The notes below the pieces were generated by a model that was given only the letters and a program-made list of their open reading frames with translations, was not told the origin of the DNA and did no database searches. A stretch of DNA of 64,000 nucleotides from Escherichia phage EcWhh-1, in sequence record MH791409.1; one strand, written 5' to 3'. Each line of letters opens with the position of its first letter. Position 1 is the stretch's first letter. This document shows, one piece after another, positions 1-64,000 of the stretch. A program made the position numbers and the translations under genes.

Positions 1-413
1 GCTTTGAGAATTAATGCAGAGTTAGCCTTGAATTCGCTAACCCAACGTTGCGGAAATAAACTACTAGGGTCCATACCTTTAATTTTGATATAACCTTTTA
101 TGGTATCACCAAACCATTTGTAGCTAACAACGTGGCTAGAACCCGGATATTTCTCTTTACCGAACTCAGAAAGGATGTCCTTATTGACCAGTCGAGAAAG
201 CAGTCGAGAACCTTTAAATGTATCTACGATATCAGGAATAAACAAACGACCCGCTATCTTTTCGATTTCAGCTTTGAAACAGCGCGATAATGCATCATCA
301 ATTTGGTCGACCCATTTATTGATATTAGAAACTATTACCACATATGGGGTTAATGGAGGGGTGTTGGCAGTGATATACGTAGTAAAGGCATTGATGTATT
401 CAGTACGAGTCAT
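1..413 (-). CDS. hypothetical early protein, partial (continues past window start)
   Basis: Minus-strand frame open from window edge to ATG at ~411-413 with GAGGAG SD; early promoter element just upstream; the plus-strand 175..432 ORF is antisense to it. Confidence 0.5.
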   Translation of the reverse strand, partial: MTRTEYINAFTTYITANTPPLTPYVVIVSNINKWVDQIDDALSRCFKAEIEKIAGRLFIPDIVDTFKGSRLLSRLVNKDILSEFGKEKYPGSSHVVSYKWFGDTIKGYIKIKGMDPSSLFPQRWVSEFKANSALILK

Positions 414-439
414 GATATTCTCCTCAAGTTGATAGAAAG

Positions 440-470
440 ATTATACTCCATCCATCCTTGGATGTAAACA
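440..470 (-). promoter_or_regulatory. early sigma70-type promoter (GTTTACA -35, 17 bp, TATAAT -10)
   Basis: Coding-strand TGTTTACA-N17-TATAAT then GGAG SD and ATG; member of the recurrent element family. Confidence 0.5.
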
Positions 471-1346
471 TTATTTTAGAGCTAATACTGCAGCGCGGAG
501 CTTGTCACGCTGGAGTTCCATGTTCTTGATGCGAATCAATACGTCTTGGATACTCTTTTTCTCATCTTCGATCTGGCCGTTTAAACGGTGGATTGATTCC
601 TGGAGATGGTCCTCATGATACTTCTCGATAGGTTTCATCGTAGGGTTAGTAACCACCATAGAATTATCAGGTGTAATTTTCCAATGATACGGTTTGGAAT
701 TGAATGGACTCGGTACAGCCGTGGTTTTGAATTTGTCATAGGCTGCATACTGGCCTACACTGTCACATGATACTGCAGAGGTAGAGATACGTCGTTCCAT
801 TTGTGGGTCCTTTTGTTGGGATTGGTAAGGGGCATAAGACAAAAGATATTCGCGAGTTAGTTTAATTCTGATGTATACTGCATCAGCCAGCCCGGAACAT
901 TCTGCGTACTCGTCAGTAGTAACCTTATATGATTCTACAGCCTTAATACGAGCCATTGCTTCTCTGAATAAGGTTTCAAATGCTTCACGAAGGGCCTTAT
1001 TACCTTTTGAGGTAGGACGGAAACGAACTTGAACACCATCATCCAAAATATTAATGACCAGGTTACGAGCTGTAAAATTAATATTTTTGATATTGACAGG
1101 AACCGTAGAAATACGCCCTGCAGTAGCCAATAGGTCTTTGATATTAGCTCGTAATGTTGCACCAAACAGATGGGCCGGGCTACGGCAATAATCATTCAAA
1201 GAGCTGATGTAAGTTCCTTTACGGCCTACACCATAAGTATAATTACCATTACAAATATGACCAAAGTCAGCTAGGCGGTCAATAGCGATACGACGAGTCG
1301 TGTCATGGTCATAGATGGAATATTCTTTACGTGTTTTAATGTTCAT
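471..1346 (-). CDS. hypothetical protein with C-terminal coiled coil
   Basis: Table ORF 471..1382 begins with TTG; first ATG in frame at ~1346 sits 1 nt after stop of upstream small ORF. Confidence 0.55.
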   Translation of the reverse strand: MNIKTRKEYSIYDHDTTRRIAIDRLADFGHICNGNYTYGVGRKGTYISSLNDYCRSPAHLFGATLRANIKDLLATAGRISTVPVNIKNINFTARNLVINILDDGVQVRFRPTSKGNKALREAFETLFREAMARIKAVESYKVTTDEYAECSGLADAVYIRIKLTREYLLSYAPYQSQQKDPQMERRISTSAVSCDSVGQYAAYDKFKTTAVPSPFNSKPYHWKITPDNSMVVTNPTMKPIEKYHEDHLQESIHRLNGQIEDEKKSIQDVLIRIKNMELQRDKLRAAVLALK

Positions 1347-1347
1347 A

Positions 1348-1563
1348 TTAAAGTCCAAATAATTTTTCATAGAGTTTAGCAATAGGCCATAGAACTAGCA
1401 TACATAGCCAGGCAAAGCAAAATACCGGCCATACGAATGTAATGAATACTGCATCATAGCTTGATTCAATTTCAACCGGGTTCCATGCACCGGACTTATG
1501 AACAAATAATGCAGTAATAAATCCTATCACAAGATATCCAATAATAAAACTGATAATTTCCAT
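1348..1563 (-). CDS. small hydrophobic (membrane) protein, 71 aa
   Basis: Two hydrophobic stretches; AAGGA SD upstream; tightly packed with flanking genes (TAATTATG junction). Confidence 0.5.
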   Translation of the reverse strand: MEIISFIIGYLVIGFITALFVHKSGAWNPVEIESSYDAVFITFVWPVFCFAWLCMLVLWPIAKLYEKLFGL

Positions 1564-1565
1564 AA

Positions 1566-2414
1566 TTAATCCTTAAGAAGATTTAGGATATCGATATATT
1601 TTTGACGTTCAGCCTTAGCTTTAGCATTCAGACCAGAGAGTCGGAAAATCTCATCATCTTGTTGTTGGATTGTAACATTCAAGCAAGTAAGCAAATTGCT
1701 AAAATACTCAATCTGGGCTTGATGCTTCTCATTGCTGCGCACTGGCACAGGTTCCGGTTTAGGAGCTTGTTCTGAAGGCTCTTCAGTCAGGTCTTTAATT
1801 TGGTACAGTTTAATACGCTGACCCGCTCCAGTTTCGGCATCACCAAAACTAAGAACACCATGCCGTTCTAATTCAGACAGGGCTAAGCGCAGGTGGAACT
1901 TCCAGTTGTCATATTGACAACCACTATAAGTGGAAACAATATACCCACCATGTTCAGGTATTTGACTTTTAATAATATTAAAGACAATCCAATCGCCTGA
2001 ACCATTGGTCTTAAAGGTCATTTGTTTATCAAGACCTTTTGCAAGGCGAGCGCCAAGAGCCAGTAGACGCCGTTGGTTGGCATGAAGGTCTTGAACAACT
2101 TCGTCAAATGACATCGCCGGGATTAAACGACCATAAAGGTCGTAGCCTTTGTTATAATTTTTAAGAATAATTTTGGCATTAGCACGAGACAACATACCTG
2201 TTTTACGAAGAGTTTTCATGACTCGGTCTTCTAACGTAAACGAACCTTTAGTCTTGTCAAAGATTTTAGTGAAGTCATCTTTAACAGTACAAACATTGAA
2301 CTTGTCCCACATCATATATAGAACCCTTTCAACCACTTCATTAGAACTCGGAATAAAACCAAAATTAATAACTTTTTTAACTTCAGAACGAATTTGATTA
2401 ATTGCCTGTGACAT
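1566..2414 (-). CDS. hypothetical protein, 282 aa
   Basis: Long minus-strand ORF in co-oriented operon. Confidence 0.6.
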   Translation of the reverse strand: MSQAINQIRSEVKKVINFGFIPSSNEVVERVLYMMWDKFNVCTVKDDFTKIFDKTKGSFTLEDRVMKTLRKTGMLSRANAKIILKNYNKGYDLYGRLIPAMSFDEVVQDLHANQRRLLALGARLAKGLDKQMTFKTNGSGDWIVFNIIKSQIPEHGGYIVSTYSGCQYDNWKFHLRLALSELERHGVLSFGDAETGAGQRIKLYQIKDLTEEPSEQAPKPEPVPVRSNEKHQAQIEYFSNLLTCLNVTIQQQDDEIFRLSGLNAKAKAERQKYIDILNLLKD

Positions 2415-2477
2415 AATAATTTCCTCAGTAAGTAATTAAGAACCTAGAACCATTATACCATCCTTGGTATAAAGCGT

Positions 2478-3002
2478 TTATGCGAGAACCGTCTTTAAAC
2501 GCTCTTCAAATTTCTGAAGCAGAGCTTGGCGTTCAGCTCGTTGTGATTTGTACTGCTCGATACGACCTGAAGTGAGGGCGTACTGTTCGTTTACTGATTC
2601 CCGCATGAATTCAGGAATCTCTTTACACGCTTTGATTTCGTCAAACTTATCAATAACCGCTTGTTCCTCGGCAATCAGATTATCGAAATAAGCGATATCA
2701 GATTTAACATTTGCCAGGTCGGATTCAGTAGGCATTAAACGTTTGTTACGTTCAGCTTGATAAGCTTGATTGTTTTCACGGCTCCAGTAAAGAATACGTT
2801 TTTTGTTAGTGTTTTTATAGAGCTCTACAATACCAACTGAATCGATGATAGCAATCCAGTTCCAACGGCTTTTGTAAATCTCTCCTCCAGATACGGTAAT
2901 CTCATTACCACAAGCAACGTCGTTAAAGAACTTGCTTTGTTTTTCAGATTTGAAATTACCATTATTAAAATTAATCAGTGAAAAAATATCTTTAGCGTTC
3001 AT
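2478..3002 (-). CDS. hypothetical protein, 174 aa
   Basis: ORF with ATG at 3002, GGAGG SD, early promoter element immediately upstream. Confidence 0.6.
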   Translation of the reverse strand: MNAKDIFSLINFNNGNFKSEKQSKFFNDVACGNEITVSGGEIYKSRWNWIAIIDSVGIVELYKNTNKKRILYWSRENNQAYQAERNKRLMPTESDLANVKSDIAYFDNLIAEEQAVIDKFDEIKACKEIPEFMRESVNEQYALTSGRIEQYKSQRAERQALLQKFEERLKTVLA

Positions 3003-3017
3003 GATAACCTCCAGTAG

Positions 3018-3058
3018 TTGATAGGTCTATAGTATCATTTCTACTGGAGATGTAAACA
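3018..3058 (-). promoter_or_regulatory. early promoter element (TTGATAGGTCTATAGTATCAT family)
   Basis: Conserved motif plus TGTAAACA on plus strand; flanked by inverted repeat CTCCAGTAG/CTACTGGAG. Confidence 0.55.
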
Positions 3059-3059
3059 A

Positions 3060-3401
3060 CTAATAGAAACTTTTTTCACCGGATTGACCACTAAACCAAG
3101 CGGATTGGGTGTTCTCTTTCCGTTGGTGTTTAATACGAATAAGGTATTCATTCCTGATGGCGCAGAGTTCACCTCGGAAGTCGCCTGCCAACTTTACCTG
3201 CTTACGGTCTAGATTTATTAAGGCCTGAGTCTTAGCGGCCAAGGCCAGTCTCTTGTAGTCTCCTTCTTCACAATCGGTTTTATAAACCTTTTCGGCGAAT
3301 TTGTATTTAAATTCATTATCATAGTCCTCGACGGACTGTTTCATGGCATTAGAGTACTTCAACTCTGCTTTTATAAGGTCGTAACTAAATTGTTCGAACA
3401 T
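3060..3401 (-). CDS. hypothetical protein, 113 aa
   Basis: ORF in operon context. Confidence 0.5.
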   Translation of the reverse strand: MFEQFSYDLIKAELKYSNAMKQSVEDYDNEFKYKFAEKVYKTDCEEGDYKRLALAAKTQALINLDRKQVKLAGDFRGELCAIRNEYLIRIKHQRKENTQSAWFSGQSGEKSFY

Positions 3402-3411
3402 AATTTCACCT

Positions 3412-4392
3412 TTATTTCAGAAGTGTAACTTCAGCGATTTCGTTCCAGTCATTTTTATCAGTGGCAATGAAGTCCGCCAGATAAAGAGCTGTACGTAATG
3501 ATACGTTACGAAGACGAGATACATTAGCCTTCATCCATGCTAAAGCTTGATAAGTCTCAGCATCAGTCAGACCTCGATTTTGCATCATATCAGTGGACAG
3601 GATAACGTCTTCAACACGAACCATAATCTCTTCGTTCGAGTGAACTCCGAGGTCTAAGTAAACTGAACGAGATACTAAAGCCTGGAGGTGTGGAGCAAGT
3701 TTAGTTCCACGCTCTAATTCACGGTCAATATCAACGTTGGTGATGAACACGATGGTGCCTTCGTATTCGAATTCTTTATCGATATTTTTATCATCGAGGT
3801 AAGAACTTGAAGTGCTCCAGCACACTTTACGTTTTTCACCAGTATCCAATGCTGCTTTTAACAGGTTCAGGATATCCATATCAGAGAATACATCAACATC
3901 ATCGATAAGAAGAACACTATTAGGGCCGCGGTTATTCCAAAGCTGCTCGTAAAGACCGATTCCACTAATCTTTCCGTTGATTGATTTATATTCGATAGTT
4001 TCATTTTCGTGGGCATTTTGTAATGCTTTATCCAAAGAATACGTTTTACCAATACCTGCGGCACCAGAGATGATAAGGGAACGAATTTTACCATCGATGA
4101 TTCCGTTGGTCATCATGTTCATTACTTTAAAACGTTTGTTGATGCGATGTTTCATTTCTTCAGCGGATTCAGTAATCACTACAGGAGCTTCAGTACCTTC
4201 CATTTCAACGTCACATTTGAACACCCATACACCACGTTCAACACCATCAATCTGTACGAATACCTTGCCATCACCGAGGTGAGCTTCGGATTCATGAATT
4301 TTATTTGGGAACCAGGTTTTACCTGAACTCATGAACGTACCAGAGATTTCATTACCGCGATAGATACCTTTGTTGATTTTGATAGTTAACAT
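3412..4392 (-). CDS. P-loop NTPase (Walker A GAAGIGKT, Walker B LLIDDVD)
   Basis: Walker motifs in translation; table start 4407 is GTG, ATG at 4392 has AAGGAG SD. Confidence 0.65.
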   Translation of the reverse strand: MLTIKINKGIYRGNEISGTFMSSGKTWFPNKIHESEAHLGDGKVFVQIDGVERGVWVFKCDVEMEGTEAPVVITESAEEMKHRINKRFKVMNMMTNGIIDGKIRSLIISGAAGIGKTYSLDKALQNAHENETIEYKSINGKISGIGLYEQLWNNRGPNSVLLIDDVDVFSDMDILNLLKAALDTGEKRKVCWSTSSSYLDDKNIDKEFEYEGTIVFITNVDIDRELERGTKLAPHLQALVSRSVYLDLGVHSNEEIMVRVEDVILSTDMMQNRGLTDAETYQALAWMKANVSRLRNVSLRTALYLADFIATDKNDWNEIAEVTLLK

Positions 4393-4417
4393 TTTATTCT
4401 CCTTCACTCAGTAGATT

Positions 4418-4457
4418 TGATAGGTCTATAATAACATGTTTGAAATGGATGTACACA
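4418..4457 (-). promoter_or_regulatory. early promoter element
   Basis: TAGGTCTATAATAACAT plus GTGTACA -35 variant. Confidence 0.5.
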
Positions 4458-4458
4458 C

Positions 4459-4689
4459 TTATTTTGCAATAATTTCACAGAAGCCATCTTTATAGCGGGC
4501 CCATGTTTCACCATTTACTGTATAAAGAGCAGCTTTACGACCATTAGGCATAACAACTTGTTTACCTTTGTTTTTAGTTACAGCTTCAATAATTTCGTAT
4601 TCTTCGGCACGATCAGCTTTAAATGTATCTTCCAGAGCGATCAAGTTAGTAGTGTAAGAACCGTATTTGTAATTTTTGATAGCGTACAT
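4459..4689 (-). CDS. hypothetical protein, 76 aa
   Basis: ORF between two promoter elements. Confidence 0.5.
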   Translation of the reverse strand: MYAIKNYKYGSYTTNLIALEDTFKADRAEEYEIIEAVTKNKGKQVVMPNGRKAALYTVNGETWARYKDGFCEIIAK

Positions 4690-4727
4690 TTTTATATCTC
4701 CGTTTGGTTTAAGTTTTCAGCTCTTTA

Positions 4728-4768
4728 GCTGATAGGTCTATAATAACATGTTTAAAGCAGATGTACAC
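4728..4768 (-). promoter_or_regulatory. early promoter element
   Basis: GATAGGTCTATAATAACAT plus TGTACAC. Confidence 0.5.
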
Positions 4769-4789
4769 TACTTTTTTGCACTAAACCCA

Positions 4790-4810
4790 AAAAAGGCCCG
4801 AAGGCCTTTT
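4790..4810 (-). terminator. rho-independent terminator hairpin
   Basis: aaaaaGGCCCgaaGGCCtttt stem-loop with flanking A/T runs directly after stop of 4812..5822. Confidence 0.6.
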
Positions 4811-4811
4811 A

Positions 4812-5822
4812 TCATTTATAATACGAGTTATGGTTTTCTAGGTAAACCTGCTCAACGAACTTGTCCCAGAACTTCATATCTACCTTATCAGGCATACCGT
4901 TCTTAGCTGCCCAGATGGCATTGGTTTCGACTTCATCAACTATAGCTTCGAGCTCAGCCTGTACATCTTTAAAAGCATGTAGCCCCTGTTTGATTTCAAG
5001 GATAAATGGTGCTGTTCGTAAAGGATATTGAAGGTCACCGGTCATATAGATTTCCTTCAACTGATATCCAGCACGATAAGCATGGCTCAGAGCTTTCCAG
5101 TCAATACCTTCATTAGCTTCAGCCTTACGAGCACGTTCGCCATATTCTGCATCAAGTTTATTCAGAGATTGCTTAAGCTCGACCAATGACAGAGTAGTTT
5201 GGTACTTACGTCCGAGGACAGTATAGAACGTTTGAGGACCTGTTTTCTCGTGGTTATGAAATACCCATTCACAGAACTCGTTTTCAGGGAGCCGGTGCTT
5301 AATATCTTCTACCTTAGTACGTCGTTGCTTAGTAGAACCATCTTCTTGATAATCAACCCACTGTTCAGGAATCTGGTTAACGATAGCCAGTACACCACGC
5401 AGAGCAGCCAGACGAGAACCCTTAACACCATATTTAGAAGCTTGCTTACGAACGTACCCTAAATAGGCTTTCATGTTGGTTGTATAGAACCGAGAACGAT
5501 TGTCTTGGATAAATTTCCATACATCAGGTAAATCAGATTTAACCACCAGTTCAGGTGGAGTATGAATCATGTCCAGAGCAACTGTTTCGCCATCAGCCGC
5601 TAGTTTAAAGAAATATTTCAGGCTGTAAAGCTCGTGGTCGACATCATCTTTAGTGTTTTTGGAAGCAGTGTTATTCGTGTTCAGGTTGGTATGGTTCATA
5701 GCCGTACCTAACAGAATATCACGCGGATGCGGAACAAAGATTTCTTTAAAATCGACATCAGATTCCGGAGTACTTGTTCCATAAAGGTGGCTACCGAAGT
5801 AGCCTTTCATAACTGTTCTCAT
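4812..5822 (-). CDS. Pol-beta-superfamily nucleotidyltransferase-fold protein
   Basis: N-terminal GSHLYGTSTPESDVDF matches the GS-x(9-13)-DxD minimal NTase signature. Confidence 0.55.
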   Translation of the reverse strand: MRTVMKGYFGSHLYGTSTPESDVDFKEIFVPHPRDILLGTAMNHTNLNTNNTASKNTKDDVDHELYSLKYFFKLAADGETVALDMIHTPPELVVKSDLPDVWKFIQDNRSRFYTTNMKAYLGYVRKQASKYGVKGSRLAALRGVLAIVNQIPEQWVDYQEDGSTKQRRTKVEDIKHRLPENEFCEWVFHNHEKTGPQTFYTVLGRKYQTTLSLVELKQSLNKLDAEYGERARKAEANEGIDWKALSHAYRAGYQLKEIYMTGDLQYPLRTAPFILEIKQGLHAFKDVQAELEAIVDEVETNAIWAAKNGMPDKVDMKFWDKFVEQVYLENHNSYYK

Positions 5823-6271
5823 TCTTTATTCTCGAAGTGGATTACAGGGCAGACCTTAGATTTACGAGCTTTGATATATTGGATGACAACGTTTTCTTTA
5901 GTTTCTCGGCCTTCACGCTCAGCTTGAATACGTTGCCATTCCTTTTCTTCTCTACGGGCATCATACCATGAGTGTAAATTCATCGCACCGAATGCCAAAC
6001 CAATGGATAGCGCAATAATAAGAGATATTGCAACCAACCCTAAAACAAACCCGAGACTCAACAGAACAGGGGTACTTAATACAAAGAAATGCTCTAATAC
6101 ACCAGCACCTGCAACAGTTAATCCAAAAAGCGTACTACCTGCAACAACAGCACAAGCAAAACAAGCCCAAACCATTTTCCAGAAGTAAGCACACAAAGAG
6201 TGTGGTCGAGAATGGCGGTCATAAAAACGGTCGTGTAATTTAACGTGCCAAGAGTTTGTATTGATAATCAT
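5819..6271 (-). CDS. integral membrane protein, 150 aa
   Basis: Several hydrophobic helices; stop overlaps downstream start (ATGA). Confidence 0.55.
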   Translation of the reverse strand: MIINTNSWHVKLHDRFYDRHSRPHSLCAYFWKMVWACFACAVVAGSTLFGLTVAGAGVLEHFFVLSTPVLLSLGFVLGLVAISLIIALSIGLAFGAMNLHSWYDARREEKEWQRIQAEREGRETKENVVIQYIKARKSKVCPVIHFENKE

Positions 6272-6280
6272 AATATTTCC

Positions 6281-6841
6281 TTAAGAGTTCATAGTTGGGA
6301 TAACAGAGTTCAGATAAGAGACTAAAGCTTTGAGCTCGTCCTTAGTAAATACCACTTCATTTTCACCGTCGTGTCTTTGGGTCAAGGATAGCAAATCACG
6401 ACCCTGATGTTGATACACAGACAATTCGGTGTCATAATCCATTTCTTCTTCATCACCTTCAAAGGTTTCACTAGAACGAATTACCGCATCTTGGCCAGGG
6501 ACTTTCCATTCAACTTCTGGATGGCATTCTTCCTGGAACAGTTTAAAAATATATTTAAAGAAATTAGCAGAATCACTAATGCTTAGACATTCCCCATCCG
6601 TTTCCAAATTAAACCCGTTGTCATGGTTATAAATCTGGGCCCACATATCATCGTTAATATTAAATACACCTCTAAAACTACCATTAAGATATTGGTGTTT
6701 GTCCAAAACCTTTAAATCGTAAAGTGGTTTGATATCTTGGATAGTCAGTACGATTTTATCGTCTTCTTGTGAAAGCACAATTGCATTATCAACTACTTCA
6801 GCGGTCAGGTCACCAAACAACCCAGATGTTTCAATAATCAT
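6281..6841 (-). CDS. hypothetical acidic protein, 186 aa
   Basis: ORF in operon. Confidence 0.55.
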   Translation of the reverse strand: MIIETSGLFGDLTAEVVDNAIVLSQEDDKIVLTIQDIKPLYDLKVLDKHQYLNGSFRGVFNINDDMWAQIYNHDNGFNLETDGECLSISDSANFFKYIFKLFQEECHPEVEWKVPGQDAVIRSSETFEGDEEEMDYDTELSVYQHQGRDLLSLTQRHDGENEVVFTKDELKALVSYLNSVIPTMNS

Positions 6842-6851
6842 TTTCCGTTCC

Positions 6852-7034
6852 TCATTTCACATTTTGTTTAATAAAATTTAACAACTCTTTAAGAGCTTCA
6901 TCTTCTTCTTTAGAAAGCCTGCTACATTCACTAGCTGGGTAATCATTGCAAAACGCAGTTTCAAATCTGGCCACTGCTCCAGCATATGACTCGATAAGCT
7001 CTTCAAGTTTTAAATGCTTTTCTTCGGTTTTCAT
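6852..7034 (-). CDS. hypothetical small protein, 60 aa
   Basis: ORF in operon. Confidence 0.4.
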   Translation of the reverse strand: MKTEEKHLKLEELIESYAGAVARFETAFCNDYPASECSRLSKEEDEALKELLNFIKQNVK

Positions 7035-7037
7035 AAA

Positions 7038-7310
7038 TCACCGGTTGTGTTTTAAAATACTATAAAGCTCTTCGACCTGGCTTGCGTTCAGACAAATCAT
7101 ATCATTTTCTTGTTGGAGCGTAATTCCACCTTTTTCTTCCCAATCTTTAACAAAGATGTCATCGTCAGACTCTTCAACATCGGCCAAAAGGACGATAATA
7201 CCGTCTTCAGAATTACCACTCGGATCGTATAACATTACAGTTTCCTCGCTAACCATGAAAAGAATAAACCAATTAAAACAGGCCCTACAGCCATTGTTAG
7301 CCAAGCCCAA
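7038..7310 (-). CDS. hypothetical small protein (start uncertain)
   Basis: ORF in operon. Confidence 0.4.
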   Translation of the reverse strand: MGLANNGCRACFNWFILFMVSEETVMLYDPSGNSEDGIIVLLADVEESDDDIFVKDWEEKGGITLQQENDMICLNASQVEELYSILKHNR

Positions 7311-7354
7311 GGTTCAAGATAGTAAATCATCTCATGCTCCTGTGCCATCAGCCA

Positions 7355-7537
7355 TTATGCTTTCAATTCTTCTAAATAATCAACCAAAGCCTGTTTTGAT
7401 TTAGCCAAATCTCGTTTACACCGTTCTATTCCAGAATATGAATAACCTTCACACATCTCAACCGCAAGGTCGTTAGAATCTCTTTCAATTTCAATAGCCA
7501 ATTTAAGAATTTTTGCACACTGTTCAGTAGTTAACAT
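7355..7537 (-). CDS. hypothetical small protein, 60 aa
   Basis: ORF in operon. Confidence 0.4.
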   Translation of the reverse strand: MLTTEQCAKILKLAIEIERDSNDLAVEMCEGYSYSGIERCKRDLAKSKQALVDYLEELKA

Positions 7538-7541
7538 AATA

Positions 7542-7778
7542 TCACCAGTATTTGTTGATAGTAGAAATTAATTCTTGGGCTTGGGCTGTATTCAGTTTAC
7601 ACCCACAACCCTTTAATGTGTCTTTAAGGAGCCACGGTTCCTTGAGCTCGTCCTTTTCCAGACGAATTCTGTATCCTCGATAATCGGCAAAGATACTTCG
7701 GTCGTCGAATATCTTAATCTCAAGGATACGACCATTGATTTCATATTCTAATGAAACCGTAGTACTTGTAAGTTTCAT
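7542..7778 (-). CDS. hypothetical small protein, 78 aa
   Basis: ORF in operon. Confidence 0.45.
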   Translation of the reverse strand: MKLTSTTVSLEYEINGRILEIKIFDDRSIFADYRGYRIRLEKDELKEPWLLKDTLKGCGCKLNTAQAQELISTINKYW

Positions 7779-7791
7779 ACTGTTTTCCTCA

Positions 7792-8022
7792 TTAAATTTT
7801 TTCGAATAATGCTAAAGCTTTTTCGATAGCTACAGATTTAGTACCAATAACCATTTTAGGCTGGTATTGGAACTTAGTAGCTTCGTAAACTTCTAAACCG
7901 GTTACTTTACCATTTTGTTCGATAATAGCAAAGGTGGCGTTTTCAAAATCTTCAGCTTTAACTTTAAGTGCTTTAGAAGCTTTAGCGATATCGATAACTT
8001 TCAGGTTGGTGATGGTTTTCAT
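7792..8022 (-). CDS. hypothetical small protein, 76 aa
   Basis: ORF directly downstream of early promoter element. Confidence 0.5.
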   Translation of the reverse strand: MKTITNLKVIDIAKASKALKVKAEDFENATFAIIEQNGKVTGLEVYEATKFQYQPKMVIGTKSVAIEKALALFEKI

Positions 8023-8037
8023 TTTGTTCTCCTCATT

Positions 8038-8080
8038 AGTTGGTAGGTCTATAGTATCATGTTCCTAGAGGATGTAAACA
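8038..8080 (-). promoter_or_regulatory. early promoter element
   Basis: GGTAGGTCTATAGTATCAT plus TGTAAACA. Confidence 0.55.
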
Positions 8081-8089
8081 CCTAAACGA

Positions 8090-8117
8090 AAAAAGGTCCC
8101 ACCGAAGTGAGACCTTT
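8090..8117 (-). terminator. rho-independent terminator hairpin
   Basis: GGTCCCaccgaagtGAGACC stem plus T-run on minus strand after stop of 8120..8503. Confidence 0.55.
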
Positions 8118-8119
8118 GA

Positions 8120-8503
8120 TTATTCTAACGTCAGCAAATACTTAGTCTGGTAAAAGACGCCAGTGATATCGTCCAAAGTCGACTGGATGGCCTTGGGAAG
8201 GGTGTCATAGATTTTATCAGTTGCTTTAAGAAGCTCATCAAGGAAATCTACAGGGTCCTTAGGCAAGTCTGAAGCAGACGGTAATGATGCTTTATATTCT
8301 TTGCCACTGAATCCAAGATATTGCTCACTAAATTGGTCCAGAGGTCCTTGAACTTCTACATAATAGAAGTCATACGCTTTGTGTCTTGCATAGCTTTTGG
8401 TTTCTAAATGGGCTGACTTAAAATAGGCTAAAGAAACCAGTAGCCAACCAATATAAGAATCCACTTCAGACCCTCGACCGGGTACGAAATCATTGAATTT
8501 CAT
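8120..8503 (-). CDS. hypothetical protein, 127 aa
   Basis: ORF overlapping start of rI, as T4 rI.-1 does. Confidence 0.5.
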   Translation of the reverse strand: MKFNDFVPGRGSEVDSYIGWLLVSLAYFKSAHLETKSYARHKAYDFYYVEVQGPLDQFSEQYLGFSGKEYKASLPSASDLPKDPVDFLDELLKATDKIYDTLPKAIQSTLDDITGVFYQTKYLLTLE

Positions 8504-8783
8504 CTTCTACCTTCATTAGTTTTGCATAACGCTCTCCGATGGCACGACCTTCAATTGAGCATGCTTCTATAGTCCGACAACTTGAATTCTTCCAGGAAGC
8601 CGTAACATAGGCCCAATAGTCTTCGGAGGCCTTTACGCTTGGTCTACTCATTTGCGCATAAACAGGCATCGCACTACTAGCAAACGCGTCCATCAATTTA
8701 TCATTGGTATCATTTGCTAGTGAAACTGAAGGGCCTAAACATCCCGCCATAAGGATACAAGCCGCTGTACGGAAAATATCCAT
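8490..8783 (-). CDS. rI: lysis-inhibition regulator rI-like
   Basis: 97 aa, same length as T4 rI, signal-like N-terminus, conserved Cys/IE...Y(A)K..M pattern, located just before tk. Confidence 0.7.
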   Translation of the reverse strand: MDIFRTAACILMAGCLGPSVSLANDTNDKLMDAFASSAMPVYAQMSRPSVKASEDYWAYVTASWKNSSCRTIEACSIEGRAIGERYAKLMKVEDEIQ

Positions 8784-8875
8784 ACAAATGTCCTTTGTTG
8801 TTTTATACTATTTGCCTTTCGGCCTTAACCGATAGCGATTACCAAAAGCTAAAGCTCTACGGTTAGTATTATTAT

Positions 8876-9154
8876 TTATAGCTTTTTAAGCTTACGACAA
8901 TAAGAATAGAACACGTCGTTAAAATTATATTCAACCCAATTCCTCTGTATAGGCGAGGTAATGGAAAGCATATAATGCGCTTTAATTAAATCCATCCCAT
9001 TTTTATTAGGACACTCTTTATTATTAGCATTATACGTCGCTGCTACAACCTCTATCTCTCTTTTGTAAGCCACATCATCCATGATAGGCGAAAGAACAAT
9101 ATAAGAAATAGCCACAGCGAACGCTAGAATTAAAATCTTTGAATTTAGGTCCAT
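8876..9154 (-). CDS. hypothetical protein with N-terminal hydrophobic segment
   Basis: ORF between rI and tk. Confidence 0.5.
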   Translation of the reverse strand: MDLNSKILILAFAVAISYIVLSPIMDDVAYKREIEVVAATYNANNKECPNKNGMDLIKAHYMLSITSPIQRNWVEYNFNDVFYSYCRKLKKL

Positions 9155-9161
9155 AGTACCC

Positions 9162-9734
9162 TCAACTCGTTATTTCTATCCAGTGCTTCCTGCACAATGA
9201 CACGTAAGAATCGTTGCCACCTATAGAAACTTGGGCTCCGTCCTTAATTGCGATACCATCTTGGATACGAGCCGTCATAGTAGCTTTACGGCCGCAATGG
9301 CACACACCTTTGTACTCAACGAGTTTATCTGCCGTAGCGAGTAATTCAGCAGAGCCAGGAAACAGTTTACCCTGAAAATCAGTTCTTAGTCCATAGCACA
9401 TAACTGGAACATTATAATTGTCTACTATCTTTGCCAGTTGTTTTATCTGTACAGGTTCTAAGAATTGTGCTTCATCCACAAACACACAGTGGATATCTTT
9501 TTGAGATTCAGCCCAACGATAGAACTCGTATAGGTCCATATCCGGAGTCACTGCATTAGCCTCTTGGCTAATCCCTATACGAGATGAAATGCTATGGCTT
9601 GATTCTCTATTGTCTATCGCAGGCTTTAAAAGGAGTACGCCCATACCACGTTCTTTGTAGTTATGAGCGGCTGTTAGCAATGAAGCGGTCTTCCCGGAAT
9701 TCATTGCTGCGTAGTGAAAATAAAGTTGGGCCAT
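9162..9734 (-). CDS. tk: thymidine kinase
   Basis: P-loop AMNSGKT, C-terminal Cys cluster typical of TK; position matches T4 tk. Confidence 0.9.
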   Translation of the reverse strand: MAQLYFHYAAMNSGKTASLLTAAHNYKERGMGVLLLKPAIDNRESSHSISSRIGISQEANAVTPDMDLYEFYRWAESQKDIHCVFVDEAQFLEPVQIKQLAKIVDNYNVPVMCYGLRTDFQGKLFPGSAELLATADKLVEYKGVCHCGRKATMTARIQDGIAIKDGAQVSIGGNDSYVSLCRKHWIEITS

Positions 9735-9743
9735 ATTACCTTC

Positions 9744-9950
9744 TTAAAGACTATTTACATAAGCTATTAATTCATTTTCTTTCTCATCAAATCGATTGGC
9801 AAATTCTTCCTGGTGTTCGGCATCTATAGGGCCATATTCATCATAAAAAGAATTTGCTTCTGCATGCTCATCCAAAAGCTCATGGATAAGCTCAAATAAT
9901 TTATCTTTCTGTTCTTTACTCAGACTCATAACCATTGCACCTTTAAGCAA
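9744..9950 (-). CDS. hypothetical small acidic protein
   Basis: ORF in operon. Confidence 0.45.
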   Translation of the reverse strand: MLKGAMVMSLSKEQKDKLFELIHELLDEHAEANSFYDEYGPIDAEHQEEFANRFDEKENELIAYVNSL

Positions 9951-10138
9951 TATTCTTCTACATGATGTTTACGTTTATTTTTATCTATAAAAGTATATTC
10001 AACGTATTCACCGATATACCATTTATCGGTGTTGTGTTGACTTTTTATAGGGCATTTAGTTACTCGGGTTTCAGTCCAACGTCGAATAATTTCCGCTTTG
10101 TTTTTAGGGTCAAACGGATGTGGGTAATGGGCTTTCAT
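9926..10138 (-). CDS. hypothetical small protein
   Basis: ORF in operon. Confidence 0.45.
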   Translation of the reverse strand: MKAHYPHPFDPKNKAEIIRRWTETRVTKCPIKSQHNTDKWYIGEYVEYTFIDKNKRKHHVEEYCLKVQWL

Positions 10139-10577
10139 AATCTACCACCACTAAATTAATATCAGGAGTAAACAAATTAATCAATTGATAAACCTTGTCC
10201 CAATCACCACCAGCAATACCACAACCGATACGAGGGATATAAATTCTTGGTTTAAACAAAAGACCCTTTGCGGTACGGTTTAATTCTATCATACAGTTTA
10301 CTAAAGCACCGTAATCAAGATTAGGACCTGGTTCGTATTGGGTGTATAAATTATAGCAAATTTGGCCCTTATTACCTGTGGCTTGAGTAAACGTGCCAAG
10401 TTTTTCCAAATGGCCTAAATAAGTGGTTTTATCGATAGCGAGAATAGGCGGATAAGCCTTAGCCAATTGTCCGGCTACACCTGAACCCATTGTGTGGAAA
10501 CAGTTGCACCCGTGCGCAACATTATTGCCTTGAAGAAACAGGGCGACGATATCGCCCTTAATATAATCAATAATCAT
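10110..10577 (-). CDS. macro-domain (ADP-ribose binding/hydrolase-like) protein
   Basis: NNVAHGCNCFHTMGSGVAGQL and RIGCGIAGG resemble macro-domain Gly-rich loops. Confidence 0.55.
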   Translation of the reverse strand: MIIDYIKGDIVALFLQGNNVAHGCNCFHTMGSGVAGQLAKAYPPILAIDKTTYLGHLEKLGTFTQATGNKGQICYNLYTQYEPGPNLDYGALVNCMIELNRTAKGLLFKPRIYIPRIGCGIAGGDWDKVYQLINLFTPDINLVVVDYESPLPTSV

Positions 10578-10930
10578 TTAGAGTTTAATCCTCGATTGTA
10601 AGAATCGACGAGTCTGTCTACCATAGACGCGCACATTTCTTTGTACTTTTTATCAGATGGAATACATTCAGTAACGTTTAGACGTTGCTCGTATCTTTTA
10701 GAAAGAGTTTTCTCTTTCATTCGGCGATGCTCTACGTCGTTCTGGCCATCTTTAAAAGCAGCTGTGATTTTTGAACTGAATTCGATAACGCATTCAGTAT
10801 TACTTGGATGACAATAATCTTTTGCTGTACGGGTAGCATACTCGACAATTGAATTATTGCTATCATCAACTTGTGACGCTAATACTCCCGGAGCTATCAA
10901 CATAAGCGCTATAGTCATCTGCTTAATCAT
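10574..10930 (-). CDS. secreted/periplasmic protein with signal peptide
   Basis: N-terminal hydrophobic signal-like segment, several Cys. Confidence 0.5.
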   Translation of the reverse strand: MIKQMTIALMLIAPGVLASQVDDSNNSIVEYATRTAKDYCHPSNTECVIEFSSKITAAFKDGQNDVEHRRMKEKTLSKRYEQRLNVTECIPSDKKYKEMCASMVDRLVDSYNRGLNSK

Positions 10931-11470
10931 TTAATATACCGCCTCAAACATCTTTTTAGATTTTAGGTAATTGGCCTTTTCTAGAACTTCAGAAGCATAT
11001 TTACTGCCTGCTTTGACGTTCCAGCCCGCATTATAAGAAGCAATCGCTTTTCTCAGGTCACCTTTGTGAACATCAATCCAATAAGACAGTTCAATGTAGG
11101 CCCAAGAGGCACTGTTCTGTCGTTTTTGGACCATACGAATTATTTCTTTGTCTGACATCTTCCAACCTACCTGTTGAACACGACTTCTTAACGTAGGCAA
11201 GTAATTTTGGAACATGCCATAAGCATGGTGCTTATCTTTATTTAAACCTTGATTAATTCCGGCTGATGATTCCTGCCATAGTAATCCGGCCATGATATAT
11301 CCTAATCCTTTTTGATTAGGGTTTTCTTTGAACTTTCCCGACTTTTGGTATTGTTCACCGAAAGCATACGCATAATGTAAATTATCGAGTTGTTCATTAC
11401 TGAAAGTAGGCTCTACGCTATAGGCAGACATACTAACTGTCAATAGTAAAGTGGCTAATACTTTTTTCAT
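10931..11470 (-). CDS. lytic transglycosylase-like (SLT domain) secreted protein
   Basis: Signal peptide; WQESS...GMFQ...YNAG motifs typical of SLT domains. Confidence 0.6.
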   Translation of the reverse strand: MKKVLATLLLTVSMSAYSVEPTFSNEQLDNLHYAYAFGEQYQKSGKFKENPNQKGLGYIMAGLLWQESSAGINQGLNKDKHHAYGMFQNYLPTLRSRVQQVGWKMSDKEIIRMVQKRQNSASWAYIELSYWIDVHKGDLRKAIASYNAGWNVKAGSKYASEVLEKANYLKSKKMFEAVY

Positions 11471-11482
11471 GAGACCTCATTA

Positions 11483-11941
11483 TTAAAGATAGATTACTTT
11501 CGTGCTGGTTTTACCTTCTAAACGTTTAGAGTTAACAAATGCCATACGACATTTTAATGAATATCCTTTATCAGGATGTTTACGATCTACGGTCATACCC
11601 AACCATAAGGTTTTATCGGTAATCTCGAGACGCAGCGGACGATACACCTTACCTGGGACAATTTCGGATTCTACATCAGGCAGAGGTTCCTGGATTAAGA
11701 ATTCATGGATTTCTTTAACATGGTTATGGAGTTGCTTGAATAAAGCAAAAACGTATTTTTCGTCGATTTCACGTTGGATAGCACGGTCCAACAAATGATT
11801 GGAGTACTTAATAAAGAAGGCTGGGACTCCGCTCTTAATGGCGGCTTTTTTGATGGACGCATTCAGTTCACGGAATTCGGTTTCAAACTGACGACGTAAT
11901 TTGTTGCGGCGGATGAATACTTCTGAATTAATTTCTGACAT
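11483..11941 (-). CDS. regB: RegB site-specific endoribonuclease
   Basis: High similarity to recalled T4 RegB (EVFIRRNKLRR...HLLDRAIQREIDE...LWLG). Confidence 0.85.
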   Translation of the reverse strand: MSEINSEVFIRRNKLRRQFETEFRELNASIKKAAIKSGVPAFFIKYSNHLLDRAIQREIDEKYVFALFKQLHNHVKEIHEFLIQEPLPDVESEIVPGKVYRPLRLEITDKTLWLGMTVDRKHPDKGYSLKCRMAFVNSKRLEGKTSTKVIYL

Positions 11942-11957
11942 TTTGTAATCTCCTGTA

Positions 11958-11999
11958 GTTGATAGGTTTATAGTATCATGTCTACAGGAGATGTAAACT
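11958..11999 (-). promoter_or_regulatory. early promoter element
   Basis: GATAGGTTTATAGTATCAT plus TGTAAAC; inverted repeat CTCCTGTAG/CTACAGGAG. Confidence 0.55.
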
Positions 12000-12002
12000 G
12001 CT

Positions 12003-12254
12003 TTATTCTTGGAATGGGGTAAGTTTTCCAGCAGCTGAACAAATTTCTACCAGTACAGGGTAAAACTCTTTCACTTGTTCAAGGCGTTGGGCTGCATACT
12101 GTACTTCGCCTTCTTCGAGACAAGCCATTTGGTCGTCAAGCAAGTATTTGTGGTAACCAGTACAGGCTTCACCGATGATACGTTGGAAATCTTGCAAACT
12201 TTCAATTTTCATCAGTATTTTTCCTCGGGTTGGAAAACGGAACGACATGCCCAC
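12003..12254 (-). CDS. hypothetical small protein (start uncertain)
   Basis: ORF in operon. Confidence 0.4.
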   Translation of the reverse strand: MGMSFRFPTRGKILMKIESLQDFQRIIGEACTGYHKYLLDDQMACLEEGEVQYAAQRLEQVKEFYPVLVEICSAAGKLTPFQE

Positions 12255-12490
12255 ATGCTTGCTTCTTTCAAGCGTTCGATTGCTGTACGAATCTGGGCTA
12301 GGCGTTCATGGGTGAGGTTGAATTCTTCATCACTCATTTTATCAACACCCGAGCATGTAAAGGCTTCAACATATTCTTCTTCCAAGGCTTTAAAGATTAA
12401 CCCTAATCGAACTTCAGCATCTTTAATCGCGTTCACTTTACCGATTTTATCGTCGGTATGCGGCTTATAACCCTTAATATCTTCAATCAT
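12212..12490 (-). CDS. hypothetical small protein
   Basis: ORF in operon. Confidence 0.45.
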   Translation of the reverse strand: MIEDIKGYKPHTDDKIGKVNAIKDAEVRLGLIFKALEEEYVEAFTCSGVDKMSDEEFNLTHERLAQIRTAIERLKEASMWACRSVFQPEEKY

Positions 12491-12705
12491 TTCGCTTCCT
12501 CATCAGATGCAATATCGTATTCAACTAAATGAATCCCATCATATCCACCACGAACAGAGATATATGTGCTAGGATAAACGGTTTCTTTACCGTTCCATTG
12601 TCCACCATTCCAACATTCCAAAAAGCCTTGTTCGCCCTGTTCGTGGAACCAGTCAACAAACATCTTCAGAGCTTCATCAGAGCCTTCAATTGTCAATTTA
12701 GACAT
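12487..12705 (-). CDS. hypothetical small acidic protein
   Basis: ORF in operon. Confidence 0.45.
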   Translation of the reverse strand: MSKLTIEGSDEALKMFVDWFHEQGEQGFLECWNGGQWNGKETVYPSTYISVRGGYDGIHLVEYDIASDEEAK

Positions 12706-13042
12706 ATTTCTTCCAGTCAGAAATCATATAAATCTCTTGGTCATATGTCAAGAGACTACGAGTTATAATACCCTTACAAGGCCCTGAGATGAACTCGAGG
12801 GTGAAGTAAGGAACCTGTTTCATTAATCGGATGCTCGGGGCATGACATCTAAAACGAGAGCCCTTAAAGGGCCCTGTCATGAATACATATTCTAATGGAT
12901 AGAAATAAGCATACTCGAAATTTTTAGTAAGGTCCTCTCTTCGAACCTTACGTGAGAAATAACAGAACTCAAAAAGTTCTTCATCAGTCATCATTGCATT
13001 CCTATCACAAAGAACAGAGGCAAAGGCTTGTCGCCTTGACAC
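12698..13042 (-). CDS. hypothetical protein (start uncertain)
   Basis: ORF in operon. Confidence 0.45.
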   Translation of the reverse strand: MSRRQAFASVLCDRNAMMTDEELFEFCYFSRKVRREDLTKNFEYAYFYPLEYVFMTGPFKGSRFRCHAPSIRLMKQVPYFTLEFISGPCKGIITRSLLTYDQEIYMISDWKKYV

Positions 13043-13518
13043 ATAAATTTATTAATCATTACCTGGTAAGCTTCATAGAACTTATCCATCGCCGGAAGGC
13101 GCATCGGCTCTTCGATAATAATCAATAATCGAGTAACAGATAGTCCACGATACTTATGGAAATTGTCTTCATCAAGGAAACTGCGCACAGTATCATAGAC
13201 AACAAAACCAGGACCTTCGACTTGGAGATGTGGTTGTGCCTTAGAAACCTGTTTTATTACATTACAAATTTCCCGCGAGCGATGCGAAGAACTTGACATA
13301 ACAATCACATCATTACCTTTGGAAACCCAATCAGCTGCGAACTGAGCAAGGGCACTTGTTTTACCTGTTTGGCGTCCGCCGTCAAGTCGAAGAGTACCAA
13401 ACTCTTGCATTCTTGAAGCTGGTTCATACCAGGTGTATTGGTCTGAGTCTAAACGTTCAATGGCGCGTTCAGCGAAGGCGTGCATTAAGGTTAGATAAAT
13501 GGGAGTTAAAAATTTCAT
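12991..13518 (-). CDS. hypothetical P-loop protein (GGRQTGKTS)
   Basis: Walker A-like motif. Confidence 0.5.
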   Translation of the reverse strand: MKFLTPIYLTLMHAFAERAIERLDSDQYTWYEPASRMQEFGTLRLDGGRQTGKTSALAQFAADWVSKGNDVIVMSSSSHRSREICNVIKQVSKAQPHLQVEGPGFVVYDTVRSFLDEDNFHKYRGLSVTRLLIIIEEPMRLPAMDKFYEAYQVMINKFMCQGDKPLPLFFVIGMQ

Positions 13519-13679
13519 AGTAGTCTCTTAGCGGTGGGGCCGTTCCTTGGCACATTAAGTCGTCCATGTATCCGTATGTAAACCCTTTACCGCACTTGGG
13601 CTCGACCTTATTACAGGTAGGGAAAGGCCCATCACTCAGAGGACGCAACGTTCATGAGGAGAGGGTCGGCTTGCCTTTA

Positions 13680-13979
13680 TTAGAAAGAACCAGAACCTTT
13701 AATTGTGTTCTGACGACCTTTATTTTCTAATTCAGAGTGGTCGATTTCATATGCTTGTGCTACGCCAAAGGCCTTTTTAACTTTAGCTAAAGAACCTTTA
13801 GATGTAACAATATTAAAAGTATTACCTTTGGTAAAATCAACCAAATCGACTTGTACACCCTGTTTACCAAGGCTTGCTACAATAGCGTCAACATATTCTT
13901 GGTCTAAAGTGCCTTGGACTCCAATTTGAAATGCTTTAGGGGCTTTGGCTTCTGTAATAAATTCTTGATAAGTTTTCAT
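13680..13979 (-). CDS. internal protein with capsid targeting sequence (MKTYQEFITEA)
   Basis: N-terminal 10-aa CTS as in T4 IPI/IPII/IPIII, cleaved after Glu by prohead protease gp21. Confidence 0.75.
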   Translation of the reverse strand: MKTYQEFITEAKAPKAFQIGVQGTLDQEYVDAIVASLGKQGVQVDLVDFTKGNTFNIVTSKGSLAKVKKAFGVAQAYEIDHSELENKGRQNTIKGSGSF

Positions 13980-14021
13980 ATTATTCCTTAAGTTGATAGA
14001 AGTATTCTATCACGGATTTAA

Positions 14022-14438
14022 TTAAGCGTAAATAGCCTTACCATAATGTTTGTACCAGGTAGGGCGCTGTGCAATTTTTTCGTCTAAACGGGCTTGTGAA
14101 ATAGCGATAGAAGCTTCGTGAGGAACATAATCACCACGGAATTCCTGAGGAATATCACTAATGTCCTGGACCGTAGTATCCTTGATATTAAAACCACGTT
14201 TTAAACATTCGGCTATAAGCTCAATTTGTCGCTTACGTAAAAATTCAAGCTTATCGTAAAAGAATGTAACATGGCCTGTGCCAAGGATAAAAGTAGGACT
14301 GATTTTAAAATCACGAACACGTTTACCGTTAGCAACATGCTTACGAACTGCACCGAAAACACGTGGTAATTCACGATATTCAGCCATTAAGTGTTGGTCA
14401 GCCAATTCAGATACTAAGGTAAGGTTGATACGAGTCAT
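14022..14438 (-). CDS. denV: endonuclease V, pyrimidine-dimer DNA glycosylase
   Basis: Near-identical to recalled T4 DenV ([29 protein letters not shown]...). Confidence 0.95.
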
Positions 14439-14452
14439 TTTTTAATCTCCTG

Positions 14453-14495
14453 TAGTTGATAGGTCTATAGTATCATGCCTACAGGAGAAGTAAAC
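14453..14495 (-). promoter_or_regulatory. early promoter element
   Basis: GATAGGTCTATAGTATCAT plus AGTAAAC; inverted repeat CCTGTAG/CTACAGG. Confidence 0.55.
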
Positions 14496-14894
14496 TTATT
14501 TGTAAGTTTTCATCCAATTCTTAAACAAAGCTGCGACGTCTTTCTCTTTAACGTTCAATTTAACGTCCAGCATTTTGCCACCAGCGGCACGTGTCTGACG
14601 AATCTTAGCCGTACCGGTTTCGCCATTCCACTCAACATAATACTGTCCGGTGTTCATAGCGATACCATCGCCATAGTCTTCGTTCTTAGAAGTAGTGAAT
14701 GCTAACTTCATGGTCTTAGAGACACGGGCCTGCATGCCTGTCTGCAGAGCGTTACGAACGCGAATAACCTGAGGAGTGGCCTGGGTAAGGTTCTCATTCA
14801 GTTCTTCAGTGAACTCTTCGGATTCAAACATCGCCAAAAGTTCTTTAGATGCAGGAATTACATTCTCTGCGATAAATTCATTATAAGTTTTCAT
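14496..14894 (-). CDS. internal protein with capsid targeting sequence ([10 protein letters not shown])
   Basis: CTS at N-terminus; between denV and e, as T4 ipII/ipIII are. Confidence 0.75.
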
Positions 14895-15375
14895 ATGCTT
14901 TCCAAGTACCTGTTTTAAATGTAGAAATCACGCGCTTAGCACGATTAGGAGTTTGTCTATACCAACGAGATTGAGCCAGGTTAACTGCCGCATCGTCCCA
15001 ACGTTTCTGTTGGAGCATACGTAAAGAGTTAGTGAACCCTGCTACGCCTGCTTCACCCATTTGGAAGACCATGTTAATTAAAGCACAACGACGAACTTCG
15101 TCCAGTACATCATAAACAGGTTTCAATTTAGGATTACGCAGAATAGCTCTACGAGCATTTTCAACCGATCGGTTAAAGAGTTGCTCAGCTTCAGCCATAG
15201 TAATACGACCGTTGCAAACTCGACCCATAAGCTTATCAAGTTCAGCGCGAGCAACATCTTTAGATGGGTTCTTGGTAATCAACTGGCCAATGCCAATAGT
15301 CCAATAACCTTCGGTGTCTTTATAAAGATTTAAATCAAGACCTTCGTCTTGACGTAACATATCAAAAATATCCAT
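14881..15375 (-). CDS. e: endolysin (T4 lysozyme)
   Basis: 164 aa, strong similarity to recalled T4 lysozyme ([13 protein letters not shown]...[13 protein letters not shown]...). Confidence 0.95.
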
Positions 15376-15405
15376 AATACCTCCTGAGTATAGGAGGTAT
15401 TTATA

Positions 15406-15855
15406 TCAAAAGAGCGAATCTAAAACCTTAAACATCGACGGACCCATGACATATTCCCATTGAGGACGTTTAATCAAGGCGAACGCATCGAATTCAGGAA
15501 CCGTGCGACCATCAGGGAACGTATGGTAAGCGGTACATTTGCAATCCTTGAACTGCTCGTGTTCCACAGGCACAGTATATAAGAACAGATGTAGATTCTT
15601 ATTGCTTGAATATTTGAACTCACCTAGGTCTTTCAGGAACGCAGGATCGTATGCTGTGAATCCGATCTCTTCTTCGGTTTCACGCATTGCCGCTTGAATA
15701 GGCTCTTCGCCCGGTTCGACATGGCCTTTAGGAATGTCCCATTTATGACGCATGTTCTCTGGATTACGAGAGCCTGTTACACGACCCATAACTAGTTCTT
15801 TATCAACGGTCATGAATAAAATACCGGCAGATAATTCTTTCGCTTTCTTACTCAT
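15406..15855 (-). CDS. nudE: Nudix hydrolase
   Basis: Nudix box GHVEPGEEPIQAAMRETEEEIGF; table ORF extends to 15930, ATG at ~15855 fits T4 NudE length. Confidence 0.8.
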   Translation of the reverse strand: MSKKAKELSAGILFMTVDKELVMGRVTGSRNPENMRHKWDIPKGHVEPGEEPIQAAMRETEEEIGFTAYDPAFLKDLGEFKYSSNKNLHLFLYTVPVEHEQFKDCKCTAYHTFPDGRTVPEFDAFALIKRPQWEYVMGPSMFKVLDSLF

Positions 15856-16084
15856 CGTCTCGTTCCCATGATTGTTTAAAGATATCTCGTATAATAATTT
15901 CAACACATGTTTCTGTTGACGGACTTTCACTATCAGATATTTGGACCATATAATCAGAAATAGGTCGGAACATATCCAAGTCGCTTTCTAAATCTTCTTT
16001 GATTTTCTCTTCTGATGTTCCGGTGTCATAGGAATACAGATAAGAATCACATGACTCGGATTTAATATAAATTGCAATACTCAT
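15848..16084 (-). CDS. hypothetical small acidic protein
   Basis: ORF in operon. Confidence 0.4.
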   Translation of the reverse strand: MSIAIYIKSESCDSYLYSYDTGTSEEKIKEDLESDLDMFRPISDYMVQISDSESPSTETCVEIIIRDIFKQSWERDDE

Positions 16085-16668
16085 TTACGGCATTCCTCAA
16101 TAAAGGAGTTCAATGTATTTTTCTTGGTGTTATCATCATATACCTTTTTAACTTTAGAAATACGAAAAGGTACTTCGATAACCGAGGTCCATAAAAATGA
16201 CGCAATAAGACCTGAGATAGCCGCAGACATCGCTGAAGCAAATACACAAATAGGCAGGTCATTATCTGTTTTCAGGAAAAACCAAAGGAGTGGAAAAAAT
16301 AATATTCCCATCCAAACATAGAACCTAGAACTCACTAATTTGTCATATTCGTCACTCCATGCACGAAAGCCGTATTTTTTGCTATAACAAATCAATGGGT
16401 CGGGTGTCTGTTCTTTGAGTGGTTCTGGTTGCCAACCGTTTACGATATAGCCCATTTTATATTCCTCAATTAAAAGCCGTTTCATTTCAGCAGTACAACC
16501 GGACCAATCTATCGTACTAGCTGGAATTCCTTCATCGCCATCATCAATATTTCGCCAAGACTTTTTAATAACCATATTCTCACCACTTGGGATAATAATT
16601 CCAGCATTTTCCGACCGACGGATGAAGTTTGCATCAATACCCATACACCCAGGTTCATAAAGGGCCAT
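16081..16668 (-). CDS. membrane protein with C-terminal LNSFIEECRK tail
   Basis: Two hydrophobic helices; C-terminal motif shared with 20925..21314 and 21265..21807. Confidence 0.5.
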   Translation of the reverse strand: MALYEPGCMGIDANFIRRSENAGIIIPSGENMVIKKSWRNIDDGDEGIPASTIDWSGCTAEMKRLLIEEYKMGYIVNGWQPEPLKEQTPDPLICYSKKYGFRAWSDEYDKLVSSRFYVWMGILFFPLLWFFLKTDNDLPICVFASAMSAAISGLIASFLWTSVIEVPFRISKVKKVYDDNTKKNTLNSFIEECRK

Positions 16669-17354
16669 TACCAGCCCTCCATAGGAAATTCCAGATAAAC
16701 TTGAGCATTAACACGGATTTCATTAGTAATCTTTTTAACACGGTCGGTATTACGAGAGACACGACCAAACCAGCGCCAACCGTTACTTACTGCACGAGAA
16801 CCTGTATGCCATGTCTGCCAATCAAACTGGAGTAACGTGCGGTCAGGGGCATCCCACTTGGTTAATTCATTAGACTCAATTTTTTCCAGAACTTCTTTAT
16901 GCCACTGGCGATAGATAAGTTCGCCTTCAGGAATCTGGCTAAATTGTGCAGTTCCGGTTGCAAAATAAGTAGGACACACATCAGCGTTAACAAGACCGAG
17001 AATATGTTCAGAATGGTAACGAGGATTATCATAATCAGGTTGCCCTGCGGTAATAAAGTGCTGGCCAACCGGAATATCCGGACGCGGTACATCATCATGA
17101 TGATAACCTGGGATAGCAGGGTACCAACCAGGCATCAGCATATGAACACGAGAATCAAATACAACCTGGTCGGTGTTCCAATCATCTGGTAGGTTCATGA
17201 TGAAGCTGCGGGTAATAGGTCCGCCATTATCAAAAGCGAAGGCTAACGAGCTGTTGAAGAACATAGGTTCGTTTTTGATTTTATCATTAGAAATTTTACC
17301 AGCGAAACCGCCTACTGCACGAGCTTTAGAATTAAAAGTTTTTGGACCGTTCAT
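16668..17354 (-). CDS. hypothetical protein, 228 aa
   Basis: ORF in operon; His/Asp-rich region, function not assignable. Confidence 0.5.
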   Translation of the reverse strand: MNGPKTFNSKARAVGGFAGKISNDKIKNEPMFFNSSLAFAFDNGGPITRSFIMNLPDDWNTDQVVFDSRVHMLMPGWYPAIPGYHHDDVPRPDIPVGQHFITAGQPDYDNPRYHSEHILGLVNADVCPTYFATGTAQFSQIPEGELIYRQWHKEVLEKIESNELTKWDAPDRTLLQFDWQTWHTGSRAVSNGWRWFGRVSRNTDRVKKITNEIRVNAQVYLEFPMEGW

Positions 17355-17368
17355 AATATTTTCCTCAC

Positions 17369-17581
17369 TTACTTTTTGTTGAAAAAGTACATTTTACCTT
17401 TAGGGGACAAGGATACACGAAGTGCATTACCAATACCAACTGAACATTTAACCAGGTCAGCAGATTTCAATTCACCAAATGCTTGACGAAGGTCTCCATC
17501 ACGAGTGTTAACCATCAGGCATTTAGCACCAGCTGCACGAACTTCGTTTAACATGTTGATTGCTTGATTAGAAAGTTTCAT
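17369..17581 (-). CDS. hypothetical small protein (start at internal ATG with GGAG SD)
   Basis: Table ORF 17369..17659 would overlap the promoter element; ATGs at ~17593/17581 lie downstream of it. Confidence 0.45.
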   Translation of the reverse strand: MKLSNQAINMLNEVRAAGAKCLMVNTRDGDLRQAFGELKSADLVKCSVGIGNALRVSLSPKGKMYFFNKK

Positions 17582-17606
17582 TTTATTCTCCATTTCACTC
17601 TGTTGT

Positions 17607-17648
17607 TTTGATAGGTCTATAGTATCACACCTATAGACCTTGTAAACA
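17607..17648 (-). promoter_or_regulatory. early promoter element
   Basis: GATAGGTCTATAGTATCAC plus TGTAAACA. Confidence 0.55.
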
Positions 17649-17659
17649 ATTTTATGCAA

Positions 17660-18619
17660 TTATTTTTCGAAAGGACGAATTAAATGATGGTTATCTTGGA
17701 ATCGTTTGATGTAGTCACTTTCACCTAAAGTCTTGTACATATTAACCACAGCTTGGTAGTTTTCCCATGCATAAGTGCGGAACCAACCTGAAGTGATTGA
17801 GGTACACACTTTCTCAAGAGCCATATAGAAACTTAATGATGGTGAAATATTGAAGTCATTAGGAACCTGTGAACGTTCTAGTGCCAGGACACAAGTTTCT
17901 TCATATACACCAGCCAGTTTAATAGCTTCAGGCAAAGCCTCGAACTTCTCACGAGAGGTCATGACTTCAGAACCTTCCTTCATATAAAAGGTATATGCAG
18001 GGCGCCCTGCCAATGCCACTGCTTCATGGATAGAGTCGTGGTCTAGCGTATAAATGGTATCGTTAAAGAACGATGATTTGTTTACATCCAATTTAGGGTG
18101 CTTGTAGCTCAACGTTTCTTTTTGACGTTGCAGCATAATTTCCTGGAGTTCTTCGTTCAGGGTGATACCTTTATTACGAAGGTATTTGATGTGGGACATA
18201 GTTTTCAGGAAGAAAGGATTATTCTTCAGGAAACGATGAGAGGTTTTGATAGCCAGACAGATATCAGGCGTGGCCCAATAAAAGCCTGTCATACGGTCCT
18301 TTTTAATATGATTTTCAGCATATTTTAGGAGACGATAACTTGAGGTGAAATCTTCGTCTTGAAGCTCACCGGTGATTTCTCGTACGTTAGTCAGAGCACG
18401 AACGATATATGCTTCAAAATAGGTTTCTTTACCGTTGTACATGCATTTAAAAGCCTGGACATCAGGGTTATCCACAGGAACATGGGCGCCGAACATCCGA
18501 GCTTTAAAGTGGTTCCATGAGCCTTGGTCGGCAATGAAATCCCAATCAGAATTTTCGATATACTTACTTTCAATCAGACCAGCGTGGTGCAGTGCACGAG
18601 AACCAATAACTAACATCAT
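17660..18619 (-). CDS. hypothetical protein with possible nucleotidyltransferase-fold N-terminus
   Basis: VIGSRA...SDWDF resembles GS...DxD but spacing (17) is atypical. Confidence 0.45.
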   Translation of the reverse strand: MMLVIGSRALHHAGLIESKYIENSDWDFIADQGSWNHFKARMFGAHVPVDNPDVQAFKCMYNGKETYFEAYIVRALTNVREITGELQDEDFTSSYRLLKYAENHIKKDRMTGFYWATPDICLAIKTSHRFLKNNPFFLKTMSHIKYLRNKGITLNEELQEIMLQRQKETLSYKHPKLDVNKSSFFNDTIYTLDHDSIHEAVALAGRPAYTFYMKEGSEVMTSREKFEALPEAIKLAGVYEETCVLALERSQVPNDFNISPSLSFYMALEKVCTSITSGWFRTYAWENYQAVVNMYKTLGESDYIKRFQDNHHLIRPFEK

Positions 18620-18632
18620 AATATTTTCCTCA

Positions 18633-18800
18633 TTAGTAGAGACGAGTTACTTCATATTTACCTAGTTCAGATTTTTTTGCTTCAACACGCGTGGCAGCGA
18701 GATTAGCGGCCTCTAGTGAAGAAAATTGAAGCACTTGTGAAGTATTCTGCCTTACGCCACCTTGTGGGTGAGTAACAAAAACAATAAGAACATTATACAT
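18633..18800 (-). CDS. possible small ORF, 55 aa (below 60-aa table cutoff)
   Basis: ATG with GAGGAAA SD fills an otherwise unannotated 200-bp gap on the coding strand. Confidence 0.3.
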   Translation of the reverse strand: MYNVLIVFVTHPQGGVRQNTSQVLQFSSLEAANLAATRVEAKKSELGKYEVTRLY

Positions 18801-18821
18801 AATATTTTCCTCAGAGTAAAC

Positions 18822-19061
18822 TTAAATTTCGGCAACGTAAGTATTATGCAATTCCCACATATCATCGGAATTACTCTCAACGATAGGAATTATCTCATTA
18901 GAAATTTCTTCTGCATAAGGGTCATTGATACAGTGGGCATCTTCAAAACGAACACCGTAATCAGACTTCTTATAGGCAAAGCCATAAATCTTTTTAAACT
19001 TGGCACGAGTAATGCGTACCGGTTCATTAGACTTATCGGACATCGGAGCGTAATACCACAT
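18822..19061 (-). CDS. hypothetical small protein, 79 aa
   Basis: ATG with GAGGAGAA SD. Confidence 0.5.
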   Translation of the reverse strand: MWYYAPMSDKSNEPVRITRAKFKKIYGFAYKKSDYGVRFEDAHCINDPYAEEISNEIIPIVESNSDDMWELHNTYVAEI

Positions 19062-19077
19062 ATGTTCTCCTCATGTT

Positions 19078-19118
19078 TGTGTAGGGTAATAGTAACACGT
19101 ATTTTTAGAGTTGTACAT
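19078..19118 (-). promoter_or_regulatory. degenerate early promoter element
   Basis: GTAGGGTAATAGTAACAC plus TTGTACA resembles the recurrent element. Confidence 0.35.
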
Positions 19119-19455
19119 CACTTCTGCAATATTCTAAAAATAATTTATCGTTGTCTACCGTATCCCAACGACGCCAAGATGGATTCCAGACCAGAGCGTT
19201 GTCACCACAATCATTGAGCTTAAAATGGTCGTAGTACATAGCTATACGTCTAGTTTCGTCACCAGAGAACCCCAGTATAGGCTCACCATGGGTGTGATAC
19301 ATATGATGGTGCATTGAGAGGTCGCATTTGTAAAACATCTCACGTTTACCACGAACGAACAAGAAGGCTTGCCCATTCATATAGAATTCTTTGTCTGTTT
19401 TCAAAAGATATTTGAATACCGAATCTTTATGCATAAATCCTCCTACCACATCCAT
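19105..19455 (-). CDS. hypothetical protein with His-rich patch (HHHMYHTH)
   Basis: ORF in operon. Confidence 0.5.
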   Translation of the reverse strand: MDVVGGFMHKDSVFKYLLKTDKEFYMNGQAFLFVRGKREMFYKCDLSMHHHMYHTHGEPILGFSGDETRRIAMYYDHFKLNDCGDNALVWNPSWRRWDTVDNDKLFLEYCRSDVQL

Positions 19456-19464
19456 GTGGTTAAA

Positions 19465-19692
19465 TTATTTTCCTAACGAAACACGAGTAGGTTTTTTACC
19501 AAAATAGTCTTCGTAAGAACCATCTAAACGACCTGCTTTAGACCGACAATACGAATCATACTTTTTGTAATAAGTCATCTCAGTATTATAACGTGGGTGT
19601 CTATCGGCCATAATAATACTTAGTGGCCAACCTTTGGCATAATCGCGAAGACCGTTTATTTTACGAATGTATCGTTTTTTCAATTTTAGCAT
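19465..19692 (-). CDS. hypothetical small basic protein
   Basis: ORF in operon. Confidence 0.45.
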   Translation of the reverse strand: MLKLKKRYIRKINGLRDYAKGWPLSIIMADRHPRYNTEMTYYKKYDSYCRSKAGRLDGSYEDYFGKKPTRVSLGK

Positions 19693-19910
19693 GAGCTTGG
19701 GTACCAGATTTCACCATCGGCACGAGCAACGAAGGTGCGACCAGCTTCTTCACCATAACAAGAGCTATTCAGCCAATCTTCGAGACGAACTTCACCGTCA
19801 TAATCGTCGAGCTCAACACCAAAATCCTGAGCAGAAGCCATATCTTTTACTTTCTTATACAGTGCAGCCAGTTCAAGTGCCGCTTTTTCTAATTCATTAA
19901 TAGTAGTCAT
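19686..19910 (-). CDS. small protein, C-terminal W-x-P-S-S-C family member 5
   Basis: Ends EIWYPSSC-stop; ATG at 19910 with AAGGTGA SD (table ORF extends to 20039). Confidence 0.6.
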   Translation of the reverse strand: MTTINELEKAALELAALYKKVKDMASAQDFGVELDDYDGEVRLEDWLNSSCYGEEAGRTFVARADGEIWYPSSC

Positions 19911-19920
19911 TTTTATCACC

Positions 19921-20130
19921 TTAGCAAGACATAGAGGAGCTAAACCAGAAACCTTCACCTTCAGGAATACCGTAATCATCACGGACCCATTCGTAATCAT
20001 CATATTCCGGACTAGAAGCTGGAATATATTCTTCGCCACCAGCGTGGAAGTGCTGACCTGTTTCGTCAGCCACGGACTGGCCTTTACGTACTAATTCACG
20101 GATTTGTTTTTCAATTTCATCAATAGTCAT
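19921..20130 (-). CDS. small protein, C-terminal W-x-S-S-S-x-x-C family member 4
   Basis: Ends GFWFSSSMSC-stop. Confidence 0.6.
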   Translation of the reverse strand: MTIDEIEKQIRELVRKGQSVADETGQHFHAGGEEYIPASSPEYDDYEWVRDDYGIPEGEGFWFSSSMSC

Positions 20131-20139
20131 TTTATTTCC

Positions 20140-20337
20140 TTAGCATTCGTAAGAGGAGGACACCCAGGAGCCACCTGTAATTGTAATACAGCCATTGTAA
20201 ATCGTGATATGACGGTCCAGATGGTTTTCACCATCGATATAGATATCAGCTTCTTCGCGTTCTTCTTTACAAATCTGGATAACGTTTTCAATAGCTGCGG
20301 CTGCAGTACGGATTGCACAATCTAGTTCACGAGACAT
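20140..20337 (-). CDS. small protein, C-terminal W-x-S-S-S-x-x-C family member 3
   Basis: Ends GGSWVSSSYEC-stop. Confidence 0.6.
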   Translation of the reverse strand: MSRELDCAIRTAAAAIENVIQICKEEREEADIYIDGENHLDRHITIYNGCITITGGSWVSSSYEC

Positions 20338-20346
20338 AATAATTCC

Positions 20347-20628
20347 TTAACATTCAGAAGAAGAGGACACCCAACCACCATTTTCTAGGCTGGTAGTGTA
20401 ATCATGTTGGTTTACAATAGCGTACTGAGCTTCACCGTATTCTTCCCAGTGGGCAAGGTCGGCTTTCAGGGCGCCAGGAGAATAATAGTCACCGCCCATA
20501 CCGCGAGCAGGGTATATATTAAAATGAGTCTCATATTTGTTAGCAATTTCCTCAGCACGTCGAATAGCTTTATGGATATCATTTACTGCTTTGGCCAGCT
20601 CTTTATTTTTACGGTAATCATTCATCAT
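20347..20628 (-). CDS. small protein, C-terminal W-x-S-S-S-x-x-C family member 2
   Basis: Ends NGGWVSSSSEC-stop. Confidence 0.6.
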   Translation of the reverse strand: MMNDYRKNKELAKAVNDIHKAIRRAEEIANKYETHFNIYPARGMGGDYYSPGALKADLAHWEEYGEAQYAIVNQHDYTTSLENGGWVSSSSEC

Positions 20629-20637
20629 AGTGTTTCC

Positions 20638-20928
20638 TTAGCACATTGCTGAAGAGGAGACCCAAGCACCAACTGTAACGACACCATTTTCAACTTCACC
20701 GCCGTTGTTTTCAATTTCATCTTTAAACCACTGGGAGCATTCATAACCGACAGGATAATATGTACGGCCTGAACCATAATCACCGGTGCCGAATTGGATA
20801 CCATACTTATCGGCAATAGCTTCGCATTCATGTTCGATGGCATCTACTTTATTCAGAAGAGCATAGATAGCCTTTTCTGCAGATTTCTCGTCATTGTGTT
20901 CTGGGATTTCAATTTCAATTTTATTCAT
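20638..20928 (-). CDS. small protein, C-terminal W-x-S-S-S-x-x-C family member 1
   Basis: Ends VGAWVSSSAMC-stop; start ATG overlaps upstream stop (ATGA). Confidence 0.6.
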   Translation of the reverse strand: MNKIEIEIPEHNDEKSAEKAIYALLNKVDAIEHECEAIADKYGIQFGTGDYGSGRTYYPVGYECSQWFKDEIENNGGEVENGVVTVGAWVSSSAMC

Positions 20929-21314
20929 GATTTACATTCCTTAATAAAGGTTTCAAGGTCATTACGTTTAGTTTGTTTTACATACTCATTATAATTAGCC
21001 ATCTCTAAAGCATATCTCTTACGGATGGGAGCATTCAAAGCATTTGTATGGCAAATATCATACACGAGAGGGATAAAATAGGCCACAACTGCTGGAGCGA
21101 TTATCATATAGAAACCCATCTCAATAGGTGTGACTCCTTCGATTACAGCCATAACCACGGTCATTACCAGGCCAATTAGGCCACCAAGCATGGCTGTAAC
21201 AATCCCTAATAATAAATTGGCACCAATATCATATTCAGCCAATTGATAAACATGCGATGAAAGACTAGGCCGTTCCATTTTGAACCTCTTTAGCGTATTC
21301 ACGGCATTCAGCAA
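20925..21314 (-). CDS. membrane protein with C-terminal LETFIKECKS tail
   Basis: Hydrophobic helices; shared C-terminal motif. Confidence 0.5.
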   Translation of the reverse strand: MLNAVNTLKRFKMERPSLSSHVYQLAEYDIGANLLLGIVTAMLGGLIGLVMTVVMAVIEGVTPIEMGFYMIIAPAVVAYFIPLVYDICHTNALNAPIRKRYALEMANYNEYVKQTKRNDLETFIKECKS

Positions 21315-21807
21315 TAAAGCGATTAAGCTTCCGTTGTTGTTTACGACTTTCTAATGTGTACTCAGCAGTTAAGATACCAAGCTCGGCTTTATCATAATTT
21401 TTAATATCAGTGTAAGATGGTCGACGGTCGACCATTCCAAATACATCACCATTTTCTAAAGCCACATAGCATACTAAATGGTAATCATCGTCTGCCATAT
21501 TAAGAAGCACACAATCATCGCTCTCATTTAAAGAATATACTGAATAACGTAGTCCAGCGAATTCCACTCGTTGAATAGTCAGATTTACGTCAATAATTTC
21601 CAAAGCATCTTCAAAAGAAAGGTCTTCAGCTAAAGCAAAAATAAAAGGTAATTTGGTAGTATCGCCACGGCTAGATGTTCTGCTTAAGAAATCGTTTGAA
21701 TAGCCTAGGTCTTGGCGAATTCTATAAAGAACTGAATTGGTTTCATGGGAAAGACCACTATTTTTAAACCAATCAATATTTGATATAAGGTTATCATATA
21801 AACTCAT
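21265..21807 (-). CDS. hypothetical protein with C-terminal LNRFIAECRE tail
   Basis: ORF in operon; shared C-terminal motif. Confidence 0.5.
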   Translation of the reverse strand: MSLYDNLISNIDWFKNSGLSHETNSVLYRIRQDLGYSNDFLSRTSSRGDTTKLPFIFALAEDLSFEDALEIIDVNLTIQRVEFAGLRYSVYSLNESDDCVLLNMADDDYHLVCYVALENGDVFGMVDRRPSYTDIKNYDKAELGILTAEYTLESRKQQRKLNRFIAECREYAKEVQNGTA

Positions 21808-21825
21808 AATATTCTCCTCTCCTCC

Positions 21826-21847
21826 AAATAGGGAGACCGAAGTCTCC
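21826..21847 (-). terminator. hairpin (GGGAGACcgaaGTCTCCC)
   Basis: Perfect stem with tetraloop. Confidence 0.45.
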
Positions 21848-21855
21848 CGGTAATA

Positions 21856-22449
21856 TTACTTAAGTGAATTAATGTAGTCTTCGATATCGGCTGAAGTCGT
21901 ATCCATTCCAACTTGTGGGCCTTTAAACGTTTCTACACGCAGCAGGGTATCTTCAATATCAATCTTAGTCAGTGCAGCGATTTCAACCACATCATCGGCA
22001 GTAGCAATACCAAGGGCAGCCATATTACGAGTTTCACGGATGTACTCGAGCTTAACAGCCAGTTCTTGACGAGAGTCATCAAGTTCCTTGACCTTCAGTT
22101 TAATTTCATTACGCATTTCGATATAATCGTCTGCTTTCTTACGAAGTTGATTAGCGGTACGACGATAAAGGAGGCCTAGTTTAGCATGCACCTGAACATC
22201 GGCGCCTTCTTTAATCAGTTTACGAATTTCACGTTCTTTAGAAGCAGCGAGCTGGTCTTTTTCATTTGCCAATGCACGAATGCGTTTTTCTTCATTCACC
22301 GACTTAACATGAGCAGTCTGAAGTTCGGTAATTTTATCAATCAGGGTAGAAGCAGCTTTAGTATACTGGTCTTCAATTGACAGGTTCTGAGTCATTGCGG
22401 TACCCAGTTTAGAACGGATGAACTCAACAATTTTCTTTAAAGTATTCAT
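21856..22449 (-). CDS. coiled-coil protein (speculatively PspA/IM30-like)
   Basis: Long amphipathic heptad-rich helices; ATG at 22449 with AAGGAA SD (table ORF extends to 22524). Confidence 0.5.
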
Positions 22450-22493
22450 AGTATTTCCTTCAGTTGGTTGGTATTTTGTAATCCATGAGGACA

Positions 22494-22523
22494 TTATACC
22501 CTGTCCTCTGAGGGTTGTAAACA
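22494..22523 (-). promoter_or_regulatory. early sigma70-type promoter (GTTTACA-N17-TATAAT)
   Basis: Near-consensus hexamers with palindromic spacer CCCTCAGAGGACAGGG. Confidence 0.55.
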
Positions 22524-22524
22524 A

Positions 22525-22788
22525 TTATTTCATATTATTGAAATAATCTTCCGCATCAAAATCATTATCGTGATAAACTTTGGTCGACAATTTAACGTAC
22601 CCTTCAGCAGCAAACATATTAACCACAACCTTTACGGTATACCACTGCCCATCGTCATTACCCATTACTGCGTAAGTTTCAAATATAGGATGGTCATCAC
22701 CTATAACTTTAATATCGTTTACTGTAGCACCAAATTCTTCAGGAACGCATTTCATAAAGAAATTAAACAATTCACCATAATTATCCAT
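22525..22788 (-). CDS. hypothetical small protein
   Basis: Table start 22803 is GTG; ATG at 22788 has AAGGAGAG SD. Confidence 0.5.
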   Translation of the reverse strand: MDNYGELFNFFMKCVPEEFGATVNDIKVIGDDHPIFETYAVMGNDDGQWYTVKVVVNMFAAEGYVKLSTKVYHDNDFDAEDYFNNMK

Positions 22789-22811
22789 TTTACTCTCCTT
22801 CACTCTGTTGT

Positions 22812-22853
22812 TTTGATAGGTCTATAGTATCACGTTTAAAGGAGGTGTAAACA
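22812..22853 (-). promoter_or_regulatory. early promoter element
   Basis: GATAGGTCTATAGTATCAC plus TGTAAACA. Confidence 0.55.
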
Positions 22854-22882
22854 ACTTTGTGAAATTATTTTTAGATTAAACC

Positions 22883-22908
22883 CCCTAAAAGGAGACCGAA
22901 GTCTCCTT
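22883..22908 (-). terminator. hairpin (GGAGACcgaaGTCTCC)
   Basis: Stem-loop after stop of 22912..23529. Confidence 0.45.
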
Positions 22909-22911
22909 TCA

Positions 22912-23529
22912 TTATTTACGGGTCTTTTCGAACTGAGCGGCGTCACCTGCAAGGCGGCGGGCTTGACGAAGTTTGTTATCAATTTCTTCGTGCATAGGCT
23001 GGGTATACTTAAGGCCTTCAACCGTCAGGTAAAGACGATAGAGGTCCGGGGTATCTAGGTTGTTAATGTGTTGACCATTACGAAGAACATTGAATTCTCG
23101 AACAAGTTGTTTAGTTTCGGATTCGATTTCCGACACTAAAGAAGCCAGCTGGTTATATTTTTTAACAATAGTGCTGGTGTCGAACTTGATTTTAGGTTTA
23201 GGAGCTTCTTTTACAGGCTCTGCTTTAGGTGTAGGTTTCGGTGCTGCAACTTTGGTCTGAGCCGCGGGTTTAGAAACAGGAGCTTTAGCTGGTTTAGCAG
23301 GCTTAGTAGAGCCACCGGCTACGATATCTTTAAAAGCTTTGGAAGCTTTGTAATATTCTTTCTGGCTACTAGTATCAAAACCATACATATCATAAACGTT
23401 TTTAAAGAACTCGGTAGTGGTTTTAGTCCCTGAAATTTTATCATAAGCAGCTTGCCACATATCTTTAGTCATGCGCACGCTGGCTTCATTCAGAACGCTT
23501 TCGTTCAAAAATTCATTGTAAGTTTTCAT
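22912..23529 (-). CDS. internal protein-like with capsid targeting sequence (MKTYNEFLNE) and Pro/Ala/Lys-rich linker
   Basis: CTS at N-terminus; KPAKPAKAPVSKPAAQTKVAAPKP low-complexity linker; late promoter upstream. Confidence 0.7.
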   Translation of the reverse strand: MKTYNEFLNESVLNEASVRMTKDMWQAAYDKISGTKTTTEFFKNVYDMYGFDTSSQKEYYKASKAFKDIVAGGSTKPAKPAKAPVSKPAAQTKVAAPKPTPKAEPVKEAPKPKIKFDTSTIVKKYNQLASLVSEIESETKQLVREFNVLRNGQHINNLDTPDLYRLYLTVEGLKYTQPMHEEIDNKLRQARRLAGDAAQFEKTRK

Positions 23530-23557
23530 TATTGTTTCCTGTGTTAATTAACTTATC

Positions 23558-23565
23558 TATTTATA
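23558..23565 (-). promoter_or_regulatory. late promoter TATAAATA box
   Basis: Exact TATAAATA on minus strand ~30 nt upstream of 22912..23529 start. Confidence 0.5.
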
Positions 23566-23567
23566 CA

Positions 23568-23595
23568 AAAAGGCCCAACCTTTCGGAAGGGCCGT
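23568..23595 (-). terminator. hairpin terminator (copy 1 of repeated cassette)
   Basis: aaaaaGGCCCaacctttcggaaGGGCC; near-identical copy at 24190-24217. Confidence 0.5.
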
Positions 23596-23598
23596 AAA

Positions 23599-24153
23599 TC
23601 AGTTCTTGTAGAACCGGAACGGGTTCACGTGGAAGGCCAACATAGCTTTAGGGATTTTACGAGACAAAAGACTCTTAAGCTTCCAGCCACAGTACACGCG
23701 AAGGTAAAATGTGATTCCGCCGACCTTAAGATAAGGAACTGAAGCAAATACACCCCAGGCGTCATCATTCCACATCCACAACCAACCATGGTGAGCTTTA
23801 TCAGGAGAACCTGATTCTACGTCAGGATTACCACGATAATGGAATTCCGAGCTACAATCACGGCCTAGTTTATGATAAGCAAAGTTATAAGCTTTATTTC
23901 GCCATAGCCAAGCTACTCTCTGGAGATAAACACCACCAGGCATTTTCCTGATTTTAGCCCAACGTTTAATATGACCTTTATCGCCGTCAATTGGATTATC
24001 GTATGTCATCATCCAATCAAAACCGTATGGCAATTTACCAGTCTTTTTATTATGAAAAGGAACCACAAAAGGCGCAAGGATAACGGCTAGAACCATAGAG
24101 ATAAAATCTAGTGGGACCAACAGAATCCAACTCAAATATTTTAAAAGTTTCAT
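23599..24153 (-). CDS. membrane-anchored protein, 184 aa
   Basis: N-terminal transmembrane segment; Trp-rich. Confidence 0.55.
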   Translation of the reverse strand: MKLLKYLSWILLVPLDFISMVLAVILAPFVVPFHNKKTGKLPYGFDWMMTYDNPIDGDKGHIKRWAKIRKMPGGVYLQRVAWLWRNKAYNFAYHKLGRDCSSEFHYRGNPDVESGSPDKAHHGWLWMWNDDAWGVFASVPYLKVGGITFYLRVYCGWKLKSLLSRKIPKAMLAFHVNPFRFYKN

Positions 24154-24179
24154 ATTATTTCCTAAGTTAGTTTACTGTA

Positions 24180-24187
24180 TATTTATA
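24180..24187 (-). promoter_or_regulatory. late promoter TATAAATA box
   Basis: Exact TATAAATA on minus strand upstream of 23599..24153. Confidence 0.5.
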
Positions 24188-24189
24188 CA

Positions 24190-24217
24190 AAAAAGGCCCA
24201 ACCTTTCGGAAGGGCCT
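24190..24217 (-). terminator. hairpin terminator (copy 2 of repeated cassette)
   Basis: Same sequence as 23568-23595. Confidence 0.5.
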
Positions 24218-24224
24218 TTCACCT

Positions 24225-24445
24225 AGGGTAACCTTGTCGGGGTTCCACCTGCTAGGCAAGTGTTCGGTGCGCCGTTTCAGCTGTGAGATAAGGGACTTTA
24301 AGAGGAACTCATGTACGCCTTAAAGTCGGGTCTTATTCAGGGAACTTCAGTCCGACGACTTACCGGTAGCGACCCGGTTTCTTGTTTGTTGCGCCGGTGA
24401 ATGCTGGTAATCAGTCTTCATACGACGGCTTGACTATATAATAGT
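24225..24445 (-). ncRNA. candidate stable small RNA downstream of tRNA-Arg (analogous in position to T4 species 1/2 RNAs)
   Basis: ~220 bp GC-rich ORF-free tract in an AT-rich genome, co-oriented between tRNA and terminator. Confidence 0.3.
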
Positions 24446-24452
24446 CTTCATT

Positions 24453-24527
24453 TGGTATCCCGCCCTGGGATCGAACCAGGACCGCAAACTTAGAAGGATC
24501 GTATGCTATCCATTACACCAGCGGGAC
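24453..24527 (-). tRNA. tRNA-Arg (anticodon UCU)
   Basis: Hand-folded cloverleaf: acceptor GTCCCGC/GCGGGAT, T-arm CCTGG-TTCGATC-CCAGG, anticodon loop CTTCTAA, 3' CCA encoded. Confidence 0.75.
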
Positions 24528-25161
24528 GTAATTTATTTAAAAGACAAGACAAATCGGAAATCTCATCTTTTTCTAAAACTATCAAATTTTCTAAAGCTTT
24601 CCATTTACAAAGGTCTCTATCTCTTTTATATCCTTTGACTTCTATATAAAAATCATAAGTGGGTAAATAAAAATCAGGAAAATAGAGATGTTCTGAACCT
24701 TCCCATTCGTAAGGAATTGGCTTTATTTCATTAGTATATTTGATATTGTGTTCTTTTAAAAACTTAGCAACTTTTAATTCCCAGGTCCCTTTAAATTTAA
24801 ATCCGTCAAACTCGTATGTTTTTACTCGACCAGAAACATTAGAAGCAGAATATGAATCAGGATTATCAAGAACAGCTTGCCGCATTCTTTTAGAATGTGC
24901 TTCTTTGCGTTCATTAGACCATACATATCCTGTATTGGCTTTTCTAAGTTTTTCTCTGGTTTTATCAGAAACATTTATTTCTTTACCTAGTTCTTTGGCT
25001 TTTGTAAATTGATTGACGCCTTTAAGACCAAAACGAGGGTTATTAGGGCCGCTCATATCCAATCCATTTGGGTTAGATTTGCACCGTTTTTCATGTTGCT
25101 TTAGTGAATTTAAGTTTTTACATTCTTTAGAACAATATTGGCAAAGCATAATTTTCTCCAT
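24490..25161 (-). CDS. homing-endonuclease-like protein (N-terminal Cys-rich finger, NUMOD-like repeats, C-terminal PD-(D/E)xK-like motif)
   Basis: CQYCSKEC...HEKRC finger-like segment; PDFYLPTYDFYIEVK resembles PD...ExK; sits in tRNA cluster like T4 segB; 3' end overlaps tRNA-Arg. Confidence 0.5.
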   Translation of the reverse strand: MEKIMLCQYCSKECKNLNSLKQHEKRCKSNPNGLDMSGPNNPRFGLKGVNQFTKAKELGKEINVSDKTREKLRKANTGYVWSNERKEAHSKRMRQAVLDNPDSYSASNVSGRVKTYEFDGFKFKGTWELKVAKFLKEHNIKYTNEIKPIPYEWEGSEHLYFPDFYLPTYDFYIEVKGYKRDRDLCKWKALENLIVLEKDEISDLSCLLNKLRPAGVMDSIRSF

Positions 25162-25217
25162 GAATTTTATATAGATATTTATTCATGGAGAAGTTGACTG
25201 CTCTACCTAATCAAAGT

Positions 25218-25294
25218 TGGTGACCCAGACCAGATTTGAACTGGTAACCTTTCCCTTATGAGGGGACTGCTGCTAACCATTGAGCTACAGGGCC
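25218..25294 (-). tRNA. tRNA with CAU anticodon (Met or Ile2)
   Basis: Hand-folded: acceptor GGCCCTG, T-arm ACCAG-TTCAAAT-CTGGT, anticodon loop CTCATAA, CCA encoded; one acceptor mismatch. Confidence 0.65.
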
Positions 25295-25301
25295 TTAATT
25301 C

Positions 25302-25721
25302 TTAACTAGACCAATTCCAACCTTCGGAAGGGCCATCATAGTGTACACAAATATCAGGCGAAATATTAAAATTGGTACCATCCGAAGAAAAAACACCTAA
25401 CTTTTTACCAAACTCGCTGAAACAGAACTGTTCACCGCCTGGTGACCAAACATCTTCAAATAAAACAGTGAATAGCCATCCGGCAATTAAATCGGCATCA
25501 AATTCTGTTACGCCGGAACACATTTCATATAACTCGTCATCACAGACTGTAGCCACAATATGAGCTGAGTGTTCTTTAGATTTTAACCAAATACGGATTA
25601 AATTCCCGTCAAAACAATTATAGTTAATTTCAGATGGTTGGCAGTTATAAAATACTTCTGTAGCGATTTCTGGATTTTCCCAGGTTTCGCTGTTAAAATC
25701 GATAAGAATTGGAGTAATCAT
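25302..25721 (-). CDS. hypothetical protein, 139 aa
   Basis: ORF in operon. Confidence 0.5.
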   Translation of the reverse strand: MITPILIDFNSETWENPEIATEVFYNCQPSEINYNCFDGNLIRIWLKSKEHSAHIVATVCDDELYEMCSGVTEFDADLIAGWLFTVLFEDVWSPGGEQFCFSEFGKKLGVFSSDGTNFNISPDICVHYDGPSEGWNWSS

Positions 25722-25824
25722 ATTTTCCTCATTAGTTGATTAATTCTATTATGAAAGGCTCTTTGAGGGAAGAACCTTTGGTAATAGAGGGTATTAATGA
25801 TAGAGTAATAATATCACATAATTC

Positions 25825-26310
25825 TTAAAGCATATCAAGTGCTTTCACATCAGGGATTTTAATTTCTTCTTCAATAATATACAGCTTAACGTAAGAAATT
25901 ACACGGATGAAATCACCATCATATTCACAAGCCATACCAAGGAGCTCAGTAAGGGCTTCATTCAAGTAGTATTCTTCCTCGTCGTCATTCAGCAAGGCTT
26001 CTAAGTCTTGGATACCGAGGGCCTTATCTAAAAATTCAGGGGTCAACTGGCCTGATTTTACACCCGATTCAATGTGGGCAATAACCAGATGCTTAACTAC
26101 GTCCCATTCCGAATTACCACATTTATCCGGGTTGTTGCAATGAGAACCATGGAAAAGTTCTAGGATATATTTGTACTGTCGGATTTCATGTTCTTCTACG
26201 CCAAATACAGTCTGGGTTTTATAGTTATCGCCATCATTTTCCCAGGTTTCAATTTCAATTGCATAACCTTTAGGGATAATTTGTCCGAATTTAATATTCA
26301 TTGTGGCCAC
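25825..26310 (-). CDS. hypothetical protein, 161 aa
   Basis: ORF in operon. Confidence 0.5.
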   Translation of the reverse strand: MATMNIKFGQIIPKGYAIEIETWENDGDNYKTQTVFGVEEHEIRQYKYILELFHGSHCNNPDKCGNSEWDVVKHLVIAHIESGVKSGQLTPEFLDKALGIQDLEALLNDDEEEYYLNEALTELLGMACEYDGDFIRVISYVKLYIIEEEIKIPDVKALDML

Positions 26311-26588
26311 ATATTAATGTAATCAAGTTTAATAGAAGCAATTTTCAAAGGATTTTTAAAGATGTCATATTCGACCAACCCATTTTCATTTGCCGTATAA
26401 AAAGTAAAGTTAACAGAATTATAGCGTTGGCTGTTAACTTTGAGTTTAACATCGCTTGAACTACGGCCAATATTAACCTGTTGAACATCAAGCACAGCAT
26501 CTTTGCCGTAATTTCGAATCAACAACTCAGCTGCAACCTGATCGGATTTATAGCCATTCTCTGGATTAGTAACCTTAACGTATAACAT
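26298..26588 (-). CDS. hypothetical protein, 96 aa
   Basis: ORF in operon. Confidence 0.45.
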   Translation of the reverse strand: MLYVKVTNPENGYKSDQVAAELLIRNYGKDAVLDVQQVNIGRSSSDVKLKVNSQRYNSVNFTFYTANENGLVEYDIFKNPLKIASIKLDYINMWPQ

Positions 26589-26990
26589 TTAACCCTCGTC
26601 TACAATAGTGTGGGTATTGGCATTAACAATCTGCCACCAGCCAAAACGATTAGAACCGTAAAGAGGCTTATTCTCGTTTTCTTTAATGATATCGCGCAGT
26701 TCATCTTCAGAGAAGGCTTTAGCGATTAAATCAGTATACCCGCCGCGTGGATAATAATTATCACCCGCAAACAAAAGGAAATTTACCTTTCCGGAAGGAA
26801 CATATGCTTCCTTAGGATACTTGTTTCCTGCGTGGTCGACAACTTCAATATAACGGTAAGGAATATCAGTTCTTTCAACCCATTGCCATGCCGCTGCAGG
26901 GGATTCAAAAGCATCTACACCTAAACGGTTATCTTCATCTTTAGACGGATTATTTTCGTAATCCGCATATACATAATATTCAACGTTCAT
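26589..26990 (-). CDS. hypothetical protein, 133 aa
   Basis: ORF in operon. Confidence 0.5.
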   Translation of the reverse strand: MNVEYYVYADYENNPSKDEDNRLGVDAFESPAAAWQWVERTDIPYRYIEVVDHAGNKYPKEAYVPSGKVNFLLFAGDNYYPRGGYTDLIAKAFSEDELRDIIKENENKPLYGSNRFGWWQIVNANTHTIVDEG

Positions 26991-27187
26991 TATTCACCTT
27001 TAGAGATTTTATCCATAACGAAAGAGATTGAACCAATTAAGAATGCCACTACTAAAGAGATTGTATTCTCGGAAGTTGTAAGCAAATCCAACATGAATCC
27101 TGCAAACATACTAAAGCCAAAAGCAGTAACGGCGGTCAGTGCAGTAACATTTCTAATTAATTCACAACGTTTCATTTTATTCTCCAA
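26990..27187 (-). CDS. small membrane protein, 65 aa
   Basis: Hydrophobic; early promoter element upstream. Confidence 0.45.
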   Translation of the reverse strand: MENKMKRCELIRNVTALTAVTAFGFSMFAGFMLDLLTTSENTISLVVAFLIGSISFVMDKISKGE

Positions 27188-27199
27188 TCACTCATTTGT

Positions 27200-27242
27200 T
27201 TTGATAGGGCTATAGTATCATCACTAAAGCCCATTGTAAACA
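27200..27242 (-). promoter_or_regulatory. early promoter element
   Basis: GATAGGGCTATAGTATCAT plus TGTAAACA. Confidence 0.55.
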
Positions 27243-27243
27243 A

Positions 27244-27516
27244 TTATTTTAAATAAATTGCATACTTTTTATAACCAGCCGTCTCGTGGCGCAACCCTTT
27301 TTCATTAGCAAAACGTTCAATATTGTTAATTTGATTCTGGTCAAGTTCTGAAGTATCAAATACAAAAAAGTTTCGCTTATTGCCTAAAGTTACATGATTA
27401 GTCAAATCAATGTTATAGAGATGATTTATATCATCAATCATAGTCTTAACAGATTTGTTAATTTTTACTTCCTCATTAAGAATAGATTCAGCGATAAATT
27501 CTTGATAAGTTTTCAT
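27244..27516 (-). CDS. internal protein with capsid targeting sequence (MKTYQEFIAE)
   Basis: CTS at N-terminus. Confidence 0.7.
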   Translation of the reverse strand: MKTYQEFIAESILNEEVKINKSVKTMIDDINHLYNIDLTNHVTLGNKRNFFVFDTSELDQNQINNIERFANEKGLRHETAGYKKYAIYLK

Positions 27517-27517
27517 T

Positions 27518-27742
27518 TTATTCTGCGCCAGCGGCTTTCAAAAGTTTTTTAAGATTGGCTGTACCTTGAGCAGAAAACGTGACCTTGCCATCTTTTTCAC
27601 CGATACTCCCGGTCAATTTAGCGAGCTTATCACTAGGGACTTTTTTAAAATCAGCCAATGTACCGTCAAAGGTTTTTGTAACAACCGGCAGTTGGTCTTC
27701 GTGTTTTTTAGCTTCTGTAATAAATTCTTGATAAGTTTTCAT
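27518..27742 (-). CDS. internal protein with capsid targeting sequence (MKTYQEFITEA)
   Basis: CTS begins at internal ATG (table ORF starts 4 codons earlier at 27754). Confidence 0.7.
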   Translation of the reverse strand: MKTYQEFITEAKKHEDQLPVVTKTFDGTLADFKKVPSDKLAKLTGSIGEKDGKVTFSAQGTANLKKLLKAAGAE

Positions 27743-27767
27743 TTTGATTTCCATGTGGTTGGTTTGT

Positions 27768-27809
27768 TTTGATAGGCCTATAGTATCATGTCTATAGACC
27801 TTGTAAACA
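27768..27809 (-). promoter_or_regulatory. early promoter element
   Basis: GATAGGCCTATAGTATCAT plus TGTAAACA. Confidence 0.55.
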
Positions 27810-27820
27810 CCTTTTTTAAA

Positions 27821-28704
<884 letters not shown>

Positions 28705-28712
<8 letters not shown>

Positions 28713-29466
28713 TTTTATTTCCTAATAATTTATCAATAGTAGTGTATAGTTCAGAAAGAGTGCCGTTATTTTCAACAACAACGTCACCAGGTAAAATTGG
28801 TAGACCCGCTTCAGTGATGTGCGAGTCTTGTACTTGACCGGTTTCAGCGCGAACTACATGAATAATCGTAGCACCCATCGCTCTGAGCGAATCAATTTCA
28901 TGTGTTTGACGAACATCAGGTACGACATAGTATTTCGCATCAGAGTATATTTTATCAAAATAGTCTAAAGCGAACAACTTAACCCAATACATCTTATCAA
29001 ATTGGTTAACAATAATATCAGTCCCAAGGGTCTGCATGAGACGACGTACTGACCAATTGTTATTTTTATTTATTACTTCAAATAGCTGGTCTTTTGTTTC
29101 TTCAGACAGATACTGGACCGGTGTAAGACCATAATGATATGCGGTACGAACATCAATTCCGGGAATAGGAAGGATATTATTCAGCTTAACAATAGCATTT
29201 TCAAAAATATCAACCACATCATATGGTTTTAAAGGAATGATTTCTTCACGGTCGTAACCAATACCTTCAAAACAGTTAAAATCAAGTTTAGGCATATAGC
29301 TACGGTCGAATACAGGGTCATCAGATATGTATTCATAAGCTTCAGCCAGATACTTTTTAATAGGACCAGCGAGTTGGAATTTTACGGAATCCATATTTTC
29401 AATTACATAGTTAGCAACGGTATCCTTACCGCTACGTTTGATTCCTACAATTGATATTAGTTTCAT
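28705..29466 (-). CDS. 1: deoxynucleoside monophosphate kinase
   Basis: GVKRSGKDT P-loop and strong similarity to recalled T4 gp1. Confidence 0.9.
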
Positions 29467-30056
29467 TATTTTCTCATAGATGGATGCATAGACATACGAG
29501 CCACACGTTGTTCGGCATACGAATCAATTTGTGGACGACCTGTAACTATTGTACCATCTATTTCTACAGCAAACGATTTGAAGTTGAATGTTGCTGTAGC
29601 GATTATCGCTGGGTCGGAATCTTCTTTATAAGAGTACTGAATCTCGGAAAGGTCGGACGGCCATCCGCCGTAGTAATGAATGCTCATTACGATTTTCTGT
29701 TTGTTGTTATCAAGAATGTGGAGGGTGATAGCCTCAGGCTGACCTTTAGGGTGCCAGGCTTCAGATTCATGTGTTACATAGTTGTTTAATGATAGCATCC
29801 ATTTATAAACGTCCAGCCATGATTTCAATTCGCGGTCTACAAGAAAGTTCACAATCAAAGGGTCGAATTCTACAGTAGAACCTGGCAGTTTAGCACGATG
29901 TATGCCCTGGGTCGATCCTGGGACGTCTGAGACCGGAATATGGATACCCGGTAGTGTTACATCTTGCACGTTCAATTTGAATGACTGCGTCATTCCTGAG
30001 TCACTAACCTCTAAGATAAAGTTGGTAGTGTTAGTTTGGTTAAATAAACCGTTCAT
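29466..30056 (-). CDS. 3: tail tube terminator/completion protein gp3
   Basis: Synteny 1-3-2-4 and size. Confidence 0.7.
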   Translation of the reverse strand: MNGLFNQTNTTNFILEVSDSGMTQSFKLNVQDVTLPGIHIPVSDVPGSTQGIHRAKLPGSTVEFDPLIVNFLVDRELKSWLDVYKWMLSLNNYVTHESEAWHPKGQPEAITLHILDNNKQKIVMSIHYYGGWPSDLSEIQYSYKEDSDPAIIATATFNFKSFAVEIDGTIVTGRPQIDSYAEQRVARMSMHPSMRK

Positions 30057-30141
30057 AGGATTCCTATATTGCTTAAGTCCTAGCCAGTGTATAATGGTCC
30101 TAGGTCTGTTCCATTCAATAACTGGCTGGGATAATAGATTA

Positions 30142-30978
30142 TTATGCGTTCTTCCATACTGTCTGAGCTGAGTAACGCTTACCTTTAGACATGAACTGCT
30201 GGAGAGGCATCATTACGACATTAGCCCAATCAGAAGGTTTTATCTCTACTAAAGGACCCTTGATATTTCCAGGGATATAAGCCTTAATCATCACGTCAGC
30301 GCCAGCGAATCCTTTTACCTTACTCCAATCGATTTTTAATTTAGTCGAGTTCGTAATGGTAGGCGTACTCGCGTATTGCTTCAGCAATTCTTCTAGAAAT
30401 TGTTGACGTGCTTTAGGTGGAATATAGTGTAAGTTTAGTCCGTACATTAAATTATGCTTACCCAACCCAAGATAAATGATTAATGGATATTTGTCCCAGT
30501 ATGGTAGGGTATCCTTATGTTTGGCGTCATAGATATAAGCATAAAGCTTACCAGGAGATGGTTTAGATACCTGGTGTCCACGAATTCCTTTCTTTAATGT
30601 TTCTGTAAACCATTTAGCTGATTTATTGTTTACAGCAGCGCCTTCGTTAGCAATCTTATCACGAATACTCTTTCTAAAACTATTCACCAAAATCAATTGG
30701 CGCTCGGCTTTGGTCAATTTATTGCCAGGTTTCTTCTGGAGTTTTTCGACCTGTACAGCAGTTTTAATTCGACTCGAGTATCGAGACATCGCAGATGTAA
30801 AGCTAGAATACTTAATGCCCTTATCTTCAGCGAATTTCTTAGCCGAGACACCTTTGGCCTTAGCTTTGGCATATTCAACACCTAAAGCTATCCATTGTTG
30901 CTCTGAACGAGTGGGCTTAGAACCTTTTGTGGTTTCAGTGGCCTCATTGATGTAGGAAAATATACTCATCCTTTCCAT
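30142..30978 (-). CDS. 2: DNA end protector protein gp2
   Basis: Synteny and size (278 aa vs ~274 in T4). Confidence 0.75.
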
Positions 30979-31415
30979 CCTAATTTTTTCAGTGAGTTTT
31001 CAGTTATCAATCTAAAATTGATTCCCATTTTATCTGCTGTAGCTTTAGCAGCTTTCCATTTATCTTTATTTACACTCCATGTATAATGTTCGTTGATATA
31101 TCTCTTTTTAGCGGCTGTAGTCATTTTAGCAGGAGCCGCTGGAGGATGGGTTTCTTTAAAAGGTTTGACTTCAAAAAAGAATTGTTGGCCATTATCAAAC
31201 TTAACCCAGAAGTCCATAAAATATCGACGTTTCTTTCCATCAGCATTACTAAAATACGGAATAACTACCTCTTCAGAGTTCCATTGGACTACGTTAGGAT
31301 GATTGTCAAGCCAACGCATGAGCCATGCTTCCCATGAGGAACGATATTGGATTTTCTTCCAGTCACCTTTATATTTTTGTAAGTTGGTAGGTTTAAATTT
31401 CCCTGAGTAAGCCAT
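30966..31415 (-). CDS. 4: head completion protein gp4
   Basis: Synteny and size (149 aa). Confidence 0.75.
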
Positions 31416-31426
31416 AGTTGCCTCCT

Positions 31427-31434
31427 TATAAATA
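31427..31434 (+). promoter_or_regulatory. late promoter TATAAATA box (gene 53)
   Basis: Exact TATAAATA ~28 nt upstream of gene 53 ATG. Confidence 0.6.
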
Positions 31435-31441
31435 TTAATAT

Positions 31442-31449
31442 TATTTATA
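31442..31449 (-). promoter_or_regulatory. late promoter TATAAATA box (gene 4), divergent
   Basis: Exact TATAAATA on minus strand ~27 nt upstream of gene 4 ATG. Confidence 0.55.
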
Positions 31450-31461
31450 CTCGGAGGCCCT

Positions 31462-32064
31462 ATGCTCTTCTCATTTTTCGACCCTATCGATTACGAATCA
31501 AAAACAGTCAAGCCAGATTCCGGCTCATTAACAAATGCCGATATATTGAGCGTGCCGATGACTGATATATTTAGAAATTATAAAGAATATTTTGATAGAG
31601 TGGCTAAAAATTATACACTAAAAACTTATTATATCAATGGAGCCCCACGCCCGGAAGAATTGGCCCATATTCTTTATGGCAATGTCCAATTATATTGGGT
31701 TTTACTGATGTGTAATAATATATACGACCCGTATTATGGATGGATTACCGGTCAAGAAGCCGCCTACCAAGCAGCCATCCAAAGATATTCTACAGCTGGC
31801 GGAAACCAGGTCCTTTACCATGTAAACGAAAAAGGTGAGAAATTCTGGAATCTTGTCAACACGCCAGAAAATCCGTATACTTGGTATGATAAAGGCGATA
31901 CAGAAAAACGTTATCCTCAATATGAAGGCCCATTGGCTGCAGTAGATATTTACGAGGATGCTATTCGCAAAAATGAATATAAGCGCGAAATAAAAATTAT
32001 AGACCCTAATGATATTGAGTCTTTTATTTCTGCTCTTATTCGTGAAATGGAGAAAGCCCTCTAA
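31462..32064 (+). CDS. 53: baseplate wedge protein gp53
   Basis: Synteny and size (200 aa). Confidence 0.8.
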   Translation: MLFSFFDPIDYESKTVKPDSGSLTNADILSVPMTDIFRNYKEYFDRVAKNYTLKTYYINGAPRPEELAHILYGNVQLYWVLLMCNNIYDPYYGWITGQEAAYQAAIQRYSTAGGNQVLYHVNEKGEKFWNLVNTPENPYTWYDKGDTEKRYPQYEGPLAAVDIYEDAIRKNEYKREIKIIDPNDIESFISALIREMEKAL

Positions 32065-33806
32065 TGATTAACATGTCTGATAACTTAAGTTGGTTCGTCG
32101 GTGTAGTTGAAGACCGAATGGACCCACTCAAACAAGGCCGAGTACGCGTACGCGTATGGGGTATGCATCCGTATGAAAAAGTACAGGGTCCTGTAAAAGG
32201 CCTTCGTACAGAAGATTTACCATGGATGTCGGTATTAATGCCCACATCTTCTGCCTCTGTTTCCGGTATCCAAACCGCCATGACAGGTATGGTCCCGGGT
32301 ACACAAGTTTACGGGCACTTTCTTGATAAGTGGAAATTAAACGGTCTTGTCCTTGGTACATACGGTTCGGCTTCAAAACAAAAGGCCAATCCAAACGAAG
32401 GTTTTAGTGACCCTACAGGACAATACCCACTTTATTTAGGTAATGACGCTGCTGCACTAAACCGAGGTGGTGAAGTTGGATATGACGCCACTTCTAACGT
32501 AATACAAGATGCAAACACTGACGTAGGTATTAATCCTGATGGATTAGATTTAAGCCAGGTTAAGCCTGATGATAATCCTAATTTCACAATAGAAAACATG
32601 CTTCATCGTGATGAGGGTCTTCGTCTTAAGGTATATTGGGACACTGAAGGATATCCTACCATAGGTATAGGTCACCTTATTACTCCACAACCTATTAGAG
32701 ATATGAATCAAATAAACAAAATATTATCTAATCAAATAGGTCGTGAAGTTAAAGGAAACCCGGGTGCAATATCAATGGACGAGGCTTCTAAATTATTCCA
32801 AGAAGACCTTAAAAAAGTCCAGAGTGATATAGGCCGGCACAGTGTTGTGGGTCCAGTTTACAATAAAGAAAACCGTTCAAGACAAATGGCTCTTGAAAAC
32901 ATGGCTTTCCAAATGGGTTTAGGTGGGCTTGCTAAATTTAAAACGATGCTCTCTGCAATGTTAGCTGGAGATTATAAGAAAGCATTTGATGCCGCTCGTG
33001 ATTCTGTATGGTTTAACCAAACTAAAGGTCGCGCCTCAAGGGTGTCAATGATTATCCTTACAGGTAATATGGAATCATATGGTATTATGGCACCTAAAGA
33101 AAGGAAATTTAAAGGTCGTTCTTATAGAATGATTCAAACCTTTGCGGCCCCTAAAAATTCCGACCCAGCCGACCCATGGACTCCGGAAGATACAAGGATT
33201 CTTTTTAAAGAGCCTGATTCTAGTTATAAAGGCGAATACCCATATGTCCAAACCATGCAAACTGAAGGTGGGCATATCCAAGAATTCGATAACACCCCAG
33301 GGCAAGAACGTTACCGATTAATCCACCCTACAGGTAGTTATGAAGAAGTCGCTCCTGACGGACGTAAAACTTCTAAGACCGTAGCCGACGGGTATTATAT
33401 GACCCAAGGCGATTCTAATACTTATGTTGGCGGTAATAATAAAGTCAATATAGGTGGTGATGAAACCTATTATAATATGGCAAACGTTCGACGTCAAACT
33501 GACGGTTCTGAAAGCATTCATATTCGTGGTAATGAAACCAAAACGGTAGAAGGTGACGGAACCCTTATTGTTAAAGGAAATGTTACGGTTATTGTTGAAG
33601 GCAATGCTGATATAACTGTTAAAGGTGATGCAAAAACCTTAGTCGAAGGCAACCACGATTATACAGTAAATGGAAATGTTAAGTGGTCGGTAAACGGAAA
33701 CGTCGATATGACTGTTGCCGGTAATTGGTCTGAAACTATGTCGACTATGAGTTCTATTGCGTCCGGTCAATATACTATTGATGGTTCGAGGATTGACATT
33801 GGCTAA
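32064..33806 (+). CDS. 5: baseplate hub and tail lysozyme gp5
   Basis: Central lysozyme domain (HRDEGLRLKVYWDTEGYPTIGIGH) and C-terminal VxGxxxxxV beta-helix repeats. Confidence 0.95.
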   Translation: MINMSDNLSWFVGVVEDRMDPLKQGRVRVRVWGMHPYEKVQGPVKGLRTEDLPWMSVLMPTSSASVSGIQTAMTGMVPGTQVYGHFLDKWKLNGLVLGTYGSASKQKANPNEGFSDPTGQYPLYLGNDAAALNRGGEVGYDATSNVIQDANTDVGINPDGLDLSQVKPDDNPNFTIENMLHRDEGLRLKVYWDTEGYPTIGIGHLITPQPIRDMNQINKILSNQIGREVKGNPGAISMDEASKLFQEDLKKVQSDIGRHSVVGPVYNKENRSRQMALENMAFQMGLGGLAKFKTMLSAMLAGDYKKAFDAARDSVWFNQTKGRASRVSMIILTGNMESYGIMAPKERKFKGRSYRMIQTFAAPKNSDPADPWTPEDTRILFKEPDSSYKGEYPYVQTMQTEGGHIQEFDNTPGQERYRLIHPTGSYEEVAPDGRKTSKTVADGYYMTQGDSNTYVGGNNKVNIGGDETYYNMANVRRQTDGSESIHIRGNETKTVEGDGTLIVKGNVTVIVEGNADITVKGDAKTLVEGNHDYTVNGNVKWSVNGNVDMTVAGNWSETMSTMSSIASGQYTIDGSRIDIG

Positions 33807-33840
33807 TATTTTACCTATGAGCACAGATTTAGGAGACTCC

Positions 33841-34338
33841 ATGGAAGGAGCCTCAATCGATGTTACGTTTACCGCTCAATTAGAAACAAACGAAACATTA
33901 GTTGAAATAAATATAACAGAATATGAGCCAACAGAAGGCATTATTGTCGATGGGGCTCGTTTATACGGAACCTATGAATCGGTATTCGGATTTTCTGAAG
34001 ATGCGTTAAAATATCGATTAGGTGATGAATTTAAAACAGCAGGTTCGTGGAAAGATTTACCAGAGGACAAGAGCACTCAATTATACCTCTGGAAAGCCCC
34101 TGGTAATCTTAAGAAGACTTTTTCCTATACCGTCACATTAATCTATGACTTTCAGGAAGAGTCATCAGGAGGTGATACAGGGAGCTCAGGAGGAAGTAAT
34201 TCTAGAGCCGGTAACGAAACAGACCCTCCTCCAGCACCGGTAAGAAAAACTCTTACTAAGGTTTATACCAAGGTTATAGTGGGTAATTGGAGCAAATGGG
34301 CTAATCAACTTAGAGAATATGTATATGCGAGGCCATAA
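33841..34338 (+). CDS. gp5.1-like protein
   Basis: ATG at 33841 with AGGAGA SD after gp5 stop (table ORF starts earlier and overlaps gp5). Confidence 0.55.
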
Positions 34339-34631
34339 TGTCGGGCTTAAGTTATAACCAATGCGTAACAGCAGGTCATGAAGCATGGCCTCCTACAGTA
34401 ATAAATGCCACCCAGGGTAAAGTATTTACAGGCGGCATTCCTGTATTAGTCGATGGGGACCCAATAACTCCTCATACAGAAATTAAAAAACCATATGAAA
34501 CCCACGGTGGGGTAACCCAACCTAGAACATCAAAGGTATATGTTACAGGCAAAAAGGCTGTCCAAATGGCAGACCCTATTTCGTGCGGAGATACAGTCGC
34601 ACAAGCCTCATCTAAAGTATTCATAAAATAG
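34338..34631 (+). CDS. 5.4: PAAR-type spike tip protein gp5.4
   Basis: 97 aa, identical in length to T4 gp5.4, located before gene 6. Confidence 0.7.
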
Positions 34632-34639
34632 GAATTAAA

Positions 34640-36598
34640 ATGGCTACTCCTACGAATTACCAATTAACAAGAACCGTTAACGCTATCCCAAAAGTATTTG
34701 TGGGAGCTACGTTTGAAGAAATTAAAAAGAATATTATCGATTGGCTTTCCAGCCAGGAAGAATTTAAGGATTATGATTTCGTTGGTTCTCGAATGAACAT
34801 CCTTATTGATATGCTTGCTTATAATACTCTTTATATACAGCAATTTGCTAACACAGCTTTATACGAGTCTTTTATAGGAACGGCCAACCTCCGTTCTTCG
34901 GTTGTCCAGGCTGCACAAGATAACGGATATCTTCCTAGTTCTAAATCAGCGGCAAAAACAAGTATTATGTTGACCTGTACTCAAGCCCTTAATGAAAAGA
35001 ATATTCGTATTCCACGTGGTACTAAATTCTTGGCCTATGCTCGTGATACTTCGGCAGACCCGTATGCTTTTGTTACAACGGAAAACGTTATTGCCGTACG
35101 TGATGTTAATAACCAATATCTCCCTATTGTATCTTTAGCACAAGGTCGTATTATTCGTACCGAACTTAAGTATGACCCTAAAACCCCTATTCTTATTCGT
35201 GACCCGGATATTGATAGACAAGAAGTTAAACTTTATGTCGATGGTGCAGAATGGACTAACTGGACTAATAAATCCATGGTTCATGCTGGTAGTACATCAA
35301 CCATTTACTATATGCGTGAAACCGTAGATGGTAATACTGAATTCTTCTTTGGTGAAGGCGTTGCCGAAAAATCAGTTGCGGGCGGTGTATTAGAAGCTAA
35401 CTATATTGGTGGTTTAAAACCTGTTAAAGATGCTACCATTGTTATAGAATATCTTCGTACCGATGGTGAAGTTGCTAACGGAGCCGTGGACTTTAGTTAT
35501 GCGGATTCTTTGGCATATATTACGGTTGAAAAAATTACAGAAAACTATGATGGGAATCCGGATTATGTAGGTGCTGATGGTGGCGGTGACCCTGAAGATA
35601 TCGAACGTATTCGTGAACTGGCTGTAGTTAAACGCGAAGCCCAGATGCGTGCCGTAACTGGTACAGATTATGATACATTCGTTTCAGAACGATTTGGTTC
35701 TATTGTACAAGCAGTACAAACATTTACAGACCCAAATAAACCAGGTTACGCCTTTGTTACTATTAAACCTAAATCAGGATTGTATTTGACAGCGGTTCAA
35801 CGTGAAGATATCCAAAATTATCTTTCAGAATTTAACTTGGCGCCTATTACTCCTTCGGTTATTTCTCCGGACTACTTGTTCTTAAAGCATAAAATTAAGG
35901 TTTCATATGCACTGAACAAATTACAGGAATCCGAACAATGGCTAACGGCTCAAATCCTTTCCCAAATAGACCGTTATTATATTAACGAAGTTGAAATATT
36001 CAACCATGGATTTGCCAAGTCTAAAATGCTGACTTATATTGATAACGCAGACCACAGTATCCTTGGCTCTTCGGCCACGGTAACAATGGTTCGCGAGGTA
36101 TTAAACTTCTTCAAAACACCTGAAGCGGGTATTAAATACTATAATCAATACACCAACCGTTCTGTAACTTCTAGTGAATTTGAGTTCGTCCCAACAAACG
36201 TATCAGATGATATTAAATCTTATAACGTACGTATTGTTGCTACAGATAAAGACGAACGAGGCGATGGTAAAATGGTTATAGGTCCTTTCCGTCCAGGTGA
36301 TGTAATTGAAAACCAATACATCCAACCTTATACCGGAGATGACTTCGATAAAATGGCAGCTCCTGCAGACCAATCGGTCTACTATGTTATTGGCGAAATT
36401 GATTATTACTCAGACTTTATTTTCTGGGATATCGCCGCAATAGGCCTTACTTCCGACCGTTTTGAAGTCCAGTCTATTGAACTTTATGCAGGACCAGACC
36501 AAGACAACATCTTTACCAAAGACGGCTCTTTAATCGTATTTGAAGATGACCTTCGTCCTCAGTACACAACTATAGAGTTGGAACCAATTACAATATAA
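34640..36598 (+). CDS. 6: baseplate wedge protein gp6
   Basis: Synteny and size (652 aa). Confidence 0.85.
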   Translation: MATPTNYQLTRTVNAIPKVFVGATFEEIKKNIIDWLSSQEEFKDYDFVGSRMNILIDMLAYNTLYIQQFANTALYESFIGTANLRSSVVQAAQDNGYLPSSKSAAKTSIMLTCTQALNEKNIRIPRGTKFLAYARDTSADPYAFVTTENVIAVRDVNNQYLPIVSLAQGRIIRTELKYDPKTPILIRDPDIDRQEVKLYVDGAEWTNWTNKSMVHAGSTSTIYYMRETVDGNTEFFFGEGVAEKSVAGGVLEANYIGGLKPVKDATIVIEYLRTDGEVANGAVDFSYADSLAYITVEKITENYDGNPDYVGADGGGDPEDIERIRELAVVKREAQMRAVTGTDYDTFVSERFGSIVQAVQTFTDPNKPGYAFVTIKPKSGLYLTAVQREDIQNYLSEFNLAPITPSVISPDYLFLKHKIKVSYALNKLQESEQWLTAQILSQIDRYYINEVEIFNHGFAKSKMLTYIDNADHSILGSSATVTMVREVLNFFKTPEAGIKYYNQYTNRSVTSSEFEFVPTNVSDDIKSYNVRIVATDKDERGDGKMVIGPFRPGDVIENQYIQPYTGDDFDKMAAPADQSVYYVIGEIDYYSDFIFWDIAAIGLTSDRFEVQSIELYAGPDQDNIFTKDGSLIVFEDDLRPQYTTIELEPITI

Positions 36599-36625
36599 GC
36601 CTCTTCGGAGGTTTAAGGAGATTTA

Positions 36626-39600
36626 ATGTCTGTACAAGCGCCTTATGTTACTAGTCTGAGAATTGATAAGCTCTCGGCTAACCATGTGAGCATTCTTTGG
36701 GATGACGTAGGCGCCAACTTCTATTATTTCGTAGAACTGGCCCAAACGAAGGATGCGGGTGTAGAAATTCCCGACGATAGATTATTTTGGAGAAATTTAG
36801 GTTACACCCCTAATAACGAATGGTTTGAAGAGGCATTCATTTCTCCTAATTCATTTTATAAAATGCGAGTTGCGGTCGCTGCTCAGGGGTTTGAGCAGTC
36901 TGAGTGGGTTTACACTGAAGAATTTGAAACTTTCTCTACCAACGCATATACATTTGAGCATATGCGTGAATTCACATTGTCTAATAAATTTATTGAAGAA
37001 AAATTCACAAAAAATAATCAGAATTATGTGAACTTTAATACTGATGCCATTATGGCTTCCTTAATGACGGAAGATTTTAACTTTACGCCGGCGTATTCAC
37101 ATTTGTCATCTATATCAAATTATGTTTTAAAAGCCGACCGATTCCATGAAATCCAAGGAAGCATTCAAGCAGTTTGTAAAGACCCTAGACGTTCTATTTT
37201 AATGGAACTTGGTGGAGTTCTGTATCTTTTAGAAAGATTCCAAAGCACAGCTAAAGTTTCTAATGATAAAGGACAAAACTGGCACTATATTAGATTGTTT
37301 AACGATAGAGTGGGTAATCCGGTATCTAGAACGGCTCATTACCAAACAGAAACTACTACATATGTACTAGGTTATGACCAAATATTTTACGGGCGTAAAT
37401 CAAGTGATATTAGATGGTCTGCTGATGACGTTCGCTTTAGTTCTCAGGATGTAACATTTGCTAAAATCGGTAGTGATATCGACCTTCCGTTTGAAATAGA
37501 AATATTTGGGTCATACGCAAAACTCCCATTGCCTATTTCCACTATTGCCGAAGCTATGTGTGCTTCTGACGATTTCATTTATGTTGCGGGTAGAGACAGA
37601 GTTTATAAAGCAAAAACATCCGAGGCCCCTATAGACACTGACCCTAGCTCACCAACTTACGGCGAGAAGATATTTGAAAGCGGATATTCAACTATCACAG
37701 GGAACCCTAAAGCTGTTTGCTATAAATTAGATTCTATCCAAGGGCATACGTTTGCTTTAATTACAGGCGAAGTTAAAGAAGAAAAAATGGACCCTACAGT
37801 AGAGGCTAACGTAATTGATTCTGAATCTAAAGGTGTCTATTGGTTGGATGTAGAAACAGATACTTGGACTCGTGTATTCGGAAATACTGAAGAAGAACGT
37901 CGTCGTATAGAGCATGGATATACTAGCATGTCTACAGATGGTGAAGAATTATTTTTCAGTTCAAGCAACTTTAGATACGAAGTAGAGGTTGATTCTGAAC
38001 TTCCTTGGAAATATCCTGAAATTGTTACTTCGGCCGTTAAATACGTTAAAGACGAACAGTGGATTCATAATAAGCATTATTTGATGATGAGCTTTAGGTC
38101 CAACTCTAAATCAGATTTTAAAGAATTTAAACCAGGCCGTATGGCTTATTATGCTGAACCATTCTTCAGTTGGTCACGTCGTGATGGAACCCGTTCTTGG
38201 ATTACTACAGGTGACCATGCGATGGTTGTTTATAACGATGCTTTGTATCAGAAAGTAATCGACCTTAATAGTGGTTCATCACCAGAACGTATTGTTCATG
38301 AGATTTGGAATAAAGGATTTTGCAAAGTTACGTCCCCTAATATCGAATTTAATGGCTTTAAAAAATATTCCTCCGGTATGATGATTCACAAATCTACGGG
38401 TGAATTAGTTGGTTATTTTGAATTCGACTATCGTGTGCGTGATGAAGTTCGTGTTATTTGGAAGCCTAAAGAAATTATGTTTACGGCAGAGCTCCAAAAC
38501 CAAGAGCATGAAATTCCATGGGCCCCTAAAGAAGAGACTGGCGAACAAGACCCTGATTTGAAACCGTTATTGGTCAAAATGGTTCCGGATAGTTATTTAC
38601 TCCAAGATTCCAATTTTGAAAAATTCTGCGAATATTATCTACAGTTTATTAGTGATGGTTCTGGTACTCATTATAATAATTTGTTAAACCTTATTCGTAA
38701 TCAGTATCCTCGTGAAGAAGACTCATGGGAATACCTATGGTCTGAAATTTATAAACGTAATATCTATTTGTCAAAAGAAAAACGCGACGAAGTTGTTAGA
38801 TTTTTCCAAGCTCGTCAGTCTGATTTTTGGTCAACTAAAGGTACTGAAGCTTCATATAAATTCCTGTTTAAATTGCTTTATAATGAAGATGTCGAAATTG
38901 ATATCGAGTCCAAGAACTCTATCGAATATGATATCATCGTAGAATCCGACAATATCAGTGAAGATATCGTAGGCCAAACGATTTATACTCCTACAGGAAG
39001 AAGTAATGTTACTTATATAGAACGAAATTACAAAGATGGTAAATTGCAATGGCGTTTAACCATTCATAATCTTTTAGGTCGTTTTATAGTAGGTCAGGAA
39101 ATCAAATCTGAACGTACTTCATTTAAGGGTATGATTGTTCAAGGTGTTCGCGGCAAAGAGCTTTTGAGTAACAATATCGATTATATCAACCGTAACCGTT
39201 CTTACTATGTGATGACTATTAAGTCTAATCTCCCAACCTCTCGTTATCGCAACGACGTTTTGAGATTTGTTCACCCGGTGGGTTTCGGCTTTATAGGTAT
39301 AACTTTGCTTTCTATGTTTGTTAACGTTGGTTTAACACTAAAACATACAGAAACCATTATTAATATCCTTAAGAACTATAAATGGGACTCAGGTTTGCCA
39401 TCTGAATGGTATGATAGAGTTGCTGTAATAGGTTTTGATGGTAATATAGAACGAGACCCTCGTACAGGTGCTCCGATGTACAACGTTGGACCTAAAGCAG
39501 GTGAACCGTTTGATATTCCTGCCGATTATGATGCAGAAAATGATTTCTCTGTATTCCAAGGTCAATTACCACACGAACGTATTAAAAAGCATAGTCCATT

Positions 39601-39721
39601 GTTTGACCAAAGTGCTGTGACTTTTGCCAATTGGCGTGCACTGGTTGATAAGCGTCTTAAAGACGATATTGGAAATCCTAGAGACCCTAAAGTTCCAACT
39701 CAGGTAAAAATTAATGATTAA
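36626..39721 (+). CDS. 7: baseplate wedge initiator gp7
   Basis: Synteny and size (1031 aa). Confidence 0.85.
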   Translation: MSVQAPYVTSLRIDKLSANHVSILWDDVGANFYYFVELAQTKDAGVEIPDDRLFWRNLGYTPNNEWFEEAFISPNSFYKMRVAVAAQGFEQSEWVYTEEFETFSTNAYTFEHMREFTLSNKFIEEKFTKNNQNYVNFNTDAIMASLMTEDFNFTPAYSHLSSISNYVLKADRFHEIQGSIQAVCKDPRRSILMELGGVLYLLERFQSTAKVSNDKGQNWHYIRLFNDRVGNPVSRTAHYQTETTTYVLGYDQIFYGRKSSDIRWSADDVRFSSQDVTFAKIGSDIDLPFEIEIFGSYAKLPLPISTIAEAMCASDDFIYVAGRDRVYKAKTSEAPIDTDPSSPTYGEKIFESGYSTITGNPKAVCYKLDSIQGHTFALITGEVKEEKMDPTVEANVIDSESKGVYWLDVETDTWTRVFGNTEEERRRIEHGYTSMSTDGEELFFSSSNFRYEVEVDSELPWKYPEIVTSAVKYVKDEQWIHNKHYLMMSFRSNSKSDFKEFKPGRMAYYAEPFFSWSRRDGTRSWITTGDHAMVVYNDALYQKVIDLNSGSSPERIVHEIWNKGFCKVTSPNIEFNGFKKYSSGMMIHKSTGELVGYFEFDYRVRDEVRVIWKPKEIMFTAELQNQEHEIPWAPKEETGEQDPDLKPLLVKMVPDSYLLQDSNFEKFCEYYLQFISDGSGTHYNNLLNLIRNQYPREEDSWEYLWSEIYKRNIYLSKEKRDEVVRFFQARQSDFWSTKGTEASYKFLFKLLYNEDVEIDIESKNSIEYDIIVESDNISEDIVGQTIYTPTGRSNVTYIERNYKDGKLQWRLTIHNLLGRFIVGQEIKSERTSFKGMIVQGVRGKELLSNNIDYINRNRSYYVMTIKSNLPTSRYRNDVLRFVHPVGFGFIGITLLSMFVNVGLTLKHTETIINILKNYKWDSGLPSEWYDRVAVIGFDGNIERDPRTGAPMYNVGPKAGEPFDIPADYDAENDFSVFQGQLPHERIKKHSPLFDQSAVTFANWRALVDKRLKDDIGNPRDPKVPTQVKIND

Positions 39722-40718
39722 TTCTACAGTAGTTTATCGTTCTATTGTTACTTCAAAATTTAGAACGGAAAAAATGTACAACTTTTACAGAACAATAGGT
39801 GATGGCGAAGACCAGAACACTATGTATGTATCTTTCGGAAGGGCCCGACCATGGGCCGATAACGAAAATGACCCTGGTTTTGCACCACCCTATCCTGTAG
39901 ATGATTCTGAAGGCGTAGAAGACGTCTGGACCAACATGATGGGTTGTGTTAAGGTTTATAAGAGTATGCTGGATTGTGTTGTCCCACGCAAAGACTGGGG
40001 TGACACAACTTATCCTAACCCATTTACTTTCCAGATAGGTGAAATTGTGGTAGCGAATAGCCAGCCACAAAACCGTACTGATGTAGGTGCTGGATGGATG
40101 GTTTATCGTTGTGTAGATATTCCTGAATCAGGTACATGTTCTATTTTGTCCCTTGATAATAAAACCGAGTGTATTAAACTTGGTGGCAAATGGACTTCAA
40201 ACGTGCAATCAGTTAAAGCCCCGGCAGGACAAGGTGATACGGAAGGTATGGTGGATACTGGTGACGGATATCTCTGGGAATATTTGTATGAGATTCCACC
40301 TGATGTAAGTATTAACCGATGCACTAATGAATATATTGTAGTTCCATGGCCAGAAGAAATTGCTGAGGACCCGGAACGTTGGGGATACGAGAATAACCTC
40401 ACTTGGCAACAAGACGATTATGGATTAATTTACCGTATTAAAGCCAATACTATTCGCTTTAAAGCATTCTTAGATTCGGTTTATTTCCCTGAATTTAGTT
40501 TGCCAGGCAACAAAGGTTTTAGACAGCTTTCTATAATTTCCAATCCATTGGAAGCTAAAGCTCACCCATCCGATCCGATCATTAAAGCCGAAAAAGAGTA
40601 CTATGATGTTATAGACCTCTCCCGCCACTCCGGTGAAATGATTTATATGGAAAACCGTCCTCCGGTTATTCGTTCCATGGACCAAACAGAAGAAATTAAC
40701 ATTGTCTTCGAATTCTAA
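39714..40718 (+). CDS. 8: baseplate wedge protein gp8
   Basis: Synteny and size (334 aa). Confidence 0.85.
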   Translation: MINSTVVYRSIVTSKFRTEKMYNFYRTIGDGEDQNTMYVSFGRARPWADNENDPGFAPPYPVDDSEGVEDVWTNMMGCVKVYKSMLDCVVPRKDWGDTTYPNPFTFQIGEIVVANSQPQNRTDVGAGWMVYRCVDIPESGTCSILSLDNKTECIKLGGKWTSNVQSVKAPAGQGDTEGMVDTGDGYLWEYLYEIPPDVSINRCTNEYIVVPWPEEIAEDPERWGYENNLTWQQDDYGLIYRIKANTIRFKAFLDSVYFPEFSLPGNKGFRQLSIISNPLEAKAHPSDPIIKAEKEYYDVIDLSRHSGEMIYMENRPPVIRSMDQTEEINIVFEF

Positions 40719-40720
40719 TA

Positions 40721-40748
40721 AGGGCCGCAAGGCCCTTTCGGGTTTAAT
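40721..40748 (+). terminator. rho-independent terminator
   Basis: GGGCCgcaaGGCCC hairpin plus T-rich tail after gene 8. Confidence 0.6.
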
Positions 40749-40779
40749 AAATACAGTATATCAATAATGAGGCATACCT

Positions 40780-41640
40780 ATGATTAAGCAAACTGGTAAA
40801 GAACTAATTGACGTCGGTGAAATTGGTAATGCCAGCACCGGCGACATTCTTTATGACGGCGGTGTTAAACTGAACACTGACTTAAACAACATCTATAATA
40901 CTTTCGGCGACCAACGTAAAACTGCTTTAACCGGCGAATTGACCGGCCAGAAATTACACGCTACAGGTTATTATCAAAAATTTGGTGATATGGACCAAGC
41001 AAGCTCGGTTGATTTAGGCTCTTTGGTGGATATTGATGCTTCTAGCGGTTCTATCGTATTAACCACTGTAAAGGGTGCAGTTGGTGAAGGAATTGAGATT
41101 ATCAACTCTAACGGAAGTATTTCACCTACCAACTATCTTGAAATCCGTATATTAGATACTTTTGCAAGCCATTCAACTTCGACTTTGCGTATTGTAACAC
41201 CTTATACACGAGTTCTTTTATGGTGTGTATCAGATACAAATGGTGTTGCGGTATGGGATTATTCAATTGAAAGTATGTTTGGTGATAAACGTGTTCCATT
41301 AAATAAGACATATAATATATCTTCTGTTGCTCGTGATATCCCGGTGGTTTATTCAGGTCAGTATTCATTGGTCAAACTTTTAGTTACGGCGGTGAATGCC
41401 AACGAAACCATTTACAAAGCTTCAGAATATCTTGTGTTTATCGATAACCAAGCTAAAAAGATTTATTCCACTGAATACGCAGTTATTAAACGTGGACAAA
41501 CTTCAGATGATGACGAAATTTATTCTCTAGATTTTAAATTCGATACATCAAACTATATTATCGCGACCGCTTCTTCTGTCAATCCTATGAGGCTTGCAAT
41601 TAAGGTCGTAGAAACCCAAACTATTGGAGTTCCAGTATAA
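40780..41640 (+). CDS. 9: baseplate wedge / long tail fiber socket gp9
   Basis: Synteny and size (286 aa). Confidence 0.8.
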   Translation: MIKQTGKELIDVGEIGNASTGDILYDGGVKLNTDLNNIYNTFGDQRKTALTGELTGQKLHATGYYQKFGDMDQASSVDLGSLVDIDASSGSIVLTTVKGAVGEGIEIINSNGSISPTNYLEIRILDTFASHSTSTLRIVTPYTRVLLWCVSDTNGVAVWDYSIESMFGDKRVPLNKTYNISSVARDIPVVYSGQYSLVKLLVTAVNANETIYKASEYLVFIDNQAKKIYSTEYAVIKRGQTSDDDEIYSLDFKFDTSNYIIATASSVNPMRLAIKVVETQTIGVPV

Positions 41641-43451
41641 TGAAACAAGACTTAAAAGTAGGTTCCGCTGTTGATGACGGGTCCGGTGATTACCTGCGCG
41701 CAGGTGGTCTTAAAATTAATAACAACTTCAATGAGCTTTATTACCAATTAGGCGACGGCAGTAACCCACATGCCGCAGGCGCTTGGAAACAACATTCTAC
41801 TGAAGACGGTGCTTTGTTGAATGCCGTAATGGGCCATAGCTATACCCTTAATACCCAGGGTGGGCGTATTAACGTCCAGCTTCCTAAAGGCTCTCCTGAA
41901 GAATATAACTTTGTTATCCGTGTACGTGACGTGTATTCTTCATGGCAAGCTAACCCAGTAACCTTAATCCCTGCCACAGGTGATACCATTAAGGGTTCAG
42001 CTACTCAAGTTGAAATTGCTCGCAACTTCTCTGACCTTGAATTGGTTTATTGTGCGCCTGGTCGTTGGGAATATGTTGAAAATAAGCAAGTAAACCGTAT
42101 TCCAAATAACGACCTTGCTACCGTAGCAACTAAGCAGTTTATTGCTACTGAAGGTCAAACAGATTTTCTAGATGTTTTCCCTGGCCTTTCTTACAACGTA
42201 GCAAGTTTAAGCGTTTCGCAACGTGGTAACAATTTGTTCTACGGTGTTGATGATATTTTTGATGCTGCTACCGCAGAGTTTGGTTCTCCGGGTGCTCAAC
42301 CAGGTGAATTGGTTGCCTTGAATGGTAAGGACATCCGTTTAAAATATCCATGCGAAGCAGGTGATACCGTTATTATCAAATCGTATAATGACGGACTTGC
42401 ACAATGGCGCAGTTCTTATAACCGCCGTGATATAACAATCAAAAGTTCAGAATTGACTAAAGACGTTTCTGTTCCTGGTTCTTCTTTCGTAGGTGATTTG
42501 AGTACTTCACATGTTATATCAGCGGCTGATTTGAATATTTCCGTTAACAGTCCTATCAACCCAAATGCTTGCCAAGTCATGCTTAATAGCACATTACTTC
42601 ATCAAGCTGGTACTGCTGGCCTTCCTTCGTTTTATTGTGAAGGTGCCGACGGACGTACTGCTACCGAGTGTTTTAATGCAGGCGGGCAATGGACTCAATC
42701 TAAATCAGACTATATTTTTAATTTGACCCCTGAAGATAAGATTGAATCCATCGAATTTGGACGTGACTTTGAACATGGTGATATTCTTACGGTAATTTGG
42801 TACAATAACGATATCGGCACTACCATGGAAATTGATGAGATTTTGGATTATACCAATAACATCTATATTTCTAAAGGCCCTTCTATTGATATATCAGGCC
42901 AGGTTCGTATCACTGATGTAGATAATCCTTTTGCACCTAACGTTGAACCTGTCGCCCCATCTAATATTACAATAGATACGGCATCGACATTTTTTGATTT
43001 AATTTACCCTATAGGAACCATCTATGAGAACACGGTGAATCCTAATAACCCTAAAACTTATATGGGCTTTGGTTCATGGAAGCGTTTATCTGATGTGTTC
43101 TTGGTAGGTTGGTCTCCTGACGCTAGTTCTTTGTTTAATGCAAATAATAACGACCTGGATTCAGCGGGTGTTCCACAATCAACTGCAGGCGGGACTGGTG
43201 GTGCTCATGTGGCTAATTTGAAATATGAGAATATCCCAGAACTTAATACAGATGATAAAGTCCTTATTGCAGATAATGATGGCCCTATTTTTGTAGGTGG
43301 ATGTTTAGTTGACCCTGATTCACAAGGACCGGCTTATACAAAATATCGTGAAGATAAAGCCAGTATTAATAAGGCTCAAGGGACCACTCCTATCCCGGTT
43401 AATACTCTACCACCATACTTAACTGTTCATCGCTGGATGAGGATTGCATAA
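41640..43451 (+). CDS. 10: baseplate wedge and short tail fiber attachment gp10
   Basis: Synteny and size (603 aa). Confidence 0.8.
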   Translation: MKQDLKVGSAVDDGSGDYLRAGGLKINNNFNELYYQLGDGSNPHAAGAWKQHSTEDGALLNAVMGHSYTLNTQGGRINVQLPKGSPEEYNFVIRVRDVYSSWQANPVTLIPATGDTIKGSATQVEIARNFSDLELVYCAPGRWEYVENKQVNRIPNNDLATVATKQFIATEGQTDFLDVFPGLSYNVASLSVSQRGNNLFYGVDDIFDAATAEFGSPGAQPGELVALNGKDIRLKYPCEAGDTVIIKSYNDGLAQWRSSYNRRDITIKSSELTKDVSVPGSSFVGDLSTSHVISAADLNISVNSPINPNACQVMLNSTLLHQAGTAGLPSFYCEGADGRTATECFNAGGQWTQSKSDYIFNLTPEDKIESIEFGRDFEHGDILTVIWYNNDIGTTMEIDEILDYTNNIYISKGPSIDISGQVRITDVDNPFAPNVEPVAPSNITIDTASTFFDLIYPIGTIYENTVNPNNPKTYMGFGSWKRLSDVFLVGWSPDASSLFNANNNDLDSAGVPQSTAGGTGGAHVANLKYENIPELNTDDKVLIADNDGPIFVGGCLVDPDSQGPAYTKYREDKASINKAQGTTPIPVNTLPPYLTVHRWMRIA

Positions 43452-44116
43452 TGACTTTAACTGAAATGAAAAGCGGGTTAAAATCCCGCTTAGCTGACTA
43501 TTTGGAATTATCTTACACCAGTGACAAGCCTACTGCTGTTGCTGACCAACGACCTATCGGTGGCCCTTCTGCAAACCAAACCCAGAAGGGTGTTTATTTT
43601 CCTACAGTCCAAAGTGCAATAGATGATATTGCATTTAGAACAGAGCTTCCTGTGAACTCTGTTATTATTACCACAGAAAACAGAGCACCTGGATTTATCC
43701 AACAATCTGATAAAATTACATTTACCGGTTCTATTTCTTCAGGCGGCGAACTTGGCGACCCGGTTATTATTAAAGTGTTTGGACTTCCTGTAGAGGTCTT
43801 AGTTGGTGATTCATCTGTATTGGTTGCATCTAAAGTAAATGATGTATTTTTAGACGCCATTGCTAATAGCTATATTTTAGCCGAAACGGCTATTGACGCC
43901 TTAGACCAATCTACCTTGAATATTAAATACAATGACTATCAGAATCATATTTTTTCACCATATAAACAATCGGGTTGTACAATTTCCCATACTATAGTCC
44001 AGCAGCCAAGGGCCGGATATGGTAAGTGGGAATACTTAGGTAACTCTACCCAATCGTTAGCAGGTGGTACAGTTAACGGCACGATTCCTTTATATTACTA
44101 TAAGAGATTATATTAA
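43451..44116 (+). CDS. 11: baseplate wedge / tail pin gp11
   Basis: Synteny and size (221 aa); sequence diverged from T4. Confidence 0.75.
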   Translation: MTLTEMKSGLKSRLADYLELSYTSDKPTAVADQRPIGGPSANQTQKGVYFPTVQSAIDDIAFRTELPVNSVIITTENRAPGFIQQSDKITFTGSISSGGELGDPVIIKVFGLPVEVLVGDSSVLVASKVNDVFLDAIANSYILAETAIDALDQSTLNIKYNDYQNHIFSPYKQSGCTISHTIVQQPRAGYGKWEYLGNSTQSLAGGTVNGTIPLYYYKRLY

Positions 44117-45642
44117 TGTCAACAAACACACTAAAACACATTAGTGATAAATCGGAATTCAAATCATTCGACCCTACTGGGTCGAATTTCCCGCCTGATA
44201 TTACTAATGTTCAAGAAGCATTGGCGGCTATTTCATTAATCGGTGTCACTGGTAATGTTCCTTCAGCCACAGAAACATCCCAAGGTATTATTCGTCTTGC
44301 CACAACACAAGAAGTAATGGATGGGTTGGATGCTTATAGTGCAGTGACCCCTGCAACTTTAAAAGCACGTTTAGATATTCCTACTCAGGCAACAGAAACT
44401 TATATAGGTATTACCCGTTATGCTACTAACGCTGAAGCTATAGCAGGTACAGAGCCCCAGGCTGCAATCGTAGCAACCTCTTTGAAAGCGGTAATGGATT
44501 ATACATTTGAGAACCGTTTATCAACAGAGAACACTACAGGCGTTATCAAGATTTCAACTACACCTGCCGCATTAGCTGGTACCGATGATACCACAGCAAT
44601 GACCCCACTTAAAGTATCGCAAGCAATTGGCGCGGCCACAGCAGCGTTACCGGTTTATTCTACGGCAACGACTACAAATGAAGGTTTAGTTCGTTTAGCG
44701 ACTAATGCTGAAGTTGGCAATGGAAGTCTTTCGGTAGGTATTGCTATTTCTCCAGCCGGATTAGCCACATTAACTTCCACCGAAGCCAGAAGTGGTATTA
44801 TTAAACTCGCAGGTTGGGATATGGTATCTAATGGTACTGACCATACTGCCGCTGTTACTCCGGCATCTTTGCTAGCTCGTACAGGTAATACAGGGCGAAT
44901 TGGCTTGGTGCGTTTAACTACTACAGTTGGACAAGGCGATGGTAATACGGCCCTGGCTTATAATGCTAACGTTATTTCTACTTCAGGTGGTGAAATATGG
45001 GGTACTTTAAACGTTAATGGCGCATTACGTCGTAATGGTGTTGATGTTGTTACCCACGACCAATTATCAGATAGCGTTCCGGTAGGTACTATTTGTATGT
45101 GGGGTGGACATGAAGGTAATATCCCAGGCAAATGGCGAGCTTGTGTAGGTGGGACTTATACTGGTGGTGCATATTTAAATGCTGTTGGCGGACGTTGGGG
45201 ATGGTGGGGTGCTATTCCAGATTTCCGTGGATTATATCCTCGCGGTGCTAACATGGTTGGTGGATATTCTGAAGGTGAAGTTAACCCACATATTGCCGGT
45301 AACCGAGGAGAAGACGGTAAAGGTAAAGCCCGTTTAGGTAACGGTGTAGGTTCGTTCCCACAATCTTCTGTTCAAGCCCAAGCATTACGTTATCATAAAC
45401 ACGCCGGTGGTTTTGGTGAACATGATAACTATGGTGCTTTTGGTAACACTGCTAACTCTGGGTATGTTGGTACTCGTAAAGGACTTGACTGGGATAACCG
45501 TAGTTATTATACTAACGAAGGGTTTGAGACCACTGAACCTTGGAACCGTGATGGCCATACCACACTGAATAGTGAAGGACTTATTGCAAATGAAACACGT
45601 CCTTGGACAATGTCCGTTCTTTTTATTATTAAAGTAGAATAA
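44116..45642 (+). CDS. 12: short tail fiber gp12
   Basis: Synteny, size, Ala/Thr/Gly-rich repetitive fibre region. Confidence 0.8.
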   Translation: MSTNTLKHISDKSEFKSFDPTGSNFPPDITNVQEALAAISLIGVTGNVPSATETSQGIIRLATTQEVMDGLDAYSAVTPATLKARLDIPTQATETYIGITRYATNAEAIAGTEPQAAIVATSLKAVMDYTFENRLSTENTTGVIKISTTPAALAGTDDTTAMTPLKVSQAIGAATAALPVYSTATTTNEGLVRLATNAEVGNGSLSVGIAISPAGLATLTSTEARSGIIKLAGWDMVSNGTDHTAAVTPASLLARTGNTGRIGLVRLTTTVGQGDGNTALAYNANVISTSGGEIWGTLNVNGALRRNGVDVVTHDQLSDSVPVGTICMWGGHEGNIPGKWRACVGGTYTGGAYLNAVGGRWGWWGAIPDFRGLYPRGANMVGGYSEGEVNPHIAGNRGEDGKGKARLGNGVGSFPQSSVQAQALRYHKHAGGFGEHDNYGAFGNTANSGYVGTRKGLDWDNRSYYTNEGFETTEPWNRDGHTTLNSEGLIANETRPWTMSVLFIIKVE

Positions 45643-45651
45643 GGGTAAAAA

Positions 45652-47958
45652 ATGATTAACAAATTGGAACTTAGTGAGTTACCATTTGTTGACGGCGTAC
45701 CTGATGCTCCTCAAAAGCGTATCCAATGGATACGCGAGGGTGATTGTATGTCTGCAGCAAAAACAAAATACGGCAATGAAGGTAATTTGAACGCTGCTGC
45801 TTTAGGAGTTCAGAAAAACGTAGAAGCTCTTGATGCCAACGATTTAAAAACTGCTGATAAAGTTAATGAGCTTATAGAAAACGTTAATAATATCAATGAC
45901 GCTTTAGAAATGTCAACAGATATTTCTATCATTCAACAAATAGAGAAAAACCGTGTTGATATTGTAGACCTTAAAAAAGTCACCGAAGATACAACAGAAA
46001 AATTGGACACCTTAACAACCAATTTTGATTTCTTGCGTGAAGATGTTGGATACCATGACCCTTTACAAGACGGGCCATATTTAACTGTACGTGAAAATAT
46101 TGTTCTTCTTAAAAATGAAATTGGTCACTATGAGGACCAGGATATAAACGGTAATCCTTTACCTCCAGGTGAAACTAGTGAAGCCACTGGTATAAAACGC
46201 CGCATCATGGATAATACCACTGAATTGGTGGACCATCGTCTTCGTATTGATACCCTTGAAAGAAACTATGAAGATTCTGATGTTGGGCAATTAGGTATTA
46301 AACTAAATGAAATTCGTGCCGAATTAGGACCACATTCTGATACGGTAGGTAAACAACCCGCTTACACCCGAATTTCAGTATTAGAAACGGCTGCAGTTAA
46401 TTTTAATACGGCTATTGACGAAATTAAGGATAATATTGATTTCTCTGGTATGCCTATAAAGGACCGAGTAACTACTTTAGAAAGCAAAACCTTTACCTTA
46501 GAAAATTCAGTTAACGTTGATTTAAAACCTAGAGTAACTTCTATAGAAACTCAAATCGGTTCCGAGTCTGCACCAGCATCTATTAATGGACGTTTAAGTG
46601 GGCTTCGTACCGATGTAAATGATTTAAAAACCGTTGTTGGTAATAGTTCTAGTGAAGGGCTTCGTTTCCAGGTTTCCGATATTAATCGACGCCTTGGTAG
46701 TGAAGTGTCTCCTGCTGCTGGCACAATTAATAAGCGTTTGAATGATGTTATTATTCAAGCAAACCAATCTACCTCGTCCATCCAGGATATTCAGGTAGAA
46801 ATTGGTAACAACCAATCTGGTATTAAGGGTACTTTACTTAAACTCACCGATAAGGTTGACGGGACGAACCCTAACGGAGCTACCGTAGAAGAACGTGGTC
46901 TTATTAATGCGGTTACTTCTTTAGAAACCCAGATTCAAGGTAAATTAGGTGATGCACCTTCTGATGGTAAACTCTATGCACGTCGAAATGCGGCATGGGC
47001 TGAAGTTGTTAATAATTCCACAGAAATAGAAACCGTTAAAGCCGATTTAGTTGTTACCGACGGTAAAGTGACCGCTTTAACTTCCAGAGTAGATGGTAAT
47101 GATACCTCAATTTCTTCTCTTGATACTCGTACCGGTGCATTAAACACTTCGGTTGGCGAGATTAAAGCTGATATAGTTTCTATAAAGGCTAAAGATGATG
47201 AACAGGATGGTCGTTTAACAGCACTTGAATCTAGTGATGTGACCATTAACGGTAAAATTGCTGCTCTTGAAACTAAGACAGATACCACTGATGATGATGT
47301 CACAGCACTAGCTTTAGACGTTTCTTCTTTAGAGAACCAATTGACTCCTATAAAAGCCGATATTACCAAAAACAAAGGTGATATTGTTGCCTTAACTGGT
47401 CGAGTGGCTTCTACTGAAGGCGAAATTAATGCAATTAAAGTTGATACAGCCAAAATTGCTCCTTTAACAACTAGAGTTACTACGGCAGAAGGTAAAATCA
47501 CTACTTTAGAAACAGGGCTTGCCTCTGTTAAAGTCGAATCCGATAAGGTAGCAGGTATTAATACCCGCCTTAGCACTGCAGAAGGTGACATCGGAACACT
47601 TAAAACAGGGTTGGCTGAAGTTAAGGGTGAATCCGATAAAGTAGCAGCTATAGATACCCGTTTGGGTGTTGTTGAAGTTGAATCAGGTAAAGTAGCAGGA
47701 ATCGATGCTCGTTTGGGTGATGTTGAAGGCGAAGTTAGTACTCTTGAAACAGGTTTGGCTGCAGTTAAAGTTGAATCTGATAAAGTTGCTGACTTAGGAA
47801 CCCGTTTAACCGCTGCCGAAGGTAAAATTACAGCCTTAGAAACAGAATTATCTAAACGTCCACCGGTGGCTCCTGCCGCAGACGGACTTCCGTATGTTCT
47901 GGTTGATAACGCATGGGTATTATTGTCTGATTTTGTGACTTTAAACTCAGCACCATAA
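45652..47958 (+). CDS. wac: fibritin (whisker antigen control), extended 768-aa form
   Basis: N-terminus like T4 Wac (LPFVDG...IQWI), coiled coil, C-terminal foldon-like motif (YVLVDNAWVLLSDF). Confidence 0.85.
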   Translation: MINKLELSELPFVDGVPDAPQKRIQWIREGDCMSAAKTKYGNEGNLNAAALGVQKNVEALDANDLKTADKVNELIENVNNINDALEMSTDISIIQQIEKNRVDIVDLKKVTEDTTEKLDTLTTNFDFLREDVGYHDPLQDGPYLTVRENIVLLKNEIGHYEDQDINGNPLPPGETSEATGIKRRIMDNTTELVDHRLRIDTLERNYEDSDVGQLGIKLNEIRAELGPHSDTVGKQPAYTRISVLETAAVNFNTAIDEIKDNIDFSGMPIKDRVTTLESKTFTLENSVNVDLKPRVTSIETQIGSESAPASINGRLSGLRTDVNDLKTVVGNSSSEGLRFQVSDINRRLGSEVSPAAGTINKRLNDVIIQANQSTSSIQDIQVEIGNNQSGIKGTLLKLTDKVDGTNPNGATVEERGLINAVTSLETQIQGKLGDAPSDGKLYARRNAAWAEVVNNSTEIETVKADLVVTDGKVTALTSRVDGNDTSISSLDTRTGALNTSVGEIKADIVSIKAKDDEQDGRLTALESSDVTINGKIAALETKTDTTDDDVTALALDVSSLENQLTPIKADITKNKGDIVALTGRVASTEGEINAIKVDTAKIAPLTTRVTTAEGKITTLETGLASVKVESDKVAGINTRLSTAEGDIGTLKTGLAEVKGESDKVAAIDTRLGVVEVESGKVAGIDARLGDVEGEVSTLETGLAAVKVESDKVADLGTRLTAAEGKITALETELSKRPPVAPAADGLPYVLVDNAWVLLSDFVTLNSAP
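47440..47880 (+). repeat. imperfect tandem repeats inside wac (ESDKVAG...RL...AEG...TLETGLA units)
   Basis: Four to five ~22-codon units visible in DNA and protein. Confidence 0.6.
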
Positions 47959-47961
47959 TAA

Positions 47962-47981
47962 AAGGGCTTCGGCCCTTTTTT
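47962..47981 (+). terminator. rho-independent terminator
   Basis: GGGCttcgGCCC hairpin followed by TTTTTT after wac. Confidence 0.65.
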
Positions 47982-47983
47982 GC

Positions 47984-47991
47984 TATAAATA
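47984..47991 (+). promoter_or_regulatory. late promoter TATAAATA box (gene 13)
   Basis: Exact TATAAATA ~22 nt upstream of gene 13. Confidence 0.6.
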
Positions 47992-48012
47992 CGGTTATTA
48001 GAGGAATAAAAC

Positions 48013-48948
48013 ATGGCAAGTGAATCATATAACCCTAAGCAACTCAAGGACGCTATTCTGCGTCGCCTGGGTGCGCCGATTACAAATATTGAAGTAACTA
48101 CTGACCAAGTATATGATTGCATCCAGCGGGCTCTAGAGCTCTACGGCGAATACCATTATAACGGGTATAACAAAGGTTATCAGGCTTTTTATATTGGCCA
48201 TGACGATGAAGAAAAATTCCGTAATGGCGTATTCGACCTTAAAGGACGTAATATATTTGCAGTAACACAAATTTTGAGAACTAACGTTGGCTCTTTAACA
48301 TCTATGGACGGGCAAGCAACTTATCCATGGTTTACAGATTTTGTACTAGGTTTGGCAGGTATTAATGGTGGTCTTGGGTCTTCATGTAATAGTTTTGGAC
48401 CTAATGCCTTCGGCGCCGACCTTGGCTATTTTACACAATTAATGCAATATCGTTCTATGATGCAGGACCTTTTGGTTCCGCTGCCTGATTATTGGTATAA
48501 TGATGCCACTGAACAATTGAAGGTAATGGGCAACTTTGTTAAAGGCGACTTTATTGTAATTGAAGTTTATACCCGTTCATTTAATGGCGTTGATTCCATG
48601 GTCGGGAATACAGCAGGATATGGATATGCTTCTGGTGGCTGTGACGAAAATGAATGGAGTCCTGGGGCTATTTGGGACAATCCTGCACGCCGAATTTCAG
48701 GAATGAGAGCTGGTGAGGACCTTGGACTACAAGATGGTGCGTATAATAACCGTTGGGTCAAAGATTACGCTACGGCATTAGTTAAAGAGGTCAATGGTAA
48801 TATTTTAGCCAAACACCAAGGTATGCAATTAGCAGGCGGAACCACTGTAGATGGCATTCGATTGATTGAAGAAGCTCGTTTAGAAAAAGAACGTCTTCGC
48901 GAAGAATTAGATTTGCTCGACCCACCAACACCTATTTTAATTGGATAA
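48013..48948 (+). CDS. 13: neck protein gp13
   Basis: Synteny and size (311 aa). Confidence 0.8.
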
Positions 48949-48950
48949 TT

Positions 48951-49724
48951 ATGGCTACTTTCGATTCGAGTTTATTTGCTAAGCTGGAAAATAACACCGG
49001 TTATGCTAACACGAACGAAACTGAAATAATGAACCCTTTCGTCAACTTTTATCGCCATGAGAACACTCAAACATTGGCCGATGCTTTAGTTGCTGAGTCT
49101 ATTCAAATGCGTGGTATCGAGCTTTATTATATACCACGCGAATACGTTAATCCTGACCAGCTATTTGGCGAAGACCTTCAGAACAAATTTACTAAAGCCT
49201 GGAAGTTTGCAGGTTATTTGGATTCCTTTGAAGGTTATTCCGGTGACAATACTTATTTCAGTAAGTTCGGTATGATGGTTAATGATGAGGTAACAATCAC
49301 AATTAACCCTAACCTTTTTAAACATCAATGCAACGGCACTGAACCTGTTTCAGGTGATTTGATTTATTTCCCAATGGACAACAGCCTATTTGAAATTAAC
49401 TGGGTTCAACCTTACGACCCATTCTATCAAGTCGGTACAAACGTCCAGCGTCGCATTACTGCTACCAAGTTCATTTATAATGGTGAAGAACTTCGTCCTG
49501 AATTACAGAGAAATGAAGGCATTAATATTCCTGAATTCAGTGAGCTTGATTTAATGCCTGTTAAGAATATTGATGGGTTGGCTGATATCTCTGATATCCA
49601 ATATGAAGAGGTTAATGAGATTAATGCTGAAGCGGCGGAATTCGTACACCCTTATGTAGTGATTAACGGTAGAGGAGAAGATGCTCCTCCTACAGCATTT
49701 GATGATGCTTTTTTAGATGATTAA
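48951..49724 (+). CDS. 14: neck protein gp14
   Basis: Synteny and size (257 aa). Confidence 0.8.
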
Positions 49725-49727
49725 ATA

Positions 49728-49752
49728 ATACATGGCGCATCCCGCGCCATTT
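49728..49752 (+). terminator. hairpin (ATGGCGCatccGCGCCAT)
   Basis: Stem-loop with T-run after gene 14. Confidence 0.5.
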
Positions 49753-49760
49753 TAGGAGGT

Positions 49761-50626
49761 TTGATGTTTGGACATTGGTATAATAGTTCGCTACGTCGCT
49801 ATATTGTTTTGATGGGTGATTTATTTTCCCATGTTCAAGTAGCACGTCAAAGAGAAGATACAGGGCTTAAATTTATTAAGGTTCCTATTACGTATGCTTC
49901 TAAAGAAAGATTTATGGCTAATTTAGGTAAATGGACGGCAGTACAGAATATCCCAAATCCTAATATGACGCCAAAAGAAAGGGCTGAACAAAAAGCTAAG
50001 GTGGAAACTGTTCTTCCACGTATGAACCTCCAAATGGTTGACATGCTTTATAACTCACAATACAAAACAGCTCTTCAAAATAGAACACAAATTCAATTTG
50101 AGAATGGGGACCCTCGGAAACGAGTCAGCCAATATTCTCCTACTCCAGTAAAAATGATTTTTGAACTGGGTATTTACACTAGAACTCAAGATGATATGTT
50201 CCAGATTGTGGAACAAATTATGCCGTATTTCCAACCTCACTTTAATACAACAATTACCGAACTCTATACAAACGAAATTAAATTTGACCGTGATATTCGT
50301 ATTGTGTTCCAATCTATAGCAATGGACGAACAATTAGAAGGCGATACCACTTCACGTCGTCGCTTGGAATGGTCTATGATGTTTGAGGTTAACGGATGGC
50401 TATATCCTCCTGTTAAAGAAATGGAAGGCGAAATCAAAACCATTTATCTTGATTTCTTTGCCAACTCTAAAGAACTCGCTCCTGAGGGTAATTTTGAATC
50501 GGTTGATAGCGAAGTAGTTCCTAGAGGTGTAGAAGAAAAAGAATGGGACGGTAAATCCATTCAAACATATTCACAAGATATTCCGGTGCCTGTTGAACCA
50601 GAACCTCCAGCACCAAGGAGAAACCC

Positions 50627-50630
<4 letters not shown>
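49761..50630 (+). CDS. 15: tail sheath stabiliser/terminator gp15
   Basis: Strong similarity to recalled T4 gp15 ([12 protein letters not shown]...LMGDLFS). Confidence 0.9.
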
Positions 50631-52940
<2,310 letters not shown>

Positions 52941-52969
52941 ACAATAAAGCATAACCAAGAGGATTCAAA

Positions 52970-54952
52970 ATGGCTTTATTATCACCGGGCATTGAGCTCA
53001 AAGAAACGTCCGTACAGAGTACTGTCGTTCGTAACGCAACGGGTCGTGCAGCGCTGGTTGGTAAATTCCAGTGGGGCCCTGCTTTCCAGGTAACTCAGAT
53101 TACCAATGAAGTTGAACTGGTTGATTTGTTTGGAGGTCCTAATAACGAAGTAGCAGATTACTTTATGTCTGGTATGAACTTCCTCCAGTATGGTAATGAC
53201 CTTCGTACAGTTCGTGTCGTTAGTCGCGAATTTGCTAAAAACGCATCTCCTATCGCTGGTAATATTGAAACCACTATTACTACGGCTGGTTCCAACTATG
53301 CTGTAGGCGATAAAATTAATATTAAATATAACCAAACTGTAGTCGAATCTGAAGGTCGTGTGACTTCTGTAGATACAGACGGTAAAATTCTTTCTGTGTT
53401 TATTCCGTCAGCAAAAATTATTGCTTACGCCCGTTCTTTAAACCAGTATCCTACCCTAGGCCCGGCTTGGACTGCTGAAGTTACTTCTGCCTCTTCAGGT
53501 GTTTCCGGTACTATTACCGTTGGCCGAATTGTTACCGATTCCGGTATTCTTTTGACCGAAGCCGAGAATAGTGAAGAAGCTATTACTTCTCTTGAATTCC
53601 AAGCGGCCCTTAAGAAATTTGCTATGCCAGGCGTAGTGGCCCTTTATCCTGGTGAAATTGGTTCTACTCTGGAAGTAGAAATCGTTTCTAAAGCAGCTTA
53701 TGAAGCCGGTTCTTCTAAAATGTTGGATGTTTATCCTGGTGGCGGTACCCGTGCTTCTATTGCCAAGGCAGTATTTAATTACGGCCCACAAACAGATGAC
53801 CAATACGCAATTATCGTTCGTCGTGATGGCGCTATCGTAGAATCCGTCGTACTTTCTACCAAAGAAGGTGAAAAAGACGTTTACGGTAATAACATTTATC
53901 TTGACGATTATTTCGCTAAAGGTACTTCTAATTACATCTATGCGACTTCTCTGAACTGGCCGAAAGGATTTAGCGGTATCATTAATCTGTCTGGTGGTAT
54001 TTCCGCCAACGATAAAGTTACTGCAGGCGATTTGATGCAGGGTTGGGATTTGTTTGCCGACCGTGAAGCACTCCATATTAACCTGCTTATTGCTGGTGCT
54101 GTTGCTGGTGAAGGCGATGAAGTGGCTTCTACTGTTCAGAAACACGTTGTGAGTATTGCTGATGAACGTCAGGATTGCTTAGCATTTATTTCTCCTCCTA
54201 AAGGTCTGTTGGTTAACGTTCCACTAACTCGTGCAGTAGATAACCTTATCGACTGGCGTACCGGTGCCGGTAATTTCGATGCCAACAACATGAACATCAG
54301 TACTACTTATGCCGCTATTGATGGTAACTATAAATATCAATACGACAAATATAACGACGTAAACCGTTGGGTACCACTGGCTGCCGATTTGGCTGGTTTG
54401 TGTGCACGTACTGATGATGTGTCTCAGCCTTGGATGTCTCCTGCCGGTTATAACCGTGGTCAGATTCTTAACGTTCTGAAATTGGCAATTGAACCACGTC
54501 AAGCACAACGTGACCGCATGTACCAGGAAGCTATTAATCCGGTTGTTGGTTTTGCTGGTGGTGATGGTTTCGTATTGTTTGGTGATAAGACTGCAACTAA
54601 AGTTCCATCTCCGATGGACCACATTAACGTTCGCCGTCTGTTCAACATGCTTAAGAAAAATATCGGTGATGCCTCTAAATATAAACTGTTTGAATTGAAC
54701 GATAACTTCACTCGTTCAAGCTTCCGTATGGAAGTTTCTCAGTACTTAGATGGTATTAAGGCACTTGGTGGGATTTATGAAGGACGTGTGGTTTGTGATA
54801 CTACAGTGAACACCCCTGCGGTTATCGACCGTAATGAGTTTATTGCTAATATCTATGTTAAACCTGCTCGTTCTATTAACTACATCACGTTGAACTTCGT
54901 TGCAACGAGCACTGGTGCTGATTTTGATGAATTGATTGGACCTTTAGTATAA
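52970..54952 (+). CDS. 18: tail sheath protein gp18
   Basis: Synteny and size (660 aa). Confidence 0.9.
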   Translation: MALLSPGIELKETSVQSTVVRNATGRAALVGKFQWGPAFQVTQITNEVELVDLFGGPNNEVADYFMSGMNFLQYGNDLRTVRVVSREFAKNASPIAGNIETTITTAGSNYAVGDKINIKYNQTVVESEGRVTSVDTDGKILSVFIPSAKIIAYARSLNQYPTLGPAWTAEVTSASSGVSGTITVGRIVTDSGILLTEAENSEEAITSLEFQAALKKFAMPGVVALYPGEIGSTLEVEIVSKAAYEAGSSKMLDVYPGGGTRASIAKAVFNYGPQTDDQYAIIVRRDGAIVESVVLSTKEGEKDVYGNNIYLDDYFAKGTSNYIYATSLNWPKGFSGIINLSGGISANDKVTAGDLMQGWDLFADREALHINLLIAGAVAGEGDEVASTVQKHVVSIADERQDCLAFISPPKGLLVNVPLTRAVDNLIDWRTGAGNFDANNMNISTTYAAIDGNYKYQYDKYNDVNRWVPLAADLAGLCARTDDVSQPWMSPAGYNRGQILNVLKLAIEPRQAQRDRMYQEAINPVVGFAGGDGFVLFGDKTATKVPSPMDHINVRRLFNMLKKNIGDASKYKLFELNDNFTRSSFRMEVSQYLDGIKALGGIYEGRVVCDTTVNTPAVIDRNEFIANIYVKPARSINYITLNFVATSTGADFDELIGPLV

Positions 54953-55076
54953 TCTATTATCCCAGGCTGTAATATAAAGAACCTAAAACCATTATACCAT
55001 GTGTTTGGTTACAGCGTACATCACGTAGAATTGCGCCTGGGATTGATTAACTATCAGGAATATGATTTATCAACTG

Positions 55077-55084
55077 TTATAAAT
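55077..55084 (+). promoter_or_regulatory. late promoter TATAAATA box (gene 19)
   Basis: Exact TATAAATA upstream of gene 19. Confidence 0.55.
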
Positions 55085-55137
55085 AAATTAATCAGAACGT
55101 TCCTGGTGTGGCCAGGAACTGACTTATGAGGCATCCC

Positions 55138-55629
55138 ATGGAGTTGACAGATATCACTCGTGCGTTTGAGTCAGGTGACTTTGCACGCCCTAACCTTTTC
55201 GAAGTGGAAATTCCATTTCTTGGTAAAAACTTTAGCTTTAAATGTAAAGCAGCACCTATGCCGGCAGGCATTGTAGAAAAAGTACCGGTTGGCTACATGA
55301 ACCGTAAAATTAACGTAGCTGGCGACCGTACGTTTGATGATTGGACCATTACCATTTACAACGATGATGCCCATGACACCCGTCAGGCAATTGTTGATTG
55401 GCAAAACCTCTGCCATGGTATGACCAATGAAATTACAGGTGCAGCACCTGCAGAATATAAGAAACAAGCAGTTGTTCGTCAGTTCCATCGTGACGGTAAG
55501 ACTGTGACTAAAGAAGTTACAATTTATGGCTTATGGCCTACTAACGTTGGTGAAGTCCAGATGGATTGGGATTCAAACAACGAGGTAGAAACTTTCGAAT
55601 CTACGTTCGCTATCGATTGGTGGGAATGA
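55138..55629 (+). CDS. 19: tail tube protein gp19
   Basis: Strong similarity to recalled T4 gp19 (TRAFESGDFARPNLF...); second in-frame ATG gives 163 aa as in T4. Confidence 0.9.
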   Translation: MELTDITRAFESGDFARPNLFEVEIPFLGKNFSFKCKAAPMPAGIVEKVPVGYMNRKINVAGDRTFDDWTITIYNDDAHDTRQAIVDWQNLCHGMTNEITGAAPAEYKKQAVVRQFHRDGKTVTKEVTIYGLWPTNVGEVQMDWDSNNEVETFESTFAIDWWE

Positions 55630-55630
55630 G

Positions 55631-55638
55631 TATAAATA
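55631..55638 (+). promoter_or_regulatory. late promoter TATAAATA box (gene 20)
   Basis: Exact TATAAATA ~50 nt upstream of gene 20. Confidence 0.55.
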
Positions 55639-55641
55639 GAA

Positions 55642-55662
55642 TTATAAAGGAGCTTCGGCTCC
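55642..55662 (+). terminator. hairpin (GGAGCttcgGCTCC)
   Basis: Stem-loop after gene 19. Confidence 0.45.
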
Positions 55663-55686
55663 TTATCCCATTCATCGGAGACTCTA

Positions 55687-57261
55687 ATGGCAAACTTTAA
55701 TACAATATTAAGTTTTCTTAAGCCATGGGCTAATGAAGACGAAAAAGAATATAAACAACAAATTAATAACAATTTAGAGTCTGTCACTGCACCTAAGCTT
55801 GATGATGGCGCTCGCGAAATTGAAACCCAAGAGCAAAATATTCCTTATAACGCTCTTATGCAACAAATGTTTGGTAGTAATGAGCCTGAAGTTAAAAACA
55901 CCAGGGAACTCATTGATACCTACCGTAATTTGATGAACAACTATGAAGTCGATAACGCAGTTCAAGAAATTGTGTCTGACGCTATTGTCTACGAGGATGA
56001 TAAAGAAGTAGTTGCATTAAATTTAGACGGGACAGAGTTCAGTCAATCAATTAAAGATAAAATTTTGGCTGAATTTAGTGAAGTTTTGAATCTTTTAAAT
56101 TTCCAACGTAAAGGCACTGACCATTTCCAACGTTGGTATGTAGACTCGAGAATATTCTTTCATAAAATTATAAACCCTAAAAAAATGAAAGATGGCGTAC
56201 AAGAGCTTCGACGCTTAGACCCGCGCCAAGTCCAATACATTCGTGAAATTGTTACACGTATGGAAGATGGTGTTAAAATTGTAGATGGGTACCGCGAGTT
56301 TTTCGTTTACGATACTGGTCATGAAAGTTATTGTGCTGATGGACGCATTTATTCAGCTGGGACTAAAGTTAAAATTCCTCGTGCCGCTGTAGTTTATGCA
56401 CATTCTGGATTATTAGATTGTTGTGGTAAAAACATCATTGGCTATTTGCAACGTGCTATTAAGCCTGCAAACCAGCTTAAATTGATGGAAGACGCAATGG
56501 TCATCTACCGTATTACACGTGCTCCTGACCGTCGTGTGTTTTATATCGATACAGGTAATATGCCTTCACGTAAGGCTGCAGCACAAATGCAACATATCAT
56601 GAACACGATGAAAAACCGTGTGGTATATGATGCTTCGACCGGTAAAATTAAAAACCAGCAACATAATATGTCAATGACCGAAGACTATTGGTTGCAACGT
56701 CGAGACGGTAAAGCGGTAACAGAAGTTGATACCATGCCTGGTGCCACAGGTATGAGTGATATGGATGACGTTCTTTATTTCCGCACAGCACTTTATCGTG
56801 CGCTGCGTATCCCAGAGTCACGTATCCCTAGTGAATCTAATTCCGGTGTTATGTTTGATGCTGGTACGGCTATAACTCGTGATGAGTTGAAATTTGCTAA
56901 ATGGATTCGACAGCTCCAAAATAAATTTGAAGAAATTTTCTTAGACCCATTAAAAACAAACCTCATTCTTAAAAAGATTATTACAGAAGATGAGTGGGAA
57001 AGAGAAATAAATAATATTAAAGTTACGTTCAACCGTGATAGCTATTTCAGTGAAATGAAAGATGCGGAAATCATGGAACGCAGAATCAATATGCTAACGA
57101 TGGCTGAACCATTTATTGGTAAGTATATTTCGCATCAAACGGCTATGAAAGATTTCCTTCAGATGACTGACGAAGAAATTAATCAAGAAGCTAAGCAAAT
57201 TGAAGAAGAGTCTAAAGAGGCTCGTTTCCAAAACCCAGATGAAGAAGAAGAGGATTTCTAA
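55687..57261 (+). CDS. 20: portal vertex protein gp20
   Basis: Synteny and exact T4 length (524 aa). Confidence 0.9.
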
Positions 57262-57527
57262 TGGAAGATTTAATCGAAGCTATTAAATCAAACGACCTCG
57301 TAGCAGTTCGTAAAGCAGCAGGCCCGCTTATCGAATCTCGAGTAGCCGCTTTGATTGAAGCCCGTAAAGCAGAAATTGCTCGCTCCGTTATGATTGAAGG
57401 CGAAGAAGCCGATAAAGATGACGAAGACGAAGATAAAGACGAAAAATCCGATAAAGCAGATAAGAAAGACAAAAAAGAATCTGACGATGCGGATGAAGGT
57501 GATGAAGACGACGAGGACGACGAATAA
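57261..57527 (+). CDS. 67: prohead core protein gp67
   Basis: Small protein with highly acidic C-terminus between 20 and 68. Confidence 0.8.
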
Positions 57528-57955
57528 TGTTCCTTATCCCTGATGATTACGAATTAACTCTAGAAAGCGTAGAGGCCAAAATTCCAGAAGCACAGGGACG
57601 TTTTGCTACTCTTTCTGAAGCCCTCGAGAAAAGCGATATAAATAATCTTGTAGAGAACATGATTGCTGATGGTGATATCGATACAGCTATCGCCATTGCC
57701 TCTTTGAATGAAAATATGGCTCTTAACGAATTTATCGTTAAGCACGTCTCTTCTAAAGGTGAGCTTACTCGTACTAAAGATATTAAAACCCGTCAACGCA
57801 ACGCTTATCAAACGACTGGGTTGTCTAAAGCAAAACGCCGTCAGATTGCTCGCAAAGCGTCTAAAACCAAACGTGCTAACCCGTCTACTCAAGTACGTGC
57901 TGAACGTAAGCGTAAGAAAGCTCGTTCTAAACGTAAAGCCTTTGGACTTAACTAA
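57527..57955 (+). CDS. 68: prohead core protein gp68
   Basis: Synteny and size (142 aa), basic C-terminus. Confidence 0.8.
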
Positions 57956-58590
57956 TGAAACCTGAATTGCTCATCGAACATTGGGGACAACCAGGTGAAA
58001 TTATCGATGGGGTTCCGATGTTGGAATCTCATGATGGAAAAGATTCTGGACTTGCCCCGGGCCTTTATATAGAAGGCATATTCATGCAAGCCGAAGTGGT
58101 TAACCGTAATAAACGCCTTTATCCAAAACCTATTTTGGAAAAAGCTGTTGCTGATTATATGGCAGAACAGGTTGCTACTAAACAAGCTTTAGGAGAATTA
58201 AATCATCCGCCTCGTGCTAACGTCGACCCTATGCAAGCCGCTATTATTATTGAAGATATGTGGTGGAAAGGTAATGACGTTTATGGACGTGCTCGTATTA
58301 TTGAAGGCGACCATGGTCCTGGTGATAAACTAGCTGCTAATATTAGAGCCGGTTGGGTGCCTGGTGTTAGTTCTCGTGGTCTAGGTTCTTTAACCGAAAC
58401 CAATAAAGGATATAAGCGTGTAAACGAAGGTTATAAATTAACCGTCGGTGTTGATGCAGTATGGGGCCCATCTGCTCCTGATGCTTATGTAACTCCTAAA
58501 CAAATTACAGAATCACAAACGGTAGATACCGATACCAGTGCCGATGACGCCTTTATGGCTCTCGCAGAGGCCATGAAAAAAGCGTTATAA
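57955..58590 (+). CDS. 21: prohead core protease gp21
   Basis: Strong similarity to recalled T4 gp21 (LLIEHWGQPGEIIDGVPMLESHDGKD). Confidence 0.95.
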   Translation: MKPELLIEHWGQPGEIIDGVPMLESHDGKDSGLAPGLYIEGIFMQAEVVNRNKRLYPKPILEKAVADYMAEQVATKQALGELNHPPRANVDPMQAAIIIEDMWWKGNDVYGRARIIEGDHGPGDKLAANIRAGWVPGVSSRGLGSLTETNKGYKRVNEGYKLTVGVDAVWGPSAPDAYVTPKQITESQTVDTDTSADDAFMALAEAMKKAL

Positions 58591-58593
58591 ATA
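58586..58593 (+). promoter_or_regulatory. late promoter TATAAATA box (gene 22)
   Basis: Exact TATAAATA ~28 nt upstream of gene 22. Confidence 0.55.
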
Positions 58594-58620
58594 TTATTAT
58601 CTAAACAACAGGACTACAAA

Positions 58621-59436
58621 ATGCTTAAAGAACAACTGATCGCCGAAGCACAGAATATTGATGCTTCCGTTGCTCTTGACAGTATTTTCGAATCAGTTAA
58701 TATTTCTCCGGAAGCAAAAGAAACTTTCGGCACTGTATTCGAAGCTACCGTCAAGCAACACGCCGTTAAACTGGCTGAATCTCACATCGCTAAAATCGCT
58801 GAAAAAGCGGAAGAAGAAGTTGAGAAAAATAAAGAAGAAGCTGAAGAAAAAGCTGATAAGAAAATCCAAGAAGCTGCCGGTCGTTTCCTTGACCACGTCG
58901 CTAAAGAATGGATGGCTGAAAACCAGCTGGCTGTTGATAAAGGTATTAAAGCTGAACTGTTCGAATCCATGTTGATGGGTATGAAAGAACTGTTTGTTGA
59001 ACACAATGTGGTTGTTCCAGAAGAAGCAGTGGATGTTGTTGCTGAAATGGAAGAAGAACTCCAAGAGCAGAAAGATGAAACCGCTCGTCTGTTCGAAGAA
59101 GTTGGTAAGCGTGATGCATATATTAATTACGTACAGCGTGAAGTTGCATTGACTGAAGCAACTAAAGACCTGACTGAATCTCAGAAAGAAAAAGTTAGTT
59201 CTCTGGTAGAAGGCATGGATTATTCCGATGCATTTGGTAAAAAAATTGGCGCTATCGTTGAAATGGTTAAAGGCCAGACTGACGTTGAAAAACCAATCAC
59301 CGAAGCCGCTATAAATAAAACTGAAGACGATGCTGCAGCACTGAATTATATTTCGGAAGCAGTTGAAGAAAAAGGCGCTAAGCCTACCCTGTCCTTCGCG
59401 GACCTGTCTGCAATCGCAGCATCTCGAATTTCTTAA
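58621..59436 (+). CDS. 22: prohead core scaffold protein gp22
   Basis: Glu/Lys-rich helical scaffold, synteny, size 271 aa. Confidence 0.9.
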   Translation: MLKEQLIAEAQNIDASVALDSIFESVNISPEAKETFGTVFEATVKQHAVKLAESHIAKIAEKAEEEVEKNKEEAEEKADKKIQEAAGRFLDHVAKEWMAENQLAVDKGIKAELFESMLMGMKELFVEHNVVVPEEAVDVVAEMEEELQEQKDETARLFEEVGKRDAYINYVQREVALTEATKDLTESQKEKVSSLVEGMDYSDAFGKKIGAIVEMVKGQTDVEKPITEAAINKTEDDAAALNYISEAVEEKGAKPTLSFADLSAIAASRIS

Positions 59437-59457
59437 TTTAATAAGGTTATACAACAC

Positions 59458-61017
59458 ATGAAAAAGAATGCATTAGTTCAAAAATGGTCCGCTCTGCTGG
59501 AAAACGAAGCTCTTCCTGAAATCGTTGGCGCTTCTAAACAAGCTATCATCGCTAAAATTTTCGAAAACCAGGAACAAGACATCCTGACTGCTCCGGAATA
59601 CCGTGACGAAAAAATCTCTGAAGCATTTGGTTCTTTCCTGACCGAAGCTGAAATCGGTGGTGACCACGGTTATGATGCTACCAATATCGCAGCTGGCCAG
59701 ACCTCTGGTGCTGTAACTCAGATTGGGCCGGCAGTAATGGGTATGGTTCGTCGTGCTATTCCTCATCTGATTGCTTTTGATATTTGTGGTGTTCAGCCTC
59801 TGAATAACCCTACCGGTCAGGTATTTGCACTGCGTGCAGTATATGGTAAAGACCCTATCGCTGCAGGCGCTAAAGAAGCTTTCCATCCGATGTATGCTCC
59901 GAACGCTATGTTCTCTGGTCAGGGTGCTGCTGAAACTTTCGAAGCACTGGCTGCAAGCAAAGTTCTGGAAGTTGGTAAAATTTATTCTCACTTCTTCGAA
60001 GCTACCGGTTCTGCACACTTCCAGGCTGTTGAAGCTGTAACCGTTGATGCAGGCGCTACTGATGCCGCTAAACTGGATGCTGCTGTTACCGCTCTGGTTG
60101 AAGCTGGTCAGCTGGCTGAAATCGCTGAAGGTATGGCTACTTCTATCGCAGAACTTCAGGAAGGTTTCAACGGTTCTACCGATAACCCGTGGAACGAAAT
60201 GGGCTTCCGCATCGACAAACAAGTTATCGAAGCTAAATCTCGTCAGCTGAAAGCAAGCTACTCTATCGAACTGGCACAGGATCTTCGTGCAGTACACGGT
60301 ATGGATGCAGATGCTGAACTGTCCGGTATCCTTGCTACCGAAATTATGCTCGAAATCAACCGTGAAGTTATCGATTGGATTAACTACTCTGCACAGGTTG
60401 GTAAATCTGGTATGACCAACACCGTTGGCGCTAAAGCTGGTGTGTTTGACTTCCAGGACCCGATTGATATCCGTGGTGCTCGTTGGGCCGGTGAGAGCTT
60501 TAAAGCCCTTCTGTTCCAGATTGATAAAGAAGCAGCCGAAATCGCTCGTCAGACCGGTCGTGGTGCTGGTAACTTCATCATCGCTTCCCGTAACGTAGTT
60601 AACGTACTGGCTGCAGTTGATACTTCTGTAAGTTATGCAGCTCAAGGTCTGGGTCAGGGTTTCAACGTTGACACAACCAAAGCAGTATTTGCCGGTGTTC
60701 TTGGTGGTAAATATCGTGTTTACATCGACCAGTATGCTCGTTCCGATTACTTCACCATCGGTTATAAAGGTTCCAACGAAATGGACGCAGGTATCTACTA
60801 TGCTCCGTACGTTGCACTGACTCCGCTGCGTGGTTCCGATCCGAAGAACTTCCAACCGGTAATGGGCTTCAAAACTCGTTACGGTATCGGTATTAACCCG
60901 TTCGCTGACCCAGCTGCTCAGGCGCCTACCAAACGTATTCAGAATGGTATGCCTGACATCGTTAACAGCCTCGGTCTGAATGGTTACTTCCGTCGCGTAT
61001 ATGTTAAAGGTATCTAA
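59458..61017 (+). CDS. 23: major capsid protein gp23
   Basis: Very high similarity to recalled T4 gp23 along the whole length. Confidence 0.97.
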   Translation: MKKNALVQKWSALLENEALPEIVGASKQAIIAKIFENQEQDILTAPEYRDEKISEAFGSFLTEAEIGGDHGYDATNIAAGQTSGAVTQIGPAVMGMVRRAIPHLIAFDICGVQPLNNPTGQVFALRAVYGKDPIAAGAKEAFHPMYAPNAMFSGQGAAETFEALAASKVLEVGKIYSHFFEATGSAHFQAVEAVTVDAGATDAAKLDAAVTALVEAGQLAEIAEGMATSIAELQEGFNGSTDNPWNEMGFRIDKQVIEAKSRQLKASYSIELAQDLRAVHGMDADAELSGILATEIMLEINREVIDWINYSAQVGKSGMTNTVGAKAGVFDFQDPIDIRGARWAGESFKALLFQIDKEAAEIARQTGRGAGNFIIASRNVVNVLAAVDTSVSYAAQGLGQGFNVDTTKAVFAGVLGGKYRVYIDQYARSDYFTIGYKGSNEMDAGIYYAPYVALTPLRGSDPKNFQPVMGFKTRYGIGINPFADPAAQAPTKRIQNGMPDIVNSLGLNGYFRRVYVKGI

Positions 61018-61021
61018 TATA

Positions 61022-61048
61022 AACCTTATTATGGGAGACTTCGGTCTC
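61022..61048. terminator. bidirectional hairpin (GGGAGACttcgGTCTCCC) between convergent genes
   Basis: Perfect stem between gp23 stop and stop of minus-strand 61066..61332. Confidence 0.6.
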
Positions 61049-61065
61049 CCATTCTTGTTTCTATA

Positions 61066-61332
61066 CTATGCAATCTTAACACGACGGTTGATGATATCAC
61101 GGAAGTCAATACGATTTTCTTGGATTTTCAGCCAGTTACCAGATTTGTCTTTGGTATGGGTAGAGTATTCACCGTTCCACCAGAAGTCGGTAGCATAAGC
61201 CATGGCTTCGTATTTCTTAACTAGTGCATTCACTGCATTACCGTTAGGATTGGAACCATATTTTTCTACCAGGGCTTTGATGTCTTTATCAAGAGCGGAA
61301 AGAGTAGTACGAATAAAGTTTAACTTGTTCAT
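61066..61332 (-). CDS. hypothetical protein, 88 aa, antisense to the late cluster
   Basis: ATG at 61332 with GAGGAGA SD; early promoter element just upstream; occupies the 23-24 interval. Confidence 0.55.
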   Translation of the reverse strand: MNKLNFIRTTLSALDKDIKALVEKYGSNPNGNAVNALVKKYEAMAYATDFWWNGEYSTHTKDKSGNWLKIQENRIDFRDIINRRVKIA

Positions 61333-61350
61333 TTTTAATCTCCTCATGTT

Positions 61351-61392
61351 TTGATAGGTCTATAGTAACATGTGATAACCTTGCTGTAAACA
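61351..61392 (-). promoter_or_regulatory. early promoter element
   Basis: GATAGGTCTATAGTAACAT plus TGTAAACA. Confidence 0.55.
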
Positions 61393-61397
61393 ACTTT

Positions 61398-61405
61398 TAT
61401 AAATA
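61398..61405 (+). promoter_or_regulatory. late promoter TATAAATA box (gene 24)
   Basis: Exact TATAAATA ~28 nt upstream of gene 24. Confidence 0.6.
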
Positions 61406-61433
61406 AACATATACCCTCAATAAGGAAAGCGCA

Positions 61434-62714
61434 ATGGCAAAGATTAACGAATTACTGCGCGAGTCAACAACTACTTCTAGCAACTCATTGGGTCGCCCTA
61501 ATCTTGTTGCTTTGACCCGTGCTACAACCAAATTGATTTACCGTGATATTATTGCTGAACAACGTACTAGCCAGCCTATTGCTGCATTGTATGGTGTCAA
61601 ATATCTTACTCCTGATAATGAATTTAGCTTCCAAACTGGTGCCGTTTATGGTGGTGAAGTTGGTTCTAAAGACCGTGAAACTATCCCGGAACTCACAGAT
61701 AAGGCCCAGGCTATTGCCAAGGGCGAATATTTCAAGTATCAGAACATAGTTTATAAGGCTCTTCAAGCAAGCCCACTCGCATCCACTAGCGCTACAGAAT
61801 TGGCTGATGCCCTTCAAGAAGGTTTGGTGTCATTAACATGTCGTCTGGTTCCTGATGCGGCTCACACAGAGAAATTCGAAGCAGGTGATGTTGAAATTAG
61901 TAATGCAGTATTCCAGGTTAATAAATGGAACGCACCTGTTAAGTCTCGTAAACTTAAAACCGCTTTGACTGTAGAACTAGCCCAAGACATGGAATCCAAT
62001 GGCTTCGACGCCCCTGCGTTCTTAGAAGACCTTTTAGCCACTGTAATGGCTGATGAAATCAATAAAGACGTACTACAATCCTTGATTACCGTATCTAAAC
62101 GTTACAAAGTAACTGGTGTATCTGATAATGGTATTATTGATTTGTCCTATAATTCTGCCCCAGAAAGTGCACGTAAATTATATGAAATGGTTTGTGAGAT
62201 GAATTCTGAAATTCAGAAAACCACTTCTTATTCAGGTACGTTTGTTGTCGCATCTAGTCGTGCTGCTGCTATGCTCGCTGGTTCAGGTTGGTTGAAACAT
62301 AAACCAGAAGATGAAGCTTGGCTCCCAGAAACTGCTTACGGTTATTTGATTAATGGATTGCCTGTATTCTGTGATGTTAATAGTCCTTTAGATTATGTTA
62401 TCGTAGGCGTTAAAGAAGATTACGGCGGTAATGAAGTAGTTGGTTCTATTTTCTATGCCCCGTATACCGAAGGTCTGGATTTAGACGACCCAGAACATGT
62501 TGGTGCGTATAAAGTTATTGTAGACCCTGATAGTTTACAACCGGCTATTTCTCTGATGGTTCGTTATGCACTTTCAGCAAACCCATATACCGTTGCTAAA
62601 GATGATAAAGAAGCTCGTGTTATAGACGCAACTAATATGGATTTAATGGCAGGTCAGAGTAACATGTCTTATCTGCTTGGTGTTAAACTTCCTCCTATTA
62701 TTTACGAGGCATAA
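61434..62714 (+). CDS. 24: head vertex protein gp24
   Basis: High similarity to recalled T4 gp24 (MAKINELLRESTTT...). Confidence 0.95.
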   Translation: MAKINELLRESTTTSSNSLGRPNLVALTRATTKLIYRDIIAEQRTSQPIAALYGVKYLTPDNEFSFQTGAVYGGEVGSKDRETIPELTDKAQAIAKGEYFKYQNIVYKALQASPLASTSATELADALQEGLVSLTCRLVPDAAHTEKFEAGDVEISNAVFQVNKWNAPVKSRKLKTALTVELAQDMESNGFDAPAFLEDLLATVMADEINKDVLQSLITVSKRYKVTGVSDNGIIDLSYNSAPESARKLYEMVCEMNSEIQKTTSYSGTFVVASSRAAAMLAGSGWLKHKPEDEAWLPETAYGYLINGLPVFCDVNSPLDYVIVGVKEDYGGNEVVGSIFYAPYTEGLDLDDPEHVGAYKVIVDPDSLQPAISLMVRYALSANPYTVAKDDKEARVIDATNMDLMAGQSNMSYLLGVKLPPIIYEA

Positions 62715-63998
62715 ATGAAAAAGATTAATGCATTAATACAAGAATCAACTTTGACGGCGGCCAACCAGGTCGCCCGTCCTAATCTTCTTTCATATACCCA
62801 GGCAACTAATAAAAGAATTTTTAAAGCCCTTGTTGCTGAACAAAAAACTACTCAACCTGTTGCAGCATTATATGGTGTCCGTGTTTTAAACCCAGACGAT
62901 AAAATGACTTATCTCGGCGGAGCCACTTTTGCAGGTGAAATTGGTATGTTCGAACGTAAAAACATTCCTGAGTTCACCGATAAAGACGAAGCATATGCTG
63001 TTGGCGATATGTTCCAATTCGAAAGTGTGGTTTTCAAGGTATTAGAAGCTTCTCCGTTTGCAGGAACAACTGAAACCGATTTGAGTGAAGTTATTTCAGA
63101 AGCTATTGCCGCGGGCCATATTCGTATGATGTCTGATGCAGCCTTTACCAATAAATTTGAAAAAGGCCATCCTGAGATTGCTGAAGCAGGGTTCCGTATT
63201 GATAAGTGGCAGACTGAAGTTAAATCGCGTAAACTTAAAACTTCTTTGACTGTGGAACTGGCCCAGGATTTAGAATCCAACGGGTTTAATGCACCGGACT
63301 TTATAGACAATATTTTGGCTATTCAAATGGCTGAAGAAATTAATAAAGACGTATTACAGTCCTTAATTACAGTAAGTTCTCGTTTTAAAGTCCAAGGAGT
63401 TTCTGAGAAAGGTGTCTTGAACTTAACAGACCCACAATACGATAACGCCCAAGACCGAGCACGTACCTTGTATTACTATATGTGTGAAATGAATTCTGCT
63501 GTTCAACGCCAGACTTCGTTTGCAGGTACTTATGCAGTAGCTTCTTCTCGCTGCGCTGCTATTTTAGCTGCATCCGGTTGGGTTGAGAAAAAAGAAGACC
63601 AAGACGAATTAGCTTATGGCGTATTAAAGAACGGTCTACCACTTTATGCCGATATGAATAGCCCGTGTGATTATGTTATTGTCGGTGTAAATGCTCAGAT
63701 GGGTGAAGGGCAGACGGTCGCATCTTTGTATTATGCGCCTTATACGGAAGGGCTCGAAGAGGTTGATGATGAAGGTGATACTTCAGTAGGTGAATTCAAG
63801 GTTATTGTAGACCCGGATTCATTGCAACCTACCATATCTTTATTGGCTCGGTATGCATTGACTGCGAATCCTTATACCGTCGCTAAAGACGACAAAGAAG
63901 CTCGTATTATTGATGGTGCGGATATGGACAAAATGGCTAATCAAAGTCAATTGAGTTCTTATCTTGGTGTAAAACTTCCTCCATTGGATAAAAACTAA
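62715..63998 (+). CDS. second gp24-like vertex protein paralog
   Basis: 427 aa, roughly half identical to the adjacent gp24 over full length; start abuts gp24 stop. Confidence 0.85.
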   Translation: MKKINALIQESTLTAANQVARPNLLSYTQATNKRIFKALVAEQKTTQPVAALYGVRVLNPDDKMTYLGGATFAGEIGMFERKNIPEFTDKDEAYAVGDMFQFESVVFKVLEASPFAGTTETDLSEVISEAIAAGHIRMMSDAAFTNKFEKGHPEIAEAGFRIDKWQTEVKSRKLKTSLTVELAQDLESNGFNAPDFIDNILAIQMAEEINKDVLQSLITVSSRFKVQGVSEKGVLNLTDPQYDNAQDRARTLYYYMCEMNSAVQRQTSFAGTYAVASSRCAAILAASGWVEKKEDQDELAYGVLKNGLPLYADMNSPCDYVIVGVNAQMGEGQTVASLYYAPYTEGLEEVDDEGDTSVGEFKVIVDPDSLQPTISLLARYALTANPYTVAKDDKEARIIDGADMDKMANQSQLSSYLGVKLPPLDKN

Positions 63999-64000
63999 AA

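Follow-up and report, generated by a model that had tools for sequence, protein, structure and literature searches.

The tRNA locus of Escherichia phage EcWhh-1 (MH791409.1), which we analyzed within a window of 64,000 nt, is the minus-strand operon for tRNAs and stable RNA in a JS98-like Dhakavirus, which belongs to the T-even phages. The best explanation of its present form, and one that we consider quite probable, is that a free-standing homing endonuclease specialized on tRNA(CAU) genes has been inserted into the tRNA spacer of this operon. The locus is largely ordinary among T-even phages, and its closest database records are JS98, IME281, and IME341. JS98 is 97–99% identical outside the following segment, whose boundaries were set by pairwise BLAST:

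24389–25744, minus strand: segment divergent from JS98

The divergent segment contains a 139-aa ORF, tRNA(CAU), the endonuclease gene, tRNA-Arg, and a 64-nt segment; its counterpart in JS98 is annotated with orf137, tRNA-Met, tRNA-Asn, and tRNA-Arg. An earlier note on this DNA had called the tRNA set reduced, and it is: two tRNAs are present here versus ten in T4-type RB5 and three in the sibling JS98.

ARAGORN finds only two tRNAs over the 64 kb, tRNA-Arg(tct) and tRNA(cat). Both cloverleaves are also accepted by the Rfam tRNA model (RF00005), with scores above its gathering score of 29, so the two minus-strand genes proposed earlier from the letters are upheld:

25218–25294, minus strand: tRNA(CAU), found by ARAGORN, 53.9 bits with RF00005
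24453–24527, minus strand: tRNA-Arg(UCU), found by ARAGORN, 48.8 bits with RF00005

Predictors label tRNA(CAU) as Met; judged by its sequence, it is probably closer to tRNA-Ile2 (lysidine, AUA-reading) than to tRNA-Met. The determinants of tRNA-Ile2 include the acceptor-stem pairs C4-G69 and C5-G68, and the acceptor stem of the phage tRNA, GGCCCUG, includes both and is shared with T4-type tRNA-Ile. The sole matches of the gene in the E. coli genome are CAT-anticodon genes, tRNA-Ile in RefSeq, at 73% identity, and the T4 counterpart is named tRNA-Ile (PMC2988022). tRNA(CAU) is 100% identical in IME341 and in fPSFA, which lacks the endonuclease. tRNA-Arg(UCU) is 100% identical in IME341, UGJNEcP3, F25, fPSFA, and 005, and this allele differs from the tRNA-Arg of JS98, of T4, and of T4-type RB5.

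The endonuclease gene is carried by an insertion within the 5-nt spacer of the tRNA pair (ACT / insert / AC):

24530–25214, minus strand: 685-bp insertion with the endonuclease gene

Presence/absence polymorphism with a precise empty site, a mark of free-standing homing endonuclease genes, is found at this position. Three siblings have the precise empty site, with tRNA(CAU) and tRNA-Arg joined by ACTAT in fPSFA and UGJNEcP3 and by ACTAC in 005. The tRNAs that flank the empty site of fPSFA are 100% identical to those of the window; this site could equally reflect precise loss of the element. Comparison of genomes points to movement of the element together with flanking markers: an 849-bp tRNA-ORF-tRNA cassette is 96.9% identical in Tequatrovirus F25, whose flanks are only 68–84% identical, and the divergence from JS98 is confined to the segment around the element. 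At an identity of at least 95%, the ORF occurs in just 4 of the 568 phage records that match the locus, and since the exact element is present in only these four, any recent spread is modest. We propose that the endonuclease would cut tRNA-gene DNA in phages without the element and that double-strand-break repair would then copy the element in, dragging neighboring tRNA alleles along. Its role would equal that of SegB in T4, performed by an unrelated nuclease fold.

The features of the encoded protein are consistent with such a role. The 223-aa ORF that the earlier note placed between the tRNAs exists, as the longest form (24490–25161, minus strand). The real product is likely to be the 219-aa form (25149–24490), because all relatives begin at the counterpart of MLCQYC, whose cysteines at residues 3 and 6 are invariant, and GGAG lies 6 nt 5′ of the ATG at 25149:

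24490–25149, minus strand: endonuclease coding sequence, 219 aa plus stop; CCHC zinc finger, NUMOD3-like helices, PD-(D/E)xK nuclease

The Cys-rich finger and the NUMOD-like repeats described in the earlier note are real, and so is the nuclease motif, in the form E...PD...ExK. Among 48 relatives, C3, C6, H19, E124, P158-D159, and E170-x-K172 are invariant, and at least 90% retain the fourth zinc-finger ligand, C23; NUMOD3 matches 9 of the 48 and PF05367 matches 32. The only solved structure found by sequence is that of T7 endonuclease I (PDB 1m0d, E=1e-5). Its catalytic Glu, Asp, Glu, and Lys align with the window protein, which bears out the suspected nuclease homology. A structure model of the endonuclease (pLDDT 84) had no significant match in a Foldseek search against the PDB, and an NCBIfam search yielded no informative name. 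The protein combines an intact nuclease domain with DNA-reading modules, as homing endonucleases do, and we infer that it represents a family of free-standing homing endonucleases specialized on tRNA(CAU) genes.

The likeness to T7 endonuclease I could also mean that the ORF encodes a housekeeping junction-resolving enzyme, an analogue of T7 endonuclease I in recombination or packaging, and is not mobile. PHROG 9019, 'Holliday junction resolvase', matches the protein at 3.6e-11, and some records carry the annotation 'endonuclease I' or 'Holliday junction resolvase'. However, the window protein scores 24.3 bits with PF05367, below the Pfam gathering score of 29.1, and covers only profile positions 14–72 of 149, with the C-terminal half of the domain missing. 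Unlike T7 endonuclease I, it has N-terminal DNA-reading modules, a zinc finger and NUMOD3, which are sequence-reading modules typical of homing endonucleases, and its gene has a mobile, tRNA-linked context: the ORF is missing from nearly all close relatives, with precise empty sites, and is almost always found in tRNA clusters across unrelated phage families. A housekeeping resolvase is therefore most improbable. We also rejected membership in the EDxHD (Vsr-like) family of I-Bth0305I: the 48 relatives share no EDxHD motif and no conserved histidine in the nuclease domain, their invariant residues being E, PD, and ExK, and I-Bth0305I is intron-encoded, unlike the window ORF.

The homing endonuclease reading invites comparison with SegB. 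T4 segB is likewise free-standing and lies between tRNA-Ile(CAU) and tRNA-Arg (PMC2988022), so the segB-equivalent position seen in the earlier note is correct. SegB recognizes a conserved tRNA-gene sequence and spreads itself and adjoining tRNA genes (PMC2330249); its homologues are strongly tied to tRNA genes across phages, and it was recently shown to amplify tRNA genes, aiding phage escape from tRNA-cutting host defenses (PMC13096335). The window protein is not a SegB homologue: GIY-YIG, the family of SegB, is absent among its Pfam and PHROG matches, and its catalytic core is PD-(D/E)xK, a different nuclease family of unrelated fold. Unlike SegB, the window family is bound to one tRNA type (CAU) and can occupy the anticodon loop, and its ORF usually ends in tRNA sequence.

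This association with tRNA(CAU) extends far beyond Dhakavirus. A relative of the endonuclease is found in a tRNA cluster at 32 of the 34 loci examined, usually with a tRNA(CAU) gene touching it; such a location holds for all eight isolate lineages and all six metagenome contigs. Among 20 IMG/VR loci, a tRNA on the same strand lies within 400 nt at 18, and at 10 a tRNA(CAU) overlaps the ORF stop or starts within about 35 nt after it. The specialization of the family on tRNA(CAU) genes appears to be undescribed so far; in the literature searched, neither this family nor the interruption of tRNA genes in such phages is described. In at least six relatives the ORF sits within a tRNA(CAU) anticodon loop (CkP1, Apostate, PX29, AsFcp_4, L022, and, by eye, L021). 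Carriers of an interrupted tRNA(CAU) are Citrobacter CkP1, metagenomic T4-like contigs, and phages of Acinetobacter (Lazarusvirus) and Aeromonas (Angelvirus). The halves of these genes are intact, and the inserts retain scarcely any non-coding sequence and no detectable ribozyme. We dropped the idea that the 'tRNA-Pyl(CUA)' of Apostate is an artifact of its interrupted gene, as it scores 68.6 bits with Rfam and is a separate, complete tRNA. In annotations, the ORFs of the family carry the bare labels 'endonuclease' or 'hypothetical'.

The interrupted genes bear on a second alternative, in which the element is a true tRNA intron, or was one until recently, that is spliced in CkP1 and in the Acinetobacter and Aeromonas phages, the window copy having moved. 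In several lineages, the two tRNA halves form a clean cloverleaf around a 666–692-nt insert, which lies at position 34/35 to 36/37, the classic tRNA-intron site, and PX29 and AsFcp_4 retain intact tRNA halves although the endonuclease ORF has decayed. There is also a precedent in I-Ssp6803I (cited in PMC3424549), an enzyme of the same PD-(D/E)xK superfamily in the cyanobacterial tRNA-fMet group I intron; it is linked to the anticodon loop of a CAU tRNA gene, the place occupied by relatives of the window ORF. Yet the non-coding part of the insert is just about 40–75 nt, the ORF enters the 3′ half, and no choice of junctions combines U at the exon end with G at the intron end. The window insert is not within any tRNA but between two, and many lineages, the window included, have an intact tRNA(CAU) beside a relic half, which suggests that the interruption was repaired by duplication and not tolerated through splicing. 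An intron of this kind is thus quite unlikely. No group I or group II intron was detected in the window locus at E≤10 or in five relatives at E≤1; a group I intron in the anticodon loop was rejected, with the ribozyme undetected, the junctions misfitting, and the insert outside the tRNA. If their tRNAs are still produced, the interrupted tRNA(CAU) genes would be ribozyme-free, protein-dependent phage tRNA introns, to which we assign a low probability; the tRNA-repair kinase and ligase encoded by the phage would perhaps join the halves.

The window insertion itself appears to carry a trace of such an interruption. On the basis of a 24-nt alignment, what remains of a tRNA 5′ half stands at its start:

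25191–25214, minus strand: tRNA 5′-half relic that spans the D-loop to about position 34, TTGATTAGGTAGAGCAGTCAACTT

In alignment, the relic corresponds to the 5′ halves of the tRNA(CAU) genes interrupted in CkP1, Apostate, and PX29 and to a PhaxI fragment. Similar GGTTAGAGCA-N5-CT relics are located 5′ of the ORF in five relatives (L025, L029, L031, L032, and L040); L023 has a shorter 5′ tRNA fragment there. A predicted structure covers the start of the coding sequence:

25140–25207, minus strand: two-tier hairpin that buries the Shine-Dalgarno GGAG (25159–25156) and the AUG at 25149

The hairpin has an MFE of -28.6 kcal/mol (z = -6.25), and none of 200 shuffles folds equally well. Equivalent hairpins are present 5′ of the ORF in most relatives examined, e.g. 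CkP1, Apostate, L021, L022, L023, and PX29. At the edge of the hairpin loop, starting at 25183, is AATAAATA, which matches the T4 late promoter at 7 of 8 positions and is not the consensus. A (T/A/G)ATAAATA motif lies inside the hairpin of T4-like relatives and is absent from the PhaxI hairpin. With the late-promoter-like AATAAATA at the loop, late transcripts would be without the inhibitory arm, and expression of the endonuclease is probably late. Hairpins that sequester the ribosome-binding site have a precedent in T4 I-TevI, e, soc, and 49 (PMC3014915). As in these four genes, the window hairpin hides the Shine-Dalgarno sequence and the AUG and has a late-promoter-like motif within; unlike in them, this motif is AATAAATA rather than TATAAATA.

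At its other end, the insert lacks a stop codon of its own, and the reading frame enters tRNA-Arg:

24490–24527, minus strand: 38-nt overlap of the ORF and tRNA-Arg, in which the tRNA 5′ half encodes the last 12 codons of the ORF and its stop

The anticodon TCT is at 24494–24492 and the ORF stop TAA at 24492–24490, which corresponds to U36-A37-A38; the coordinates thus confirm that the stop falls within the tRNA-Arg anticodon loop, as the earlier note had suspected. The tRNA-encoded tail is not conserved, because the proteins of relatives align only to about residue 204–209 of the 223-aa ORF. In most lineages, the ORF ends within downstream tRNA sequence. The window, Apostate, L029, and L037 have the stop at U36-A37-A38. 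PhaxI, Kuja, and L025 have it at U8-A9-G10, and the ORFs of L035, L038, and L039 overlap the tRNA by a similar 10 nt; two relatives, L024 and L026, have their own stop codon. We propose that the ancestor of the window copy sat in a tRNA(CAU) anticodon loop, a location in which the 3′ tRNA half normally supplies the end of the ORF. Once in a spacer, the ORF would continue to the first in-frame stop of whichever tRNA comes next.

The overlap might instead be a regulatory coupling. RNase P, by cutting at the tRNA-Arg 5′ end, would remove the stop, and tmRNA would tag the non-stop product for degradation. Only unprocessed precursor would then yield endonuclease, and ribosomes that read into the tRNA would delay its folding. 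Recurrent termination in a downstream tRNA, at either of the two positions, fits this idea, as does the low expression at which phage homing endonucleases in general are held (PMC2988022). Descent from an element within a tRNA gene, which never needed a stop of its own, also explains the pattern, however, and the own stops of L024 and L026 and the lack of sequence conservation in the tRNA-encoded tail speak against coupling, which we regard as possible though unlikely. Were the intron reading true, the borrowed stop in the window would couple endonuclease synthesis to tRNA processing.

Beyond tRNA-Arg lies a tract that had been described as GC-rich and free of ORFs. This description holds: GC content is 0.48–0.52 over about 24175–24475 versus about 0.27–0.37 within the endonuclease ORF, and no ORF is present other than one of 30 aa with a TTG start. 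The tract consists of three parts:

24389–24452, minus strand: 64-nt segment with two predicted hairpins, which accompanies this tRNA-Arg allele in Dhakavirus relatives
24265–24385, minus strand: orthologue of RNA D (species 2, rnaD), by homology to the annotated rnaD of RB5
24188–24264, minus strand: trailer with three small hairpins and an intrinsic terminator (hairpin at 24195–24216, then a U-run)

The 64-nt segment is 98–100% identical in IME341, UGJNEcP3, fPSFA, and 005 and absent in JS98, RB5, and F25. It was tried as a decayed tRNA-Arg, tRNA-Asn, or tRNA-Tyr and as a copy of RNA D or RNA C; these origins were rejected, since local alignment scored no better than shuffles (z of -1.0 to 1.7).

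Homology and covariation identify 24265–24385 as the orthologue of T4 RNA D. Positions 24263–24388 are 77% identical to RB5 rnaD (species II) over 126 nt (E=7e-21), and synteny after tRNA-Arg is kept save for the extra 64-nt segment. The consensus fold comprises 23 pairs, with 98.6% of cells paired and compensatory changes at 5 pairs; its covariation score was reached by none of 500 shuffles, and slid controls were paired at 31–49%. As in T4, RNA D follows tRNA-Arg and is succeeded by the same conserved trailer and terminator. Unlike in T4, the 64-nt segment intervenes between tRNA-Arg and RNA D, the central hairpin of RNA D is a different allele, and RNA C (rnaC, species 1) is missing: a clean alignment gap of ~145 nt takes its place in the window, JS98, and IME341. 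RNA C sequence is present in UGJNEcP3 and RB5. The proposal that the tract encodes a stable RNA like T4 species 1/2 is thus supported by the rnaD homology and the covarying fold, refined to RNA D alone.

The tract could be merely structured spacer plus terminator, with no stable RNA of its own, in keeping with the outcome of an Rfam search that gave no family for it at the gathering threshold and E≤10. The sole weak match, BjrC68 (21.8 bits versus a gathering score of 39), was discarded, as it reflects just the terminator hairpins. We consider a mere spacer improbable, given the homology to T4-type rnaD, which specifies a stable RNA detected in T4 (PMC3014915, PMC9697503), the invariance of the RNA D ends across three genera, and the covarying helices. 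Accumulation of RNA D as a discrete stable RNA was shown in T4 only (PMC9697503), and the function of RNA C and RNA D is not known even in T4 (PMC3014915).

The trailer that follows the RNA D orthologue closes the tRNA/RNA operon, and 12 phages from three genera share its first 35 nt without change. The terminator stem covaries, and the annotation of PhAPEC2 marks the homologous hairpin as a terminator; a simple terminator scan missed the operon terminator because of mismatches inside the stem. A late-promoter element comes directly after it:

24180–24187, minus strand: TATAAATA, the T4 late-promoter consensus, right after the terminator and 5′ of the DUF7338 gene (23599–24153)

Free-standing homing endonucleases shape the inheritance of T-even genes in mixed infections, and the endonuclease element accounts for the difference in tRNA set between EcWhh-1 and its near-identical siblings. 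A second nuclease family, unrelated to SegB, fills the SegB niche between tRNA-Ile and tRNA-Arg. For annotation, the family carries a warning: default tRNA predictors miss the interrupted tRNA genes. With its invariant ends and swappable central hairpin, the RNA D orthologue offers comparative material for T4 RNA D. The three arrangements of the endonuclease gene, inside a tRNA gene, beside a repaired tRNA and a relic half, and between two tRNAs, form a natural series that records the remodeling of tRNA clusters by a selfish gene.

Matches to the region come from JS98-like T-even phages (genus Dhakavirus); its shared parts are 99.5-99.7% identical to IME281 and JS98, and IME341 is 96% identical with 71% of the query covered. 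Gene order at the locus is T4-like (internal head proteins, trna.4, trna.3, trna.2, the tRNA cluster, then e.8), and all features of interest lie on the minus strand:

25218-25294, minus strand: tRNA(cat), ARAGORN; 53.9 bits with the Rfam tRNA model
24490-25161, minus strand: endonuclease ORF, 223 aa
24453-24527, minus strand: tRNA-Arg(tct), ARAGORN; 48.8 bits with the Rfam tRNA model
24389-24452, minus strand: 64-nt segment between tRNA-Arg and the RNA D orthologue; two hairpins predicted
24265-24385, minus strand: RNA D orthologue, by homology to the rnaD ("species II RNA") annotated in the T4-type phage RB5
24188-24264, minus strand: trailer; first 35 nt invariant in 12/12 phages, with a covarying terminator hairpin and a U-run at the end

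The earlier note had read two tRNAs here, Arg(UCU) and one with a CAU anticodon; ARAGORN and the Rfam model (gathering score 29 bits) accept both, and ARAGORN finds only these 2 across 64 kb. By comparison, ten tRNAs are present in RB5, together with annotated rnaD and rnaC, and three in JS98. The acceptor stem of tRNA(CAU), GGCCCUG with C4-G69 and C5-G68, is the same in the T4-type gene, whose product is named tRNA-Ile in the T4 literature (PMC2988022). Predictors label tRNA(CAU) as Met; its sole matches in the E. coli genome are CAT-anticodon genes annotated tRNA-Ile (73% identity to one), and it is probably of the tRNA-Ile2 type rather than tRNA-Met. As a tRNA-Ile, it would leave the reduced set reading AUA and AGA, codons rare in E. 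coli.

The ORF between the tRNAs was proposed to encode a nuclease-like protein with a Cys-rich finger and a PD...ExK-like motif, and comparison with relatives bears this out. T7 endonuclease I is the only solved relative found by sequence (E=1e-5), and its catalytic Glu, Asp, and Glu-x-Lys align. PHROG 15137 ("endonuclease") matches at 1.5e-39; in Pfam, Phage_endo_I stays below threshold (24.3 vs 29.1 bits, E=2.7e-5) and zinc-finger matches are weak. A large protein database holds 466 relatives at E<=1e-5. Among 48 relatives, C3, C6, H19, E124, P158-D159, and E170-x-K172 are invariant and C23 is kept in at least 90%; 32/48 match PF05367 and 9/48 match NUMOD3. The AlphaFold model is confident (pLDDT 84), and a Foldseek search of it against the PDB gave no significant match. 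The protein is not a GIY-YIG enzyme and thus not a SegB homologue; I-Bth0305I carries an EDxHD motif whose histidine is absent from the window's family, which therefore lies outside the I-Bth0305I family. Escherichia phage HY03 (L014, 1279-1878) has a distantly related nuclease domain, 34% identical over residues 89-176, in an annotated endonuclease between two ORFs both called terminase large subunit; gene 17 of HY03 appears to be split by another mobile nuclease gene.

Empty sites exist in fPSFA, UGJNEcP3, and phage 005, which carry the same two tRNA alleles separated only by ACTAT or ACTAC; the window spacer reads ACT, then 685 bp (25214-24530), then AC, and the flanking tRNAs of fPSFA are 100% identical to the window's. 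At >=95% identity, the ORF is found in four of the 568 phage records matching the locus: IME341 (two records), HEMP5, and F25. In F25, a Tequatrovirus, the 849-bp cassette tRNA(CAU)-ORF-tRNA-Arg is 96.9% identical to the window, versus 68-84% in the flanks. The window and JS98 differ entirely over 24389-25744, where JS98 has orf137 and T4-type alleles of tRNA(CAU), tRNA-Asn, and tRNA-Arg, and are 97-99% identical on both sides. In comparative terms, this is the pattern of a mobile gene that takes its neighbouring markers along. A 139-aa ORF (25302-25721; PHROG 25544, category "unknown function"; no Pfam match) lies within the segment that replaces JS98 orf137 and was possibly transferred together with the cassette of tRNAs and endonuclease. 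In F25 (L005, about 1800-1868), a tRNA-Thr pseudogene lies just 5' of the imported cassette; relative to RB5, it lacks ~17 nt from the anticodon loop to the variable loop.

Eight isolate lineages from two phage families (Dhakavirus, Tequatrovirus, Karamvirus, Lazarusvirus, Angelvirus, Tulanevirus, Kuttervirus, and Kujavirus) carry the endonuclease within tRNA clusters, as do 6/6 metagenome contigs examined. A same-strand tRNA lies within 400 nt in 18/20 full-length IMG/VR relatives, and in 10 IMG/VR relatives a tRNA(CAU) overlaps the ORF stop or starts at most about 35 nt after it. In arrangement A, the ORF interrupts a tRNA gene at its anticodon loop, and both halves form a clean cloverleaf. 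ARAGORN in intron mode, unaided, recovers this in the Citrobacter phage CkP1 (669-nt insert), the Acinetobacter phage Apostate (666 nt), locus L022 (671 nt), and the Aeromonas phages PX29 (692 nt) and AsFcp_4 (691 nt); locus L021 was assigned by eye. The joined CkP1 tRNA resembles E. coli tRNA-Ile2. In arrangement B, the ORF lies directly upstream of a complete tRNA(CAU) and ends in it, often at U8-A9-G10, in some cases with a 5' tRNA fragment upstream (PhaxI, Kuja, L023, L025; the same 10-nt overlap recurs in L035, L038, and L039). Arrangement C has a complete tRNA(CAU), next a relic half, and the ORF after that (window, F25, IME341, and also L026, there without a recognised relic).

The window insert starts with TTGATTAGGTAGAGCAGTCAACTT, which aligns to the interrupted tRNA genes over the stretch from the D-loop to position 34. 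Five further loci have relics of this kind ahead of the ORF, and a sixth has a shorter piece of tRNA 5' sequence there. The end of the window insert, TTAAATAAATT, resembles CkP1 CTGAATAAC, and the CkP1 tRNA resumes at ATAA. We infer that the window's element derives from an arrangement A ancestor. Many lineages hold an intact tRNA(CAU) beside a relic half, which argues that interruption is costly and mended by duplication. Rfam searches for group I and II introns gave no hit at the window locus (E<=10) or in five relatives (E<=1); arrangement A has only about 40-75 non-coding nt, and no junction choice combines an exon-end U with an intron-end G. Splicing of the interrupted tRNA genes without a ribozyme is conceivable but unlikely. 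In PX29 (L009, 1400-2164) and AsFcp_4 (L012, 1425-2188), in-frame stops make the ORF a pseudogene; the tRNA halves still form a perfect cloverleaf, with anticodon CAC or CAU depending on junction placement. Directly upstream of its interrupted tRNA(CAU), Apostate (L007, 1845-1919) has a complete CUA-anticodon tRNA (Rfam 68.6 bits; annotated "tRNA-Pyl") that could be an amber suppressor.

The relatives all start at the equivalent of the second ATG, 25149 (MLCQYC), with cysteines 3 and 6 invariant, and a GGAG precedes this ATG by 6 nt. A 219-aa protein starting at 25149 is the most likely product. The stop codon indeed falls inside the tRNA-Arg anticodon region, as suspected from the sequence: TAA (24492-24490) is U36-A37-A38 of the tRNA, whose anticodon is 24494-24492, so ORF and tRNA overlap by 38 nt. 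The ORF lacks its own stop in most lineages and terminates within the following tRNA sequence, at U36-A37-A38 (window, Apostate, L029, L037), in the variable region (CkP1, L022, L040), or at U8-A9-G10 in arrangement B. The ATAA remnant in the window is in the same frame as in CkP1, read AAT AAx; the TAG found two codons on in CkP1 is lost, and reading therefore continues through 12 tRNA-Arg codons to the first in-frame stop. If RNase P cut the transcript at the 5' end of tRNA-Arg, the endonuclease mRNA would lose its stop codon, and the overlap could be a working coupling that the phage exploits; we consider this rather unlikely. The tRNA-encoded tail is not conserved, relatives aligning only to about residue 204-209 of the 223-aa ORF. 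The overlap is most simply read as a side effect of how the element arose and relocated.

The 91 nt around the ORF start are predicted to fold into a two-tier hairpin (-28.6 kcal/mol, z = -6.25) that buries GGAG and AUG 25149, with the tRNA relic forming part of the outer stem. At the loop edge, starting at 25183, is AATAAATA, which agrees with the T4 late promoter TATAAATA at 7 of 8 positions. Most relatives examined have equivalent hairpins 5' of the ORF; those of T4-like relatives hold TATAAATA, AATAAATA, or GATAAATA, and the PhaxI hairpin has no such motif. T4 e, soc, 49, and I-TevI share this design: their read-through transcripts are translationally silent and late ones starting inside the hairpin are active (PMC3014915). 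By analogy, read-through transcripts of the endonuclease would be silent and late transcripts from inside the hairpin active.

GC content is 0.48-0.52 over about 24175-24475 vs about 0.27-0.37 in the ORF. The earlier note suggested that this tract could encode a stable RNA like T4 species 1/2; it holds a homologue of RNA D (species 2) with a covarying fold. UGJNEcP3 and RB5 also have rnaC (species 1), which is missing, with a clean gap, in the window, JS98, and IME341. Both RNAs, C and D, are genuine T4 products that accumulate late (PMC3014915, PMC9697503). The RNA D orthologue is 77% identical to RB5 rnaD over 126 nt (E=7e-21) and 98% identical to JS98. Its ends are invariant in twelve sequences from three genera; its central hairpin (24295-24345) occurs as three unrelated alleles, each still hairpin-forming, whose distribution across Dhakavirus, Mosigvirus, and Tequatrovirus cuts over genus lines and thus suggests exchange between genera. 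In the 23-pair consensus fold, 98.6% of cells are paired and compensatory changes occur at five pairs; the covariation score of the fold was reached by 0/500 shuffles, and slid controls pair at 31-49%. The homologous trailer hairpin is annotated as a terminator in PhAPEC2. The 64-nt segment is 98-100% identical in IME341, UGJNEcP3, fPSFA, and 005, and varies hardly at all among five Dhakavirus relatives. JS98, F25, and T4-type phages, RB5 among them, lack it, and alignment to the tRNAs, rnaD, and rnaC tested showed no significant similarity.

In the Mosigviruses KMB38, PhAPEC2, and ST0 (L015-L017, 62-406), tRNA-Arg and the RNA D orthologue are separated by a 114-aa ORF that resembles RB69 ORF150c and stops exactly at the RNA D 5' end, so a protein-coding gene can come between the tRNAs and the RNA D region. 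Identical 27-nt terminator hairpins at 23567-23593 and 24190-24216 bracket the DUF7338 gene (23599-24153), each followed by the late-promoter consensus TATAAATA (23558-23565 and 24180-24187, minus strand). With repeated terminator-promoter modules on either side, the gene has the appearance of a cassette.

The closest functional analogue of the window endonuclease is T4 SegB, free-standing and in the same position, between tRNA-Ile and tRNA-Arg (PMC2988022). SegB recognises a conserved tRNA-gene sequence and spreads the tRNA region (PMC2330249), and SegB-type endonucleases are associated with tRNAs across phages (PMC13096335). The earlier note's homing-endonuclease-like ORF in the segB position is confirmed, though not as a SegB homologue; we propose that it works in a SegB-like manner from outside the SegB family. 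The closest mechanistic precedent is I-Ssp6803I, a PD-(D/E)xK enzyme aimed at the anticodon region of a CAU-tRNA; I-Ssp6803I is intron-borne and has no detectable sequence relation to the window endonuclease. The literature searched yielded no description of the endonuclease family or of the interrupted tRNA genes of these phages, and the window endonuclease apparently belongs to an undescribed variant of putative homing endonuclease that specialises in tRNA(CAU) genes. The history proposed for it accounts for the borrowed stop codon, the relic of a tRNA, and the unusual tRNA alleles of the phage. The reduced tRNA locus with its endonuclease-like ORF is real, and the earlier note interpreted it correctly. 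Most of the locus is ordinary for a T-even phage, with its tRNAs, RNA D orthologue, terminator, and selfish endonuclease; what it adds is the endonuclease.

Follow-up and report, generated by a model that had tools for sequence, protein, structure and literature searches.

The long fibritin gene of Escherichia phage EcWhh-1, located in the 64,000-nucleotide stretch of DNA analysed here (the window), is, we are highly confident, a Dhakavirus (JS98-like, T4-type) wac gene encoding the published 'JS98-type' fibritin. The double-foldon long form is real, is ordinary in its lineage and was known before: fibritin of this type was described in 2007 and again in 2013 and is annotated in GenBank, so that no new architecture is involved. 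As judged from sequence comparison and structure prediction, the order of parts in the EcWhh-1 protein is a T4-like N-terminus that would bind the neck, a shaft, an internal foldon (F1), a helical coiled-coil spacer and a terminal foldon (F2), and on the same grounds F1 is a maintained foldon under purifying selection and not a relic. The features are listed below with their positions in the window.

45652..47958, + strand: wac gene, JS98-type fibritin (neck whisker or collar fibre), 768 aa plus stop.
45652..45801, + strand: N-terminal domain, aa 1–50, putative neck attachment by T4 homology (aligned with the T4 fibritin N-terminus).
45802..46938, + strand: T4-like segmented coiled-coil shaft, aa 51–429 (phmmer match to 2bsg, AlphaFold2 helices).
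46939..47019, + strand: internal foldon F1, aa 430–456, GKLGDAPSDGKLYARRNAAWAEVVNNS (Pfam, T4 foldon score, invariant residues, predicted hairpin).
47020..47397, + strand: proximal spacer, aa 457–582, non-repetitive heptad coiled coil (hydrophobic period, autocorrelation, predicted helices).
47398..47856, + strand: distal spacer, aa 583–735, array of 31-aa (93-nt) repeats with 14-aa and 17-aa sub-units and one 17-aa partial copy (DNA repeats, lag identity).
47857..47955, + strand: terminal foldon F2 and tail, aa 736–768, RPPVAPAADGLPYVLVDNAWVLLSDFVTLNSAP, the foldon itself being aa 736–762 (T4 foldon score, 1avy match, predicted hairpin).

The identity of the gene is established by its product, its relatives and its position. 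The ORF list and translation give an uninterrupted frame on the + strand (45652–47958), and the 768-aa product matches, residue for residue, the database entry 'fibritin neck whiskers protein [Escherichia phage EcWhh-1]' (P0023). Identity to the wac gene of JS98 (genus Dhakavirus) is 96.7 % at the DNA level, and the two proteins share 95.8 % of their amino acids. T4 Wac has 487 aa, which makes the EcWhh-1 protein 281 aa longer, as the earlier note on this DNA had estimated (about 280). Upstream of wac, the ORF at 44116–45642 carries gp12 short-tail-fibre Pfam domains and is itself preceded by an ORF with a gp11 Pfam domain, and the downstream ORF (48013–48948) is the counterpart of the annotated JS98 gp13 neck protein; wac therefore lies between gp12 and gp13, the position of a T4-type fibritin gene and the order found in JS98. 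More than 80 independent genomes carry the frame unbroken, which rules out a gene fusion or an assembly artefact.

The N-terminal part of the protein resembles T4 fibritin closely. A conserved N-terminal domain of about 50 aa, characteristic of T4-type fibritins, is present: it aligns with that of T4, and across 42 homologues nine of its residues, spanning aa 11–47, are invariant (P11, P17, Q21, R23, I24, W26, T38, G44 and N47). Homology to T4 and the literature suggest that its role is attachment to the neck. T4 fibritin residues 4–432 (PDB 2bsg) were aligned by phmmer with aa 5–430 of EcWhh-1 Wac (E 3.9e-73), which bears out the T4-like N-terminus and coiled coil described in the earlier note. 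The AlphaFold2 model, a monomer with a mean pLDDT of 68 and a pTM of 0.22 that is informative for secondary structure only, predicts shaft helices over aa 46–431 with short loops between them, i.e. the long segmented coiled coil expected of a fibritin.

An internal foldon-like motif at about residues 430–450 had also been claimed, and the motif in question, DAPSDGKLYARRNAAWAEV (aa 434–452, nt 46951–47007), proved to be a foldon by several measures. A Pfam Fibritin_C match that begins within the shaft extends over aa 371–454 and covers profile positions 2–92 of 93 (E 2.3e-28), and a 60-aa fragment around F1 passes the same profile unaided (29.2 bits against a cutoff of 21, E 1.1e-6). When F1 was compared with the T4 foldon peptide, the Smith–Waterman z was 9.3 and none of 2000 shuffles scored as high, a likeness well beyond what chance would give. 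The residues A435, P436, D438, Y442, R444 and W449 are invariant in the 42-sequence fibritin alignment, the dN/dS of F1 (Nei–Gojobori) lies between 0 and 0.09 in comparisons with JS98, VR5, ABTNLsp5 and QL01, and the AlphaFold2 monomer, built on the same alignment, has a predicted β-hairpin at 442–445/448–451. It is because of the Pfam match, the z score, the invariant residues, the low dN/dS and the predicted hairpin that we regard F1 as maintained. Of the T4 signature, F1 keeps the N-terminal half (D/E-A-P-x-D-G-x-x-Y-x-R...W), and no long or short form sampled lacks F1, not even those that have lost most of the spacer.

The second foldon-like sequence, reported in the earlier note at the C-terminus, was likewise confirmed. 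When its motif, ADGLPYVLVDNAWVLLSDF (aa 743–761, nt 47878–47934), was compared with the T4 foldon, the Smith–Waterman z was 11.3, a score that none of 2000 shuffles reached, and in phmmer searches the last 63 residues matched 1avy (E 0.005) and 1aa0 (E 0.011), both of them fragments of fibritin. AlphaFold2 predicts a hairpin at 748–751/754–757 with a short helix after it, the arrangement seen in T4. No match was returned by a Pfam search of the F2 fragment. The foldon signature (A-P-x-D-G-x-x-Y-x-R/x...W) is therefore recognized through Pfam in F1 and through the T4 foldon z in F2, a hairpin is predicted for both, and the polypeptide contains two T4-like foldon motifs (aa 430–456 and aa 736–762), as the JS98 type does. 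F2 retains the Y and the W of the T4 foldon together with its hydrophobic tail, W-V-L-L-S-x-F. As read from the sequence, V739 and L750 stand at the positions of T4 E461 and R471, which make up an inter-subunit salt bridge in that protein. Throughout Dhakavirus and Gaprivervirus F2 is nearly invariant, and its DNA is 96 % identical between EcWhh-1 and CLBP2/dhabil, though the shafts are only 69 % identical; this indicates that the 3' end is either strongly constrained or was recently exchanged. F1 and F2 show barely any similarity to each other (z 1.8), and a recent tandem duplication of the foldon is thereby ruled out.

The 279 residues between the foldons (aa 457–735) include no aromatic residue and only two prolines, are predicted by AlphaFold2 to form helices at 456–540, 550–593 and 599–734, and are under purifying selection (dN/dS 0.04–0.25). 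Over aa 457–600 the hydrophobic period is 3.50 and autocorrelation peaks occur only at heptad multiples (7, 14, 28, 42, 49 and 63). In the distal spacer the hydrophobic period is 3.44, that is 31/9, 31 residues being four heptads plus three; here the lag-31 identity reaches 46 % (z 12.9, aa 601–735), copies of the repeat are found in the DNA at 47518–47805 with spacings of 93/51/93 nt, and the rows of the array are aa 583–613 (degenerate), 614–644, 645–675, 676–692 (the 17-aa partial unit), 693–723 and 724–735. The imperfect repeats of about 22 residues that the earlier note described over some 300 residues do not exist: at lag 22 the identity is at background (z -0.8 to -0.1), the proximal part is non-repetitive, and the distal array repeats every 31 aa. 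The periods, the predicted helices and the range of lengths found among relatives agree with the coiled-coil spacer of variable length that belongs to the JS98 type.

Equally long double-foldon fibritins, whose occurrence among close relatives the earlier note had set against its own reading, are the usual form in Dhakavirus and Gaprivervirus. When the extension alone was used as a tblastn query, the extension/F2 module was found in 86 phage records from these two genera, one of them EU224420 ('JS98-C3 wac'), and in all of them it lies at wac; the arrangement is the published 'JS98 type'. A homologue search with the extension alone was swamped by low-complexity word sharing; apart from short-form fibritins it brought up nothing but generic coiled-coil proteins, and it missed JS98. 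Both foldons are present in every Dhakavirus wac sampled. Among the sampled relatives the shortest fibritin has 514 aa and the longest 827 aa, and it is only in the spacer that they differ in length. Long forms were found in VR5 (768 aa, the same as EcWhh-1), JS98 and NC-G (751 aa), JS10 (799 aa), Esco_phi_B-01 (827 aa), CLBP2 (772 aa), vB_EcoM_005 (737 aa), UP19 (734 aa), and ABTNLsp5, dhabil and ESCO10 (720 aa each), and their length differences all fall in the 31-aa array, at the boundaries of 14-, 17- and 31-aa units. In the short forms, of 529 aa in MN04, QL01 and Bp7 and 514 aa in C6, a single stretch has been cleanly deleted, the break running from '...ALTSRV' to 'T(T/A)AE.KI.ALETEL', and in MN04, QL01 and C6 the proximal spacer is wholly lost. 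The MN04 record is assigned to the species Dhakavirus JS98, yet its fibritin is short; since long and short forms occur within one genus, whisker length may matter little. In Gaprivervirus, TH44 (748 aa) and TH22 (541 aa) follow the same plan with a diverged F1 and an amplified repeat of their own of about 24 aa. The two foldons lie about 50–365 aa apart in the relatives and about 50–336 aa apart in metagenomic and other homologues. Single-foldon fibritins of 455–459 aa (Pectobacterium phage PM2, P0043 and others) stop exactly at the position of F1.

How the two-foldon arrangement arose bears on the proposal that a module had been appended to an ancestral fibritin. The modular build that this implied, a body with its foldon, an extension and a second foldon, is borne out; 'appended' names just one of two directions, and gain and loss of the extension/F2 module appear, from the sequences, to be equally possible. 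The direction is obscured because recombination between the foldons would erase the signal. It is quite possible, if something short of probable, that the long JS98 type is ancestral and that T4-type and other single-foldon fibritins arose by deletion between the foldons, nothing having been appended. The last coil and foldon of T4 fit the context of F2 (score 77, z 13.3) better than that of F1 (66, z 8.6), and the clean spacer deletions in MN04, QL01 and C6 illustrate such loss within Dhakavirus. However, the terminal foldon of T4-type fibritins aligns with F1 in the 42-sequence alignment, the 455–459-aa proteins end at just that point, and spacers of about 50–110 residues (foldon start to start) look like stages of growth; inter-foldon recombination would also have wiped out directional signal on which this reading could draw.

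We consider it improbable that the extension, instead of stemming from a duplication inside wac, was acquired from a trimeric fibre other than fibritin, for example the P22-type gp26 needle or another coiled-coil adhesin. The idea is prompted by a phmmer match of spacer residues 501–663 to the coiled coil of the gp26 tail needle (4lin, E 1.2e-6), in which a motif R-V/L-T-x-A-E-G-x-I-x-x-L is common to the spacer and the gp26 core (PDB 4lin, 2poh and 3c9i), and by weak matches to assorted coiled-coil proteins. Likeness between coiled coils is often convergent, though, and that to gp26, which extends no further than the coiled coil, may be so too, gp26 differing from EcWhh-1 Wac in gene, virion position and terminal domains. 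Moreover, within the phage collection the module occurs only at wac, it ends in a foldon, the hallmark of fibritin, and the spacer may also weakly resemble the fibritin shaft, its own or that of T4, z being 4.6–8.1 against shuffles that destroy the heptad pattern. Least credible of all, and very improbable, is the view taken in the earlier note that F1 is a decaying, functionless relic of a former C-terminus, for although the hydrophobic T4 tail WVLLSTFL is missing from F1 and replaced by WAEVVNNS, and one distant comparison (CLBP2/dhabil) gave a dN/dS of 0.75 over 27 codons, the six invariant motif residues, the dN/dS of 0–0.09 in the four other comparisons, the unaided Pfam score with the predicted hairpin, and retention in all sampled long and short forms argue against it.

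With F1 taken as a maintained foldon, a working scheme for the whisker can be proposed. By extension from T4, F2 would nucleate and register the distal coil, and F1 would be a further knot, inside the chain, that holds the proximal T4-like shaft in register; a fibre of about 770 residues provided with both need not zip up from a single end. F2, as the C-terminal tip, would by analogy with T4 touch the long tail fibre near its knee, and the reach of the whisker would be set by the spacer, which at about 1.5 Å per residue could add some 400 Å. Unequal recombination may alter the number of 31-residue units and so generate the long forms of 720–827 aa, and larger deletions in the spacer may generate the short forms (514–529 aa) of the same genus. 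The separate roles of F1 and F2, the binding of the tail fibre by F2 and the extra length of the whisker are thus what we infer by analogy. A stronger version, in which the 31-residue array is a fast-evolving length ruler that tunes whisker reach, and with it the fibre-retraction switch, by unequal recombination, and in which F1 is an obligatory second folding nucleus, seems to us doubtful. If it were true, changes in the array would set how far along the long tail fibre the whisker extends, and so the phage's environmental 'fibre-retraction' switch, and F1 would be what allows whiskers so long and so variable to fold.

The value of these observations as discovery is small, the architecture being published and the norm in Dhakavirus and Gaprivervirus, but they are of some practical interest. 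In protein engineering the foldon is a popular trimerization tag and is nearly always placed at the C-terminus; a natural internal foldon followed by a coiled coil suggests that the motif tolerates continuation of the chain. The coil of 31-residue units, variable in copy number, also offers a natural series of whisker lengths with which the relationship between fibritin length and tail-fibre retraction could be tested.

The JS98 type is one of the fibritin C-terminal variants listed by Letarova et al. (2013, Ecol Evol, PMC3797505), who report for it two T4-like foldon motifs and, citing Latypov et al. (2007) on JS98-C3, a spacer with a coiled-coil pattern whose length varies. According to the same authors, T4 and JS98 fibritins trimerize using these foldons only, as reported for the whole JS98 protein; in T4 the N-terminus attaches to the neck and the C-terminal domain starts trimerization, and the protein also aids tail-fibre attachment and keeps the long tail fibres retracted through a contact near the knee (PMC3797505). 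The evolutionary direction between fibritin forms is left open in that paper, which does not treat the repeat anatomy, boundaries or adaptive role of the spacer, and no paper came up in a literature search that combined 'Dhakavirus' with 'fibritin'.

Beyond the fibritins, a counterpart of F1 was found in a solved protein, chain a of PDB 8rk3 ('DUF2793 domain-containing protein', 382 aa), whose residues 118–144 (DAPSDGKAYARESGAWTEL) match F1 with E 4.8e-4; the motif is internal, as in F1, the likeness is one of sequence, and the protein, unlike EcWhh-1 Wac, is no fibritin. T4 fibritin (PDB 2bsg, 3j2o, 1aa0 and 1avy; foldon 1rfo) is homologous to the EcWhh-1 protein in its N-terminus and segmented coiled coil. 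The equivalents of T4 E461, Y469, R471 and W476 are kept in F1, and Y469, W476 and the VLLS-F tail in F2. Where T4 has a single C-terminal foldon, EcWhh-1 has two foldons plus a 279-aa spacer, and the 25 or so residues of coil that precede the T4 foldon are missing before F1. The closest counterpart is the JS98-type fibritin of JS98, JS98-C3 and JS10, which shares with that of EcWhh-1 the gene, its position and the order of domains (N-terminal domain, shaft, foldon, spacer, foldon). EcWhh-1 and JS98 do not differ in the sequences of F1 and F2, and at the DNA level the proximal spacers of the two phages are 90.7 % identical as against 98.4 % for the shaft. Only the repeat count distinguishes the proteins, 17-aa and 31-aa units accounting for the difference between 768 aa in EcWhh-1 and 751 aa in JS98 or 799 aa in JS10.

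On sequence comparison, the wac gene of the window is a mosaic, its regions differing markedly in their divergence from the same relatives. The 3′ end that encodes the terminal foldon (window 47857-47958) shares 96% DNA identity with the corresponding part of the wac loci of phages CLBP2 and dhabil, whereas identity to these loci in the shaft-coding region is only 69%; the corresponding dS values are 0.17 for the 3′ end and 1.45 for the shaft. When the comparison was made with JS98, the opposite pattern was observed, so that the shaft is the more conserved region (98.4% identity) and the proximal spacer, the heptad coil that follows the internal foldon (nt 47020-47451), is the more divergent (90.7%).

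The length of the fibritin also varies among closely related phages. Phage MN04 encodes a short fibritin of 529 aa (1201-2790 of its locus, L010), although it is assigned to Dhakavirus JS98, the same species as JS98 itself, and a long/short polymorphism is therefore present within a species. The 720-aa double-foldon fibritin of phage vB_EcoM_ESCO10 (801-2963 of its locus, L014) is labelled ‘phospholipase’ in the GenBank record, which appears to be a mis-annotation.

One further open reading frame lies across the gene on the opposite strand:

46974-48122, minus strand, antisense ORF of 382 aa overlapping the section of wac that is rich in repeats, together with the intergenic stretch ahead of gene 13

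Its predicted product is of low complexity, with S, T, A, P and V abundant. In most relatives 312-419 codons of this antisense frame are open, but no more than 192-234 consecutive codons are open in CLBP2, dhabil and Esco_phi_B-01. The ORF probably exists as a side effect of codon usage in the coiled-coil sequence.

Foldon-like motifs were also seen in other homologues. The 593-aa fibritin of Yersinia phage MHG19 (P0051) carries the motif DAPNDGMMYFRQNGAW at the position of the internal foldon, and the approximately 135 aa beyond it do not have the appearance of a coiled coil. This protein is a further example of an internal foldon, here ahead of a different distal domain. In the metagenomic protein P0068 (1016 aa), a fibritin N-terminus and shaft precede a non-coiled C-terminal region of approximately 550 aa, in which at least four foldon-like motifs are dispersed (DAPSDGEYYARRDGVW, EAPNDDNFYLRSKFKW, EAPSDGKMYGRKDGVW and DAPSDGAKYTRMNGKW). 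The 607-aa Wac of Escherichia phage EcS1 (Kagamiyamavirus; 2001-3824 of its locus, L017) ends in six tandem foldon-like motifs (aa ~433-607), and matches to Pfam Fibritin_C fall in six distinct stretches within its final 175 residues. These motifs follow one another without intervening coiled coil, and compared with the JS98-type fibritin, in which a coiled-coil spacer separates two foldons, the foldon of EcS1 Wac has been elaborated in another way.

Follow-up and report, generated by a model that had tools for sequence, protein, structure and literature searches.

A probable early accessory cassette encoding an 88-residue basic protein in the gap between capsid genes 23 and 24 of Escherichia phage EcWhh-1

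Introduction

Why would a T4-type phage keep a small gene with an early-type promoter on the opposite strand of its late capsid genes? This question is raised by the interval between gene 23, which encodes the major capsid protein, and gene 24, which encodes the capsid vertex protein, in Escherichia phage EcWhh-1 (MH791409.1). We analyzed one continuous stretch of 64,000 nt from this genome, hereafter the window. Over region 60900-61500, the window shows 100% identity to phage NC-G and 99.8% nucleotide identity to Escherichia phage JS98 (Straboviridae, Tevenvirinae, Dhakavirus), and it comes from a JS98-like T4-type coliphage. A first-pass annotation of the window, made from the nucleotide sequence and a list of its ORFs, had singled out this interval. 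Here, we examine the gene, its promoter and its terminator, compare the interval across related phages, and weigh what its product is likely to do.

Results

A single minus-strand gene fills the gap between genes 23 and 24

The features of the locus are listed in Table 1. The intergenic gap is 416 nt long and is filled by a small ORF on the minus strand, which reads from an ATG at 61332 to a stop codon ending at 61066. An alternative in-frame ATG at 61347 would yield a protein of 93 aa. We rejected this longer form and prefer the 88-aa reading because the upstream ATG overlaps the Shine-Dalgarno sequence and lies only ~8 nt from the predicted 5' end of the transcript, and because JS98 is annotated with the 88-aa form. 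The ribosome binding site had been described as strong in the first-pass annotation, which is in keeping with the GAGGAG found at 61345-61340, 7 nt before the ATG. The same annotation had placed the ORF antisense among late capsid genes, and this is indeed where it lies, since it is the sole plausible minus-strand gene within 31462-63998. All the remaining plausible genes in this part of the window are on the plus strand, which makes the small ORF a lone early-type unit in ~32 kb of late genes.

Table 1. Features of the 23-24 interval and related elements in the window
Feature	Position	Strand	Basis or remark
Gene 23, major capsid protein	59458..61017	+	Left flank of the slot
9-bp GC-rich hairpin, UUCG loop	61031..61052		Terminator scan (plus strand only); folding of both strands
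CDS of 88-aa basic protein	61066..61332	-	ORF list and sequence; stop codon included
Shine-Dalgarno GAGGAG	61340..61345	-	Read from sequence; 7 nt 5' of ATG 61332
Conserved stretch past the -10 box into the leader (AGACCTATCAAAACAT)	61346..61361	-	Shared with other early promoter copies
Early sigma-70-type promoter (predicted)	61362..61391	-	Promoter scan and membership of repeated element
T4-type late promoter box TATAAATA for gene 24a	61398..61405	+	Pattern search
Gene 24a, capsid vertex protein, first of two tandem paralogues	61434..62714	+	Right flank of the slot
Other early promoter copies (position of the G of the -35 region)	27808, 27241, 22852, 22522, 17647, 14495, 11998, 8079, 3057, 469	-	Repeated element

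On the right-hand side of the gap, the two gene 24 paralogues (61434-62714 and 62715-63998) are arranged in tandem without any spacer and are 56% identical to each other. A tandem gene 24 pair is also present in Gaprivervirus VR26 and in two metagenomic phages (L008 and L010), and the gene is found as a single copy in Mosigvirus, T4, and the other phages examined.

The RefSeq record of JS98 carries one minus-strand CDS between gene 23 and the first gene 24 copy, orf173 (YP_001595302), which is 267 nt long and named "hypothetical protein". This is the same CDS, and the small ORF is therefore a gene that has already been annotated. It also belongs to protein family PHROG 6003 (E = 4.2e-50, residues 1-88 aligned with profile positions 1-88 of 90), and its counterpart in RB69, in the same slot and on the same strand, is RB69ORF189c/188c. 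JS98 orf173, the RB69 ORFs, and PHROG 6003 all represent the gene under study and are all hypothetical proteins. There is no difference in kind between them, except that the RB69 copy is frameshifted, and none of these records gives a function. Two other family members bear names that are evidently wrong: a protein from the metagenomic phage L008 (P0017; L008 3501-3773) named "NADPH-dependent curcumin reductase CurA" by JGI, and a protein from phage EAWsc9 (H65; PQ341120) labeled "glycosyl hydrolase family 25" in GenBank.

The small ORF is preceded by a full copy of the predicted early promoter of the phage

As assessed by a promoter scan, region 60800-61700 contains one sigma-70-type site (TTTACA, a 17-nt spacer, and TACTAT, with an upstream TG; 61390-61362, minus strand). 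Together with the preceding G, the -35 box occupies 61391-61385, and the spacer is followed by the -10 box at 61367-61362, with the TG of a TGt motif at 61370-61369. There is also an AT-rich sequence, ATTTATAAAAGTT, upstream. These are the features of a T4-type early promoter (GTTTAC(A), a 17-nt spacer, an extended -10 TGn, TAnnAT, and an AT-rich upstream region), and transcription of the small ORF would start near 61355.

The promoter, including the downstream TAGACCTATCAAAACA, matches an element that occurs 10 or more times in the window and is on the minus strand in every case. When the whole window was searched with a regular expression, GTTTACA-N-TG(A/T)TACTATAGACCTATCAA(A/C), the copy at 61391 was found to match the consensus through the -10 box and for 16 nt beyond it. 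The early promoter element, which is ~45 nt long, is highly conserved (GTTTACA...TGATACTATAGACCTATCAA). Every other copy lies within the first 28 kb, which is where the minus-strand early genes are, and the small-ORF copy is the only consensus copy beyond ~28 kb. What had been reported as a conserved early promoter element thus proved to match in full the early consensus of this phage. The -35 box, the 17-nt spacer, and the -10 box are all kept in VR26 and JS09, despite protein identities of 59 and 34%, respectively. In one respect the small-ORF copy differs from most of the others. A stem-loop spanning the spacer, the -10 box, and the start site (-11.5 to -16.5 kcal/mol) is predicted in 8 of the 11 other promoter copies, and no stable stem-loop is formed by the small-ORF promoter (-3.4 kcal/mol).

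The late promoter box of gene 24a is placed back to back with this early promoter, with the -35 region 6 nt away on one side and the gene 24a ATG 28 nt away on the other. Boxes of the TATAAATA type occur 16 times in the window, against 7 expected, and the one at this locus is invariant in an alignment of relatives. No such box was found on the minus strand at the small-ORF locus. The literature searched, which covered RB69ORF188c, Mosigvirus and Dhakavirus transcriptomes, and gene-essentiality screens, contained nothing on the small ORF, be it transcript, protein, or phenotype data.

The terminator hairpin of gene 23 also marks the 3' end of the cassette

The two convergent genes are separated by a hairpin, ATGGGAGAC-TTCG-GTCTCCCAT, with a distance of 13 nt to either stop codon. 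As assessed by RNA folding, it is stable on both strands, with energies of -16.4 kcal/mol (z -4.4) and -19.5 kcal/mol (z -5.6). On the plus strand it is followed by a canonical T-rich tail (UCUUGUUUCU) and passes the terminator scan, whereas the tail on the minus strand (AUAAUAAGGUUUAUAUU / AUAAUAAGGUUU) has no U-tract and fails it, which makes termination on that side uncertain. Of the earlier description of this element as a bidirectional hairpin shared with gene 23, the sharing and the stability on both strands were upheld, but a bidirectional terminator, which would have an upstream A-tract and a downstream U-tract on both strands, was not established, since the T-rich tail is present on the plus strand only. 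An identical hairpin is found in JS09 and in the empty 23-24 gap of phage PEi26. The latter indicates that the hairpin is gene 23's own intrinsic terminator and is older than the cassette, whose 3' end it also marks. In VR26, TTTTTATTT, with a proper T-run, comes after the equivalent hairpin on the strand of the ORF.

This arrangement raises the question whether the locus might act mainly at the level of RNA or transcription, by antisense read-through into gene 23 or by occlusion of the gene 24 late promoter, with the ORF being secondary. The convergence with gene 23, the weak terminator tail on the minus strand, and the short distance between the early -35 region and the late TATAAATA box are all compatible with such a role. 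Nevertheless, we consider it extremely unlikely, because the protein is under strong purifying selection and has a confidently predicted fold (see below), the strong Shine-Dalgarno is kept, the VR26 hairpin has its T-run on the ORF strand, and a search of 60800-61600 against Rfam returned nothing significant.

The 23-24 slot has different contents in different phages

The slot is empty, with a gap of ~83 nt, in Kanagawavirus PEi26, Tequatrovirus PhiZZ30, Moonvirus Moon, Klebsiella phage Roth79, and Acinetobacter phage Acj61. In these empty gaps, the late promoter directly abuts the gene 23 hairpin. The cassette of EcWhh-1 sits precisely at this junction, with the gene 23 terminator on one side and the gene 24 late promoter on the other. 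In T4, the slot was reported by the first-pass annotation to hold segD, and we found this gene there, on the minus strand. Phage Matisse has a plus-strand GIY-YIG gene, whereas JSE has two small plus-strand ORFs. In IME08, the ORF is followed after 3 nt by segD, which is inserted between the ORF stop codon and the hairpin and encodes a protein 56% identical to T4 SegD. The ORF and segD are both present in the slot of LF82-2 as well. Comparison of the 23-24 interval across relatives thus revealed slots that are empty or that hold segD, a GIY-YIG gene, small ORFs, the ORF, or the ORF with segD. The proposal that the junction is a hotspot for insertions is borne out by the differing contents in T4, IME08, Matisse, and JSE when set against the empty relatives.

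The layout upstream of segD in T4 is like that of the window (TATTTATAAAGTTA-TTTACA, 17 nt, and TATTAT). In the T4 record, a sigma-70-like match upstream of segD (L006 234-323; T4 NC_000866 ~107233-107322, minus strand) stands back to back with the late box of gene 24. According to a 2010 review of T4 mobile elements, no segD-specific promoter is identifiable (PMC2988022).

The small ORF is an old and conserved occupant of the slot

As assessed by tblastn, the small ORF is present in 237 phage records, with identities of 90-100% in Dhakavirus, ~60-67% in Gaprivervirus, and 35-39% in Mosigvirus. It lies on the opposite strand between genes 23 and 24 in JS98, IME08, VR26, JS09, O157 typing phage 6, RB69, and the metagenomic phages L008 and L010, and its position is conserved down to 30% identity, with its length kept. 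Pairwise dN/dS values are between 0.07 and 0.38 (seven pairs, i.e. all those for which it was computable). In the widest alignment, M1, K3, F6, G31, N32, N35, and Q71 are invariant, and L14, L21, N30, A45, and S57 are nearly so. The small ORF is not a recent insertion in EcWhh-1; it has long occupied the slot and has been inherited vertically in three genera.

An AT-rich window such as this one contains many spurious ORFs of 60-110 aa, so that a chance ORF in an intergenic spacer had to be considered. Its chances are practically nil, because this reading is refuted by the retention of position and length down to 30% identity, by dN/dS values well below 1, by a fold predicted with a pLDDT of 94, and by the existence of a PHROG family. 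That the 88-aa ORF is real, as first annotated, is thus supported by same-position conservation in three genera, purifying selection, and a confident structural model.

The small ORF diverges far more than its neighbors. In VR26, identity to the window is 59% for the small ORF, 97% for gp23, and 90% for gp24a; in the metagenomic phage L008, the corresponding values are 29, 92, and 94%. Compared with gene 23, the ORF has diverged very strongly at synonymous sites, which may be explained in part by a codon-bias constraint on gene 23, rather than by allele exchange. Not all copies are intact. In RB69 (L030; AY303349, 402-642), one 1-nt insertion and one 1-nt deletion relative to JS09 produce ORF189c and ORF188c, which means either that the gene is a pseudogene or that the 2003 record contains sequencing errors. 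In phage mogra, the copy is split into two ORFs. Considering that it is frameshifted in one phage, split in another, and absent from T4 and from the five phages with an empty gap, the small ORF looks dispensable.

The product is a small basic protein with no characterized relative

The protein has a mass of ~10 kDa and a pI of 9.6, is hydrophilic, and is predicted to be soluble. Its basic character is consistent across the family: 12 of 13 members, with identities as low as 30%, have a pI of 9.2-9.9 and a net charge of +3 to +8. An AlphaFold2 model built from a 16-sequence alignment has a mean pLDDT of 94.1 and a pTM of 0.80. The predicted elements (H3-25, H31-48, E52-61, E67-71, and H77-87) form a helix, a second helix, a β-hairpin, and a final helix. 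The same fold is found in a BFVD entry with 40% identity (TM 0.90).

Searches with this model and with the sequence turned up no functionally characterized relative. Foldseek retrieved own-family entries in BFVD, and its best match in the PDB had an E value of 2.1. Sequence searches of the PDB, with a single sequence or with a profile, gave nothing below E = 0.2. For the small ORF and 16 family members, Pfam matches were all subthreshold (DUF5380 with E = 0.075-0.1 in 5 of the 16, DUF4859, and others), and NCBIfam and PADLOC yielded nothing credible for the small ORF. A SegD-like protein would show a GIY-YIG catalytic domain or similarity to SegD; the small protein has no Pfam GIY-YIG match and no similarity to IME08 SegD by BLASTP (E = 0.34). 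The statement that the product is not nuclease-like is therefore in agreement with both homology and structure searches, which produced no Pfam match above threshold and no relative in SegD or the PDB.

When 1.84 billion representatives were searched exhaustively with a profile, 10 matches were retrieved, of which eight are members of the small-ORF family or fragments thereof. The other two, P0022 (1347 aa; E = 1e-15) and P0024 (3916 aa; E = 2e-7), are giant surface proteins with Ig repeats. We set them aside as probable artefacts of repeat summing, because they score only through weak repeat matches (9-11) confined to the β-hairpin region. A word-indexed search with a broader profile retrieved only stand-alone proteins of ~87 aa and no fusions. 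No homologue was found in representative bacterial genomes, and a search of IMG/VR returned only loci on contigs as long as those of the T4-type isolates.

Four distant homologues, with 30-40% identity, are encoded by unrelated phages, whose contigs measure 32-141 kb. By megablast, the phages of L007 and L012 gave short matches at most. Three of the homologues (L007, L032, and L033) are located within long arrays of co-oriented small ORFs, which is typical of an early region, and the fourth (L012) is surrounded by small ORFs and follows closely on a tail gene. This genomic context and the consistently basic nature of the protein are weak leads, and on them we prefer an early effector as the product. 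A role in head morphogenesis, e.g. regulating or chaperoning gp23 or gp24, could be suspected from the unvarying place of the gene between genes 23 and 24 in three genera. This is very unlikely, however, because the promoter is early rather than late, the ORF is absent from most T4-type phages that have nearly identical capsid genes, the RB69 copy is frameshifted, and the homologues in unrelated phages are in small-ORF arrays, with only L012 near a tail gene.

The ORF and segD have moved between genera as one unit

Phage LF82-2 (L031; PV648360) documents an exchange at this slot. Its flanking genes are of the Mosigvirus type, gene 24 being 94.7% and gene 23 being 91% identical to JS09, but its cargo is of the Dhakavirus type, with nucleotide identities to IME08 of 94.6% for the ORF and 89.5% for segD. 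The cassette extends over 1294-2230, with sharp breakpoints just 5' of the ATG (1293/1294) and at the hairpin (~2227-2231). The ORF and segD thus traveled as a single unit, with the conserved promoter/leader and the terminator at its borders. Several genomes of the LF82 series have the same Dhakavirus-type ORF and segD cassette in a Mosigvirus-type backbone.

Two routes may be envisaged. Recombination at conserved regulatory cassettes would fit, in the manner of the promoter-stem-loop (PeSL) elements of RB49 and phi1, at which such recombination has been described (Arbiol et al. 2010, PMC2839356). Co-conversion during SegD homing would also fit; the target of SegD is listed as unknown (PMC2988022).

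These observations bear on the possibility that the small ORF is tied to SegD, as a helper, regulator, or immunity factor, or that it is mainly hitch-hiking cargo of a segD mobile element. In favor of such a link, T4 segD occupies the same slot with the same back-to-back promoter layout, the two genes form a co-oriented unit 3 nt apart in IME08 and LF82-2, and this unit crossed from a Dhaka-type phage into a Mosigvirus backbone. However, JS98, VR26, JS09, O157 typing phage 6, and the metagenomic phages L008 and L010 carry the ORF without an adjoining segD, T4 has segD without the ORF, the protein has no sequence similarity to SegD, and the distant homologues have no nuclease neighbor with a Pfam match. 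A functional tie to SegD is therefore improbable, though it is the alternative to which we give the most weight.

Discussion

Overall, the observation reported for this locus was confirmed and its interpretation is supported. The most probable explanation is that the small ORF belongs to a self-contained accessory cassette, composed of an early promoter, a ribosome binding site, and the 88-aa ORF, that resides in a permissive gap between genes 23 and 24, encodes an early effector, and is exchanged by recombination. The architecture of the cassette and its predicted early timing are well supported by the sequence. The biochemical role that we propose is inference, since no family, fold, or fusion partner offers a lead.

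In brief, the host sigma-70 RNA polymerase would transcribe the small ORF leftwards in the opening minutes of infection, ahead of the late capsid genes around it and without depending on them, and the transcript would end, or be stabilized, at the gene 23 hairpin. The protein may then act stoichiometrically by binding a host target. The conserved positive charge suggests that this target would most plausibly be a nucleic acid or an acidic protein that handles nucleic acids, and the role may be in host take-over or counter-defence. The gene would probably not be needed for growth on laboratory hosts. Recombination at the conserved regulatory sequences on either side probably passes the cassette from phage to phage, and in some lineages it travels with the homing endonuclease gene segD.

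How does this cassette compare with known systems? As in the PeSL elements of RB49 and phi1, a strong conserved early promoter lies directly 5' of a small ORF without a characterized relative, and recombination at regulatory sequence swaps the cargo, the LF82-2 breakpoint being in the 5' leader between the promoter and the ATG. Unlike PeSL, the small-ORF promoter has no stable stem-loop, and the gene is inside a conserved virion module rather than in a hyperplastic region. It is most of the other early promoters in the window that resemble PeSL, owing to the stable stem-loop across their spacer and -10 box. The locus is also like that of T4 segD, a free-standing GIY-YIG homing endonuclease gene (Edgell et al. 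2010, PMC2988022), in its slot and strand, in having late and sigma-70-like boxes back to back, and in the gene 23 hairpin downstream. The cargo is different, being an 88-aa non-nuclease that lacks a GIY-YIG motif and is not similar to SegD.

The cassette further shares with morons its own promoter, and it has empty sites in five T4-type phages and disrupted copies in RB69 and mogra. Morons, a concept reportedly due to Hendrix and colleagues, each consist of one gene, with a promoter and a terminator of its own, that has been inserted between neighboring genes of a conserved operon. Classical morons belong to temperate phages, with expression from the prophage. Like them, the small ORF is an autonomous transcription unit between adjacent late genes, is absent from close relatives, and has a timing unlike that of its neighbors. 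Unlike them, it is in a virulent phage, has a predicted early expression, and would borrow the terminator of its neighbor. The moron concept is also discussed in the PeSL study (PMC2839356).

Taken together, these findings describe an ordinary accessory early cassette. The gene is catalogued, the variability of the slot has already been recognized, and the locus is no new kind of system, so that the current view of phage biology is unchanged by it. Its interest is modest and lies in what is apparently a new small fold and in the tie to segD-linked cassette exchange. The small ORF adds a well-supported member to the pool of T4-type early ORFs without an assigned function, which is the usual source of host take-over and anti-defence factors. 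It is a clean and small candidate that looks dispensable, has a confident model, and shows a clear pattern of presence, absence, and alleles across Dhaka-, Gapriver-, and Mosigviruses. Because of its small size and this allele pattern, and because the ORF and segD were transferred between genera in LF82-2, the locus lends itself well to testing how accessory cargo is moved within an otherwise rigid block of capsid genes by homing endonucleases and by conserved regulatory ends.

Follow-up and report, generated by a model that had tools for sequence, protein, structure and literature searches.

A tandem pair of diverged gp24-type capsid vertex genes downstream of gene 23 in Escherichia phage EcWhh-1

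The head of bacteriophage T4 has a single vertex protein: one gene 24 codes for one protein, gp24, which stands at all 11 non-portal vertices and for which solved structures are available (PDB 1YUE, 5VF3, 7VS5). All 55 gp24 subunits were reported to be conformationally alike, and the same work described the removal of 10 N-terminal residues by the gp21 protease, which cuts after Glu10, the contacts made within and between capsomers by the linkers of the insertion (I) domain, and the disorder of the segment around residues 348-359 in vertex-bound gp24 (PMC9546572). It has also been reported that gp24 makes T4 more resistant to acid, heat and proteases, and its origin is ascribed to the duplication of a capsid gene with the HK97 fold, followed by specialisation for a different position in the lattice (PMC10580926). 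The same principle would apply to the pair of genes discussed here, next to which the split between gp23 and gp24 is much deeper (about 25-28% identity) and has a known division of labour between hexamers and pentamers. In T4, mutant gp23 can replace gp24.

In Escherichia phage JS98 (GenBank EF469154), gene 23 is followed by a small ORF, by two genes annotated as 24a (EpJS98_0174) and 24b (EpJS98_0175), both with the product name "gp24 head vertex protein", and then by the convergent gene rnlB. Many related records name the pair "capsid vertex protein I / II" or "head vertex protein (x2)". The duplication of gene 24 is reportedly mentioned in the abstract of a 2004 paper on JS98 in the Journal of Bacteriology. 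For the Salmonella phages S16 and Melville, which belong to another genus (Gelderlandvirus) and infect another host, a tandem duplication of the capsid vertex gene was mentioned in 2019, in one annotation sentence and with no functional work (PMC6486254). Because of the JS98 annotation and of the paper on S16 and Melville, the 24a/24b pair has to be considered as already known, and its presence in itself changes nothing, having been in GenBank under these two names for years.

The DNA analysed here, called the window below, is a stretch of 64,000 nucleotides from Escherichia phage EcWhh-1 (MH791409.1). Gene 24a (61434..62714, plus strand) codes for a capsid vertex protein of 426 amino acids that is 70% identical to T4 gp24, and gene 24b (62715..63998, plus strand) codes for a second vertex-type paralogue of 427 amino acids, whose identity to T4 gp24 is 57%. 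Where T4 has one gene and one protein, a second paralogue is thus kept here. The initial annotation had described the second reading frame as collinear with gp24 and about half identical to it, which agrees with our comparison: both frames are intact, and their products align over the full length with 56% identity, 76% positives and 10 gap positions (BLASTP, E = 3e-179), a similarity far beyond chance. Reading of the junction, gcaTAAATGaaa, confirmed as well that the second start abuts the stop of the first gene, with 0 nt between the two. This tight arrangement is a common property of the pair, since in 14 of 14 related pairs the offset lies between -4 and +1 nt and a purine-rich element is found upstream. 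A read-through fusion of 24a and 24b was considered and rejected: the two genes of JS98 are in the same frame, but the offset varies among relatives, so that such a fusion would not be conserved.

Over positions 61000-64000, the window is 99.6% identical to its closest relative, Escherichia phage MN04, and 99.5% identical to JS98, in both cases at full length. At the protein level, 24b is 100% and 24a 99.5% identical to the JS98 products, the gene order is the same and no substantive difference separates the two loci. The pair of S16 also has the a-type gene before the b-type gene, follows gene 23 and shows the tight junction, with products that are 87% (24a) and 84% (24b) identical to those of the window.

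Both proteins belong to the gp23/gp24 family of capsid proteins, with PF07068 (Gp23) scores of 326.8 bits for 24a and 329.8 bits for 24b against a curated cut-off of 24.4, and both match PHROG 138. Among solved structures, the best relative of the two is T4 gp24 (E = 2.5e-199 for 24a and 4e-150 for 24b), the match to gp23 being far weaker, at about 1e-11; similarly, 24b is 57% identical to T4 gp24 as against 28% to JS98 gp23. The alignment of 24b with 1YUE runs over the full length and includes the HK97-type fold and the I domain specific to T4. A model of 24b made with AF2, of moderate confidence only (pLDDT 69, pTM 0.69), was compared by Foldseek with TM-scores of 0.73-0.84 to chains of T4 gp24 and of 0.50-0.59 to chains of gp23, the matches to 5vf3_a, 1yue and 7vrt_he extending across 408-426 alignment columns. 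The earlier description of the locus as a tandem, diverged duplicate of gene 24 is therefore supported, given that PF07068 is found in both products and that T4 gp24 is their best solved relative.

The protease motif is also kept. At its N-terminus 24a reads MAKINELLRE|S, exactly as the region of the gp21 cleavage site in T4 does, and 24b, with MKKINALIQE|S, retains the motif L-I-x-E|S; 24a and all 15 of the 24b proteins examined have the general form L-[LI]-x-E|S. Within the late block of head genes, the two genes come after gene 23, in the order 20-67-68-21-22-23-(orf)-24a-24b. T4 gp24, 24a and 24b have in common their fold, their length, the cleavage motif, the place in the genome and the late expression signal.

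The signals around the two genes point to one late transcript with coupled translation, that is, to a putative late operon of two genes. Upstream, the end of the gene 23 transcript is separated from the gene 24 unit by a terminator-like hairpin (61031..61052, plus strand), which consists of ATGGGAGAC-TTCG-GTCTCCCAT followed by TCTTGTTTCT; it was detected by a terminator scan of the JS98 locus, at positions 4032-4053, which correspond to the window with an offset of 56999, and was then read in the window itself. A pattern search placed a T4-type late promoter motif, TATAAATA, at 61398..61405 (plus strand), 29 nt upstream of the start codon of 24a. This pattern has 16 matches in the window where 7.1 are expected; apart from the one at 61398-61405 there is none near the pair, neither inside 24a nor anywhere between 61406 and 64000. 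When the corresponding part of JS98 was scanned, nothing between 24a and 24b stood out as a convincing promoter or terminator. The proposal of the initial annotation that the second copy has no promoter of its own is in line with these data, and expression of 24b would then depend on the 24a transcript. Directly 3' of the 24b stop, the scan of the JS98 locus gave a further hairpin, which is cut by the end of the window.

Each gene is preceded by a Shine-Dalgarno element: AGGA for 24a (61423..61426, plus strand), read from the sequence 7 nt before the ATG, and GAGG for 24b (62706..62709, plus strand), which falls within the final codons of 24a and precedes the ATG of 24b by 5 nt. Such a placement inside the end of the preceding gene is an arrangement typical of translational coupling. 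We therefore propose that transcription would start at the late promoter at 61398, that 24a would be translated from its own ribosome-binding site, and that 24b, whose ATG directly follows the 24a stop, would be translated from the GAGG within the end of 24a through coupling or re-initiation. The codon adaptation of 24b (0.38) is slightly lower than that of 24a (0.45) and equal to that of gp20 and gp21, a comparison that says little.

Whether close relatives carry the second copy was a question left by the initial annotation, and it turns out that both close and distant relatives do. Searching with 24b (tblastn), we found a 24b-type gene in 116 phage records, at 65-100% identity; for comparison, 1413 records have a full-length gp24-like match. 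The carriers include the JS98-like Dhakavirus, the VR phages, Gelderlandvirus (Salmonella phages S16, STML-198 and Melville), Enterobacter and Kosakonia phages (Kanagawavirus), Klebsiella phage F48, phage Marfa and Erwinia phage Cronus (Roskildevirus). In every locus read, metagenomic contigs included, the 24b-type gene directly follows a 24a-type gene; neither the 120 database representatives nor the 2423 phage records included a phage with a 24b-type gene as its only gene 24. Genomes with 24b measure 158-176 kb, like that of T4, and head size therefore gives no hint of another capsid design.

Single-copy states exist as well. Gene 24 is single in T4, where it is followed by a 334-aa rnlB ORF, as the initial annotation had stated, and it is single in Karamvirus. 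A third case comes from a metagenomic contig of 118,878 bp (L040), the gene 24 of which belongs inside the core clade of 24a (100% bootstrap) and is directly followed by a terminator hairpin and rnlB, with no 24b; its product has the 24a state at 35 of the 37 sites that discriminate between the two copies, and the 24b state at 0. Since these three lineages have one copy, a single vertex protein can be enough for a head of T4 size, and the loss in the L040 lineage speaks against 24b being structurally indispensable.

The history of the two genes was studied with neighbour-joining trees on protein distances, using five distance corrections and 200-500 bootstraps. The 24b proteins, including the copy in the window, form a monophyletic clade (92-100% bootstrap), and a second group brings together all 24a proteins, T4, Karamvirus and contig L040 (96-100%). 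Within the latter, T4 and Karamvirus group with one metagenomic 24a (84-96%) and are nested among the 24a genes (94%), which marks 24a as the orthologue of T4 gp24 on the evidence of the trees. The a and b copies never appear as sisters (0% bootstrap), and the two subtrees agree to a large extent: in each the Cronus group is basal, and the remaining groups branch in the same order. 24b has stayed beside 24a, in an unchanged tandem order, at least in the Dhakavirus, Kanagawavirus, Gelderlandvirus, Roskildevirus, VR-phage and Marfa/F48 groups. The simplest reading of these trees suggests that the pair was already present in the ancestor of the clade of 24a, T4 and Karamvirus, and that T4, Karamvirus and one metagenomic lineage have since lost 24b from this locus. 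The idea of a duplicate can thus be refined, as judged from the phylogeny: 24b represents an old paralogue lineage outside the whole group of 24a and T4 gp24 and not a recent duplicate of 24a. The single copy of T4 would then probably be the result of a loss, a small but useful correction to the view that the T4 arrangement is the ancestral one.

Purifying selection acts strongly on both copies. The dN/dS ratio between orthologues (Nei-Gojobori) is 0.03-0.07 for 24a and 0.04-0.065 for 24b, and over 91 pairs of genomes the dN of 24a and that of 24b are correlated with r = 0.90 and a mean ratio of 1.0. This strong selection and the equal evolutionary rates of the two copies indicate that 24b is functional and non-redundant where it is present. 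Between the a and b copies of one genome, dN is about 0.38 and dS is saturated. Gene conversion between the copies was looked for and rejected: the longest common run of nucleotides is 14 nt (in JS98) and the identity of synonymous codons is flat along the gene, which argues against any recent event of this kind. The outgroup gp24 proteins of Krischvirus and Pseudotevenvirus have about 44% identity to a and b alike, so that the 24b branch appears to be old rather than accelerated; for this reason, and because a and b are never sisters, a recent duplication followed by fast evolution of 24b was also rejected.

Several explanations have to be weighed against these data. It is highly improbable that 24b serves as a redundant spare copy, is in decay or is an artefact of assembly. 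Such a reading can call on the natural single-copy states of T4, Karamvirus and contig L040, but the gene is intact in every one of the more than 20 loci read, and it was kept past synonymous saturation with the low dN/dS given above. An artefact is moreover argued against by the 3-kb stretch shared, with at least 80% coverage, by 87 independently sequenced phage records, by the 116 records that have a 24b gene, and by the recurrence of the same junction in independent isolates and in metagenomes. A more serious competitor, which we regard as possible though rather unlikely, holds that 24b is a gp24 gene that recombination brought in from a diverged T4-like phage and placed beside the resident gene 24. 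Its arguments come from the trees, in which 24b is never sister to 24a and branches outside the clade of 24a, T4 and Karamvirus, from the equidistant outgroups, and from mosaic patterns of identity among the relatives, which imply that recombination acts around these genes. Against it, the absence of any phage with 24b alone among the 120 representatives and the 2423 records means that there is no known donor lineage, and the largely congruent subtrees with their correlated distances fit one old event, joint descent and few losses. A very old tandem duplication and a very old acquisition would fit the data alike.

The last explanation concerns function and not origin: 24b might be a protein with the capsid fold but with a job other than at ordinary vertices, for example in a position adjacent to the portal or only at the apex, as a factor for assembly or nucleation that does not stay in the virion, or as a decoy directed at a host defence that recognises capsid proteins. 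Three observations speak for it. Six states of 24b (L34R, Y57V, F66Y, Y72F, T204I and E335Q) depart from residues that never vary across 24a, single-copy gp24 and the outgroups; the loop at T4 positions ~348-359 is different and longer in most 24b proteins (by 3 residues in that of the window); and 24b has been conserved for long with no convergence on 24a. On the other hand, 24b retains the full-length architecture of gp24, its length and its protease motif, has no added domain, and occurs in phages of T4 size, while a dN/dS near 0.05 does not fit a decoy in an arms race. On balance, we consider another job for 24b to be quite unlikely.

The reading that we prefer is that the region is probably a late operon of two genes for two paralogous capsid vertex proteins, with 24b most likely acting as an additional vertex subunit that is not redundant. 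According to this proposal, 24b would enter the prohead as gp24 does, the gp21 protease would remove its first 10 residues, and 24a and 24b together would supply the pentameric non-portal vertices, with 24b providing a part of them. As the 55 subunits of gp24 in T4 are reportedly alike in conformation, the geometry of the head offers no obvious reason for two vertex proteins. It is conceivable, if doubtful, that three HK97-fold paralogues (gp23, gp24a and gp24b) build heads of the JS98 type, with the two vertex proteins either at non-equivalent classes of vertices of the prolate head (such as the apex versus the two rings of five, or portal-proximal versus distal vertices) or in mixed pentamers of defined composition, and that T4 is a simplified descendant without this division of labour. 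We searched the literature for virion proteomics, N-terminal sequencing, transcript data or a structure from any phage with the pair and found none; the papers on phages F48 and Kosakonia 305 do not mention vertex proteins, and a PDB search gave no solved capsid with two vertex paralogues. A Klebsiella phage proteome was set aside as evidence on 24b, its source genus, Jiaodavirus, being single-copy.

The interest of the pair lies in the strong selection that maintains two vertex proteins in more than 100 T4-like phages, while the head of T4, of the same size, needs only one. The virion proteome or the structure of a phage carrying the pair would bear on the chemical differentiation of capsid corners. 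Considering the reported role of gp24 in the resistance of T4 to acid, heat and proteases (PMC10580926), the pair could also be relevant to how stable therapeutic phages are.

The differences between the two copies are not spread evenly along the protein. No difference in charge or pI between a and b was consistent across the relatives, and 37 sites are at least 85% conserved within each copy and yet different between the copies. These discriminating sites are enriched at residues 21-72 (11 observed versus 5.7 expected, P = 0.011), a region that corresponds to the N-arm and to linker 1 of the I domain. The differences between 24b and 24a thus fall in elements that make contacts, and the substitutions in the N-arm and in linker 1 may tune the contacts of 24b.

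The second copy of the vertex gene has been lost naturally in L040, a Logan contig of 118,878 bp (SRR10097265). The gene 24 region of this relative (L040 3001-4330) holds a gene of the 24a core clade type, 24b is absent from the locus, and directly 3' of gene 24 stands a clean hairpin, AAAGGAGACC-GTGA-GGTCTCCTTTTTT, followed by rnlB.

Where both copies are kept, they may not always share the same history. Discordance from copy to copy was seen in the gene 24a/24b regions of four related loci (L008, L010, L041 and L042). The identity to JS98 is 90% for 24a and 95% for 24b in VR26, 95% and 91% in QL01, and 86% and 93% in the metagenomic locus mgL041, while in mgL042 24a clusters with Marfa and 24b with L035 and L037. 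Because the copies differ in identity to JS98 and the groupings of mgL042 disagree, these data suggest recombination breakpoints within or between 24a and 24b.

JS98 has the stop of 24a and the start of 24b (window 62712-62717) in the same frame, 1281 nt apart, and therefore a read-through of the TAA would join both proteins in one fusion. This shared frame is probably incidental, since the offset at the junction is not constant among relatives and ranges from -4 to +1.

The slot separating gene 23 from 24a is a variable insertion point, since T4, IME08 and IME341 present there the homing endonuclease gene segD, whereas the window contains a 93-aa ORF (window 61066-61347, minus strand), whose counterpart in JS98 is orf173, a hypothetical protein. 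On the other side of the pair, two additional plus-strand genes stand immediately 3' of 24b in Erwinia phage Cronus, as well as in a related contig from metagenomic data (L029 4827-6342 and L038 4890-6427); they are annotated as a tail fiber protein of about 340 aa and a Hoc-like head decoration of 165 aa, and JS98 has neither of them. Roughly at the position occupied by hoc in JS98, L040 and L041 encode proteins with collagen repeats (PF01391), 488 and 570 aa long (L040 6570-7281 and L041 7238-7281, plus strand), which may be alternative head decorations.

A pattern search of the window found 16 TATAAATA motifs where 7.1 would be expected. Of these 16, eleven lie on the plus strand from 47984 onward (window 47984-61405), upstream of head and tail genes, a placement matching what is expected for late promoters of the T4 type.
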